In this document: in pieces, positions 1 through 64,000 of the stretch
Layout of the letters: the number at the start of each line of letters is the position of its first letter
How positions within the stretch are numbered: the stretch's first letter is position 1
Assembly: GCA_003693705.1 (NCBI GenBank)
Contig: RBZT01000176.1
Coordinates: 1 to 64,000, forward strand
From: Polymyxa betae A26-41
Lineage: Eukaryota > Protista > Endomyxa: Phytomyxea
Reading direction: 5' to 3'
Length of the DNA: 64,000 nucleotides
The notes under the pieces: generated by a model
The model's database searches: none
Told to the model about the DNA's origin: nothing
The model's input: the letters and a program-made list of their open reading frames with translations, nothing else
Position numbers and translations under genes: made by a program

Positions 1-721
1 CTGTCATCTTGTGCTAGATAAGACGTCTTTGTAGCAATCCTACGAATTCAAGCTTCAGATCCAGGCAAAATTCAGTCTGTATTCCAGCTCCCAGATCCAG
101 ACCGGTTATTCCGTCACGGAGTCCATTTGAGTCCGTGGCGGAGTTCGTCCTGACTATAGGGCCGTTTATATATAATAAAATAAGAGTCTTTTCCTGGAAA
201 TATTCTACAAATATTGACACAATCCCCCGGAATTTTGCAAAATTGCTAGTATCCAAACGCACCCTAAAACAATTCGAAGTGAAGTTTTGTTAAGTCATAA
301 AATCATCAAGCGCCTAATCGCTACTGACTCACAATTGAAATCATCACTCGGCTCATTCAGAGAGGTTCGTGATTCCTCAACATGCCTTGCCAAACGAGGC
401 CGCCCTCAAACTCTGAAATTTCGAATTTCGATTCTCCGGTGGCCAAATAAATGCAAAAGATCCGCTACAAAAAAGCAATAATTGTGCTCATTATGAAAAA
501 GTACTGGGGTTGATGCAATCGATCATCGCATGGGTACCAAATGCCCGTATTTTAAGAAAGATGAATTTGCTGGCTGAAATGTGAAATAATTTAGATAGAC
601 TTCCAAGGTGGATCTATGATAGCCTTCACACAATCTTGAAGTTCATTAATCCAGCCAATCAGATTGCCGGGATGGGAGATATTGAAATCTGCGCGCGGAT
701 GGGGGAGCGGATAGAAACATT

Positions 722-826
722 TCCCGGATACAGTCGGGTAGTGTGGTCGGGTACCGACCTGCTGCCCGATCCCGACCCGACCCCGACCCGATCCGGGTTT
801 TTCGGATACTACCCGAACCCGATCGG
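722..826. repeat. CCCGA/TCGGG-rich imperfect palindrome, possibly a MITE or hAT-type subterminal remnant
   Basis: Many CCCGA units (cccgatcccgacccgaccccgacccgatccggg), flanked by the inverted pair tcgggtagt (734-742) / actacccga (808-816). No TIR or TSD identified. Confidence 0.4.
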
Positions 827-1509
827 AGAACAATTTGGGCTCGAGTGAAAAATCTTAAACTAATGGAGCACCAAGTGATGATGTAAGTTCAAGGATAAAA
901 AAATATTCTGGCAGGAAAAGGCGCGATCGTAACCAAATTCAGAATGTAATTGCAGAGGTCCATCTTGATAAGCGCTCAACAACTAGAGATCTGTCTGATG
1001 CTTTTGATATTTGTGCTGGTACACTGATCAAAGTCCTGAAAGAAGGCAAGCTCCGTGGGGTTAGCAGCTCAACAAGCCGTTACTGACAGATGAGAACAAA
1101 GCCGCAGGATTCTGTTTGCTTTATAAATGTTGATTCCTGGTTCGAATCAGTTCCAGGTCATGTACGATGTGGTACATGTTGACGTCAAATGGCTTTTACA
1201 TGACAAAGGAACCTTTATTTTCTGCTTGATGAACAGGGACCAGTGCGATCCTGTAAAAGCAAACGATTCATTATCAAGGTAATGTTTCTGGCTGCGGTAG
1301 CCCGACCACGATGGGACCAGCATCGTAAAGTTACCGTTTACGTAAATTGACTGTATACAGTAAAAATTTCGATTAAGATTTCTCATATAAGCCCTGAACC
1401 CTGTTTTTGGATGTTTAGGAGCCTGGACGCTGGAATTCCGGCTTCCCAGGGTTGTCATGCCCCTAGGCACGACAGTCCTGGGAGATATAGAGAAGTGCGC
1501 CGCATAGCG

Positions 1510-1915
1510 CGGCCACTCTGATCAACTCCTTTCTCTCGATCGGTTGTCCCTGTCGTCTCGAGAGTCTCGGGCGCACCCGACCTCGACCCCGCCGCCGCCA
1601 AGGTCGCCATCCTCATCACCGTCTCCGCCTCTGCTTATAACATCGCCTTCGCCTTCACCGCGTTCGTCGTCTCCGCCTCTGCCTATAACATCGTCTTCAC
1701 CTTCACCGCGTTCGTCGTCTTCCTCTCAGTTGCTATCGTCTTCCCCGCCTCCGTCACGCTCGTCGTCCACGCCTTTATTGTTATCGTCGTCTTCGCTTCC
1801 GCTACTATTATCGTCTCCCCCTCAATCACTATCGAAGTCTCAGCCCCTGATACTTTCATTGTCTCCGCCCCCGTCGTTACCGTCACCTAGATCATCAATG
1901 CCGCCGCTGTCTTAA
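1510..1915 (-). pseudogene. Degenerate Asp/Gly/Glu-rich coding remnant with a 48-bp tandem duplication
   Basis: The minus strand reads GDDNSSGSEDDDNNKGVDDERDGGGEDDSN*EEDDERGEGEDDVIGRGGDDERGEGEGDVISRGGDGDEDGD with several in-frame TGA. A 48-bp unit (cgtctccgcctctgcYtataacatcg...) is duplicated at about 1620-1720. The Ser/Pro-rich + strand ORF is probably its antisense shadow. Confidence 0.4.
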
Positions 1916-3478
1916 GATTACCAAAGCCCCAAACAACACATCTTCCTGTTTATTGAAATAAACGAGGAACCTTTGATCTGAAGCCTTACAAGGGTCGTAA
2001 TAAGAGCACTCCCTGAGGGTAAATATGCCCGGGCCATCGACTTGAAAGTTCAATTTTCATTGGAGCAATTTTAATGCATACGCCATACTGAACTGAATCG
2101 ATTTTGCGAAGGCTGTGCTTTTACATCGTAGAAGTGCGTTTCATTGCCAAATTAGACAAAACTCGTCCAATCTATAATTAAAAAATTCTTTCGACAATCA
2201 ACACGTATCTTTCTTGAAGAAACGACGGAATTGCTAGAGGTTTCGATTTACAAGCGATTACATCCGCCAATTCTTTTTCAAGGCCCCTAAAATGACGTTG
2301 GCACTTTGATAAGACCCTCAACACTCATTTTGGCTAAGACTCTGGACCCTGGCAATACTTCCGCAGGGCCTTATATTCGAAACTTTTACAGAGCATCCAC
2401 AGCGCGCGCAAATCTGTTCGTCCAAATCTATTCTCAAAATTCTCACACCGCAGGGATTAACTATCCGCAGTTGTATTTCGGTTTTGCCTAAGAACCCGAT
2501 AGAAAGTGCGGGATAGCTGAGGTGCTATTTCAGCGCCGATGAGAGGGAAAATAACGTTGATCTGTTTTAACCTACGGAATAGAGCTGTGCGGTGCGGGCG
2601 GTGTGGATGATCTAAGAATTGATGTTGCATGTGTTGGAGAGATTTCAATTTCAGTACAAGCACCGTCATGTCAACTGTCAAGAATTGATTTTACGGACTT
2701 GTGGCTCCAGCTTCTTTCGGCTGTGACCCGAATGTCATTTCGACTGATTTCTCTCACGCCTTCAGTCGGAGCTCTGTATTACAGATCTAATGGCATGAGC
2801 AAGAATGAAATTGAGGTGAACTCTCTGTTTAATTAATCAGAAACGAAGGAATGGCCAGCGCTGGCCTGGGCGTCAACGCGGAGTGGATGGCTTTGACAGA
2901 AGTGCCGAATGCAAGAGCTGATAAATGTGGCATAAACATAGAATCTACATAGCATCAAATGCACAGTTCCTGATCGATTCATCGAGAAGGCAATAGAATC
3001 GCTACTTATCGTTGTCAGAGAAAGATATAGCTAGCGTCTAATCCACGGGCACACTGGTTCAATTCACCGTTTCGCGGTTAGGGTTAATAAATTGATTATT
3101 ATTTTTATCCAGCTCTGAAAGAGGTCGCCACTCAGAGTTGCTTTTTTCCAACATTCTTGAGTTCTAATGGGTTATTGTCGAAATTAGAAATCGATGGGTA
3201 TGAATTTTGGTTTCAGAATGAGTTTGAGAAGGCGAAATGGAATTTAATATTCAAAGTGTGATAATAGCTACTTACCTTACCTCAGTGAAGCATGCAGCAT
3301 GCTGACTACAAAACTCAGCACTAAATTGCTAATTGAGATCGACTGAGCTCCGGGTACAATGCAGAAAATCTTCGTGAAAACGGGGCGATATTGATTAAGT
3401 AAAGTCAGCGCGGCCTTCGTTGCAATCAGAAGGTGACGCTTCTAAGTGACCTCGATCGAGTCATCGTCTCTTGCTTCT

Positions 3479-6214
3479 ATGTATACTGAATCTGAATCAT
3501 TCGAATATGATCTACATCATATTGCAGTTCATGACGTAGATCATGGTCCGCGTCGTCAAGATTATCAATTTGTCAGTGCTGTCCAGCCTGCACATCGTGT
3601 CCAGCATCATGACAATGAACTAGTCGACGATGATGTCAGAGCCGCCGTCCAGGATTACACCTACAGGCAAGCTCCTGCCAACCAGATTGCATTGCTTGAT
3701 GCTCCCCCGTCACCAGATCACATCATCTCTCCCAATCGGCAATTATTTGCCTTATTAGGAACCTACAAATTTCGGTCATTAGAAGGAATAAGCTCACGAG
3801 AGCTGGGACTCGCTGGGTTCAGGCTGGACCCTCACACTCATTGTCTGTCAAGAACGACCACATACAAATCGCTTTCATTAATATCACTCAATGATACTTC
3901 CACATCCCCAGCGTTGCAAATTCCAGTTCAGTTACCTGATGATGGACGTATCTTGTGTCCTACATTCTCCCATGACTCAAGATATTTGGCATTTCTGCTC
4001 TACTGTCCTTCTTTAAATAAGGATTTTGCTACTGATTCTATCCTTAATCCAATCATACTGTATTACATCGACTGTCAAGATCCAAACCTCCAAATACATC
4101 TGCTTAGTCGGTATCCTGTCAGTCAAATATTTGGCAAGCCCTTCCACTGGACCGCTTCTAACACCGTCATCTTTCGAACTCCACAACCGAATCGTGGCCC
4201 AATACCGACTCGACCAAGGGTGCCTGTAGGCCCAGTTGTCCTAGAAAGTGGTCTTGGACATGACGTTAAACGTCGATGTGGTGGTGAACGGACTTATCAA
4301 GATTTGCTTAAAGACAGCTTCGACTGTCATTTATTCCAATATTTCTGCACGGTTCAGGTAGTTCAATGCTCTCCAACTGGTCAAGATCATCTGCTTCCAT
4401 TAACTGGAACTATCAAAGCCTGTAATCCATCTCCAAATGGCCAATATCTCTTAATTAAGACTATTCATCCACCGTATTCTTATTTCCTTCCTTATCCAAG
4501 GTTTCCAACCAGGATTGAGATCTATCGGCTTTCAGAAAGCGATCTAAAATTCGTTCGGCTGCTCGTTGACTTGAATCTTGCCGACTCTGTTCCGATATCG
4601 TTTGATGCATGTCGTGTTGGCCCTCGACGTGTCAGCTGGCGTTATGATGCTCCATCCTCATTGATATGGGTCGAGGCCCAGGATAATGGTGATCCTAAGT
4701 TTAACCCAATCAATAATGTTCGCGATACGATATGGACACTTTCTGAGCCTTTTTCTTCATCTCCAATCTTTTTTCATCCGTTAAGCCTGCGACTCAAATC
4801 TATTCGGTTCTGGGAAGGTCACGCTTTAATTACTGAACGCTGGTTCAAGACTAGACAGCAGATTACGTGGATGGTTAAGTTCGACTGTGAAAAATACGAT
4901 CAGAAGGTGTTTGCTGTGTCTGTAATTTTTATCTGCATATAAAGTTATTTCAGAATCAATTAGTCTGGTCGGGCTCCTTCGATGATCGATACGACGATCC
5001 AGGTCAGCCGCAGGTTCATCACGATCTTGTTGATCTAACAATCCATCCGGAAACTGGCCATCCTATTCTGACTCTGCTCGGCGATGGCGCCAGCCCTGAT
5101 GGTGATCGCCCTTTTGTGCAAAGCTTTGATTTATGTAAGCTGTTTTGCCTTTTATGTTAGCGATTAATATTTTTTAGACACGCTCACAAAGAACTTGGTG
5201 TGGAGATCTTCGCCGACACATTATGAGCGTCCAATCTTGCGACTGAACGAGGATCACCTCATAATCCTGCGTGAATCTCCAACGCAACCTCCCGAGTTCT
5301 TCCTTGTTTCCATATCGCAAGCGTTTGCTGACGTTCGGTTAAGTATTCAACCTCATCCATGCCCGGAAATGCTCGATATCAAATGCGAACTGATTCGTTA
5401 TGTGCGTGCTGATGGTGTGAAATTGTCTGGATACCTTTATCTTCCCCCTGGGTTTACTCCTGGTAAAGACGAGCCGCTACCTACAGTATTATGGGCGTAT
5501 CCCCGCGAATACAAATCTGTAGACACAGCAAGTCAAGTTGTTGGATCTCCAAACACATTTGCATTAGATAGCCGTCCCTCAATGTACTTTCTTCTTGAGG
5601 GTTATGCTGTACTGGATCGAATGACAATGCCTATTGTTGCCGAAGGTCATAATGCAGAGCCTAATGACACTTACATTGAACAGTTGGTCGCGAATGCAGC
5701 AGGTGCTATTGACTATCTCGTATCAATTGGAGTCACTGATCGTGAGCGTGTTGGAGTTGGCGGGCACTCATATGGTGCATTCATGACAGCTAATCTCCTG
5801 TCACATAGTAACTTATTTGCAGCTGGTGTAGCTCGTTCTGGTGCATATAACCGAACTTTAACACCATTTGGTTTTCAGAAAGAAGAAAGAACATTATGGG
5901 AGGTTCCTCAAATTTATCAAAACATGTCGCCATATATGGCTGCTGATAAGATCCGCACGCCGTTACTCCTGATTCATGGCCAAGCTGATAATAATGCTGG
6001 TACATATCCAATGCAAAGTGAACGTATGTTTGCGGCATTAAAAGGTCATGCTAAAGCGCCAGCAAGATTAGTTCTGCTGCCTTATGAGTCACATCATTAT
6101 AAAAGTCGCGAGTCCAATGCTCATGTCCTCTGGGAATCAACCAGATGGTTTAGTAAATACGTCAAACATAAGAACAATCCGAAACATATTCGATCCAGGA
6201 GCATTTATTTATAA
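3479..6214 (+). CDS. S9 family serine peptidase (prolyl oligopeptidase fold; glutamyl-endopeptidase/S9D-like), 3 exons
   Basis: Nucleophile GGHSYGAF, Asp motif IHGQADNNAGT, His motif LPYESHHY, plus ARSGAYNRTLTPFGFQ and RTYQDLLK. Introns at about 4907-4953 and 5135-5177. Confidence 0.9.
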
Positions 6215-6374
6215 AACGTACTGTTTATAATCCCTTCGTTTTTGAGCCGTTGGAGGTTTCACATCACTTGAGAATTAATTCCAACCATTTCAAAAAGGTC
6301 AAACTTTTGTTCAGTCCGAGCGCAATTTCCGTTTCTAGACTTGATTGCGATTTTGTTCCAGTTTGATATACATC

Positions 6375-6982
6375 ATGGCTCATCATAATCTGTTCGAGGA
6401 TGTATTCGAGATCCTAGAAGTCGATAAGGATGGCAAGAAATTTGATAGAGGTGCGAGGTTATGGCGCCTTCTGCTTGCTTTTTTCTGAGCCATGATTATA
6501 GTTTCTCGTTTATATTGTCGTGGAGAGAATTATGAGATGGAATTACATCTTGATGTGAATAGTGATTTATTCACACAACCTCCTGGATCCAAATTCTCTC
6601 TCGTATTAACTCGAAGTTTGAACCTTGACGGATCCATTGATGATCATGACTACTATACGTATGCTTTAAATGATAAACCAACACTTGCAGACAAGTATAT
6701 TGGCAATTTTCTGCTCTGAGCTTATTTCTGAATACTTTTTCTAGATACGAATACGTGATGTTTGGTAGGGTTTTCAAGTTCAATACGCCTGAAGGTCAAC
6801 AATCACATCAGCAACTGTCAGAATATTCTGCTTTCTAATAGCTAGGTAGCTATCTAATTTGATTTCATAGGGAGGTTTACGCCTCATTCGGTGGATTGCT
6901 GATGAATTTAAAAGGCGAACCTCGAAATCTACAATCTCTTGAATTAGATCAGCGAGTTTACCTGCTTCTTCGATCTGTATAA
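6375..6982 (+). CDS. RPB8: RNA polymerase I/II/III shared subunit RPABC3 (Rpb8), multi-exon
   Basis: Spliced [31 protein letters not shown]...LHLDVNSDLF...YEYVMFGRVFK...YASFGGLLMNLKG...YLLLRSV*. Confidence 0.95.
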
Positions 6983-7004
6983 ATATAACTGCAGTCTTCT
7001 ATTT

Positions 7005-7689
7005 CTACTCTATTTCTGAATGTCTGGGCCTTTTCCTGGTTGTAAGTGATGTGTTCTTGTCATGCTCAGCTCGATCTTTCCACTGTCTGTATCCTGATTG
7101 AGCATCAAATTTATACTGAAATACTGAACACAATTCAAAAAGCAATCCAAGCAGATGTTTACAAATCCTTACTTTTCCTCTCGTTTTCTGCTAATCTGTG
7201 TTTAAATGGTACCATACCCTGACTATCTGGACGTTCATCACCGAATAGCTGTGCTTGCTCCAAGATTCCTTCGAATCTGCTTTTCAGCGATCTTTGTAAT
7301 ACTTGCCTCAGATCAGGTCGATCAAATGCATGAGATAATGTTAGACCAACACTGTAGAAAAATGGACATCTATCTGCTAGATTGACTTGTGATGGATCAG
7401 CCAATAGAGCAATATTAGATCGACGTGAGAGATATGGTGGCAGCTGTACAGAGACCATTCCACGCTTAACCAGAGGTAAAGCTAACCACAAAGGAAGGTG
7501 TAATGTCGTGCCTGCAGGCAATGTTGTCTCCATTTGTTCATCATTGATCTGTGGTGGACGAGCGCCATGCTGATTGGCTAATGCATACTGCAAATAACCC
7601 AGCTCAACAGCGTCGATCTGAAATGTAGCTTCAACTGTAATGGAATCTGTCTCGATCGACGACAGGCTGTAATACGATAACGACAACAT
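7005..7689 (-). CDS. PSF3: GINS complex subunit Psf3
   Basis: YYSLSSI..., LPAGTTLHLPLWLA, ALLADPSQVNLADRCPFFYSVG. One 3' intron, then a last exon ending ...RKRPRHSEIE*. Confidence 0.85.
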
Positions 7690-8187
7690 GACAGTGGAAA
7701 ATCGAAACTGGAAGCCTGGCGCGCAATCAGCCGCACAATAGAATCACTATCTGTAGATGTGTTGAAGTTAGTTGTGGTTGGCGTCCTGCTCATGTGTCTA
7801 TCAACTATTATAGATTTAATATCACAATCCAAGGGGACATCCACATTCTACGTACTTGGATCTTAGTTGAAGTAAAACAATCCCTTTTCCTGTACTCACT
7901 TTTTGGCCCCCTAAAACGTGGTCGTGGTTGTTGTCCTTTAGATCATGGTCGAAGTAGAGAATCCAGTTTTCTGCCGCCTTTCACCATCGCAAACGGTGGC
8001 CAAATCGGTTATTTTTCGAAAGCGTTGGTTCTGGACTTACGTTTAGGAAAAAGAGAGCGCTAGCCCTCAGAAAGTCGGCCTTTAAAAAATGGTATTTTTG
8101 TCTTACAGAACCATCTAAAGCTGTTGTTAGCCTACATAATCATGATCAGGAATTCGGAGTATCAGTATAGTGGAAGATTGTGATAAT

Positions 8188-10426
8188 TTATTTGAATGAA
8201 ACAGATCGAGATAAATGTGGTTTAATACCAGTAGATTCACCTCCATACGTAGTCGATTGTTTCTGTGAGAATTCCTTAACCAAACCTTTACGTTTAACCA
8301 TGGCCTTCTCAAATCTCCTTCGATGTTTAACTCGGGGATTCTTATCATCTTTGTTCCGATAGCGTTTAATACCACGATTCTCGATGATCTTTTTCGAAGC
8401 ACCACGTCGTCCTTCAGCAACATCTTCCACGTATTTGACATCCTGCTTCCTGCCAACTTTCTGTTCGACCTTCTTTTTCGCTGCTATTTCGGCTTTCTTT
8501 TTAGCAGCCGAATAGAAATCGAAATCGTCGTCATCGACATCGTCGTAGACTGAAGACGACGCAATGGCAGTTTGGAGCTGATCATCATTGGAGGATGATT
8601 TTGCACGAGACTTCGCCTTTCGCAATGCTTGCAATTCATCATCATGATTATTGTCAGATCCTAGAAACAGTCAAAATCATAATGATTAACAGGATCAGAA
8701 ACCAACCTTTACTTCCAAGAAGACCTGTAATATCTTCAAAGTCATCAAATTCGCCAGAAATGGAAGATTTTGATTTCTTCTTCTTCTTTCCATCACTCAG
8801 ACGTAAAAAGTTGTCCTAGACATTGTGTAAGTTTGATGAACAATAAGAAGCTACTCCACCGAATACCTCTTCAAACTGTCGACGTTCACGTTCATCAGCA
8901 GATTCACAATCTGAGTCATTATGAGTCTGCAACTGTTGTGGAGCCTGATTTATGCCAATGAGAAACGCTATTAGCCACAGCTTAAAAGCCACTTACAGAA
9001 GAGAATTCATCACGAAGAGATTGCATAAATTCGGATCCATGCAGCTTCTTGAGCTTCCTCTCCTCTCTTCTCTGCGATTTCTTATCTTCTTCTTCATATG
9101 GTACCATACGATGCTTCGGGGGAACATAGACGTTATTGGCCTTGTCCGCGCCATCATCATCAGGATCCGAGTCGCCTGCTGAATCGGCTTCAGCAACGTC
9201 ATCCATTGAGGGTTTAAAGCGCAATGGATCTGACGACATAGGCTGGAAAGAACTATCAGTTGACGATGAATGCAAAATAATGAAATTAGCTGATACCTGC
9301 TGACGAACAATTTTATCAATCATGTAGGCTATCTTAGAACGAATAGGTGAGATACGTTCTAACATAGTACGAATGGTGATAAGTCGATCAATAACAGGAT
9401 GACCACGAACAGGACGTCCTTCAGCTTTCATTAGCAGATAGAATATAAGAGATACACAATAATGTAATAGAAGATGATGTTGAACTGATAATAAGGAGAT
9501 CCCCTCAGGATTAGCACCTTCCACCTGAATCACATTAGTAATATATAGAGAGTATGCCAGCCTATATAAACCTGATGGTCAGCGCCTTTCTTGATCTTAT
9601 CTTTAATCTCAGTAATAGATTTAGCTAGCTCTTGAAGAAGACCTAAAAGTTCAGGAGAATCTTTCGCAATATGACGAAGCTTTTCTTCAGTCGTCAACGA
9701 ATCCAAATTTCTAATAACTTTCGACTCAGTTTGAGACTCAGTATTATCAGATTTAGATTCATCTTCAGTCACCATAACCAAATCATCGACACCAAAATCT
9801 GTCTCGTCCATCTTTGAGAACATTTGCTTCTGTTGCCGAAGAGCTTCCTAAAAAACATGTATTACAAAAACTGCAATACGAAAAGAAACCACGATTACTT
9901 CCTCTTCTTCCCTGGCTTCATTCTCACTCTCCGAATCAATTTCGAAATCTGCAGCTTCACTTCCATAGAAAATATTTCTATATAGAGCAGATTAGTGAAT
10001 GTATAGAAGCAGGTAAGAGGAGATACCGCTTTTTCCCCCAAGCAGTAGCAATGGCATCCTCAGATTTAATCTTCGTTGCTCTCCTTTCATTTTTCGGAAC
10101 GCTTTCCGCTTCTTCTATGTAATCTTCTTCAAATTCTTCAACCTGATCGTCCTCCTATTAATACATGAGACCAATGAAGAATTAGAATGATGCAGCATTA
10201 CAGATTCTGAGTCTGAGGCGTCCAGAGCTAGAATCTCTTCGTCCAATGCATCATCATCTGAATCGTCCGAATCTGATTGATTGGATTGCAGACCGATATA
10301 TTCTCGTTTGTTAGAAAACGCATCGATCTCGTTCTCAGGAATCACTTCTTTTTGCGATCCTTTCTTTGATTTCGAGAAACTTTTGTTGCTTCTTGCCTTG
10401 GCCTTCATAGAACGTTGGCGAGCCAT
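8188..10426 (-). CDS. SAS10: SSU processome protein of the Sas10/Utp3 family, with a central region resembling Lcp5/neuroguidin; multi-exon
   Basis: C-terminal Sas10 domain KNPRVKHRRRFEKA...YGGESTGIKPHLSRSVSF; Sas10/Utp3/C1D domain LLLHYCVSLIFYLLMKAEGRPVRGHPVIDRL; acidic N-terminus. Confidence 0.88.
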
Positions 10427-10941
10427 ATTTTCGACTCCGAACGTGCCAGGAAAATGACCCAGAAATTTGTCGATGGAAGCTTTGCGGACTCCGTAGCGCA
10501 AAAAAGTCAAATTTTGCACAAAATTTCCTGGAAGCCCAAGAAAGAGTTCCTGTGGAAAAAAATTTCGATTGCTTAAGAATTTATAGGACCTAGCATTGAA
10601 GTCCAGTGGCAATAGCTGCATTAGGTCGACGACGATCGCAAAGTTCCGCCAAAATAATCTGTTCGATCATTTGAATTGAATGAGCTACTGCGGGTAGGTT
10701 CTCCAGCTGTACCATGGCCGATGGATTCGAAAGAATCTGAAATGAAGAGAACCTTAACATTGAGAAAGTTGTGGAGCGGCCTCTGGTTTCAGGTAACAGA
10801 GAACATTTGACGGTCAAATTTTACGCACTCAGCGCTCTATCAATCGGCTGGTGTCCACTAGCCGGTCGTTTGTTATTCTCTAATCTCAGAAGGAAGGGGT
10901 GCTACGTCCTTCTACATATACCATATATGATCACACACAAC

Positions 10942-13231
10942 ATGCCAGCTGTTCTTGATAAACGATTATCCATTGATGGAGACGCAAACGAATATCTTAT
11001 TGAAGGTCTGCTCGCTTGCTGCAATCCGAGAGACATTCATATTCGGGTTTTGTAGGAGAGGATGGGTCGCAGACCTGGAAATCGGAGGAATATCTTCGAG
11101 ATAACTATGAAGATTGCCCTGTAGTTTATATCGATTCGGGTCAGAAGTATCAGCTGCCTGAGGCTGACATTGCAAATTCTGTTGAGGAATCCACAGGCTC
11201 TTCAATCAGAATTGATTCAGCTCAACATCTTCTGCAGTCGATTTCGTCAGATGATGATGGGTCACGGTCTCCCTCTCCTGTTCGCAGAAGCCCACCCATT
11301 GTTCCTCCAGATATCCCATCTTCTGAGACCAATGGGGTACCTGAACCAGATGTTGAGACACCTACTCCTGATTCCCCATCTCCCATTACCATGGGTGAAT
11401 TATTAACTCGACAAGAATCAGAGATTGCTTCTTGCATTGGCAACCTTGTTATCCAAGATCGACATCCATTCATCAATCACGCAATCAAAAAATTCAGTCA
11501 TGAAATGATGTTAAGGTCTGCTCCAGTTTCTATCCTGGACCATTAATTGTCTGAATATCTGAACCAGCTTTATGAAAAATGGGGCATTTCTGTCGGAGAT
11601 TGAATCTTGGTGTCGCGATGCCATTGATAATCAAGATGCCGGTTTTGTTGAAGATCTTTTGCTTTTTGTTGAGTTACTTCCTGTACCTGATGCCTTCTGT
11701 GTTGATTCTTTATTCCAACTTCTTTCCAAATCAAGAATTTTTGCCGCCATTGATTGCTCTTTGCTTGTCTCAAGAATCGTGGACAAATGGACTCTGAAAT
11801 TCCCAAAACAATTCGAGTATGGCTTCCTCGCTATCGGGTTTATTTATGCTGCAGCATGTATCTGATCGTATTGAATTGTTTAGCAAATCGAATGGAGAAA
11901 AACCTAACGAAGATACGGGAACAGGAACGCCATCGGGATCGATGAAAGCATCATTAACCCCCAATCCTGCGTCAAGTCGTTCAAACAAGCCTCCATTTAA
12001 TCCGAAATCTGGTCAGAATCGTCGCAGTCGACGTACACAACCGGCGCATTGTTCTAGGAAAGCTTCTCCTCGCTTCTCGCCTGGTCGATCTCGCCGATCT
12101 GATATGGATTCTGATCGTCAGTCACCAATGTTTCGCCGTCAGTCGCCACCCCGTCGTCCGCCTTCGCCTCCTAAAATGTTCGATCAACTGGGTTCTGCTC
12201 GAAGATCTGACAATGATGGTAATTTCTCTAGAATCCACCCTCCCCGTCAATCATTTATCGCTGGACGCGTTTCTGAAAACAAAAGCTCGTATGATGTACG
12301 CTCAGGGCCAGAAAGCCGCTCATCGCCTTACCAGCATGATTCTCAGCGAGGAATACCGCGACCCTCATCATCTCCCACTAAACGCGAGGTTGGTGATCGC
12401 TCGGTAACTGGTTCATATCGATTCAACTCTGGATCCGATTCTCGCCCTCGGGATATGGTCAGATTTTCTTCAAGTAATTCAGCTAATTCCACTCCATACA
12501 GTCGCCAGCCTTCAAAACTTAGCATTAAGTACGTTGACGATTCCGATAAAGAGCATTACAGCGGCTCTGGCAAACGCAAATCGTATGGTCGCTCAGATAT
12601 CCCAGATGTCAGCCATTCCAGCGCCAAACGCGAATCAGATTTCGACAGACCCCGCGGTCCAGTTCCAGTTTCATACAAATCGGGGATGCCTGATTCCAGG
12701 CACTCCAAGTATTCGTATGATGATGATCATTCCCGATCTCAGAGACAGTCTCAATTGCTGTCGTTGAATGATAGGTCAGTTCCTTCTCACTCAGCCAGAT
12801 CGCGATCACCGCCTCCGTATCGCAACGATGAAAGAATATATGTACCAGAAGCTTCAAGAGATTTTCGACGGTACGAGGAACCCGCTTCCAAACGTAATGG
12901 ACCAAAGGATTACCGAGATGATCAGTCTTTCCGACGCGATGAATACCGCCGGAATGATCCTCATTCCGATAGTAAAGATTACCGTCGAGAGTTTCCTCAA
13001 GATATTCGGCGAGATGAACCTCGATTTAAACGTAATGACATCGCTCATGATGTTAAACCTTCAGCATCGAAAAGGAAGTCAGATTTCAAGTGGCCTCATG
13101 ATGGCCCAAACAAGACAATGCGTCTTTCCGATTTTGAACGGAAAGAGCTGGTTGCCAAAGGTGCTTGTTTATATTGCCGAAAGCCTGGCCATACCATCGA
13201 AAGTTGCAGAACACGGCCAGCTCGCTCTTAA
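10942..13231 (+). CDS. Nuclear protein: chromo-like N-terminus, TFIIS-N (TND)-like helical domain, long Ser/Arg/Asp-rich region, C-terminal CCHC zinc knuckle; about 4 exons
   Basis: VLDKRLSIDGDANEYLIEG|EDGSQTWKSEEYL; FLSEIESWCRDA...LLLFVELLPV...LVSRIVDKW; CLYCRKPGHTIESC. GT-AG introns join ORFs 11016, 11572 and 11819. Confidence 0.65.
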
Positions 13232-14068
13232 TAGCTGAGCTATCCATCATCGCTATATACAGCTAATCAAATCGGTTCTCGGGTTTTGTGGAAGCTCCTG
13301 TTAAACCGTTGCTGAATTAACTTGTACTTAACACCATAGTTAACGTAAGGATTCCTGTCTGTATCCTTCTCCCAGAATAGGGTTCAATTGTTGGAGCGTC
13401 TCGCTGAAGTGCATCTCTCAGCTAATGGCTTTAAATGTAAAGTAAAATACTGTCAAGATCAGCATTTGTATAACTCTACAACAGTCCTTGAATAATGAAT
13501 GCTTTCAGCTAAATTTTTCAGAGCATTCTTTCTTATTTTGTCGCCTTGTTCCCGGCGACCAATAAGGGAATACTGTGTTTCGGCGACGTTAAAACTTCAC
13601 CGCTCATAGACCCTTCTTGCGTCGCTGAACTCTCTGCTTAGTTTTTTGCCTACAGTACAACGGCAAATTTCTTGATTTAGGACAGTTTCTACCCTCCTAA
13701 CCTAATGCGAATGGATCAAGAAACAAGCCAAATCTTTGCATGATGGTTTCTTAAATTCAACGGGGACATCTTGCGCTGATGAAACAGCTACACCCGTTGA
13801 ACATCAAATTTAATGATTATATACATTCTTATTTGCTAAATATTTTCTTTACTGCATGTAGGTCTGCAGATCCGGTTCGAGGCATTCGATGACATGTTTC
13901 TTCGTCAAGAGTTAAACAAGTCGATTCTGTCCAGCAGATAATCAGTTGAAGGTGGTCGCGCCGACTTCAAAAGTCGTTCTGGAAGGACGTTACTGGATTA
14001 TTAAGTGCGACAGAGGATTCAAGTGTTACAAGTCGCAGTTTTGTTGTAATAAGACGCTCCTGATCTGA

Positions 14069-15020
<952 letters not shown>

Positions 15021-15255
15021 TTCCGATTCTTGCTAGCTTTAATATCGCTATACCTGTATCCATCTAATGTCAATTTGATTGTAGGTCATAAAATCAGCAA
15101 TGTTCTCATGTGATCTTGTTTTCATAAGCTGCTTGTTATTGTCATAATCTGTATCTGTTTATCGGAGAGTGTTGGATTCCGATCTGGTTGACCACAAACA
15201 ACCCGGAGTCCTGGCATTAAGTCTTTCCGATTTTCTCATAAGATTCTTGCACACG

Positions 15256-16312
15256 ATGAAGATCTTGACGTTTGTCATCGCGTCTGTTAGCATTGCTACG
15301 AGTTCAGCATTAAATCTGCTTCAGTTGGCGGAATCGCAACCTTCTCTTAGCAGTTTCTTGTTATACGTCAATGCATCTGGTCTCAATAACACATTGTCAG
15401 CTTCTGGTTCTCTAACAGTGTTCGCACCGGATGATGCTGCTTTTGATAATGTCACCATGCCCAATAGCAGTGATCAGATTGCTGAGATTATTCAATCACA
15501 CCTAGTTGAAGGCAATCTCAGTTTGGCGATGCTAAACGGGAGTCTGAGTTCCTTGAATGGTGAATCACTGGATGTTCTCACTTCGACGTCGATGCCATCC
15601 AGCGCAGCTGGCGCTTCTAACACGTCTTCAAAGCTAGTGAACGGCGCTAATATTCTAGAACCTGATCTCTATGCAGATAATGGTATTCTAATGATCATTG
15701 ATAAAGTAGGAAATGCTGTAATTTGAGAGCTTTTTACTCAAGTTTGCAGGTTTTAATTCCAGGAGGAGGAAATATTGCTGAAGAAGAAGCCACTGAACCA
15801 GAAACCCCGGAACAAGAACCTGAGCCATCAACACCTTCCGAAGAACGTGAACCTGATCAGGATCAAGGTGGCACCTCTGATCAGCAACCTTCCGATAATG
15901 GAAGCGCTTCAGATCATGACCAAGGTGATCCGGAAGACGCTTCTGATCAGGGAAATATTAACGGCCGAACTGGAATTACAAACCAAACTGATCAAGGAGG
16001 CGATCAAGAGCCCTCTCACCAAGATCGCGGTCAAATCGTTTTCCTCATTGGTTGGTTTCTAACTAATGTTCACGTGTTGCTGCAGGTACTGATACTGATC
16101 CGGTTGCTGCTGCTGACAATACTCCCGCAAGTAATATCACTCAAACGACGTTGTCACCAGCAGCGAATGCATCACAGTCAACACCTGAATCAAATGGTCT
16201 ACCGACATCAACATCAATGCCGTCATTAAATTCCCAAGAATCCAGTATTCCTGGGTCGCCTGTGCCGTCAACTCGCTATCCCATTCCTTCTGAAAACAGT
16301 GTTGGACAGTAA
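15256..16312 (+). CDS. Secreted fasciclin (FAS1) domain protein with acidic and Ser/Thr/Pro-rich tail, 3 exons
   Basis: Signal peptide MKILTFVIASVSIATSSA; FAS1 H1 TVFAPDDAAF and H2 ADNGILMIIDK|VL. Confidence 0.85.
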
Positions 16313-16467
16313 TAGACATCTACTCTATGATGATAGAGCCACTGAATAGAATTATATCTCTTCTGATGTCAGCTTATATAAATTCATGGGCAAGATATTT
16401 TCTGTTGCACACGCCCTTCCATGCGAACGTAAATCTGTTTGTTGTTGGAAATCATATTTCAACGATA

Positions 16468-17013
16468 ATGCTGGGAATATTATCCAAGGTTCTAACACCG
16501 AAAACCTTAAGAGAAGAATACGAAGAGTCGTTAGTAAAAGAAGGTTGAATGTGTGACAAATGGCGGTAAGAGAGTTGAATAACGATATGCAGGCGCTGGG
16601 GAAGATTGGGGCGAAGTATCTGATGATGATGTTGCCAATCATATAGTTCCTTTAGATAACATCCTGGACCTAGAAGCTGCACGAGAGGTAGCATTATTCC
16701 AGGTCAGAGCCATCACATCCATCTCGTAATCTCTTACAGTAGTTAGGCGGCAGCTCGGAACGATGTCAAGTCAGGATCATATCTAATTGCAGAAGGTGCT
16801 GAAGTAAACTGCCAGGATGCAGACAATCTCTGCACAGCTCTACATGTGGCTTGCAGCTGTGGAAATTTAGGTGTCGCAGAGCTCTTAGTACGAGCTGGTG
16901 CTGATATGGAATTATGCAATAAGGATGGCAAGAAAGCAACAGATTTGGCTCAGCAGAACGGCTATCGTGACATAGTCTTGATATTAAATCTACTTAGCCA
17001 TGATCTTTGCTAA
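16468..17013 (+). CDS. Small ankyrin-repeat protein, 3 exons (not in ORF track)
   Basis: Spliced MLGILSKVLTPK...EG|AGEDWGE...ALFQ|AAARNDV...GAEVNCQDADNLCTALHVACSCGNLGVAELLVRAGADMELCNKDGKKATDLA. Confidence 0.8.
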
Positions 17014-17839
17014 CATTTCGTTAGCCAAAATAAAGATCGATCTAAATCAGAAAATGAAACGTAAATGATTTTTTGGAATGAGCGACAAGTTGGTAAAATT
17101 GGAACTCTGTGAAGATCCCGAACCGAACTGTCTAGGTAGGTGGTGATTCCGAGCCGAGCTTCGCTCATCATCTTTAAACCAATAGACAGCCCAGTCCCAA
17201 AGTTCATTCATGAAAATGCTCTCTTCACAATACATCGATTGTCATCTTGACTTCAGATTTAGTCGAGAGTTTAGATTGAACGTGGTCAAGCTTAGACGGT
17301 TAACGGTTGATCTATACAAGCAATTACATGCGAGCTTGAGTTCTTACCAGCTTGCGACCGTTGAAGTCAATACTGATCCACCATATGCTGCCTTATAAGG
17401 CCCTCAAGATCCTCGTTCCTGTTTTCTAAAACCTCTCAAGTCTTTGAACAGAGAGACGGGCAGCTACATTCTTTACTAATTATAATCGAGCAAGCTTTGC
17501 ATTTATTAACGTCCGGATTCAGGCGGGAGTCCTCTATTTAACGTTGATCAGAAGAAATTTTTTTCTGAAAGTCAATCAGATTTATTTACAATTGTTGTCT
17601 GCTTCTCAATGAATAATCATTACGTAAGATTATTGGGTTAAATCGATATCCATTTGATAAAATGTCAATGGAAAGGCTGTTACTGATCCTGGCAAAGTCA
17701 CGTTCCATGATCTATACAATATCAGTCACTGCAAGCCTTTCTCAGATTCTGATCAAACTTTACCTGTTACAAAAACCCATCCTGTGGGTGATATGCAGAA
17801 ATCAAACTCTCTTTGAGTACGAACTTAAACCTGGCTCTA

Positions 17840-19133
17840 GATCATCAATTGGGCTGGGGATAAATCATTGCCGAATTCACCAAGCATATCATCTCTAAAT
17901 ACAGGAATTAATGATCATCTTCCACCAACTGTTAATAGCCAACATGACTGGAGTAGTCCTGTTATACAATCTGCATCAACTGCTCTTAAAAGTCTCAAAA
18001 TGGTGAACATTATGCCATCAAAGGAAGGCGAATCTGCAACAGTCCAACGTCAGTTTACTGAAAAAGGTGGTCAGTATCTTAAAGGAAGATTTACATTCCA
18101 AGAAAAAGAGCGTTTGAGGCAAGCAATTATTCGTTATGTTGAGGTATGTAAAGTGCATAATGAAAGTATCAGATTGTGGGAATTTAGTTCTGTTCACAGG
18201 AGCATGATCTGGGTTCTAACGGAATTCAATTATTATGTGCCAAGGAAAGGAGGCCTGAATTAAGAGGAGCTTGGGCTACGATCGGTAATGCCTCTATAGC
18301 TGATCATTAATCTAGTCCTAACGTGATATTTAGCATCGGTAGTGCCTCAAAGATCAGTTAGCTCATGTTATCACTTTTGCACTAGAGCATTCTCTGCCCG
18401 ATCAACTGGCCGATGGACAGAAAAGGATATCGATCTTCTCAGGTTTGTGTACACTTCTTTTGCTGTAAATACTCAATTCAAGATACTATTAGAGACATGG
18501 TTGCTAAACATGGTCGAAAGTGGACAGTTATCGGAGCATTAATTAAAAGGCTGCCGTGTTCATGCAGAGATAAATGGAGGTATACACAATGTACAATATT
18601 TCCAATCGCGGTTGACAGCAGCTTCTAGGCTGATTGAAAAGAAAAATCTCTGGTCGTTAAATGACGATAATCTCTTGATATGTCATGTGATGGCCAACAG
18701 CGAGGTCGTTTCTAAAGACATTGGAAAGCATTCACAACAAGAAGCGATGAAACGCTGGGTCTCGAGATACCGCGATTTGATATTCGGCGAGAAACGACAG
18801 ATCCTAACTCGAAATGATGTGATTCTGCTGGAGAAGGTGATCGACATGAATCCTGTCAATTCGCTAGACATTCATTGGCCTGATATTCTTCCTGTGGGCG
18901 ACTGGTAATGGTTAAACGTTTGTTTGGAATCATGAAATCATGATCTTGTGATATGCAGGCCAGGAGCTTTCTGCATGTGGCGATGGGAAATAATCTCCAG
19001 ATTCACAAAGATGGTGCATCTACAGCGTCCTGCTAAGGTTGCTGAATGGATGCTGAACAATATGGTGATGCAGAACGAAAACTGTAGAAGTGACCCCAGC
19101 ACTCCCGATGGCAGTACAAATTTATCAAGATAA
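17840..19133 (+). CDS. Myb-repeat DNA-binding protein, Reb1/TTF1/DMTF1-like; 5' end unresolved (may extend to about 17200)
   Basis: KGRFTFQEKERLRQAI..., TGRWTEKDIDLLR|DMVAKHGRKWTVIGALIKRLPCSCRDKWR. Confidence 0.75.
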
Positions 19134-19446
19134 TCAAAATTGACCTGTCAGTTACTGTATACGAACGGGACATTTAGACAAGTACTTTTATTTACAATGA
19201 AACTTTTCTATTGTACATCAACATCCCACATTATTGTAAATGTATGTTAATCATGCATTCGTAGAAAACAGAAATCAGGATGTCAAGGACAAAGGGTCAA
19301 CTGTCGCAAGTCTATATGATGACACATTCATAGTTAAGAATGGAGTAGGAAGTACCCCGGTAGCGCAGCCTCCCATATCCATCTACCTATAAGGCTGCCG
19401 TAGAGATCAATACAATACATTGTATGGGTGTCCAGATCTCCATTGC

Positions 19447-20452
19447 ATGATGGCTTCCAATACACATGTTATACCTGGCAGTGGCATACGGGATGTCTGG
19501 GCCGACAATCTCCTCGAGGAGCTTGACCATATCATGGATCTTATCGTCCGGTATCCCTATGTATCTATCGACACAGAGTTCCCTGGAGTCGTCCTCAGAC
19601 CCATCGGCTCGTTTACTCATGATACAACTTCCACGTATCGCTACCAAGTTGTGAGGGTTCGTTTATGTGCTCCCCCTTGTGAGGAATCTCTTTTCTAATA
19701 ATGTCTTTTTTAGACGAACGTCGATATGCTATCATTGATTCAGATCGCGTTCTCCTTTGCTGACGAAAACAACCGAAAACCAGAGGGAATTCACACGTGG
19801 CAGTTCAATCTGAAATTTGATATTAAGTATGTCGCATAACATTTTTTTTTTCGTATAATTTCTGTTCGCTTTTCTGCATTTTTCGTTTTTTATAGCATTT
19901 GCTGATCAAAGTTATTTCAGCTCCGATGTTTTCTCGCAAGAATCCATCGAGATGTTAATGGCAGCGGGAATCGATTTTAATGAATTGGCCAAACGTGGAA
20001 TTGAGGGCCATATATTGGCTGAACATTTAATCGTGTCTGGCATTGTATTAAATCCTGATGTACATTTTATTGCCTTCCATTCGGGTTATGACTTCGCCTA
20101 CCTCCTTCGGCTTCTGTGTGCATTCCCATTACCGAAAACGCATGCTGCATTTCTGGAACTTGTCCAGATTTATTTTCCGAATATTTATGATGTCAAATAT
20201 TTGATGCGGTAGGTCGTATTGAAAGTGCTGTACTCTGTCACTAAAAGGCGCTTTTACAGGTCTTGTGAATCGCTTCATGGAGGTCTGTCTCAATTAGCAT
20301 CGGGTTTGAACATTACCAGATCTGGTATCAGACATCAAGCAGGTAGCGATGCCCTCCTAACTGCTGATGCCTTTTTTGCTATGAAATCGAAATTTTTCGA
20401 TGATGTTATCAATAACGACAAGTTCAAAGATGTCATATATGGGTTAACATGA
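19447..20452 (+). CDS. CAF1: CCR4-NOT deadenylase Caf1/Pop2 (CNOT7/8)
   Basis: IRDVWADNL...YPYVSIDTEFPGVV, FHSGYDFAYL, NIYDVKYLM, HQAGSDALLT. Confidence 0.95.
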
Positions 20453-20668
20453 TGCACAAAACTTCCAAGTCTTCTAATTATGTACTGTTCTAATTATTTT
20501 CCTGAGTTGTACAAAGCTTATTATAATTTAATCTGGAGAATTTAATTGACTGCATCGCAATTTGCATTGTAGACGACAGACTTCGAATGTTTAGTCAAGA
20601 TCTCTAGATCATATTTATTCGATATGCAAAACAAAACTTGGATAGAGTTAAACACAATCTTTAAACGA

Positions 20669-21737
20669 TTACTGGGTTTGCTTGTCAAGGTTAACAATGG
20701 CCAAGATGAACTGATATGTCATCTTGAGCCATTGTGTAATGCCTTGTTTTCTTGGAACCTCTAATACCGGCCAACGACATCGATATGCGCACACAGCAGC
20801 TAATCCCTTTTTTGTTTTTCGAACGTAATCAAGCACGCAGGCCGTGTGAAATACTTTGCCACACATATATTCGCAATGAAGCCTTTCACCACCAGTTCTT
20901 TCTAAACAGATCGCGCACGTAGCATCACTCATCACTTCTCGATACGCATTCTGTTCAGCATCAGTTAATTGGTAAAGATGATTACGAGGAATAGCCTTCG
21001 GCATATTCTTTCTCAAATTGCTAGCCGTGTCAAGAATCTCTTTCACCACCCCATCTGGATCAACACCTTTAGAAGCAACATATTTGGCCATAGCGTCTTG
21101 AGCCAAATCGAGCCAGAGAGATTGCAAAGGAAATGTGATCACGAGTTCTGCATCATAATTCAGTCACAAAACTCAGCTGTTTAATAAATGACAAACCTTG
21201 CCATGGTTTAGGATCTTCAGGAGTAGAAACAGCGATTGAAGGATCCACATATTTGGTCTTCGATATGAGCTCAGATGTTGCCTGAATCGCCTGAAACTCT
21301 TTGACGCAAATTCGTTTGTAATTCTCTAATTCTTCGACTGAAAACCGTTTGAAGATTGTGCTCAAGAGATTGACCCGATCGGCCAATCTCAACCAGAATC
21401 TGAAGAAATCCAAATAGTCGATCGTCTTGTTATCCCAAATCTCGTCAGCTGTTATGACCAGGCTGTCAAACATCTTATCGATATCAGAGAGACACTCATC
21501 ATTCTTGATGTCATCTATTAATCCTTGTGGGAAGCGGGATTTATAGGACAGATTAAGTCTTGTTAAGCGAAGAGCAAGGGGGATCGAAGTATCTTCTTCA
21601 AGTTTGGTGAGTAGAGGAATGACCTTATCTGCGACAAAGGCCTGGTGGTCCACGATTGAAGTGGAAGCAGTCAAATCAATGAAACAAACGCATAGTAACA
21701 ATGCTAAAACCATATGACCAATCATGTCTGGTTTCAA
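20669..21737 (-). CDS. Secreted protein with C-terminal C4HC3 RING-variant finger (candidate effector E3 ligase), 2 exons
   Basis: Signal peptide MIGHMVLALLLCVCFIDLTAS; intron at about 21148-21196; CAICLERTGGERLHCEYMCGKVFHTAC...CAYRC. Confidence 0.75.
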
Positions 21738-23599
21738 TAATTACCAATTGCCTGTATCTTATAGATAACAAAGACAACAGCAGAAAGGGTTCTCGATTTC
21801 AAGGCAGGTCGAATCTAGACGAGATTCCCCGCTCGACATCCACCATACTCCGCACGCAGATTTCTCAGAATATTACTCCTATCAGCTACCTACTATACGC
21901 AACTCTCTTTAAAGTTAAACTGAAAAATTTCCGGCTGCGCAATAAATGAAATGTGCACTATCCATGTCACACTTAGACCCTGGTTCAAGTACATACTTAG
22001 ACGCCTCGGACAATTTCAGAAATTGCTGTCAAAGTAAATCGCCCATCAATTTATCAAGAAATAGATGAACAGTTTTTGCGTGAGTGCCGCAACAAATTCT
22101 GCGTCTGTTCTGAATGGGCGCAGTTTGTTTACGTATAAGATTCACGTTCCTGTTCTTGTTACCTTGCTTCCAGAGTAGCCTCATTGCAGTTTCCAATTGT
22201 AATTGCCGTAATAAAGCCTGTGCAAATGAACTCCGAGCAGATCTCAACGTGTGCCCTGCCAACGATCCCCTCCTGTCACTGAAACCGACACTAGAACCAG
22301 GGTTCATGCTGCAATCATTCCAGCCGCTAGGGTCGTTAATGAAACCACCAGATCCCCTGTAACAGCAGCAGCAACAATCGGATCTTTGAAAAAAATGCAA
22401 TTTTATTGCGTATTCTTGACCTGAAATAGTCGTCTATTTCAGAAAAGGACCCCACGGGGCACGGAGATCATATTGGAAATAGCCAACTCGCAATCTGATT
22501 GGTGGGAGCATCAATTGCGCCACGGGGTCTATTTACTGAACCAGGGTCTTAAAGTTGATACTGTTATCAAATCAAAATGTAAGATATGAGACCACTTATC
22601 TCCATTCAATCTGTTCATTGCATATATCAATTACATTTGTGCTGGCAACTGCTTCAACACCTTCATATTGCCCAACAAAAAGCCTTTTGAGGTAGCCAGT
22701 AACGGTGTCTTGTTTTTGTCTGATGGGTTTTCATCTAGAAATGAATATTATCTTTGATTCGAGATCCATAATATGGAGTCTTGCTAGGTAGACGCTATCG
22801 ACGTCTTTTCCAGGTTCTTTTTAATGAAAACTTGCAGCAACCAACGTTCCTATAGCAAGTTCAACCTTTTTAAAGAATTCACTAAAACAAAACAGTCAAA
22901 TGTTAACGCGACTTACAAGAAGTCAAGAACCAATCTTATCCGATAGTAGGTCTTCTAAAAGTATTGACACTTTGCTTTTGGAAATAGTAGCTGCGTAATT
23001 TGGAGCTTAATTGCACGAATAATGTCTCTAAACAGGACAGCAGGTTCAGACTTCTTGAATTGTTCCAAGCAGAAGAATTTATCGAGTATATCTTATCTGA
23101 GCTAGACCCATCACCGTCCTCAATTCAACTTATAACACGCTGTGCAAAACTCAAATAAACTCTTCTCAAAGATCCAGTGAGATTAGCATTGACACTTCGA
23201 CTTTACATGTAATTAATGCAGATGTCGAATGCTTTGAAATAAGATCTTTCGTCTTATTGCAATGACAGGCCGGACCTTTACGATAAAATCTGCGAATTTA
23301 GAGAAAAACAAGAAAAGCACTTATTAGCAGTACATACATAGAGAAAGAGCTATATGGCATCACAGCATATAGAACACGTTTATCTAGCGAAGATTACAGA
23401 TCGGTATTCAAGCAAATTGAAGGAAAAGGAATCGTCTTAGTTTGCTGAATAAAATTAACAGGCTGTGCTGTCATCTTCATCACAAGGCTGTTACTGATGC
23501 TTTGGTTTAGAGCAAGAACAATCAAGAATACGCCCGTTTAAGCAGATTGAAAACAGAAAATGAGATGTATTTCAGTGTATTGATTGTAAAATAGATAAT

Positions 23600-25019
23600 C
23601 TAGTTGCGCTTGAGATATTTCGTGATCGCTTCATTATCAGGTTTGTGAGGTTTATCAACGAATCCATATTGTCGGCAATTCCAACATTTCTGTAGAGTAC
23701 CAACCTTGACCTAAGTGTAATTTACATTCTAGATGTGTAAATTTGACACATGAGAAGCATGCATAAGCAGGCTTAATAATTGGGAATGTAGATAGAACAG
23801 ATCCTTTCTCTCTTATAGAAGCTACATAGTCAATAACAGTTCCTTGATCTCCAGGACCACGATCTTCATCTTTAGGCGTGTATCCTTCTTGATGTTTCGC
23901 CTGCCATTTGTAATAATTAGGATCAACATATTCCAGACATGATATACATGTTGGATCATAATCACGTTTAGCCGCTTCAGCATGAATATCAATTGGTTCT
24001 GATTGACCGCAAGCTTTAACAATACGATGTTCTTGTTCATCAGCAAACCACCATGGCTGTACTGAATCAATATCAATAACATGATGCTCAGAGGTCGAGG
24101 CTCCTTTATCGCTCATATTACCGCCATCATTATCAATGTCAGAACTGCTGGCGATATCTTCTTGGATAACCTCCTTTTCAGGTTCGCTCGAAGGCAATTC
24201 TTGCTTTGGTTCGGGAAGGTATTCTCGTTGAAGATAATCGAGCCACATACGATTCATAGCTCGGAATAGACGTTGATCAACTAATGGATGACGATAGAAA
24301 GCAGCTTCATAAGCATTATAAACTTTCTGGATCGTAGAGCCCAACCAATATAGATCAAGCCAGATCCATCCTTCAGGTAATTTCATGGAATAAAATCGAC
24401 GTTCACCCCTTTGTTCGACAACTAAATATGGAGCACAATCAACCATATAGCAACCCATACGTAAAACTATCTCATTATATTCTTGATGATATTGTTCATG
24501 TAGTGGTAACCAGAACATTGCTTGATCGAAGAATTAGAGAAAGTTAGAAGCTTGTTGCCACAATAAGAGATCTCCCTTCAATAATATAGTTGGTATTGGA
24601 TCATCAGTTCTGTTCTCTTCTTCCATAGTCTTTGAGCTGCTGTATTTCACCACTAATCGACGACTGAATTCAATTAATTCTTTCATAACCTGACTAGTGA
24701 ATATATTTGCATTAGTGATAGCATCACATTGGGCATCAGAAGGAATCATTTCACCATTTGCCATATTAAGCTGACGACGGGCTTGTAGATAGTATTTGAA
24801 TGAGATATCAGCAGCATTGTAATAGAATGTTTGATCACAATGTTGTTCAGGATGACGGATTAATTGTAGGACTGATTGGATCTCTTCAGGTAATACATCA
24901 ATATTGATATTAATAGGAATAGTATGAAGGAATAGTTGAGGATTATCTTGAATTAATGTAGAGCTGATAGAGATACAGCTCTGTACAATACACAGTATGA
25001 TGATGATATAATACATCAT
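23600..25019 (-). pseudogene. Disrupted secreted C4HC3 RING/PHD-type protein, probable distant paralog of 20669-21737
   Basis: Signal peptide MMYYIIIILCIVQSCIS. ORFs 24534-25019 and 23655-24518 are in frame, separated by one TAA. CISC...CFSCVKFTHLEC is present, while the final KCWNCRQ lies in another frame at about 23690. Confidence 0.65.
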
Positions 25020-25222
25020 GATGAACTAATGAGATGAGATCATACAAATACCGTAGTAACAGGGTCCGTAGATCTGATCACGTTACAGTTCCCTGTACTA
25101 CGCAGTCCTTGTATATATGTACGGGATTACATCTCGGGACGGGAACCCCCGTAATCCTCCATTACTTGTATTAATACATCCACGTTGAAGCCTGGTTAAT
25201 ACATTCTAACAACAAAGATGAT

Positions 25223-26646
25223 TTAGAGTATAGATTTGCCATGCCGGCTTAATCCCGTCACATTCATGAAGCAATAAATCCTACAGAGAATACCGGTCCA
25301 ATACTTGATCATCTCTCTTGCAATAATGGTTGATTTCGTTAGAGTCATATTGACAGTAACAGAGCTTGAAGAAAGGCGATGTATTTATTATCAGGTGATA
25401 GATTGCAGAATATGTCACCATTTGGGTACATTACGAAATCCTACAGCAGGTATCTCTCTACATTTACCATGTTGTAGATCAACAACACGTATAATATTAC
25501 CAGCACCAGCAGATACAAATTCATGTGTTGTAGGATTAAAATGTGATGAATATGATCCTTCAGTCTGTCTATGAAATATATTTGCACCTAAATCTATAAT
25601 ATTTGTACGATCTGGACCATATCTATCTATCACTTGAATCTCATTAGGTTTCGTACCACCAAATCCAATACGAACTGGACCAATCTGTACGGACATGATA
25701 TCAGTATACATGGTCAGTGTAACATGAATGTAACGTATTATGGAACATAAACGAGTGTTGTGCTTACAGTTGAGAACTGTGCAGTATATACCATAGTATT
25801 AGTATGTAATTGTGTAATAGGATGTGATATAGATCTAATATCCCATATCTGTATTTGATCTTTATCAGTCCATGATCCAGTTAATATTTCATGTCCTTTC
25901 ATATCAATAGCATCACCACATATATGAGGTCCATATATTAATGCAGATGATTCTATACCAGGACTAGCACGTATATCCCACATACGTACCTATATCAACT
26001 ATTACAATCTCATACTAATACAGATATTAGAACTTACAGTATCATCCCATCCACCAGATAATATAATATTATCCTGATCTTGATGATATTTCGCTGAAAA
26101 TATTCTATTAGTATGTCCAGATAATGTACGTATAATAGAGCCAGTAGTCTCATCATATACACGAATATGACGATCTTTACCAGCAGTAACTAACATTAGG
26201 GCATCTCTACTATAATCTAATGCCATTAGCTGATTATCAGGTTCAACTAGATGCCGTATCTTAGCACCAGTTTGATAATTATATTCAGCAATATGTCCAT
26301 TAGTATATGTAGCAGCTAATACATGTTGTAATGAATCGGATGTGATCTGAGGTCGAAATCTGATAGATGTAGCAGGTGCTGATGATGTAGTAGCAGTAAT
26401 AAACTGTAGACATGATCCAGTATATGAATGATATATACCAATACATCCATCAGATGTAGATACAGCTATCTGACGTCCATCTTTAGACCATTGTACTGCT
26501 AATATATTCGATATTGATGCAGGGATACGTCGTAAATCTTCCACACTATCTATATGATTATGTCGTAATGCTTGGAAATAATCTACACCGATCCACGATT
26601 GACGGCGTACAACCCCAACATCAGCACCACCTTCCGACATCATCAT
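25223..26646 (-). CDS. WD40-repeat protein, multi-exon; apparent 1-nt frameshift near 25425
   Basis: LVTAGKDRHIRVYD, LSGHTNRIFS, ILSGGWDDTV|RMWD, ILTGSWTDKDQIQIWD. Confidence 0.8.
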
Positions 26647-26676
26647 CTCAATAGATAAGTAATGTGGTGAGAGGCG

Positions 26677-29408
26677 GTACTGGCCCCCCGATCGATATGG
26701 TACGAAATGTTGAGAGATGGTGATAGAGTAGGTGTGTTGTGATTATGAAGGGAGATTCATGTACAGGAGGAGGTCATGTTGATGATGTTGATGGGATCGT
26801 TATTAATGCAGAATCATTACACAAGTTAAAGGCATATTTTGATGATGCAGAATCTGAAGGTAAAGGTGGACTTGCTGAAGATGAGGTTGGTCCCCGTCGG
26901 CATACTGGCCCAACTCGTATGACACATAACGTGTATGATGCAGTTCGTATCGTTACTGGCCCATGTTCTAAAGAAACGTAACACTACAGCACGACAGGAA
27001 CTGACCCATCTATTTATGAAGATAGATGCTAATAGTGATGGATCTGTTGATTGGGATGAATTTACAAATTATTTATTAATGGAGAGTCAATCGAATGATG
27101 TTATTGATAATCATGTATGTACAATATATAGAGACATATATTGACATATCTCATATATATTATATATGTAGCATAATGACCTAGTACCAGCTAATATAAA
27201 TGAACCAGTTGATAATCATCAACATTATCATAAAGATATGATAGAGGATGTTCTGCATCTATCAAAATCTGATAAATACCTAACATGTAGTCGGGATGGA
27301 ACATTTAAAGTAAGTGATTTATTGCATGAAATGTTACAATAGATTCATGTTACATATCTGTAGATCTGGAACTGTAAAGATCTGTCACATTATCGAACAG
27401 TGCGATGTTCAGGTGGATGGATTATTGGATCATGTTTATTACCAAGATCACAACGTATAGCAATATGTAACTTAGACTTAACATTGAATTTCTATGATGT
27501 GAACACATTTGAACTTGTATCACGATTTAATGATGATCCACGTACACGTCATCATCACTTAACTACATCGAAATATCATCAAGGATTACGTCGTACACAA
27601 CCACGAACTCGACTCAGAAACATGCCTGTATCGATCTGTAATATCCCTACTACTGCCCCATCTGTAAACCCTAACAACCCTAGAACCCTAGAACCCTAAC
27701 CCCCTTATAATAGGACCAGTTGGCTGTTGGTGATGTGACCGGCTCTATTACCATCATACAATTTGCTGATAAATGGCATGCATGTGATGGATCTGTACCT
27801 GGTTGCAGTCACGAGACGGGCAAGTACCATGGCGTCCAGCAGACGTACTGGCCCGCCCTACATACCGATTGGATCACAGATTTGAAATTCATTCCAGAGT
27901 TCGATGCCCTGGTAACATCGTCACTGGATCATACGATACAATTTCTGGATCTAGATCGTCGATCAGCTCCAGTCCGTAAACGTTACTTGGGTCATAATCG
28001 GGGTGTAACATCATTCGATTACAGTGCTGCATATAAACTTATGATATCATGTGGATCATCACGACGTATATCTGTATGGGATCCATATAGATGTCGTGAA
28101 GTGAATTCATTATCTGGACATACTGCCCCCGTCCAACAAGTTCTAGCTAATGATGATGTGAATGAGATTATATCTGTATCAGTAGATAAGACTATTAAGA
28201 TATGGGATTGTAGAACATACAGATGTATAAAGACTATACAAGATATACATCATTATAGACCAGAAGATCGTATATCACGTATATCATATATCAAACAATA
28301 TCAATATTTATTAACTGCATCTAATCATATATCTGTATATCAATCATTAACACCAACTAATAATATCGCACCAACTTCACATGATGATGAAATATGTAAT
28401 GCTATCTATAACTCGGGATTTCAACAGGTCTGTTGCCATCATGCCGTCGTACTGGTCCTCTAATTACTGAATGTGGGTATGTTCTCAGGTTGTTAGTGGT
28501 GATCGTTCTGGTGTTATAAAAGTATGGGATTTATTAACAGGACATTTAGTGAGTCAATTTCGTCCAGGACATGGACATGGACGTATAACAGCAATGACAT
28601 TTGATGCATCAATGAGACGTCTAATAACAGGTGCTGATGATGGAACATTAATGATCTGGAATTTCAGTAGTGGTGCCTGTCTATCAACATGTATTAATAA
28701 TGACAAATTATCATCAAGACGAGAGATAACATGTATTGGATTTATTGTTGATGAACGTGTACCAGATCATTCACTACGTCTACTTATTAGTTCAGGATGG
28801 GATGGTAATCTACAGATATGGTTAGATGGAGGATCTCGTGATCTACATAGAGATGGATATATTCAATCTGGTGGTATTGGTCGTGGTCATACAGATGATG
28901 TATCATGTATGTGTATATGTACATGCTCTATTATAGCTACTGGATCATATGATGGATCTATAGGTCACATATCTCTCATATAACATCTATATACTGATTA
29001 TGTTATAGTTATATGGAATCTAGATACTAAACAGGTGAAGAAGAAGATAGATCCTATTACACCTGCATCTAGTATTGATGCATTAGTATGTATTACATCA
29101 TTATCATTAATTATTGCATGTGGTAGTAATGGATCTATACAAGCTCTCGATATGAGCACCTGGACCCGGGCCTGGGCCAGTACGGACGCCAGCCGCTCCT
29201 ATCTCTGTTGTACTGGCCATGGTGAAGAGATATCGTTTGGTCTAGCATCTGGTCAGGTCCATATCTACCATCTCTATCGAGATAGATCCGAATTCGTTCG
29301 AGCATGGCGTGCTCATGATCGAGCTCTGATCAGTATTGAGGCCGTGGGCCAGCACGAGATGCTGGTGACCGGATCCCTAGATCGTCGTGTTCTGTTGTGG
29401 ACCAGTAC
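26677..29408. promoter_or_regulatory. Dispersed array of TACTGGCCC-like motif (putative protein-binding sites)
   Basis: Exact TACTGGCCC at 26678, 26903, 26954, 27846 and, reverse, at 29174. Variants at 27651, 28121, 28450, 29211, 29346 (rev) and 29399 (rev). Confidence 0.6.
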
Positions 29409-29929
29409 GGGGGCGTTGGTTGGTCAATTCTCCTCCTCATCATCTGCTAAATCGTGGAATCTATTTGATAGATCAACATGGATATCATCATTATCAGATC
29501 TTATACAGATTAATAACACATCAACTACTCATACACATGTTAATAATCATCAACATATTACTACCAGTGATTATGATATTATAATCAAGAATAAGGTCAT
29601 ACATGATCAATCAGAAGATGAGTATTGGAAATCGTTAAAATCTGTCAGATCACGATTAAATCAGGTTCGTGATACAACAAATCGCTTGTTCTATCTCCTT
29701 CTAAGAATAGCATCAGAAACTGACCCGGGCCGGTATGGTCGTGGTTAAACCTGAGCCACGAACATCACCTGCCATAACGTCTTCATCAGCAGCAGCGACT
29801 CTAACAGCAATCCAATACCGGGTAGGCAGGGGGTTGGTAGGGTTTTAGGGTTTGTTATCTTAAACGTGATATGTTCAGATTCATAGTAGATTAGAGCTAG
29901 CTGAAGTAGAAGATGTTCCAATGTTATAG
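26745..29929 (+). CDS. EF-hand plus WD40 protein, WDR49/WDY/EFCAB8-like (cilia-associated family), multi-exon
   Basis: LFMKIDANSDGSVDWDEFTNYLLME followed by many WD40 repeats (GHTAPVQQV...ISVSVDKTIKIWD; MTFDASMRRLITGADDGTLMIWNF). Confidence 0.8.
27664..27713 (+). repeat. Intron made mostly of C-strand telomere-like repeats
   Basis: GTaaaccctaacaaccctagaaccctagaaccctaacccccttataatAG. Confidence 0.75.
29822..29878 (+). repeat. Intron with G-strand telomere-like, G-quadruplex-prone tract
   Basis: GTaggcagggggttggtagggttttagggtttg...cAG. Confidence 0.6.
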
Positions 29930-29953
29930 TGTAATATTACCTGTATTATATTA

Positions 29954-30427
29954 TTAATTAATAATCTTATACATATATTGATGTTTAATACCAATCTCAA
30001 TGAATGGTTCAGTATTAGGTATAATATTATATCCTAATTTCTTATAGAATCCAATAGCATCTTCTCTTGCATGAAGCTCTATACGAACTTCTCCATCATA
30101 TTCATTTGATAGATATTTCTCTAGAGTATGAACTAGACCTGTTCCAATTCCATTTCCAACATGATCAGCATGTACAGCCATCTGAAACAATCTGCCTGTT
30201 AATCTCTCTAAATCGCTTAACTTGAATAAACAGCATCCAATAATACGATCATGATATATAGCTGATACATGCATTGTCTGAGATGTATCTTCACCTGGGA
30301 ATATCTCTACATCTGTATCTGGACCTAAATGAGATCTAAGACGTAATCTTCGAAGATCTCGTTCTGATTGATAAAGATCACGATCAGGTAATGAATCCCC
30401 GGCCCAGACCTTGTACATAATCTTCAT
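29954..30427 (-). CDS. GNAT N-acetyltransferase (ElaA/YjcF-like), intronless
   Basis: GRLFQMAVHADHVGNGIGTGLV (acetyl-CoA motif A); LHAREDAIGFYKKLGY...FIEIGIKHQYM. Confidence 0.85.
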   Translation of the reverse strand: MKIMYKVWAGDSLPDRDLYQSERDLRRLRLRSHLGPDTDVEIFPGEDTSQTMHVSAIYHDRIIGCCLFKLSDLERLTGRLFQMAVHADHVGNGIGTGLVHTLEKYLSNEYDGEVRIELHAREDAIGFYKKLGYNIIPNTEPFIEIGIKHQYMYKIIN

Positions 30428-30689
30428 GATTGATGTTATAACAATAGACAACTATCACAATAGACCGTCTTGTATTTGTCCTGTAAATAAGCTCTCTATT
30501 ATCATTAATTAATATGAGCCATGCCCTAATACTGGCAGAGCTCAGCCCTGGCAACAGCCATGGCAAGGCTCCACTGTGAGAGCGCAACCCTGGCAACACC
30601 AGTCAGGTGACGCTCCACTGAGACACAGTCAGCACCAGGGTCGGCCCCAGTGGCAGAAGAATATATGACCAAGCCCTCTTAAAGTGCTG

Positions 30690-31955
30690 ATGTCCGAGGA
30701 GGTGGTCCTTTGGATCATTCAAGCGGCCCGTGCCAAAGCCCAAATCGACGCGGTCTGCCGCAAGAAAGAAGCTAAGGCCGGGCCAAAGTTACCGCATATG
30801 TACACCATTAGATTCAACAAGTTGAAAATGCACAATATGACTATAACCAGCATATCAGTGGATGGGACGTACATCCGTAAGGACGGTAACGTCTATAACC
30901 TTACTGAGCAATCGATACTTGACAATGATGACCTGTTGAACCAGACCAATCTGACCTTCGATAGTGAGCAGGATATAAGTGCCAGTCTCAACACTGCCAA
31001 TAGTATATTCATACGAACCGGTGCGGTTGTGTATCCGAACGGCGAGGTCTCCTTATTTCTGTACTTGCCATGCATAGTAGAATATCGCAACAATATAGGC
31101 AAAAGCCGATCTTATGGAACCGGGGATCGTACCTGGCAAACCAATTACCTTGGCACGTATGCATCAGTGGGCATAGGGGAGAATGTATTGGCGTGGCTAG
31201 CAGACAGAATCGACGACGAGATAGAAGACGCATCGATGCGTCCGCCATGGGAGGACGAGCGCACCACTAAAATACGCATGCACGACGGACACGCTTGGAT
31301 GAACTGTAAGCTAGCCGCTCAAACTTCACAATCCAACACTAAAACATTCAAGGCGTTCATACGGGTGGGTGACAATATAACCCCGTTACGCCTGTCGGAG
31401 TTCATGAACAAGGTGAAGGGAGACGTTTCGGGGTTAGGGCTATTCACCTTCCGCCTAAAACGCACCGGTAAGAAGGATCAAGCATCACCTTACACCCTCT
31501 CGATGACCCTTGTTGAGTTTAACGTATCAGCGCGGACAGATCTGTCAGGTCCACCAATAATAGAGAACGCACGTTCCACTATACCGGAACGTTATGCCTT
31601 GGACAAGTCACTGATAGGCTTTGCAGGTATGTCCATATCCTCAGGTACAGTGAGTACTAAACCGTCCAGTATAGCTCCCGCACCTGCTAACAAAGGATTC
31701 TTCAACCCCAACCAACAATTACAGAGCCAGGCTATCAAAACTATAGGACCTTCTATAGCATCCACCGGTGCGATCATCGACACTGTGAAGAGCAAGGATG
31801 TTTTATCTAACCCCTCAGAACCTCAACCATCTGGTAAATCTGGCGCAGAACTTGCATTCAACCAGGATGAACAGAAACATGCTGAAGAGGAGGATGAGGA
31901 GGAGGAGGATGAAAAGGAGGAAGATCTATTTATGCCTAATGCGAATAACAGTTAA
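30690..31955 (+). CDS. Intronless orphan protein (about 420 aa) with acidic C-terminal tail, on a compositionally foreign insert; candidate endogenous viral gene
   Basis: Long open frame with GC much higher than the flanks, a repeated and structured leader at 30540-30720, and tail EEEDEEEEDEKEED. No cellular family recognised. Confidence 0.55.
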   Translation: MSEEVVLWIIQAARAKAQIDAVCRKKEAKAGPKLPHMYTIRFNKLKMHNMTITSISVDGTYIRKDGNVYNLTEQSILDNDDLLNQTNLTFDSEQDISASLNTANSIFIRTGAVVYPNGEVSLFLYLPCIVEYRNNIGKSRSYGTGDRTWQTNYLGTYASVGIGENVLAWLADRIDDEIEDASMRPPWEDERTTKIRMHDGHAWMNCKLAAQTSQSNTKTFKAFIRVGDNITPLRLSEFMNKVKGDVSGLGLFTFRLKRTGKKDQASPYTLSMTLVEFNVSARTDLSGPPIIENARSTIPERYALDKSLIGFAGMSISSGTVSTKPSSIAPAPANKGFFNPNQQLQSQAIKTIGPSIASTGAIIDTVKSKDVLSNPSEPQPSGKSGAELAFNQDEQKHAEEEDEEEEDEKEEDLFMPNANNS

Positions 31956-32728
31956 TCGAGACTGCAGGTGGTAGGTGTTGAGCATTTTAAAAATGCAACA
32001 TATTTTCAACATGCAAGCTGTCTACATTCTACTTTTGATAGACTCAACCTGCTCTATGTTTACTAATGTAACAATCCCACCAGTGGGTCCCTCCATGTCT
32101 TGTGTGCATCTGGTGTATATCCTGTTAGTGTTCGCATCCCGTCTGAGTGCGCCACTGCGGCACAGTCGGTTCCGTCAAAAACGGTGAAGAACCCTTCTAA
32201 AACACCGGCTAACAAGACCAAGGCCGCTCCGCCCAAGCCTAAGGTACAATCCCCTATTAATATCATTGGGAAAATCCACATCATCTCTTGACACAAATAT
32301 CATCCAACTACTGCTGTATAATTTAATCCAATACATTATCTTATTGTAGAACAACCATCGAATTCACATCATGTTAATTGCCTCCCAGGTGTTCAATTAT
32401 CTCACCATTATCTATCATGATTTGATACAGAGATGCTATCTTACAATCTGATAAAGACAAATTGCCAAAAAATTGTTTTCTTATAATCAATGCAAGCTAT
32501 AAACAACCTCTCTAAAGCTGTACTTGATTTGAAACTTTTGTGAAAAAGTTTCGGATATCTCATTGATGACGAACCAAGTTGATAAATCGATAACGAAAAT
32601 GTTGAACATAATGACATAAGCCTGTATTAACTCGTATATTGAAGTTATATTGTTTATTGATTGAAATGAGCGGACTGAATGCAATTAAGGTGATTATCGC
32701 AATTAGATATTAAATCATAGTCGTTATC

Positions 32729-33963
32729 ATGCTGATTGTACGACAATCATGCCGGGCACGACTTTATTCCACATCTCAGCTACGTTCAATCGTATCTGAT
32801 TTCCCACCTGTTGATTTCGCTATGGCCTATGGATCTGGTGTTATGCATCATGGTCATTCTGATGCCATGGTTGATCTCATATTTGGTGTTCGTGATCCTA
32901 TTAGTTGGCATCGTGATAATATTCAACGAGGTCATGAACATCATTATTCTCTACCAGCTAGAATATTGGGTCCTGATCGTATAGCTGCCTTTCAGAAGAC
33001 AGCCGCTGGATTACATTTCAATCCGCTGATTCAATGGGATAAGAATACGGTCAGAATCTGTTTTGCTCTCTTCATCATTAATCGTTTATTATGCTGTTCA
33101 GGTGGTGAAATATGGCGTTATTGCAATTGATGATTTGTGCAGTGATTTACAGAACTGGACGACATTATATGTGAGCGGACGCCTTCATAAACCGGTATTA
33201 TTGTGCTGATTTATTCTGTAATGATAACAATTAATGCAGTATAGGCCACTATCTTACAAGCATCAGTTCAGGTACGAGAGCTAATGCGATTAAATTGGCG
33301 TCAGGCTCTCAATACCGCTTTGCTTCTACTCCCATCCCGATTCACTGATCGTGATCTGTTTCATACTATCGCCGGCTTATCGTATGCTGGCGATATTCGC
33401 ATGAAACTTGGTTTGTGTTTTATCGTATTGTATCGATTACGCGTTCTGATTATTTATAATTTAGGATTTGGAGAGAATCCTCGAAAAGTCTCGACTATTG
33501 TCCAGGCGAATTTCGCTGACTTTAAACGGTTATATGCAAGCTTTATAGCAGAAGCTCAGCAGTCTGGATATTTCCATCATGATTCATCCACAACGTACCT
33601 TGATTGTTCTCCTTCAGTTTCGCTTATTATAACTGCCATTATAGAACGGAAGAGAGAGGCGCCGAATTCGTTTCCAATCTGAACCGTGACAAAGCCAGGG
33701 CGATTCTGTCACAATTACCAGAACGAGTTCGACAGCTGTGTTTTGCAGAATTGCATCCCTCTTGTCCAACGATGCAATCAGCTGAGGCGAATGCTTGGTC
33801 TAGGACGAATCTATCAGATGCTCGTCGTGCCCTGCGTCATGCTATCGGTCGTATTGGATTAGAAGCCACGATCTGGCAGAGCTTGAAAGGGCTCTATACT
33901 GCTGGAGTTTCCAAATCCATCGCATATGCATATAGAAAATCATTAAAATCAATGCAAAGATAA
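32729..33963 (+). CDS. TAM41: Mitochondrial phosphatidate cytidylyltransferase Tam41, multi-exon
   Basis: FAMAYGSGV...[58 protein letters not shown]. Confidence 0.92.
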
Positions 33964-34011
33964 TGGACACTGTGAATGCTTTAGAATTAGTGAGAGTCGG
34001 CCGATATTGCA

Positions 34012-34578
34012 ATGGACATCAAATTGTCAATGACCGATCCCTTGTCCCATCTTGATTATGTTGAAGCTTATACCCAAGGAACCCCCAATTATTGCATCTT
34101 TCTTCATGATCATGAACCATCATCTCCACCACATCTCCTCAATCAGGACACAGAACCAATACGTCGCTACAAGAGACGATTGGCTGAAAAGGTTGCCACT
34201 CGTGGGCTGATGCCTAATCGGGCTTGCGACAATCTCGTTGCTATTGCCCTGAATTCGGCAGCTACAGCATATTCTCGGGTGCATTTCGGTGCAGAGTATT
34301 TGTGCAATCCCGAATATACTTGTCGTGCGCCAGTACATCCTCGATACAAAACTCGGGTCGCCTGTGGTAATTGTGCCAGAAACAAGCTCGGCTGTGATTC
34401 TATTCGTCCATGCGGGCGATGCGTTCAGTCTGGCAAAGCAGATTCCTGTGAAGATCGGACACAGAGCAAGAAAAGAAAGATCAGTGAATCACCAGATCAG
34501 GAAACCAATGGCAAAAAAGGCAAAATTGTAGAAGATATCACAGCAATATTTGCAGACACGACATGTTATGGAAACTGA
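34012..34578 (+). CDS. Zn(II)2Cys6 binuclear-cluster transcription factor
   Basis: ACGNCARNKLGCDSIRPCGRCVQSGKADSC, followed by a basic NLS-like stretch. Confidence 0.8.
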   Translation: MDIKLSMTDPLSHLDYVEAYTQGTPNYCIFLHDHEPSSPPHLLNQDTEPIRRYKRRLAEKVATRGLMPNRACDNLVAIALNSAATAYSRVHFGAEYLCNPEYTCRAPVHPRYKTRVACGNCARNKLGCDSIRPCGRCVQSGKADSCEDRTQSKKRKISESPDQETNGKKGKIVEDITAIFADTTCYGN

Positions 34579-34631
34579 CCATATATTATGCTCTAATAGT
34601 CTATTTACTGCAGCATTTCTTGATAAAATTG

Positions 34632-37600
34632 TCACCTAACAGATCGAGCAGATTCTCTGTTTGCTTGGCTTCTGCTAAGTAGCTCGGCAGTTTCTTGTCG
34701 TTGCTCTAGAGATCGTTCTAATGCGCTCCGGATTAATTGCTTCATGTTTTCGTCTAAATCCTGAAATTGGTCTCAGAAATCATAAATGATAGGGACGTGA
34801 TGATATTTACCGGCTTAATATCAGATCTATAGGCTCGGGCTGGCTGCGGTTCAAAAGGTTCAACTAATTCTGACGAAGGCTGCCCGGTGGAATCCCTTAA
34901 CGAATCTATTTGAGCCTCTTCTGCCCTTAGCACATAATCTGATCTTCGTGAGCCTGTCGATCCTGAGCTTGATTTGCGCTCAAACTCTGGTTGCACCATG
35001 ATCGGTGGCTCAATAGTATTTCGACGCGAAATTTGCTTGGTTTCAGCAACTTCTTTCACCTATGTTGAATGAAACAGTGAAACAAAGACTTCTTCAACAA
35101 GTACCGCAGTCATTTTCGTATCCACCACCTCAGATTCGATCGATATACGGCTGATTTGGTGTTTACTTGCTGGTGCATGACCTGAGAGTCGAGCTACCTG
35201 ACGTCCCATCATACAAACAATAATACACGAAGAAATTTGTTTACGAAGTCTTGCTCTGCCATTGATTCACTTCTCCGCAACTGACGTTTAGTTTTAAGCA
35301 ATGCAGCCTCAGCTGCTTCGCGATGCGCTACTGCCTGCTGCAGTGTTTGATCTGACTCTTCCAATTTCTGATAGAAAAAAACATTGAGGCATAGTGAAAA
35401 TTCGACAGCATTTTCTTACCGCTTGAAGGATCTGGATTTCGGATTCGCAAGTCTCGATGCGGTCAGCTTGTTCTGATATCTGCAACCAACGTCAGGGCGT
35501 ATACACAACAGTAACACGTTGCCATGCCTTTTGTAGATGTTGAGCACGGGTTACTGCAATTACATCCATATCTTGCCTCATTTCCTCTATTTGAAGCAGA
35601 TTCATCTGAATCTGGTTCTGAAGAGATTCAATTTCGTCTTGCAGCGGTTGCTTGGCATCAAAAATCCTCTTTTGACAAGCTCGATCGAGATGCGCTTTCC
35701 ATTGATCAAGCACCTCATATTCATCAGTTTGATTAATCTCTAGAATTGAGTTTATCTGTTATCAAGTTTAGCTGTAAGCACAGAAAGCATCTATCCTACA
35801 AGTTGTCTATCGATATCAGCGTATCTTGCTACGACGAATAAAGCGTTAGAGCATCGGGTCAGCTGCGTCTTGAATTGTCCAGTAGCCAATCGCAACTGCT
35901 CGGAATCCTCCATTGAGCTTTTCAGTTGCTCTTCAATACGATCCAGTTCTTGTTCTTGCTTCATGACTTGATTACGTAACTGGCTTTGAATATTCGCATT
36001 GGCTTCAAGTTCAGCCTTGATGAGTGTAAATTTACAATCAAATCACGTAGATGACCTTACCTGAATTGCTCGAGCTTGTTCTCGTTCTCTGCGATTGCTT
36101 ACCTCAAGCTCATCAGCTTTGGCTTTCCAGCTATCACTTTCTGCCTTTAATATGCTGATATGCTGTTGCAGATTATCAACAACTGCATTATGATGCGTTT
36201 GGATATCATTCTAAAAGGAAAAATAAGAAATCGAATAACTTCAGTTTTGCTTACATACAATTTGAGAAGCAAACTGCTCTTGTTGCTGTTTCAACTGAAT
36301 TTCTTGTTGCTTAGATATTTGAACAGTAAGCTCATCTCTCGTGTTAGACACGCTAACTTTGGTGTTTCGAATCAATGATCTCACACGGTGAGCGAAATCG
36401 ACAAACGAGATCTGTTTCTAAAATGAAATATCCCATGATTTGCAAAAACCATCTTTACATTCAGATCACGGTGAATTTCGTTCAACTCACGTTCCATGAT
36501 ATTCTTATCTTCCCCTAACTTGGATCTGAGTTTAAAGCAAGTCTTTGACAGCATGGTCCGAATTTCATGCGACAAACGGCGATTTGATTCTCGTGATTCG
36601 ATTACAGTTAACGCTGACGAACGCGAAGCTGAATCTCTCTCCTCGATAGCTGCCTAATTAACAAATCAACCGAAATGTTATATTTCAATGAGCAAACCGG
36701 TACATTTCGAGCCACTTCTAGATCCTCAATATGACCACGAAGATCTTGGGCGGTTTTTTTAGACGCTTCCAAAGCTGACTCTTTAGCAACAAGTTTCGAT
36801 TCCAAATCCTAACAACGCTTGAAAAGCTGACATAGATTATTCACATCACAAGGAAGTACCTGGATCTGACGCTGAAACAATTTTGAATCCCCATCGATCT
36901 GATCATGAAGTTCAGGTATAGATCTTTGTAGTTTCTGCTTGTCATCCTGTCCAGATTCAGCTTTGGACTCCAGCCGTACTTTTAAAGATCCATTTTCTGC
37001 TTCCAACGTGCGACATTTTTCCTATGGCATTCGTAAATTCGAATTTCCATCTAAACGCCAGCAAAGAAAGTACCTCTATCAGAATTAATTGCGATCTAAG
37101 TTGAACCTGAGCATTCTGCAAAGCTAACTCGTGCTGTCGCAATTCATTTCGCTGCTCCAGCTGCAATGCCGCTATATTCTTTTCATACTGCTCACACGTT
37201 CGACGCAGCTGTGCAACAGTATCATCTACCCTATTCCCTTCTGCAAAATCTTGGTATCGTCTCAGAGAAGTTCGCATCCCATCGCATTCTTTTTCTGCTG
37301 CCTTTAAGCGTACTGCCAATTCTTTCAACTGATCTGTCCGCTCTTCACATCGACTTTCGCTTTGTCGTCGCTTTTCAACCTTTTCATATTGAGCGTTGAC
37401 AAAATTGAGCACCATGTCAACTTTACCTCATCACTGACGAGACCAGATAGTCGACTAATATTTTTGGTTGCATCATCCAACTGTTGAGCTATTGAAAGCT
37501 TAGCGAATTATCACGAGGAGTGAATGCGACATTGTACTTAGATTTCGACAACGAGTTGATTCCGCATCTAGTTGTTTGGTCAATTGCTGAAACTGCTGAG

Positions 37601-39799
37601 TAAAATTATCAAGATCGCGTTCAGAACGTTGCAGTGACAGTCGCGTCGATGACAGCTCAGCTTGCACAGCCGACAATTCAGCGAAAGTTCGTGACTTTTC
37701 TTGATCCAAGCCTGAAAATTATCAAATTTTACTCAGATCTGGGCCCTTGCCATTTACAAGATAATTTTCGCTCATATTCATCGGATATTCGCTTTCTTTC
37801 ATGCTCTATTCGCAGCTCCGATTCTTGCCGAAGGCTGGTTCGAAAAACCTCATTCTCTCGAACAACATTCGCCAACAGTGTAGCTTCATCCTTACTGGCG
37901 TATTCAGCCTCAGCATCTGAACCAAGAGTCGATCAGCGCTTAGCTAAAGATCCCGCTTAGTCAAACTTTTTCTTTCTTGTTCTTGTAGTTTTTGCTTTAG
38001 CAAAGTTTGGTAGTGGCGGTGAATTTTTCGGGCCTCTTCTTCTAAACGAGTTCGGAGCTCTAGTTCTATACTACGCTCGTTATCTGCTCGTTTCTCAATC
38101 AATTGCGTATTTAATGCTGCAAGACGCTCATGCCATTCTTGTTCCCTAGTCCGTCTCTACAGCAATTTCAGCAGCTGGACAATCGTACATTCCTCAGTAT
38201 TCACCATTTCAGAGTTGTTACGATCCGCCTTATCGAACTGGACCTTGGCTTCCTCTAGTCGCTTTTCCAGATCTTGGATTCGTTGCTGATATATTTGACG
38301 ATCTGCATGCACTGATTCGACTTGATGTTCAGCATGGGCCAGCTGGTCTTGTAGTGACCGTAGTGCTTTGGCAGAATCTGTGATTTTTCGTTCATCTTCA
38401 CGAAGCCTTGCCTACGTGTATGATTAGAACAAGGTTCAAAATGAAATGAAATCCAGACTCAGGGCACTATGAGAAACATTAAATGAAACGTTAACGCCAT
38501 TGAATAACTATTGAATAGAGCAAACGACTGATTGTTAGAGACCAAATGCAACAATACGATATCGAGTATTGAAGTGCCGAAATGAAAGCCAAATCCCTTT
38601 CACATACTTTGAGTTCGTCTCTTTCTTTGCTCCATTGTTTCTTTCGATCATGAAGCTGACCTTCCATTGCCTCAACCTGCGACTGGAATTTTGCATGAGC
38701 TTGGACGTTGAGGTCTTCTTCAGCACGAACTAGTGATTCCACTTTGGCTCCCACAAGCGAGTATTTATGAGCTAGCTTCATTCTATACACGATTAAGAAG
38801 CATTCCTTGTTGTGATCTGATCAAAGGCCCTTACCTTTGTTGCTCAGATTTTCGCAATGCGGCTGCAATCCTTTCAGCCTTCTCCTTCAAGCTTTGACAT
38901 TTTCTGAATGCTGATTGTTTATCTTGACTTTCTCTTTCGAAACGTTCCCTCAAAGCGTACATTTCTAAAATCATTAGAACAGTTAAACCAAAAGTTATAC
39001 CAGTAAAAAACCAAAAGTTGAAAAAATTACCTGTAAGCCTGGTTTGGAGGGTTTGGATTTCAGCCTTTTGCTATCACAGCACATTCAAACTCATGGCAAG
39101 AATAATCAAAATTGCTGAGACCTGTTGATGCTCATGTATCAATTGGTCATACTGGGCACATTGCTCATGCAATTGATGGTGAGCAACCCGTAACTGTTCC
39201 AAAGCAGAGCGCTCTGCTTCTTTATGGGCTTCAGCCTGTGCTCTGCATGCTTCTGCCGCTCGCTCTGCATGTTGAACCGCTTCCTCACCTAAGTATTACA
39301 TAAGACATACGGCTTGATTAATGCATTCCTATTTACATCGTCGAGAGTCTGCAACAGCTTCATCTGCAGTTGCGGCTTGTTGAGCTAAATGGTCTTTTAA
39401 ATGTTGAAGTTCAGCATGTAGCTGTTCACGATGCTTTTCAGCTTCAACAGCAGCTTCTATCTGATCCCGAGTTGCTTCTCGAATGTGCTCTACATGCTGT
39501 TCAGCTTGCTGCTTTTCATAGATTGCCGCAGCTAATCTTTTCCCCTTTGCGGTTTTAGGTGTTTCTGTTTTTCAGTTTGTATTTTTTAATTGTACCTGTT
39601 CCTGAGTCATAGCTGATTGAATGACTTCACATATTCGTTCAACCGCAAACGGTACAGTGACAGGATTGGCAATCAAAGCTTGCAGGACTTCATCCTGGCC
39701 CAAGGACATGAAAGTATCTGATATGAAAGGCATCCATGACTCAGAGATGACATTTGCTGATATTTGAGGTGATAAAGGAACTGATGAATACAGCACCAT
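34632..39799 (-). CDS. Large multi-exon coiled-coil protein (possibly centrosomal or basal-body)
   Basis: A long series of short E/Q/K/R/L-rich heptad exons on the minus strand (ORFs 36957, 37500, 38491 and others), separated by about 50-nt introns. No family recognised; could be more than one gene. Confidence 0.65.
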
Positions 39800-39966
39800 C
39801 CATGAAAAAGATGTTGGTCATTTCATTCTTAAGAAGAGTCACCTACATGCAACATGTCACACAGTTCTGAAATGGAGCTTTGGACTTAGTCCAATATTTA
39901 TTTAGCGAGGACGAATCGCTTTTATGACTTGACGATATTACGATGACAACAGTCAACTTAAGGGTA

Positions 39967-42100
39967 TTAAGATAGCAGTTCATTCTGCTCGACCATCATG
40001 CTTTCGCTAAATGGCTCCATGATCCCTAAAGTCGGGAAAATTTCAGAAGTAGGAATTGATACTACCAATAAAGCAACCTTCATAGCTTTGCTGTATCGCA
40101 GCGTCGTCTTGCAAATCATTCCCAGCATTATCTGCTTCGGAATAGCTGCTATATTCAACAATTGCGAAACGATCCCAATCGCTAAAAATATATCAGACAG
40201 CAGCTCAAACCAGACCACATCACACTGACGTCATTTCAGGGGTCGCTCTGATCTGCTCTATTAAAGAGGCATCACGAGACTCATACTGGATGAACTTGTC
40301 CAAATTCAGAAGCATGTTGAAGAAAACACGAACAAGTTTGCACCGCCTTAGATCCGCTCTGGTAATCTGACCAATGAGATCAGGTTTAACAATGTCCATC
40401 CTGTTGACACGATTAAGCCGTCAAACTCTACTAACTATGAATCACAAACAGTTGGCAGACGAAATCGTTCAGGGAGATATGCTCATGAGAAACATGGTGA
40501 ATTCGAACAGATTGGGCTTTATAAAACATTTCAATTTCAAAGACGGTTAATAATCCATCACCATCGATCTGGAAAAAGTACCAGCTCAGAGGGTGAATTT
40601 TCCAATGGATAATTGATCTACGTACATCACAAACACGGAACCAAAAATCGAGCGCCGCCGGTGACGATTTGTCTTCTTCAGAAAGTAGGAAATCTGCAGA
40701 GATGCATTCAAAATTAATGAAACATGAGGGTTAACGGAACTCCTACAAATAAAATCTTCATACGTCATCACGTCATTAGGCTTGCCACCAGCAGGAGGAT
40801 GTCGCAAAGCCACTTCAAATATTCTGTCTATCGCGATTGACGTTAGTGCATAATTGCCCTAATCATTGATTATTAAAGCACCAAGACAGAGCAAACTATT
40901 CGCTACGTATTTCGCTAAATCGTCTCTAGTAATAAGGAAATCGTGATCGTGATCAATCTAACGAATCCGAGTAAGAAGCATGAATCCGAAAGAACCAGAT
41001 AACCAACCTCCCAGAATTTGCAATAAATAACGTAGAAATGCTCGTACGAGAAATACTGGTTTACTTCATTGATGTCGTCTTCCTGATCTAGTCGATCTAG
41101 AGCGTAACTGCAAAGCAAAGTGATTAACCGGTAGAATATTACTAAGAATATTAGCATACAGTAGATTACTGGAGCGAAGCTCTCCAAGAGTAATCCGCCC
41201 ATTTCCACTGCGATTCACATTGTAAAATATCCTCGTAATTACAGTTTCCACTAAATGACAATATGAGATTCAGGAACCCTCAATGGCAAGCAGGCAGAGA
41301 CCATATTTATCTTGAAACTGTTGAGAATCTGCCAAAAACCTTAACCCAGGATGGTATAATACGACATCGCGGACCAGACTCTCGAAATGCCATCGCTCTA
41401 GCGCAGGGGAACTACGACCTAACGTCCTGAATAGTCGAGTAACACGATCGCATGTCTGCAGATGTGCCTCCCAGAAACTGAATAGCCTTTAGAATTCCAT
41501 TGTCATGGTGTCACTCGAGATCTACCTCTTAAATGCAGTCATCGAAACAGACGACCCTTCATCAAATCCATTAACGGCATCGAACAGAGCCGTATTGCAA
41601 TGAGAAGGTAACTGTGCAATCTGCTTTGTTACGACCCGGAACTGATCTCTGGTTAGAGCTGCATTAGGAGCAGGATGGCTCTCAGCGTCACTTCGGCCCG
41701 GAGTGCAGGTCTGATGGCCGAACGCAGCCGGCCCCAGAAAGAACTCATTAATCGATCTCTACGCCAAAACGTCAAATCGAAGCCAACACATGGATTAAGA
41801 AACTAAAGACAGAAACAAGGAGCCAACCTCTTCACGAGATCTTGATGAAGGCGATAATGGTGTACCACCAGGGAAATAGAATTGCTTAATCTGGCCTGGC
41901 CCTACTTTCTGGCCTCGGAATACTCTGCCTTTGGTTAAAGCTCGTGAAAGTGGAGAATGCGGCGGCCTAGGACTGCATGGTTGCTGCAGCGGTGACGAAT
42001 GCCGCTCGATGACGGACTCGACGAGAGTCGGCGTCTCGTTCATAGACAGCCAGTTTAAAAAAGCGACCTGGACTGGAGAGCTAGCCAGACCGTCGGCCAT
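39967..42100 (-). CDS. PP2A regulatory subunit B'' (PPP2R3 family, EF-hand), multi-exon
   Basis: [50 protein letters not shown]|[10 protein letters not shown]. Confidence 0.92.
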
Positions 42101-42629
42101 GCAGGGTGCCAATATTTAAGACCAAAAGCAAGGAACCAAAGCAAAAGACAAAATTTGTACTCTGGAAGGTCAAACCTGCAAACTCCGCCGAAATTAATCA
42201 CACAAAACTCAACATTCTTCAAGATCAGGAAGATTCGGTTTCTGCTTGATGCCACTCTTGTCTCCTGATTCTGGTGCTTGTTCAGGATATTCATCCGGAT
42301 GTGTATAATAAATCCGGGTTTTGGTTATTCGTTGCATCATTGCTGAAACGCAGTGGAGGTCGATGTTGACAATCGGTGCTCTACAGCCATCGTGAAATAC
42401 TCTTATATCATTATAAATGACCAATTTCGCCAATCGTAACAATGATAGAATCCCTCGGTTGCAGTCCTTGCTTGGAAATGAAGTGCCGTCAAATATTTTG
42501 CATGGCTTCGCTTTATTCCATCTTTCTATTATTATCAAGCAGTATTTGAGATTCGATGAATCTAAGATTCAACTGCTGCCGGATTAATCGTACGAACTGC
42601 TAGGTTCCGTTGCTAACTCTGAATTTGTC

Positions 42630-43346
42630 ATGTTCACCCAAACTGACTTCGTGATCGGCTGCCTTCTCACTGCATTTGCTGTTCTTTATGTTTGGTTCCC
42701 AACGGTTGCGCCAGCGGAATCTGAACTTCCTTTGGATCCTGCAGCTCAGTTTGCTAGTGATCTGATTGACAGCCTGCATAAGCTTATCGCTGAGTTCAAA
42801 GTTGAAGGTGAAAGTACAAATTTGAACCAGTTCCAAGTTTCCTTCATACAGCTGTCACAATTAGATATGGGGGATATGAGATTTCGTCTAGTCTGGCCAA
42901 AATCCAGGGTATTGAAAAATGAGTTGGACGATCTTTTTAATGGTTGGAATGAGGCTGGCGATCAATTCAGAAAAAAAGTTGAAAGCCTTCCCAAGTTGAC
43001 AGTAAACACAGCAGTGCGCTGGAGGGATATAAAAGACGACCTGTTGAAGTTTGAGATCAAATCAGCAGATTACGATCGACTTTATGGAATTGTCACTCGA
43101 AGCAACGAAATAGTGTTTAAAAAAAAGGCAATTGCCCTTCAAGAAGCACTTCAAACCAGAGCGACGCAAACTCTACCTGTTTTCCCAGAACAGTTCCCAA
43201 GCGAAATCATCGAGATGCAGATCCAAACCTGGTGTGAGCAGGTTAAAGACATGAATATCGATCCGGTTTTGAAGCAAATCTCTGTCGACTCGGCTGAGTC
43301 CCAGCTGAGACAGTTGAAACGTCTGCGAGAGCTTCAAGACGATTGA
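42630..43346 (+). CDS. Hypothetical helical protein with N-terminal signal/anchor, intronless
   Basis: 238-aa ORF with hydrophobic FVIGCLLTAFAVLYVWF. No family recognised. Confidence 0.6.
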   Translation: MFTQTDFVIGCLLTAFAVLYVWFPTVAPAESELPLDPAAQFASDLIDSLHKLIAEFKVEGESTNLNQFQVSFIQLSQLDMGDMRFRLVWPKSRVLKNELDDLFNGWNEAGDQFRKKVESLPKLTVNTAVRWRDIKDDLLKFEIKSADYDRLYGIVTRSNEIVFKKKAIALQEALQTRATQTLPVFPEQFPSEIIEMQIQTWCEQVKDMNIDPVLKQISVDSAESQLRQLKRLRELQDD

Positions 43347-43502
43347 ATACGAAAAATAGAAGCGAAATACAGAAATGGGAAATAAAGGTTTAACAAACGG
43401 AGGAGGCCGCAGCTGCAATAAGTAACCCATTGGGCTCTAAAGTCTGAACCCCTCCTGATATGCCCCTTGTCGTTACACTTTACGTATTACTTTATTGTTG
43501 CG

Positions 43503-46500
43503 ATGAGCATCGTCGTTGTCGATTGCCTTGACCAAAGTGGAAAGCGGCAGACGGTTGAGGTCAAGGTCGACATCAGCAATCCCAGCCTCACACCTTATGG
43601 GATTCGGCGCTCTTTAGCTTCGACTTTGCATGTCGACCCAAGCCTGATTCGTTTGTCACCGAGCTCGAGCTCCCAGATAGAGGTCCCTCAGCGAATTAAT
43701 TGTACAGTTCTGGACCCAAAGTTTTTAACGCTGAAGATTTCAGGTTTGCAAACTTTCTTTTATTTGGAAGACACTCTGGCAAACCTGGTTTAGTTTGCGA
43801 ATTCCAAGCAGAGCCATTTCCAGTGGCAGTGCATCCAAATGATAAGCTCATCGATGTAAAATTTGTTTTATCGAAACGAAACGGCCTGTCTGCCGAATCG
43901 CATGTACTGGCGCCTATGAAACAAGCAGCTTTGCCGGATTCAACCTCTGTTTCGGCCGGTATGGCTTTGCAGCTGTGGTACGAAATTCGCAGCGAAGAGA
44001 AGGGACGAGGGACTGCACACAGGTGATTGTCTGATGATGAAATCGATGCTTGTGTTCAATATCTTGTATTCAGGTCGCGTACCACCCTGCTAGCCCAGGC
44101 TGATCAAAATCAGACCACTCTTCAACATGTACTTCGTAAATCGTTTGAAAGTTTTGCAAGCCTTCGCATGCTGGGGACTCGGAAATGGAATGATGTAACT
44201 TAAACGCTGTCATTCATTTTTCGTGTTTGACTTGGAAAAGGAACATACTGTCCGACTGAATATGTACACCTGGCAGACATACCAAACTGTGTACACCCGC
44301 TGTAAGAATTTAGCTTCAGGATTTAAACATCTTGGCATCAATCCCGGCGATAAAATTGGCATCATGTCAATAAACCGCGCTGAATGGTTTGTAGTTGGCT
44401 CTTAATCTTCAATTTCCAACACAGTTTTGCAGGGCAATTACAGATTTTACATGCATGCTTTCCGGATTTATCTCGGTCACCATCTATGACACGCTGGGGC
44501 CGGACGTTGTCGAATATATTGTCAATCATGCTGAAGTGAAGGCCATAGTCGTAAGCCAAAAAATGGTGAGCACCGCGCTACAAGAGACTCTATTCTTGAT
44601 TTCTTTTTCAGTTACCTGAAGTCGTGAAAGTTCGATCGAAATGTCCTGGCCTCTCTCTGGTTATTATGATGAATGACTTACTTGTAGAAAATCAAGGATC
44701 GAATGACACGTTCGATTACCGGTTTTCTCAAGTCGAAGAGTAGGCAGTTGATCCCAAGCTGTTCTTGCATGATGTTGAATTTCTGCAGGTTAGGCAAGCA
44801 AAACCCAAAAGCAGGCGATGCCGCTATCAAGCCAAGCGATATTGCGTCAATTTGCTACACAAGTGGGACTACAGGGAATCCCAAAGGAGCTATCTTGACC
44901 CATGGAAATCTTGTCGCTGCATCTGCTGCCTTATGCCTGTTCGCGGGTGATGCCGAAATTGTTGCTGGTGTTGACACGGCCGTTTCTTATCTTCCTCTCG
45001 CTCATATTTATGAACGACTAAGCCATTTGTTTGCTGTTTCTAAGGGGCTTGGAATCGGTACGTAGGGCCTTCAGCATTTGCTATGTATTGACTATTCTAT
45101 TAGGATACTTCAGCGGAGATACTGCTCAACTTGTTGATGATGTTGCGATTCTCAAACCGAGTATTTTTCCTGGAGTGCCTCGTGTCTGGCAGCGAATTTT
45201 CAATAAAATCAATGGCCAGGTTGCAGATGTAGGTTTCTTGAAACGTAATGGAAGTTTTCTGATGCATTGCCGCAGAGCACTTTCATCACAAAGAGATTAT
45301 TTCAAACAGCATATGAAAGCAAATATGGTGCGCTTAGATCTGGAGACCCAAATCCGGATTCTGGCTTCTTAGATCGCCTTGTTTTCAAATCGATCTCCAA
45401 CAAATTCGGCGGAAACCTAAAGCTCAGTAAGACGGGTTTCACAAGAACCGCATCAGAAATGCTAAGAATGTGTTTAGTGATTTCTGGCAGTGCTCCGATC
45501 TCTGCTCGTATAGCTACCTTTATGCGTATCTGTATGAGAGCGCCCTTTATGGAGGGATACGGGCTGACAGAAACATGTGCCTGTTAGTTTATTATTGTTT
45601 CACGATCCCTTGATTGAAATGTAATCAGTAACTTCATTGACGCCTTTGGATGACGTCGACTACGGTCAAGTCGGCGTTCCGGTACCTTGCTCCGAAATAA
45701 TGCTCGTGGACGTTCCGTCAATGTCTTATTTGACAACCGATCAGCCTCATCCTCGAGGTGAAATTTGGATTCGAGGGCCGAATATATTTGCTGGATATTA
45801 TAAACAGGTTGGCGATGTGACTGATGATCTCATCTGACTGACGCTTTTTAGCCTGATGTCACAAACGAATGTATGACACGAGATGGGTGGTTTCGGACAG
45901 GTCTGTCTCTATTTTTTTTTTGTTTTTCTAATCTGTCCCTCAGGTGATGTTGGCCGATGGCGTCCTGATGGTCGATTAGAGGTACATCATTTTTTCGTAA
46001 ACCTCAGGAGCTATCCGCTTAAGAAAATTCCAGATTATTGATAGAGTGAAGAACATATTTAAGCTTGCTCAAGGCGAATATATTCGTCCAGATCATATTG
46101 AGGCAGTTTACAAAATGTCGCCGTTTATTGCAAACATTTTCGTATATGGCGACAGTACGCAATCGTTCTTGGTTGCTATTATTGTTGCAAATCAAGAGCA
46201 GCTAGCGAAATTTTCTTCACAAAATCATATCGACGTTAAGGCAAATCCGAAAGCTCTCCACCAAGCAATCGAGAAAGATATGAGGAAATTTGCTGAACGG
46301 GAAGGTATCGCATTCCTATCGTATTGATGTTTCCTTGTGTAAGCATTGGATCAGGTTTAAAGGGATTTGAGCAAGTTCGCAAGTTTGTATTGATCAACGA
46401 GGATTTCACTATCGAAAACGGTTTACTGACACCTTCTCTCAAACTCAAAAGACACGAAGCGAAATTGCGCTTCAAATCTGAAATCGAAAAATTATATCAG

Positions 46501-46530
46501 TCAAACGAGACCCTTCCTAGCAAGCTGTAA
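43503..46530 (+). CDS. Long-chain acyl-CoA synthetase with an extra N-terminal region (possibly ubiquitin-like) and C-terminal SKL; multi-exon
   Basis: ICYTSGTTGNPKGA, SYLPLAHIYER, EGYGLTET, GEIWIRGPNIF, GWFRTGD, KNIFKLAQGEYI. Ends PSKL* (PTS1-like). Confidence 0.92.
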
Positions 46531-46609
46531 AGTGGACTCTAACATCCGTTTTCACTGAATATATTATTATCTTGGTTTATATATGTTTCTAACTATTAAG
46601 TTTGCCCGT

Positions 46610-49600
46610 CTAATCAAATTTCCTGCTAAGCATTATGTCTCTTCTGTAAACGAAATATGATACTATGAACACAACCAGCATGAAACTGGCGAGCCCGATG
46701 ATTGTCAAGATCGCGGTCAGAGTATCAAGCGGTCTCCCATATAATTCAATAATGAAGACTGTCGATAAGTTGCAGTAACTGTAAATCTATGAATTACTTC
46801 TCTTGCCTCAAGATTGGATATTTTCTCTTACCTGTAGCGAAGATCCACAACAGTCACTTGAAACGTCATATAACCATCAGGAGCTTGATTCTTGAATTTC
46901 AACATGTTCTTTCCCGTAGAGTTGATGATCTAATTGTCTATCAGAATTTTGAAAAGCAGATAAATTTTTAATCCGACTTCGTAAGATGCAGACATCCAAT
47001 CGGACCCATCGAGGGTGCCGCTAGGTGCCGCAGAAAAGCAATCGATGTTGTTTTCTGGAGTCCAATTGGCTCCTTTTAGCCTTTCCCATGACTGAGGTCT
47101 ACGTGCACATCCAACCTGGCTAGCGGTAGCTGTATATTGGTGATCAGATCTCCCTGTCATTTCTTGAAGAACGTAATCGGCCGTCATTTCTTCCACAAAA
47201 TGGCCGTTTCTGAAGAGATCGATAACTGGGCGGTATCCTGTCGTTTGATGGAATACAAGAATTGGCCCGCTGGCAGAATCCCGAACCGATATGGACGTCT
47301 TTGGAGGGCATCCCACCCTAACTCTTGTTACCGCCATTGCTGCGAATTATTAGAATATATATTAAAGAAACTCGTAAGCATACCTTTCCCACATGCGTGA
47401 TTCCCGTGCAACAAATTGACAGAGAACGCTGTGCTACCTGTAGCTCGCGTCTCGCGATCGATACGACCGTTGTACTGATTGGCAGCCTCCTGAACAACAG
47501 CACTGTTCATTATTTCTGTAGCGCCAAGCTCAGAAGAAGAAATAGTAGAAGACGATATTCGCAAAAGACTCGAATCGTCAACGGCAACAGCAACAGGACC
47601 AGCTTGTAAGTTACTGTATTCCTTCAGGACAGTCTAAAAACAAAATTATGAGTATAGTCAAAACGTGATAACGGTGCAGTCTCTACCGTGACTGTTATGT
47701 TATCACCCATGTCAATGTAGCTTGGCAAATCTGGTGGCAGAGATAATAGCTCATAAGGGCACGAAAGCGATTCTAACGTGGGCGAAGACCTGACGCCTCG
47801 AAGTTCATCTTCCAGCGGAATTTCGTATGAAAGTATGTTCGACGAAGTTGCAACAATTAATTTCATTCCTGGAATGTCACGCTGGGGCTGTAGAACTAGG
47901 TACGTTGATGATGTGTTTACCCTAACTCCTACAAATAGCACACAAATTCAGCTTGGAGTCCAGCTTAAAGTTACCGACATACCCGATTGGATTTCGATCG
48001 CTTCCATTAATGGCATAATACCATAGAAAACACGGTTCGTTGTAGTTAAAATCGCATAAGAAGTGCTAGTCGGCAACGTGATCAATTGCCTAACGAACTC
48101 GCCATCTTGAAGACCAGGTTTGTGTACTGGTGAGCGCGCTGTCAGGCGAAGCTTATTCAACGAAAAACCGGAATTAGGAGTGAAGAGCACGCCATCGGAT
48201 TCCACCACAAAACTATTTCTTGATCCAAATCCTGCTCCAATCAGGGTCGACAATCCAGAAAATGAAGTTCGAGCTTTCGTCCAGAATCCGTTATAATACT
48301 CGTAGAATAATGTCCCGTTGCTGGCATCGCGAAAGACAGCTGTGAAGCCCAAATATTTGCGGTATTCTAGAGCAGCGCTTACAATTTTGAATTCCATAGA
48401 GGGAAAATCAACGGAGTCGAATGTGACGCCTCCATCGAAACTGCTATAAAGTGAATTAGAATTGAACAGCAGCAGCATTTTAGTGTTTTGGGATTGCGAT
48501 CCATCAGGTTGTAGCAGATCATCACACATTTCCGCAGCCTAACCGTTTCATGATGAGCACAAGCGAATTCCTTCTCGATGGTGCTTACTCGTAACTGTGC
48601 AGCACTGAAGTTGAAAGTCGGTGACACACCGCTTGCTGGCAATAATGACTGCATAGTAGGAGAATACATTACCCGCTTGTTGGTTAAAACCACGAATGTA
48701 GTTCGTGTAAACGCAATATCGACCAGCGTTTCGTCGATAGCTATAATTTCATCAGAAATCGTGAGAGAGGTACGATGTGGTTTAAGCACCTAAGGGTACA
48801 CGAAGCACTTCTACAGAGCTAAACATATTCTGAGTGAACGCGATTGAGTTGGTCCCAGGATACGGCAGCGCCATCGTTGAAAACTCACAGACGTCTCGGC
48901 GTAACGGTCCTGGAGGCGTTGAGGGTATTGCTACCGTATCCCACGATGGCGTAAATTGTTGTAAAAATAGAGGAATAAATGCATCTTTAGCCTGATATGT
49001 CATAAAAGAGACGCCAATTCCTGAGAGCGACAATGAAATAAACTCCTCTGAAAGTACCATTGCCCGACTACCTTGAATGATTGCGGCAGTAAAAGAAGGG
49101 ATTAACGCAATGCTTATCGGAACAACCCATCGCGACCTCGTAGCGTTGAATGTCACAGGACCTGTGGCCTGAATTGAAGGCGACGAGAAAGAGACTGTGG
49201 GAGATTCTCCAAATTCGAACATATGAAAAGTTATATCATCGGCGGATGCCTCGTCAAGGACATCGTGCAGCCAAATCGACAGCGTTGTTGTTGCGTTTGC
49301 AGTTAAAACAGAATCCGTTGCAACCCGCCACGACAATTCTTGAATATTATCCTTCAGACGAACTGAAAACTGATCAGTCCCGCCCAAACCATCGGAAATC
49401 TTAAACTATTCTCAGTCCCAACATTGATTTCAGTACAAGAAGGACCTGGACGATTACGTGGATTGGAGAGTTGCATGCAACGACGGCTGTTGGCTTCGTC
49501 TCATTTGAAATAGAACAGGCATCCTTAGCAGACGAATGCAGAACCCAAAGTGGAGTTGGTACATCAAAAACATGCATTCTGATCGAAGTAAAAATACCCG

Positions 49601-49730
49601 ACACTTCATCGATCTCTCTGCTGACATTATATCGCCATCGAAACGACGTCATCAACTCAGGATTAGTAACCCAGGCTGAATCCCCAGTATAGCAGGTCAC
49701 CATGACAAGGAGTATCCATAAAGAGGACAT
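46610..49730 (-). CDS. CatSper channel auxiliary subunit epsilon/delta-like single-pass membrane protein, multi-exon
   Basis: Signal peptide, then FRWRY. C-terminal block VGCPP...YRPVIDLF...ADYVLQEMTGRSD...GCARRPQSW...WTPENNIDCF...YE|IINST...FQVTVVD..Y|SYCNL...FIIELYG, then one TM helix and a short tail. Confidence 0.75.
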
Positions 49731-50679
49731 GTCCTGGTATGGCAGATTGGGAACATCCAGAGACAGTAATCACCGATTCTGTCAATGTACTCTGTACGAT
49801 CGGTTCCTCTTAGATCGCATCTCTAACGATTATAATGACACCTGATGGTTCTGATTTAACATTGATCGCGTGGCCTTCAGGCTCAGTCGTCTCATAACAT
49901 ACAGAACAGACAGAAAGAAAACATGTTTGAATATTGCATTGTTATGCTGAAATGAAGAATTCGCGATTTGAGCTCATCATTCAGAGGTCAATTACTACGT
50001 ATCCATCCCGAAAATGAAGCCGAATTCATCGCAACCTGCTGGTTTTCATCGGATGCGGCTTCTCATATTTTTCGATAGAATATCAAATGTCCAAATACTC
50101 AAACAAGTTTCCATTTTTTTTGTTCTTCAAAGGTCCCATAATGGCCAATGCGTCAGATATTAATATTTACGAACACGCTATTTGGATCATTCTTTAAACT
50201 AATCTCGCGTATTTTTATATGCAAACCTCTTTATTGTAGGTTTATGGGTTCTGTATTCCATAAATCTCGTAGGAGGAGGGAGATCCAATACCAGTCGGAT
50301 CATATAAAACCATCGAGCGGAAGTCTTTCGACTATTGAGTCTCGATGACCTAACGTCCGATACACCAATCTTATCTATAACCAACACCGAAAACGAGCTA
50401 CAAAAGGTCCCATAATCACTTTTCTCTGATTATGGGTGCTTCAAGGCATCCCGGTTGGATGAATGGATACAGTCAACCTCGATCCATCGTTTTTCGGATT
50501 TTAGCAATTTTCGATCGCTTTGATCCCCATTTATCGAGGAATAGCAAATGGGCGAACACAGCATTGATGAATGTTTCTTGTTCAGCAATGAACGAATCCG
50601 CCCTACATGATGTGATCACATTCTTTCAAGAAAATAGAACGTTCGATCATTTGTCGCTTCAATTTTCGCCATCGGTGTG

Positions 50680-51908
50680 GCTACCATCTCCAGAATCGTG
50701 CCTGGAGGCAATTAGGTTTGCTTTTCAAAACAAATATATCTTACCTTTCTAGTCGTTTTGGATGGCTTTGTGTCTTGCTCTGGCAAGCTCTGCTTTGTCT
50801 CGTCTGCTGTAATTACTTTCTCATGCAGAAAAGGTTCTGGATATTGAAATTCTGGTAATTTCACTTCAATAAAACCTTCCTCTGATTTGCCATTCCCAAG
50901 GTCATCAACTCGTTCCTGATCAATTTTGTTCTCTTCAACAGTTTGATCTTCAGACTTCCTCCGATGAATGTAGGTTATAACCTCCTGAAGCTCTTTCTCC
51001 ATTTCGTCCCGATACTTCTCAAATTCCAATTCGGCTTGGTGTCCAAGCTCTCTGAGCTTGTCTACATAATCTCTGAATCGAATCTGTTCCCTCCCAATTC
51101 TTTCAGTAAAACTCTGAGTGACTCTGGCTAGAACCTTGGCTATGTCGTCCTCCTCCTTCATTATGATGAGACGCTCCTTCATGAATGGGCGCATCGGCCT
51201 CTCATCAAATTTCTCCAGACTACTAACAGCATCTACTATAGTCATTCGATACGCCTTTAATTCAGAGATCGGATTTCCCCATAAATTCAAGATTCTCAAT
51301 GACGATGGAGCTTGTCGTAAAGCTTGCGCAGCAGATCCCAGCGAATCAATTTCATTATCAGATAGCGATAGAGTCGCGATTTGGCTCAGACAAGAAATCG
51401 TGCTGAGATCTTTGATTCGGTTTCGATCAGCTTGTAGAACTTGCACGCCTGGGAATATTGGAAGCTCTGTAACTGAATTATGAGCAATATTCAATGTTTT
51501 GAGGTTCGGTAATTGGAAGTTTGGGAATTTCCCATCAAGTTCATTGACACTGACGTCTAGTTCCTTCAATCGAGGCAAATCCCCAAGGTTCAGCCTATTG
51601 ATCAGATTCTGACTTAAAGATAACTCAACTAGGTTAGGAAGGTGATCAATCGTGATAGTGTGTAAGAGGTTGTACGACAAGTCCAAATGTCGTAATGCCT
51701 TGAACGATTGAAACGAGCTCGCATTGGTGATATGATTTAGCGACAAATTAAGCAAAACGATCTCAGTTATTCGGTTGGCTATTGCTGCAGACAAATTTGG
51801 AATGGCATCCAAACTATAGTGATTCAACTTCAGTGCATAGGCTGCTTGTTGATCAGGCCATGACCACTCAGCAGAGATTTTGCTATTTTCGAGCTCTTCT
51901 AATTCCAT
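50680..51908 (-). CDS. Leucine-rich repeat protein (SDS22-like with LRRcap) plus coiled coil
   Basis: Repeated LxxLxLSxN; LRILNLWGNPISELKAYRMTIVDAVSSLEKFD. Confidence 0.85.
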
Positions 51909-52273
51909 ACGTGTCGGATTTTAGAATCAGTACTTGATACCAGATATTTGATGCTCCGGTAAATTCAGATTCCACAGAGCAGGGTGGGTATATAGGATAA
52001 ATGTCCACATCGATGTATTTTTTGTCACAGTCAATTTCTTTGTGTGCAAGGCTAATGCGGTTGTCTGAATCATCCCAGCAATGCAAGCTTTGAACACCAT
52101 CTTCGTAAATACGCTCGCAAGTACTATTACATTTCGATAATGCTCCTGCATACAGAAACCGGCGTTACTTTCGTTTTCGAAATGGGAAAGGAGCTTGCAA
52201 CAGATCTAAGGCCACGGAAATCTTACGCCCACGTAGCGTATCGATGGTAATGACACGTTCCTTTTTGGTGAAA

Positions 52274-52680
52274 TCAAAGACTATCCTCTGCCGACCTTCG
52301 TCTCCCTTTTAATATCATCGGCCTTGTGAAATTGCCCATATCAAGCCGGGCCCAACGGGCATCGCTCACATCGCTTCCATACACATAATTGGGATCGACG
52401 AAGCCAAAATTAGCGAATGCCCGGTATTCACGTGAATCTTCTTGAAATCGACCAAAGGGCAGATCGATACCCGTCTCTTCCTTCAGCTCACGTGGCGGCC
52501 GCTTGCTTCGGGCCTCTCGTTCTTCAACATCAGCGAACACCGGGTAACGCCCAACATCTTTGTACGAAGATTGCCACGCTTTACCAGGACTGAAGCCGGT
52601 GAAGGATGACCCTTGGATCTTTGTCACAATCCCGATATCAACCGTCGATATCGATAGCGCATGCTCGTATGCTTATCCTA
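52274..52680 (-). pseudogene. Frameshifted NUDIX hydrolase (ADP-ribose pyrophosphatase-like) remnant
   Basis: TVDIGIV, VLVKRGN, YKD, WALPG, PKQAAA and RELKEETGIDL occur in canonical order but in different frames; also GSDVSDARW. Confidence 0.6.
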
Positions 52681-53253
52681 TTTGTTGGCCCTTCGATTGG
52701 TCATCAGCAGGGACACTGTAAAGGATTATGCCGGTATCGTACCTTCCTTCGCATAGATCGCCATGACGCCTGTGCAATCCGGCTAGAACATGTTCTGCTG
52801 CGAGTAAGATCAGTACTAAGACACCACGAAGGCAATAAGCACTCACCGACTCCATCCGCAACAGTTATGGTCGTATGGGCAAAGAAAACTCTTGCAGAGA
52901 AAAATAGGATTTGGTCCTGCGCAATGGCCGACATCTAACCATTGCCGACTATAACATCAAAAGTGCAAAGTTTCAACGTTTGAAGTTGTAAAGCTTTATA
53001 AAACATGTCGTGTTCACACGACATTTTGATGTGAGGTGACAATTAAACTACATGATTTAAAGCAGGACCTAAATCGAAGCAGTGAATGAGAAGCAACCAG
53101 TTTTGTATGGTGCAGTGAATGCGGGGGCGCAGCCTGAGGGTGACGTGTTCTATCTGACAAGTGAGAATACGTTACCACCTAAACGCAGTCCGTGCATAAC
53201 CCACCGTTCTCCCTTTTATCTTTGTCACCGTCTCGTTTGTCGTCAGTTCGTGA

Positions 53254-54002
<749 letters not shown>

Positions 54003-54460
54003 ATATTGCTCTTCGATCGGTCTTGCCGAACGCTGGTGTGAAGCTCAAACCAGCTACTATCGATAATAGCGACCAGCGATGCGACTTACTATGTTCTACT
54101 ATATTGTAATACTATTACATCTTGATGGATTATTACTGCTAATGCTCTGTGTTGCTCTTATGTAATGCTAGCTTTCTATGGGACATTTTTTCGTTGTCGC
54201 CCCGCTTGCTGTTGCCCTTTAAATCTCCTGCTTTGCATTATGTTCAGAAATTAGAGGCTCAAAAGCAATGTACATGGTTGTGATGAGAGGTGTTTCTGAG
54301 TACTTCATGAGCAAATTTCTAATATGAAGGCAATCGAATATGACGAAGATAATTTATATACAACGTTTTCAGTTGGAGAAAACTTTTAACATTATGAATT
54401 TAATTTCAATGAGATTTCACAACCAAACACAGACCGAGCTGGAACCTAAATACATGCTGG

Positions 54461-55357
54461 CTATTCGTTTGGCTCGAATCTGGTTCCGTATAATTCGAAC
54501 GTTGCAAAGTCCAGCTGATCTAGCTGGGCCGGCGCCGATTGTACGTTCGGTAGATGATACCTCTGCTGACTTCCAGGTCTTGAATACGGCGTTCGTGATT
54601 GCCGCATTATTACAGCGCCGCTGTCGAGTTCTTCGACTGAGTCTCCGACAGCGGTGACGGTCGGTTTTTCATGGCGACGATGTCGGTCTTGCGGCCGTGC
54701 CCGACGGCGAACATGAGGCCGGTCAACGCAAGTCACCGCCTTGCCGGTGTCTCTGCAGCGTTGGCATGGTCGTCGTAGATCACATCCAAGCTTGTTTTTC
54801 GCACAATGGACACAGGCGATTTTCGTCTTGTATCTCGGGTTGGTTGGCATTCGGTCTTGAACGTCCATGTCCACCAATGCTTCTGATGAAGACGATGGTT
54901 TGACTGACGGCGCCATCTCTTGTTTGATATTTGTCAATGGCGGCAAACTTGCAGGTAGATGAGCATGCAGGTCGATTTCAGAAAAATCGCCATCTTGCAT
55001 ACGAATAACGTGGTCAAATATTGATCCCGAACTCATATCTTGGCTGCTAATATCATATGCATCATGAAAGCTGATTGGCTGATGTTGTAAGGTATGGTCA
55101 GGATGAACAGGTTGCCTTTCTGAATCGTATTGCAAATACATTGATCCGGGTTCTAGTCCCATGCTGGTCCCTGCTGTTGGTGTCTGATCCAGAGCCCAAA
55201 CAGGGTGTACATGACGTTTATATTCTTTAACTAACTCGTCAGCCCTTTCTGCGCTCTCGGTTGCCGTTGGTTGATGACCGGCCGAGCGGTAATATGCTGA
55301 GCCGAGCATCATAGAGCTTTCTGAATCGAGGCTATGTTCAGAATCGGAGCCTGGCAT
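54461..55357 (-). CDS. Zn(II)2Cys6 binuclear-cluster transcription factor, intronless
   Basis: ACVHCAKNKLGCDLRRPCQRCRDTGKAVTC. Confidence 0.8.
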   Translation of the reverse strand: MPGSDSEHSLDSESSMMLGSAYYRSAGHQPTATESAERADELVKEYKRHVHPVWALDQTPTAGTSMGLEPGSMYLQYDSERQPVHPDHTLQHQPISFHDAYDISSQDMSSGSIFDHVIRMQDGDFSEIDLHAHLPASLPPLTNIKQEMAPSVKPSSSSEALVDMDVQDRMPTNPRYKTKIACVHCAKNKLGCDLRRPCQRCRDTGKAVTCVDRPHVRRRARPQDRHRRHEKPTVTAVGDSVEELDSGAVIMRQSRTPYSRPGSQQRYHLPNVQSAPAQLDQLDFATFELYGTRFEPNE

Positions 55358-56066
55358 TACGATTTATTTTACTTTGCCGAAAGCAAGTAATCCTCCGATC
55401 GGTCCGCATCAATCTGCTTCACATCTGAATCAGAACGGACCATGGAAATTCCACAAATTCCTTCTCTATATTCATTGAGCATCGGCCATTCATATTAGAA
55501 ATCGATCGATATTCATTGTTCCAAATGCATTCAAAACGCCAACAGCGGATCCGCTTCTGCAGAATCCTTCATTGCTGGGTTTAGTTTCAATATCGTGCTT
55601 CAAGCTTTTGCAAATACATCATTCGTGCAGAAGCCACTTTTATGCGCCGCTGCTCGAAACATGCGATAAACTTTAATAGCATTTTGGTGTTTAAAATTTA
55701 ATTATCATCTTGGATTTCTAATGACCGTAAAATCGATGCCCTATTTCAAGTTCGAAGTTGGATATCAACTCGCTAAAATTTCCGTTCACCTGGCGCTGCA
55801 ATGTGAAACTTGACTTGTTTTTTCAAACTTTGATGACCATGCGCCTTGCAAACATTATAAATTCTTTCTTCGCGCTTGCACCTGCTCTGGATACCGTTCT
55901 CTCCTAAAAAGCGAAGTGTAGATGCGTAACAGCTGTATTGTATGGTCTTAGGTAATATGAGGCTGCAGTATGTAATGATAGCGGGTTGCTCTTAAGCAAC
56001 GACCTTCGGCTCTCCTTGACCTTGTTACATTGTTAAAGTCGCCTTGTAGTTAGGCGTCTATCAATC

Positions 56067-57197
56067 ATGTCGCAGACACGTTTGAATGTCTTCCCATCGC
56101 GCATGGCTCTGCAGACCATGAAAGCGAAACTGGTCGGGGCTAAACGAGGCCATGAATTGCTTAAGAAGAAATCAGATGCCCTCAAGTCCAAAATCAGGAC
56201 TATTACAAAGAAAATATACGAGGTCGGTCAGAAGTTCTGAACTGAACTTCCTTTATAGTTCTTCTTGCAGATGAAGAAGAGCATTGGTGATGAGATGAAG
56301 GCGGCAACATTCTCTCATACCGAAGCGACTTGGGCGGCTGGAGATTTCAAGTTGGTACACTGCCAGGGACCTTTTTTTATGAAAATTTGACACACCTTCA
56401 ATCACACAGCAATAAGGTGCTCAGTTCTGTTGAGGACGCCTCCTTCAAAGTACAAGTAAATATAGAGAATGTTGCTGGAGTTAAAATTCCAGCATTTAGC
56501 CCGACAATAATCGAGCAAAATGGTAGTTCAAATGATTTATGTCCAGTTTGTAATTTACATGACTACTAGAAAATATTGTATCGCTTTCTAAAGGTGGAAG
56601 GCAGATATCAAAATGCAAGGAGGCTTTTACCAAAGTGCTCAATAAACTGGTAATTGTAGCATCGCTGCAGGTAAAATTGTCGGTTCCTTCGCCAGCTTTC
56701 CTCATTCTTCTTATAGACGTCTTTGCAACTTATCGATGGCGCCCTTAAAATTACTAATCGTCGTGTAAACGCTTTGGATTTTGTTGTTATCCCAAAATTA
56801 GAAAATACCATCGCTTATATTGTTAGCGAACTTGACGTAAGCTTCTGTGCAAGTTAATTCGTTAACTGCCTAATCATTTTCTTGTTAGGAGTTGGAACGC
56901 GAAGAGTTCTATAGGTGCGTATTCGTTTTCTAGCTTTTATCTCATGATGCTGAACTTGGATTTATAGGCTGAAAATGGTTAAAGCTCTAAAAGTTCAAGA
57001 ACAAGAAACAGCTGATGAGAATAGGAGGAAGTCGAAAACTGCTTTAGGTATTTCACTGCGTTTGGATAGACATGTATCGTTCATAATTTGGCTCAGACGA
57101 CGATACAGCCGTGCTGAATGCCCTCGATGAAATTAGCTTGGTTGGGCGGGCCCCTGACGATGACATGATACTTTCTAATCTGGCCGATTTCCATTAA
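56067..57197 (+). CDS. VMA8: V-type ATPase subunit D, multi-exon
   Basis: RLNVFPSRMALQTMKAKLVGAKRGHELLKKKSDAL, ENVAGVKIP, ASLQ|TSL, KITNRRVNALDFVVIPKLENTIAYIVSELD|ELEREEFYR. Confidence 0.95.
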
Positions 57198-57550
57198 ACC
57201 ACTACTGGCACTCTATGAGACTAATTTTCTGTTCCAAAATATTGGCACATGATGTGATTGGTCTTATATCTGAACAGACTTGTTTATTGTATGCGATCAG
57301 TCTTGAGATGAGTTTGCGTGAAATGCTGCACTGTTCGATGACACGATGTCTCTCTTGCTCTAGAAAATGTGTATGTATGCAAGCTTATTGCTGCCACGTG
57401 AATCCTTCAGGACCTAGGAAAAGAAATCGTTCTCAAGAAACAGCTTATATTACCATTTACCTCTTGAGGCTTTTCGAATACGTTGCATAGCCGGCAATGA
57501 AACTGAACGGAAGCTACTCATACCGCAGACTTCCTAGCCTTGCAAACTCT

Positions 57551-57821
57551 CATGAGCGAGAAATGTATGAACGTGTTGAGTCTGAATATTGATAATTCAT
57601 CAATGAAGGATCAGACTTGGTCCGGCATCCTATTCTCATTAGGCTGCCTAGTCTGGATTGCAGCTGCCTTTATGTCCACCTACTATACATTCAAAACAAT
57701 TGAATACGCTCTGATTGCCGCCGGAGCTGTGCTGTTGATTTTGAGCCTAATCTTGATGTCACGGCTCTGCATGCCGTCTTCACAACTGCAAACTTCATCC
57801 ACACCATACCCAGCGTCCTAA
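57551..57821 (+). CDS. Small two-TM hypothetical protein
   Basis: Two hydrophobic segments (GILFSLGCLVWIAAAFM; ALIAAGAVLLILSLILM). Start uncertain. Confidence 0.35.
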
Positions 57822-58296
57822 CCCAGAACAAAAAATCGCTCGGAGTGTTGTTTACCTGAACGATTCCACTTAATGTTGTAAAGTAAACTTTAAATTGTTT
57901 TGAGACTCGCCAAGAGCTTTTTCGTGTTTACGCTAGAGAAGGTGTTTTAGTTAATTTTGAGAAAGAGCAAAAGAATTCGTTCTGAAGTCGTTGTGCTTAT
58001 AAGATAGACCGATCCATGCCGTCGGACATTGAGAAAAACAACAAGGACCTTGCATCGTTGAAGCCATTGTTTGATAAGCCTCAGAAAGGGCTCCTCCAGA
58101 GTGGAGAAAAACAGATTGTGGATAGTTATAAAGGTGTGTTTCGAAGTGTTGAATATTGAACGATAAAACTTCCTAGAGTGGCTATCCACATCATCATTGA
58201 GGTTTTTCAATCGTGAGACAGTGTGAAAGCAGCAAGGAGGATGGAGAATCTGCCTTTGATGCTGTTATTGCATTTGTCACGAAACTTCCAACATCC

Positions 58297-59341
58297 ATGC
58301 TAAGGTGCGCCGCGGCCATGTCGGAGTGGGACCTGCGGACCCCATCACCCATCATCAAGGGCAGCTCTCTCTGTTATTTCCACCATCATGTCCAGCATAC
58401 GCCTGCTGTCGCTGACCCGAGTCCTGGGTTGTCGTCTAGCGGTCAGGCCTGCTCCCAGAATGGCATTCCTGTCGACTAACAGGACCAGCAAGGCCAGTGA
58501 TGTCGACTCGGAATCCCAGCCTGTATTATTTTGCACGTTTGCTCGGTTTTCGTCTTAACCGGTTATAGGAAAAGGCAGCCGCTGATCAGCCTCCGGCTGC
58601 TGAAAATCCCACATCAACTGCTGCTGAACCGTCTACCGCAGAGCAACAAACGGAATTCGAGACGGCCAGCGCCCCCAGCATTGCTGAGCTTGCCGACCTG
58701 ATCGCCGAGAAAGACGTAAAACTCGTTGGAGTCACAGATAAATATCATCGCGCTCTGGCGGGTTCGTTTCATATCTTCTCACCGCTGCCATTAAGTTTCC
58801 TTAGAAATGGAGAATGTTCGAACTAGATCGCGACGTGATGTTGAGAACGCCTACAAATATTCGATCCAGGGATTCGCCAAAGACCTTTTAGAGACCGCCG
58901 ACAACCTGAATCGCGCCCTCGAAAACGTTGATCAGACCAAGTTTGAGTCGAATCCTGACCTAAAGACACTATTCGAAGGCTTGCAGATGACAGAAACCGG
59001 TCTGAGCAAGATTTTCCAAAAATATGGTGTAGAGAAGGTCGAGATCATGGGATTCTGGATTTTAAATCGTTGACGTTTTCTTGTAGATGGAAGTTGGAGT
59101 AGGAGCGCCATTCGACCCGAATTTCCACACTGCCATTTTCCAGCAGGAATCGGTTGAAGCGACGCCTGGCACCATCGCTACTGTGGTATCAACAGGTTCG
59201 CTCTTCTTGTGTTTTTATTCATGCCGCTCTAACTGGATCGAAATGATAGGCTACTTGTTCAAGGATCGTGTGTTGCGTCCTGCCGCTGTCGGCACGTTCA
59301 AGCAGGCGCCGACGCCGCCATCGCCTCCGAAATCTGAATAA
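58297..59341 (+). CDS. MGE1: Mitochondrial GrpE nucleotide-exchange factor (Mge1)
   Basis: Presequence-like N-terminus; RALA|EMENVRTR...KYSIQGFAKDLLETADNL, FDPNFHTA, GYLFKDRVLRPAAV. Confidence 0.92.
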
Positions 59342-59603
59342 GTTGCCGGAAATGTTTCCTTTATTAATCGTAACCAAATAAATCTGTTTAGACAATGTGT
59401 AAATATAAATCATCGTGCTCTCATCCATTCCACTATTCTTGATGTAATGCTGTCGAATCAGTGATCTTTTAGCTTACATCACGAAAGGCATTTTCCTCAG
59501 CAATGTTATACATTGATATGTTGCGAAAGCAGAAGTCCCCTGTTCGCAGTGCGAGCTTTAGCCATTCGGGTTTCGGGTTCGTCTTGGACTGCCGTTTATC
59601 GCC

Positions 59604-60556
59604 ATGTTCCGATCTGTGTTTCAACGGCAGCTGGGTCGGCGGCTAATCTGGAGCGGCGCTTCGAATTCGGTCCAACCGATCACTTGGGCACGCCTGGCAG
59701 GCTTCGGCCTCGTATCGGCATCGTTGCTGGCGTCGTACCAATACATTAAACAGAAGAAAGTCAACCGAAAACGTACAGTCGAACGTATCGATCTGGACCT
59801 TGCTGATTCGCTTCAGTATCGGAAAGCAAGACGATTGGTAAACCGCTTATTGGCGGCCCGTTCCAGCTGGTTAATTCGGAAGGTGCCATTGTCAGATCAG
59901 TGGATCTGCATGGTCACTATGCGATCCTGTATTTTGGCTTCACACATTGCCCCGATCTTTGTCCCACAGAAATGTCCAAAATTACAAAAGCTATCGAGCT
60001 CATTGGTATCACAAGTTTAGTCTCGCAAAGCATCGTTGAGATTGCAACTTAGATGAGGCGCGTTCGAACACCGATCCACAAGTGATTCCAGTGTTTATAT
60101 CTGTTGATCCACATCGTGATACACCTCGAGTCTTGCAAGAATATAAGAAAGGTTCGTAAATATTGCTATTGGTATGCAATGAGCTCTTGATGATCTGATA
60201 GCATATCATCCACGACTTGTTACTTTAACAGGCTCTATTAACGATATCACGAGTGTTGCCAAGAAGTATCGAGTCTATTTCAGTGCTCCCGAAGGTGAAG
60301 ATGAAGACTACATGGTGGACCATTCCTTATTTGCCTATTTGATCGGAACGGATGGATCGGTGAGACGTTATACTAGCCCATCGGCGGTCAGCACTGAAGT
60401 TTATAGGTTGTGGAGATATTTGGACGCGACCTAACTGCTGAACAGCTGGCAGCCAAAGTTGCTGCTTCTATGGTACAAGATCGTTTGACAGAAAAGGAGC
60501 GCCAGGTAGAGCTCGTGGCAAGCCCCGGTCCTGATCGAGTTCAAGCTCACGCGTGA
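59604..60556 (+). CDS. SCO1: SCO1/SenC copper chaperone for cytochrome c oxidase, multi-exon
   Basis: IGGPFQL, YFGFTHCPDLCPTE, FISVDPHRD, AKKYRVYF, DYMVDHS. Confidence 0.93.
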
Positions 60557-62199
60557 TGTTTCACATTATCAGAAGTTGCATTACGAAGCTTGAAAGCCGA
60601 AACTCATGCACTCTATAATCAGGTCGATAATCGTTAAATAATGTGTTTAAAATCTGTCTTATCAGATTCTGTATTTCTTTGATACTGCTTTGGAACGTAT
60701 AGTACTATTGTCTACTGCTGTTATTCAGACTCATGCCCTGATTCTGTTAATGACGCTCATGTTTCCAGGTAATAGATCAGCCGCCGTCGTTGCCCCTGAA
60801 GAAAGTCAGGCTTAGAAGAAAACAATATAACAACTGTCGATTTATAGATGAGACCTGTTTATGCTGCTCTCTGATGTCTCTATATACTGAGGATTCGCTA
60901 TCAGCAAATCGTAATTCATCACTGGGATATTTGTAAGGAGAAACTGAATTAAATTGAAGCCGTCCTACTGACAATGTCGAAAGAATCGACGAAATTCGAC
61001 CTTGGTTGCCAGCGTCATTCAGTGCAGAATGAATTTGGTGTTTGATCTTGAGATAAATTGTCGACCAATAGCACGCAGACGTATTTCATTCCATAACTCA
61101 ATGTTGCCTGTCTAGGAAGCCATGATGCTGTTAGCTACACCAGCGAGCAGCATTGCTTTCAGACAGGTTTGGCAAGACTGCCAACCGTTTGAGGATTTTC
61201 TTCTGATGAACATTTCGCTTCCTCACTTCAACAGACGACGGGTGCTCGACCAGCGGGTTGATTTCGCTGATCTATTGCACAATATCACGCCATCTAATCG
61301 TGACAGCCTAAATCTTTCGTATATATTGTGCCGCCCAAGAAAACGTCTGGAAGCTTGGTGTTTGGTGCCCGTTTGACCTCTCTTTCAAAGCGTGTTTGGC
61401 CTGAACGAAAGTACCAGATCCCTCATACATGCACAGCTCGCCTAACCTTGCCGTTCCTCGTGCTGCCTGACGTTTCGCCTTTTCTTAATCATCTGATATT
61501 TTAGAGAGGGCTAAAACTGCAGCTTGGCTGAGCAATGAGCAGGCAAGGAGACAATATATATCTGCCGGGCTGTTTGAGTCCCATCGTTGATCGTTGACGC
61601 GATTGACGTCTAATCGTTGCGGTTCCTCTATTTTTTGGGACATCACTTTAGTGTTTATGGATCTATCAACGATCCAACCACTCTATAGGAGAACTGCAAA
61701 TCAAAAATTGATATCAAGTCGAAGCAAGCCTGCACCTCTTCCGGGATATCATCGAAGAAAAAAACCTATCTACGGCCCATATTCCAAGTTTCTGTTTGAA
61801 CAAGGAGCTGCTTTCAAAGGGCATCCCAGTCCCCTGTATTCAAAGGATCATGAGCCACGAGCTAGGCCGCCTAACGTCCTGCGTATCTGTCAGTACCAAT
61901 TCAAGCGGCTGAACGGTTCATGATGCGGGAGTTTCGACTCTCGCAGCGCCGTCATCGTCCTTAACTCGAGGGTGACGTTGTCTCGTGCCGGTCATCATGT
62001 CGGGTATCTCCACCAATCTGGTGAACGGAGATCGTCTCAAAAAAAATGTTCGAGGACGGTTTTTGGCGTTTGAAATTGATCGAGTTTGCAACTCCCAGCA
62101 GTCCGAGAAAGGCAATCAAATCAACCATCTCTAGTCCAGCCTAGTGATAAGGAGATCCAGGAGTTGGATCGCATTGAAGAAGTGCCGCTAGTATTAAGC

Positions 62200-64000
62200 G
62201 ATCATCAGCGCTGGACAAGATGTGATGCATGATTCCAAGAGCGGGTCAATTTTGGCTTTGCTGAACATCATGATAGCGGCCGGTTATCAGCTGTTGCTGT
62301 ACCTTTGTGAGACAGCTCGATATATTACTTGCAGACACTGAAGTTATTGAATTCTCTCACACGAACAATCTCATAAATACCTACATGTCACTGAACCAAA
62401 CAAAACACGCATACAAAGAGTATCATCAATGGTACAAGTAATCTCATTTCGTTGAAACGATTGCTGCACATGAAGTGTTCAGAATCGTCGGCCCTCTTCT
62501 ACATAAGCTGACTTACTACTCTCATAGTAAGGTTACGCTTACACAATTGGTTTTCAAACTGACTCGATCAAGAGCAAGAAATTCCTGGTGATGATCATCT
62601 TCATTAAGCTGCTCAGCTCCGTCCATCGCATTGATCAGCTTCGACAAGGAGGACACCAAAGAGTCAAAACAGACCCGCAATGTTAGCCATCCCTGTAACC
62701 AACAATCAAGAAAGCACTATCGTCATACAAAGCCCTCAGCATCTACCTTAAAGGCAGGGTAGTCAACTAATTCACGATGTCGCTATCGATTTCCGCCTTG
62801 ATTCAGTATGGTGAATTTATTATCCAGATAATGCTATCAACCAAACCCTGATGATTCCATCAACGAGATTGCGCCTTCGGAATCCGAATGAATTCGATCT
62901 TTACTACAAGAAGGGCTTGCACTTGATCTGGGTTTAAACTGGTAATATCCATCTTTGATTTATGAATATTTAGGATACTGTACATTAGCATTTATCTACT
63001 ACAACAAACATGTGCAATGAACTCAAAACTCGGAATCTCAGAATGTTGCGACCATTCGATTTCCAATTGTTAGGTTCATCATTGTGTAAACCTTAGCTTT
63101 AGGAAGGCAGAAACATTCATTGATACCCCCCTGCGATTCTGTCAGCGGGATTCTTCCTTAACTGCAACAATCGGTTAATGATAAGCTCAGTCGAGAGATT
63201 GCTACAGACGTAGAGCTCTAAACAGACCTGTTTCAACAGTTCTGTTTCTGGCGCTTTCGAATCAGTAATGGAGGAATATGATCAAATACAGCGGATGTAC
63301 CTCATTAGGGATAACAGCTCAAAGAAGAAAGGTTCTGTGTGCTAACGGTTCGAATTCGTTGGAAAAAGGTCCAACAGCAACACGCGGCTGCTAATGCTGC
63401 CCATTCGAGTATCGAGAAAGAATCCATTCCAGCTGAAGTCTCAAGCTCTAATGTCAGTGTTGAGTTGATTAGTGAGAAAGGCAGGATTACTGACACAGGC
63501 CGTTCGACATTCTGCCCTTTCAGCTTTCGATGGTAATGTAGTGGATTACCATGGCCATAACGGGTAACTGAGAATCATGGTTTAGGATATCATGGATGCT
63601 GTAAGAAAACATCATCATGGACAGAATCGGTAAAGTCAATGCTGTGACAAGACTCATAATCAAGTTAAATACTACATTGTCATTATCTACTTCATGTTCA
63701 TCAAGTTGGGCTCTGGCAAAACAAGATAGATGCCCACTGTCGCTATTGTATTCAGGATGGCGATTAACGGTTTGGTGGTCACATTCATTCTCTTGTTGTA
63801 AGACTAATGTCTTGCTGCTTATTTCAGCAACATTGAAATTGAACTTCTGTAGTTGATGGATCTAGGTTTATCACAGCTTGTGGTATCATCTGTTTCTATT
63901 GATGCCTATTGTAATCAGACGTTGTATCCCACAAGTTGAGCAAACACACCTGCACTAATTTGATGCGAAATCGGGTTTTTGAGAGTACTGAAAAAAGAGA
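62200..64000 (-). other. Probable unresolved multi-exon gene(s) running off the window edge
   Basis: Exon-like open stretches on the minus strand (e.g. ...DNVVFNLIMSLVTALTLPILSMMMF...; SLVSSLSKLINAMDGAEQLNEDD) with GT-AG-like boundaries. No family recognised. Confidence 0.3.

What the first reader, a model, noticed from the sequence alone, without database searches (positions are those of the whole stretch)
26677..29408. Hidden array of a GC-rich DNA motif (TACTGGCCC) laid over a gene regardless of frame, strand or exon/intron status
Seen: five exact TACTGGCCC copies (26678 in the divergent promoter, 26903 in an intron, 26954 and 27846 in exons, 29174 on the reverse strand). There are also about six near-copies (TACTGCCCC 27651 and 28121; TACTGGTCC 28450 in an intron and 29399 rev; TACTGGCCA 29211; GGGCCAGCAC 29346). 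All lie within 2.7 kb of otherwise very AT-rich DNA. Chance expectation for a given 9-mer in 2.7 kb on both strands is about 0.02 at uniform composition, and I noticed no exact copy elsewhere in the window. Copies often sit in small GC-richer patches. Inference: this is a DNA-level signal not explained by the protein, for example binding sites for a centromere, insulator or origin factor. I know of no described motif that matches.
Basis: partly seen in the sequence, partly recalled or inferred. Interest (0 to 1): 0.8.

Follow-up and report, generated by a model that had tools for sequence, protein, structure and literature searches.

The report
Genome-wide DNA word with GC halo
The clustered TACTGGCCC copies are real, but they do not mark a centromere: they belong to a short DNA word (core CGTACTGGCCC) that this beet-root parasite carries thousands of times, inside and outside genes, each copy sitting in its own roughly 50-base GC-rich halo, an unexplained DNA-level signal that overrides codon and even amino-acid choice.

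Summary
All 5 exact TACTGGCCC copies in the window lie within 26678-29182, and no shuffle reaches 5. With near-copies there are 12 sites. They lie in the 5'UTR/divergent promoter, two introns and four exons of one expressed EF-hand/WD40 gene, on both strands.

The centromere/insulator/origin reading is not supported. The genome matches the Polymyxa betae draft by its assembly statistics. It holds 1,236 copies of the 9-mer (control 115) and 649 of the 11-mer CGTACTGGCCC (control 4). Clusters occur on many contigs, some denser than this one.

The word occurs in all six reading frames and equally on sense and antisense strands, so it acts at DNA level. In orthologues the residues it encodes differ (TYWP vs RHLR; TAP vs AAA).

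Each copy centres a GC halo. In this gene GC3 is 0.19 away from copies, 0.56 in the +-15 nt flanks and 0.77 in the core, fading by about 25 nt. A second AT-rich locus shows the same gradient. Three earlier first-stage notes of this scan describe similar patchy domains elsewhere in this genome.

My best guess is a factor-recognised site that focuses GC-biased short-patch repair or gene conversion. About 10% of exact 11-mers sit in a repeat found at contig ends, which I could not read. I found no description in the papers searched.

The parts
26610..29929 (+). Host gene: EF-hand + WD40 protein with 9 exons and 8 GT..AG introns (26886-26943, 27115-27171, 27310-27363, 27664-27713, 28428-28488, 28964-29008, 29665-29716, 29822-29878). 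Start codon at 26745, stop at 29927-29929.
   Evidence: Spliced transcript contigs from 4 runs. Pfam finds EF-hand and WD40 domains exon by exon. Every exon reads open in its phase.
26676..26686 (+). Motif copy GGTACTGGCCC (exact 9-mer), 18.0 bits. It lies in the 98-nt interval between the divergent start codons (26646 on -, 26745 on +) and is probably in the 5'UTR.
26901..26911 (+). Motif copy CATACTGGCCC (exact 9-mer), 20.0 bits, in intron 1.
26952..26962 (+). Exact 9-mer TACTGGCCC in exon 2, frame L-L-A-H. The 5' part reads TCGTTAC, one extra T compared with TCGTAC, so it scores below 10 bits.
27818..27828 (-). Weak copy GGTACTTGCCC, 10.2 bits, in exon 5. It shares a GC patch with the next copy.
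27844..27854 (+). Exact 11-mer CGTACTGGCCC, 19.7 bits, in exon 5. It encodes T-Y-W-P where the orthologue has R-H-L-R.
28119..28129 (+). Near-copy CATACTGCCCC, 15.2 bits, in exon 5. It encodes H-T-A-P where the orthologue has H-A-A-A.
28448..28458 (+). Copy CGTACTGGTCC, 16.2 bits, in intron 5.
29174..29184 (-). Exact 11-mer, 26.1 bits (the best in the window), in exon 7, at the centre of the GC patch 29131-29229.
29209..29219 (+). Near-copy TGTACTGGCCA, 11.9 bits, in exon 7.
29346..29356 (-). Copy CGTGCTGGCCC, 16.1 bits, in exon 7, within GC patch 29305-29395.
29399..29409 (-). Copy CGTACTGGTCC, 18.6 bits, in exon 7.
29727..29737 (-). Copy CATACCGGCCC, 17.9 bits, in exon 8.

Best explanation
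SHOWN. The array is a locally dense group of 12 copies of a genome-wide DNA word. Its core is CGTACTGGCCC. The tolerated form is CGTAC[T>C>A]GG[C>A>T]CC, and weak G-rich preferences extend the informative span to about 17 nt. The word is 90-160 times over-represented in this genome. It is found in exons (all frames), introns, UTRs and intergenic DNA, on either strand, with no preferred spacing or orientation. Each copy is the centre of a roughly symmetric GC-enrichment halo that fades within about 25 nt on each side. The halo includes synonymous third-codon positions and intron bases. In GC-rich DNA the halo is hard to see. INFERRED. The position-specific tolerance points to recognition by a sequence-specific factor, most likely a DNA-binding protein. 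The graded halo points to a local, GC-biased DNA transaction centred on the bound site. Candidates are short-patch repair or non-crossover gene conversion with GC bias, or conversely local shielding from the AT-biased mutation pressure that shaped the island. Because the word is far more frequent than composition allows and replaces amino acids, the same process probably favours the word itself, by drive or by selection. Why this one gene in the island is dense is not explained.
For: Abundance: 9-mer 1,236 vs 115; 11-mer 649 vs 4; up to 1 mismatch 3,431 vs 305; 13-mer 175 vs 0. DNA-level: all six frames, with 13 sense and 12 antisense among clear ORFs; copies in introns and UTR; orthologue residues differ at the motif (TYWP/RHLR, TAP/AAA) while flanks are conserved and there is no indel. 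Recognition code: among the first 100 CGTACNGGNCC listed, position 6 is T63/C21/A15/G1 and position 9 is C51/A27/T18/G4, while four core positions are at least 95% invariant. Halo: GC3 is 0.19 at rest, 0.56 in the flank and 0.77 in the core, and 0 of 2,000 random placements reach the flank value. The gradient runs 0.70, about 0.45, about 0.32, then baseline by 25 nt. L015 shows the same gradient. In 27.5 kb of AT-rich DNA, 12 of 15 GC patches hold a motif copy. Enrichment over column-shuffled matrices is 13-25 times in every GC class and over 100 times in the most AT-rich class. Sites are independent of one another: 106 same-strand and 105 opposite-strand neighbours, with no periodicity. The sequence is real: transcript contigs from four studies show no differences at the copies. 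No paralogous donor exists for the patches.
Against: No binding factor, recombination map or polymorphism data exist, so the mechanism rests on inference from pattern alone. A classic recombination-hotspot motif should erode rather than accumulate. High motif density does not by itself make DNA GC-rich: this gene has about 27 sites per 10 kb yet only 38% GC. The neighbouring island genes have no copies, so a purely regional process is not enough. My 258-kb sample was largely chosen for containing the motif. The only unselected DNA is the rest of the window and ten dynein loci. About 10% of exact 11-mers belong to a dispersed repeat at contig ends that I could not read, and it may point to a different origin.
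Confidence: 0.45

Rival explanations
1. Selected binding sites surviving in an eroding gene. The gene was once GC-rich and motif-dense, like L001. AT-biased mutation has since eroded everything except sites kept by purifying selection for a chromatin, architectural or regulatory factor. On this view the GC halo is a relic protected by the bound protein, not newly made.
For: Site density in this gene (11 sites of at least 10 bits in 3.1 kb) equals that of the GC-rich dense locus L001 (41 in 10 kb). The relative's protein is poorer in AT-codon amino acids, which suggests the AT shift is derived in this lineage. The tolerance is position-specific.
Against: Selection on a 17-nt site does not explain a graded halo out to about 25 nt at synonymous sites. 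Neighbouring island genes kept no copies. The motif-encoded residues differ from the orthologue, so the sites are not ancestral to both lineages. Protection cannot create the 20-fold or greater excess seen in GC-rich DNA.
Confidence: 0.2
2. Mobile- or repeat-element origin. The word is the recognition or terminal sequence of a repeated element that also breaks the assembly. The solo copies are decoys, footprints or sites recognised by that element's enzyme.
For: The 23-mer GGGCCAGTACGACTGCCTGGTGG has 67 copies vs 0 control. Of these, 24 lie on the + strand 100-210 nt from contig starts and about 25 lie on the - strand at high coordinates. In C268 the motif is followed 60 nt later by CCCTAAA. 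Motif density correlates with telomere-like words (rho 0.58).
Against: The repeat explains only 67 of 649 exact 11-mers. None of the 56 sampled copies and none in the window carries its flank. Exonic copies are substitutional, with no indel against orthologues. There are no paired inverted copies, target duplications or conserved flanks.
Confidence: 0.15
3. Locus-specific centromere, insulator or origin box.
For: The cluster is locally significant and lies in an AT-rich island.
Against: There are thousands of dispersed copies and many clusters per assembly. Density rises with GC. The array lies in an expressed, spliced gene. The rest of the island has no copies.
Confidence: 0.04
4. Cis-regulatory motif of a co-expressed gene class (flagellar or centrosomal genes), placed in gene bodies.
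For: Annotated motif-dense ORFs are a divergent tubulin, HAUS4, a HYDIN/CFAP-like protein and an AK7-like kinase. Motif-free ORFs are metabolic or unrelated.
Against: Ten dynein-heavy-chain loci (32.7 kb) carry only 6 sites, which is the genome-average density. An amino-acid permease ORF is also dense. Sites lie in exons on both strands at about one per 250 bp, which is unlike transcription-factor sites.
Confidence: 0.05
5. Chance, codon usage or a repeated peptide.
For: Several genome-wide copies read G-Q-Y or V-L-A, which are common residues.
Against: No shuffle reaches the observed count. The 11-mer stands at 649 vs 4. All six frames, introns and UTR are used.
Confidence: 0.01

Closest known systems
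Bacterial hyper-abundant words (DNA uptake sequences USS/DUS; Chi)
   Same: It is a 9-12 nt word about 100 times over-represented and scattered through coding DNA in whatever frame tolerates it. There is a graded excess of one-mismatch variants. It appears to influence amino-acid content (YWP, GQY, VLA).
   Different: This is a eukaryotic nuclear genome with no uptake machinery. Strand bias relative to replication could not be tested. A GC halo around each copy is not a feature of USS or Chi. The resemblance comes from my own knowledge and is a lead, not a membership claim.
Recombination-hotspot motifs with GC-biased gene conversion (e.g. the PRDM9 13-mer in mammals)
   Same: It is a short degenerate motif with a protein-like recognition code. 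It sits at the centre of a narrow zone of GC-biased change that also affects synonymous sites.
   Different: Hotspot motifs erode in the lineage that uses them, whereas this one is enriched 90-160 times. No recombination data or PRDM9-type gene was examined. The halo is narrower (about +-25 nt).
Motif-directed chromosome breakage with telomere addition (Tetrahymena Cbs; nematode elimination motifs)
   Same: A conserved word of about 15 nt is associated with telomere-like tracts. The window's gene has two introns made largely of such tracts. A sub-family of copies sits at a fixed distance from about 50 contig ends.
   Different: Most copies lie inside intact, expressed genes. No telomere arrays were found at those contig ends. 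Nothing here shows DNA elimination in plasmodiophorids.
Point or regional centromere elements
   Same: The setting is AT-rich and the cluster of a specific word is local.
   Different: It is not one per chromosome, it is not gene-free, it is transcribed, and the word is densest in GC-rich DNA.

Membership tests
Centromere DNA element | One locus (or one cluster) per chromosome | tested here: not met
   There are 1,236 9-mers and 649 11-mers across the assembly, with several clusters per contig (C19, C53, C74, C143).
Centromere DNA element | Coincides with a GC trough or a gene-poor, silent region | tested here: not met
   Density rises with GC. The array lies in a spliced, expressed gene. The rest of the AT-rich island has no copies.
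Centromere DNA element | CENH3/kinetochore occupancy | not testable with these tools
   No ChIP or Hi-C data.
Hyper-abundant genomic word of the USS/DUS/Chi type | Large excess over composition, with a graded excess of variants | tested here: met
   The exact 11-mer stands at 649 vs 4 and the one-mismatch class at 2,782 vs 301.
Hyper-abundant genomic word of the USS/DUS/Chi type | Independent of reading frame and coding status | tested here: met
   All six frames; introns, UTR and exons.
Hyper-abundant genomic word of the USS/DUS/Chi type | A known machinery that reads the word (uptake receptor, RecBCD) | not testable with these tools
   No candidate reader was identified.
Recombination-hotspot motif with gBGC | GC-biased change centred on the motif, including silent sites | tested here: met
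   GC3 falls from 0.70 to baseline within about 25 nt, and 0 of 2,000 random placements match the flank value. Whether this is gain or retention was not polarised.
Recombination-hotspot motif with gBGC | Motif depleted or eroding in the lineage that uses it | tested here: not met
   It is strongly enriched in P. betae. It is weak or absent in the one locus of a relative (6 sites vs 2.5 control in 17.5 kb).
Recombination-hotspot motif with gBGC | Elevated crossover, non-crossover or DSB rate at the sites | not testable with these tools
   No genetic map or DSB data.
Transposon terminal repeat / MITE | Conserved sequence beyond the core, target-site duplication, paired inverted ends | tested here: not met
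   This holds for the window copies and 56 sampled copies. Information is confined to about 17 nt. There is no orientation or spacing preference. There is no indel against orthologues.
Transposon terminal repeat / MITE | Membership of a multi-copy element with fixed internal position | tested here: inconclusive
   A 67-copy repeat carries the word about 175 nt from contig ends.
Plant-type telo-box + site II (TGGGCY) promoter pair | T before GGGCC; location in promoters or 5' regions | tested here: not met
   There is no base preference at the position flanking GGGCC (position +11: A31 C26 G18 T26). Most copies are in gene bodies.
Known RNA family | Match to an Rfam covariance model | tested here: not met
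   The only match is sub-threshold (22.9 bits against a gathering score of 60).

The most novel reading that the evidence does not exclude
A eukaryotic nuclear genome carries a self-propagating DNA word. A sequence-specific factor directs GC-biased short-patch repair or gene conversion that both creates and maintains CGTACTGGCCC sites. The process rewrites synonymous sites and even amino acids in thousands of places. This would be a eukaryotic counterpart of the molecular drive behind bacterial uptake sequences. It may be linked to a repeat at assembly breaks and to the telomere-like tracts that fill introns of the same gene.
Probability: 0.25. Interest if true: 0.85.

Novelty: new variant of a known kind. 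Interest (0 to 1): 0.68.

Why it matters
If the word is read by a factor that focuses GC-biased repair or conversion, Polymyxa betae would offer a compact eukaryotic genome with thousands of defined point sources of biased substitution. The effect of each on codons and proteins could be measured directly. That bears on long-standing questions about how GC-content heterogeneity and codon usage arise, and how far non-adaptive drive can override protein sequence. Practically, the word and its halo are a strong confounder for codon-usage, selection and horizontal-transfer analyses in plasmodiophorids. They also seem linked to the places where the draft assembly breaks. In addition, it would be the first genome-wide DNA signal described for this group of crop-virus vectors. 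I found none in the genome papers I read (PMC6328671, PMC4815078).

Tried and rejected
(1) Centromere box: rejected by genome-wide counts and by the many clusters.
(2) Peptide or codon-usage origin: rejected.
(3) Ectopic conversion from a paralogue: the patch 29100-29440 has no other copy in the genome.
(4) Flagellar/centrosomal gene-class marker: suggested, then rejected on ten dynein loci.
(5) Preferred spacing, orientation or codon phase between sites: none found.
(6) MITE or tandem-repeat structure in the locus: none found.
(7) Known RNA family: none.
(8) Literature: the word occurs only inside primers and constructs in unrelated papers. The Polymyxa and Plasmodiophora genome papers do not mention it. 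Searches on plasmodiophorid centromeres and on hotspot motifs with gBGC gave nothing relevant.
(9) Telomere arrays at the contig ends that carry the word: only 3 perfect (CCCTAAA)3 exist in the genome, and no AACCCTA lies 100-160 nt outward of the motif there.
(10) Orthologue DNA for this gene: two fragments exist (P0080, P0152), but their contigs could not be fetched, so only protein-level comparison was possible. A dynein exon found no close plasmodiophorid relatives. The L008/L021 orthologous pair gave only two alignable motif sites.
I did not try to read more genome sequence by other means.
(12) I did not search a joined coding sequence. Exons were searched and translated one by one, by reference.
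Full report
OBSERVATION. The window holds exactly five TACTGGCCC copies, at 26678, 26903, 26954 and 27846 (+) and 29174 (-), and none elsewhere. Dinucleotide-preserving shuffles give a mean of 0.15, and none of 100 reaches five. Allowing one mismatch gives 20 copies against 5.7 expected. The surrounding 23-30 kb has 35-40% GC, against 42-50% elsewhere in the window.

THE GENE. Contigs of four public runs, which are spliced and therefore derive from transcripts, were laid on 26000-30100. They define one + strand gene with eight GT..AG introns: 26886-26943, 27115-27171, 27310-27363, 27664-27713, 28428-28488, 28964-29008, 29665-29716 and 29822-29878. Taken exon by exon, every exon is open in its phase, and Pfam finds an EF-hand pair followed by WD40 repeats. 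I searched the exons separately by reference and left out the joined coding sequence. 26903 and 28450 are intronic. 26678 lies in the 98 nt between the divergent start codons and is covered by transcript contigs. The remaining copies are exonic, in three different frames and on both strands. No run shows a sequence difference at any copy.

THE ORGANISM. Earlier notes of this scan call the genome a sugar-beet root parasite. The assembly statistics (1,001 contigs, 27.09 Mb) match the published Polymyxa betae draft RBZT01, which has 45.1% GC (PMC6328671).

THE WORD IS GENOME-WIDE. The 9-mer occurs 1,236 times in the assembly, against 115 for the reversed control. Half of the copies are preceded by CG. 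The 11-mer CGTACTGGCCC occurs 649 times against 4. Base composition predicts about 7.5 by my arithmetic, so the excess is 90-160 fold. With up to one mismatch there are 3,431 against 305. CGTACNGGNCC occurs 1,932 times against 139, and the 13-mer GTCGTACTGGCCC 175 times against 0. In 258 kb of sampled DNA, sub-words of GGTCGTACTGGCCC top the maximal-order Markov ranking of 7-mers, together with telomere-like words. A weight matrix built from loci outside the window carries information over about 17 nt, G.GG.CGTACTGGCCC.SG. Four core positions are at least 95% invariant. Position 6 accepts T>C>A and position 9 accepts C>A>T, and G is almost excluded at both (T63/C21/A15/G1 and C51/A27/T18/G4 among the first 100 listed). 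That is a recognition code, not uniform mutational decay.

NOT A CENTROMERE BOX. Clusters occur on many contigs. L001 (contig C19) has 22 matrix hits in 3 kb and 41 in 10 kb. These spread over a HAUS4 gene, a divergent tubulin gene and an AK7-like gene, on both strands. Site density rises with GC, from 0.28 per 2 kb at 42-46% GC to 5.25 at 55-60%. Enrichment over column-shuffled matrices is 13-25 fold in every GC class.

The window's cluster is still exceptional for its setting. It has 9 sites of at least 12 bits in 3.3 kb, about 27 per 10 kb. Unselected DNA has 0.75 per 10 kb: one site in the other 60.7 kb of the window and 6 in 32.7 kb of dynein loci. For DNA below 40% GC the excess over control is more than 100-fold.

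A DNA-LEVEL SIGNAL. Among 56 exact copies sampled, the likely reading frames give V-L-A, A-S-T, G-Q-Y, G-P-V, Y-W-P and T-G-P. Where the ORF is clear, 13 copies are on the sense strand and 12 on the antisense strand. Two orthologue fragments from relatives could be compared as proteins. At the exact copy 27846, P. betae has QTYWPALHTDWITD and the relative has QRHLRALHTDWITD. At 28121 it has SGHTAPVQQ against SGHAAAVQQ. There is no length difference in either case. So conserved residues do not explain the word. It sits where the protein tolerates change, and it arose by substitution, not insertion. One 17.5-kb locus of a relative (49% protein identity, 63% GC) has 6 sites of at least 12 bits against 2.5 for controls. 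P. betae DNA of that GC class would have about 50. On this small sample, the strong enrichment looks specific to the lineage.

THE GC HALO. In this gene, third-codon positions are 19% GC away from the word. They are 56% GC in the 15 nt on either side of a core, with the core excluded, and 77% inside cores. None of 2,000 random placements reaches the flank value. Intron bases show the same trend, 48% against 35%. The gradient is smooth and roughly symmetric: 0.70 at 1-8 nt, about 0.45 at 9-16 nt, about 0.32 at 17-24 nt, and baseline beyond 25 nt. A second AT-rich locus, L015 on contig C71 (39.7% GC, 15 sites), shows the same gradient over all positions. Conversely, in 27.5 kb of AT-rich DNA, 12 of 15 GC-rich patches contain a site, although patches cover only 5.4% of the sequence. 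The patches have no second copy in the genome, so conversion from a paralogue is not the source. Three earlier first-stage notes (s1-674043, s1-674234, s1-658465) describe GTACTGG-bearing GC patches in AT-rich exons on other pieces of this genome. They are unchecked, but they agree with what I measured on L015, so the scan has met this phenomenon before on other DNA.

MECHANISM. The following is shown: a point-like, strand-blind and frame-blind element with a defined recognition code and a graded halo of about 50 bp at silent sites. The rest is inferred. A sequence-specific factor probably reads the word. A GC-biased DNA transaction centred on it, either short-patch repair or non-crossover conversion, or alternatively local shielding from AT-biased mutation, shapes the flanks. 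Some bias or selection favours the word itself.

I put 0.45 on this family of explanations. Three things count against a plain hotspot model. Hotspot motifs should erode. Dense sites have not made this gene GC-rich. The neighbouring island genes have none. Neighbouring sites show no preferred spacing, orientation or phase, which argues against a structured array or paired element ends. A gene-class explanation looked promising at first, because the dense ORFs were tubulin, HAUS4, HYDIN-like and AK7-like while the motif-free ORFs were metabolic. It failed on ten dynein-heavy-chain loci, which have only average density.

AN OPEN LEAD. About a fifth of the listed 13-mer copies lie on the minus strand 168-207 nt from the start of their contig. 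The 23-mer GGGCCAGTACGACTGCCTGGTGG has 67 copies against 0 for the control. Of these, 24 are on the + strand 100-210 nt from contig starts, about 25 are on the - strand at high coordinates (probably contig ends), and 8 are interior. So a dispersed repeat that breaks the assembly carries the word at a fixed internal position. In C268 the word is followed 60 nt inward by CCCTAAA, across a GC-rich hairpin, which fits the unchecked note s1-684880.

These contig ends do not carry canonical telomere arrays or telomere-like words outward of the motif. The repeat accounts for only about 10% of exact 11-mers, and none of the window's copies has its flank. It may still hold the key to the factor that reads the word.

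Telomere-like words are the other hyper-abundant family in the sample. Their density correlates with motif density across loci (rho 0.58, p 0.006, on a biased sample). The only multi-unit tracts in the window fill introns 4 and 8 of this same gene.

COMPARISON AND NOVELTY. The closest analogues in behaviour are bacterial uptake and Chi words (abundance, frame-independence, graded variants) and mammalian hotspot motifs with GC-biased conversion (halo at silent sites). It meets some defining features of each and fails or cannot be tested on others, so I file it under neither. I found no description of the word in the papers searched. I rate it a new variant of a known kind, with a 0.25 chance that it is a truly new, self-propagating eukaryotic word.

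VERDICT. The DNA-level reading is supported. The centromere/insulator/origin reading is not supported. Interest 0.68.

Noticed in passing
window 27664-27713 and 29822-29878: Two introns of the host gene consist largely of degenerate telomere-like repeats: the C-strand (CCCTAA-type) in intron 4 and the G-strand (TTTAGGG-type) in intron 8. The 5' splice site of intron 4 (GTAAAC) is itself part of the repeat. Transcript contigs confirm that both are spliced out.
   Followed up: partly
G000 contig starts, e.g. C64:171, C106:174, C162:179, C268:178, C506:175 (not in the window): A 67-copy dispersed repeat (23-mer GGGCCAGTACGACTGCCTGGTGG, 53 exact copies) carries the motif about 175 nt from roughly 50 contig ends, always with the GGGCC side facing outward. 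It breaks the assembly and could not be read.
   Followed up: partly
sample of 258 kb (window + L001-L020): AAACCCTAA and related telomere-like words are the most frequent 9-mers after the motif. Only 3 perfect (CCCTAAA)3 arrays exist in the whole assembly. Telomere-like word density correlates with motif density (rho 0.58).
   Followed up: partly
window 26571-26639: A second transcript contig type differs at 26571, 26575, 26584 and 26599. It runs on past 26639 into unrelated sequence (CAAAATCAGAGAGG...). This may be a paralogue or allele of the divergent WD40 gene, or an upstream spliced exon.
   Followed up: no
window 29938-29988: A CT..AC joint (a minus-strand intron of 51 nt) lies just after the host gene's stop codon. 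It belongs to the convergent minus-strand gene 29954-30451, so the 3' ends of the two genes abut or overlap.
   Followed up: no
L001 (G000:C19:31000-40999) 325-5500: Three adjacent genes with microtubule or cilium functions (HAUS4, a divergent tubulin, and an AK7-like adenylate kinase with an N-terminal Rossmann domain) lie side by side in the densest motif domain seen.
   Followed up: partly
sample of 258 kb: GTAACG/CGTTAC and AAACGTAA are also over-represented under a maximal-order Markov model. This agrees with an earlier follow-up on another piece of this genome (s1-673903).
   Followed up: no
L021 6172-6182 (relative, Logan SRR20204234): One exact CGTACTGGCCC occurs in 17.5 kb of a relative's DNA, where about 0.02 is expected from composition. 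This may be a hint that the word is weakly favoured there too.
   Followed up: no
window 28652, 29238, 29268: Run X12, from another study and organism label, differs from the window at three positions in the gene (T>A, T>A, C>T). None is in a motif core.
   Followed up: no
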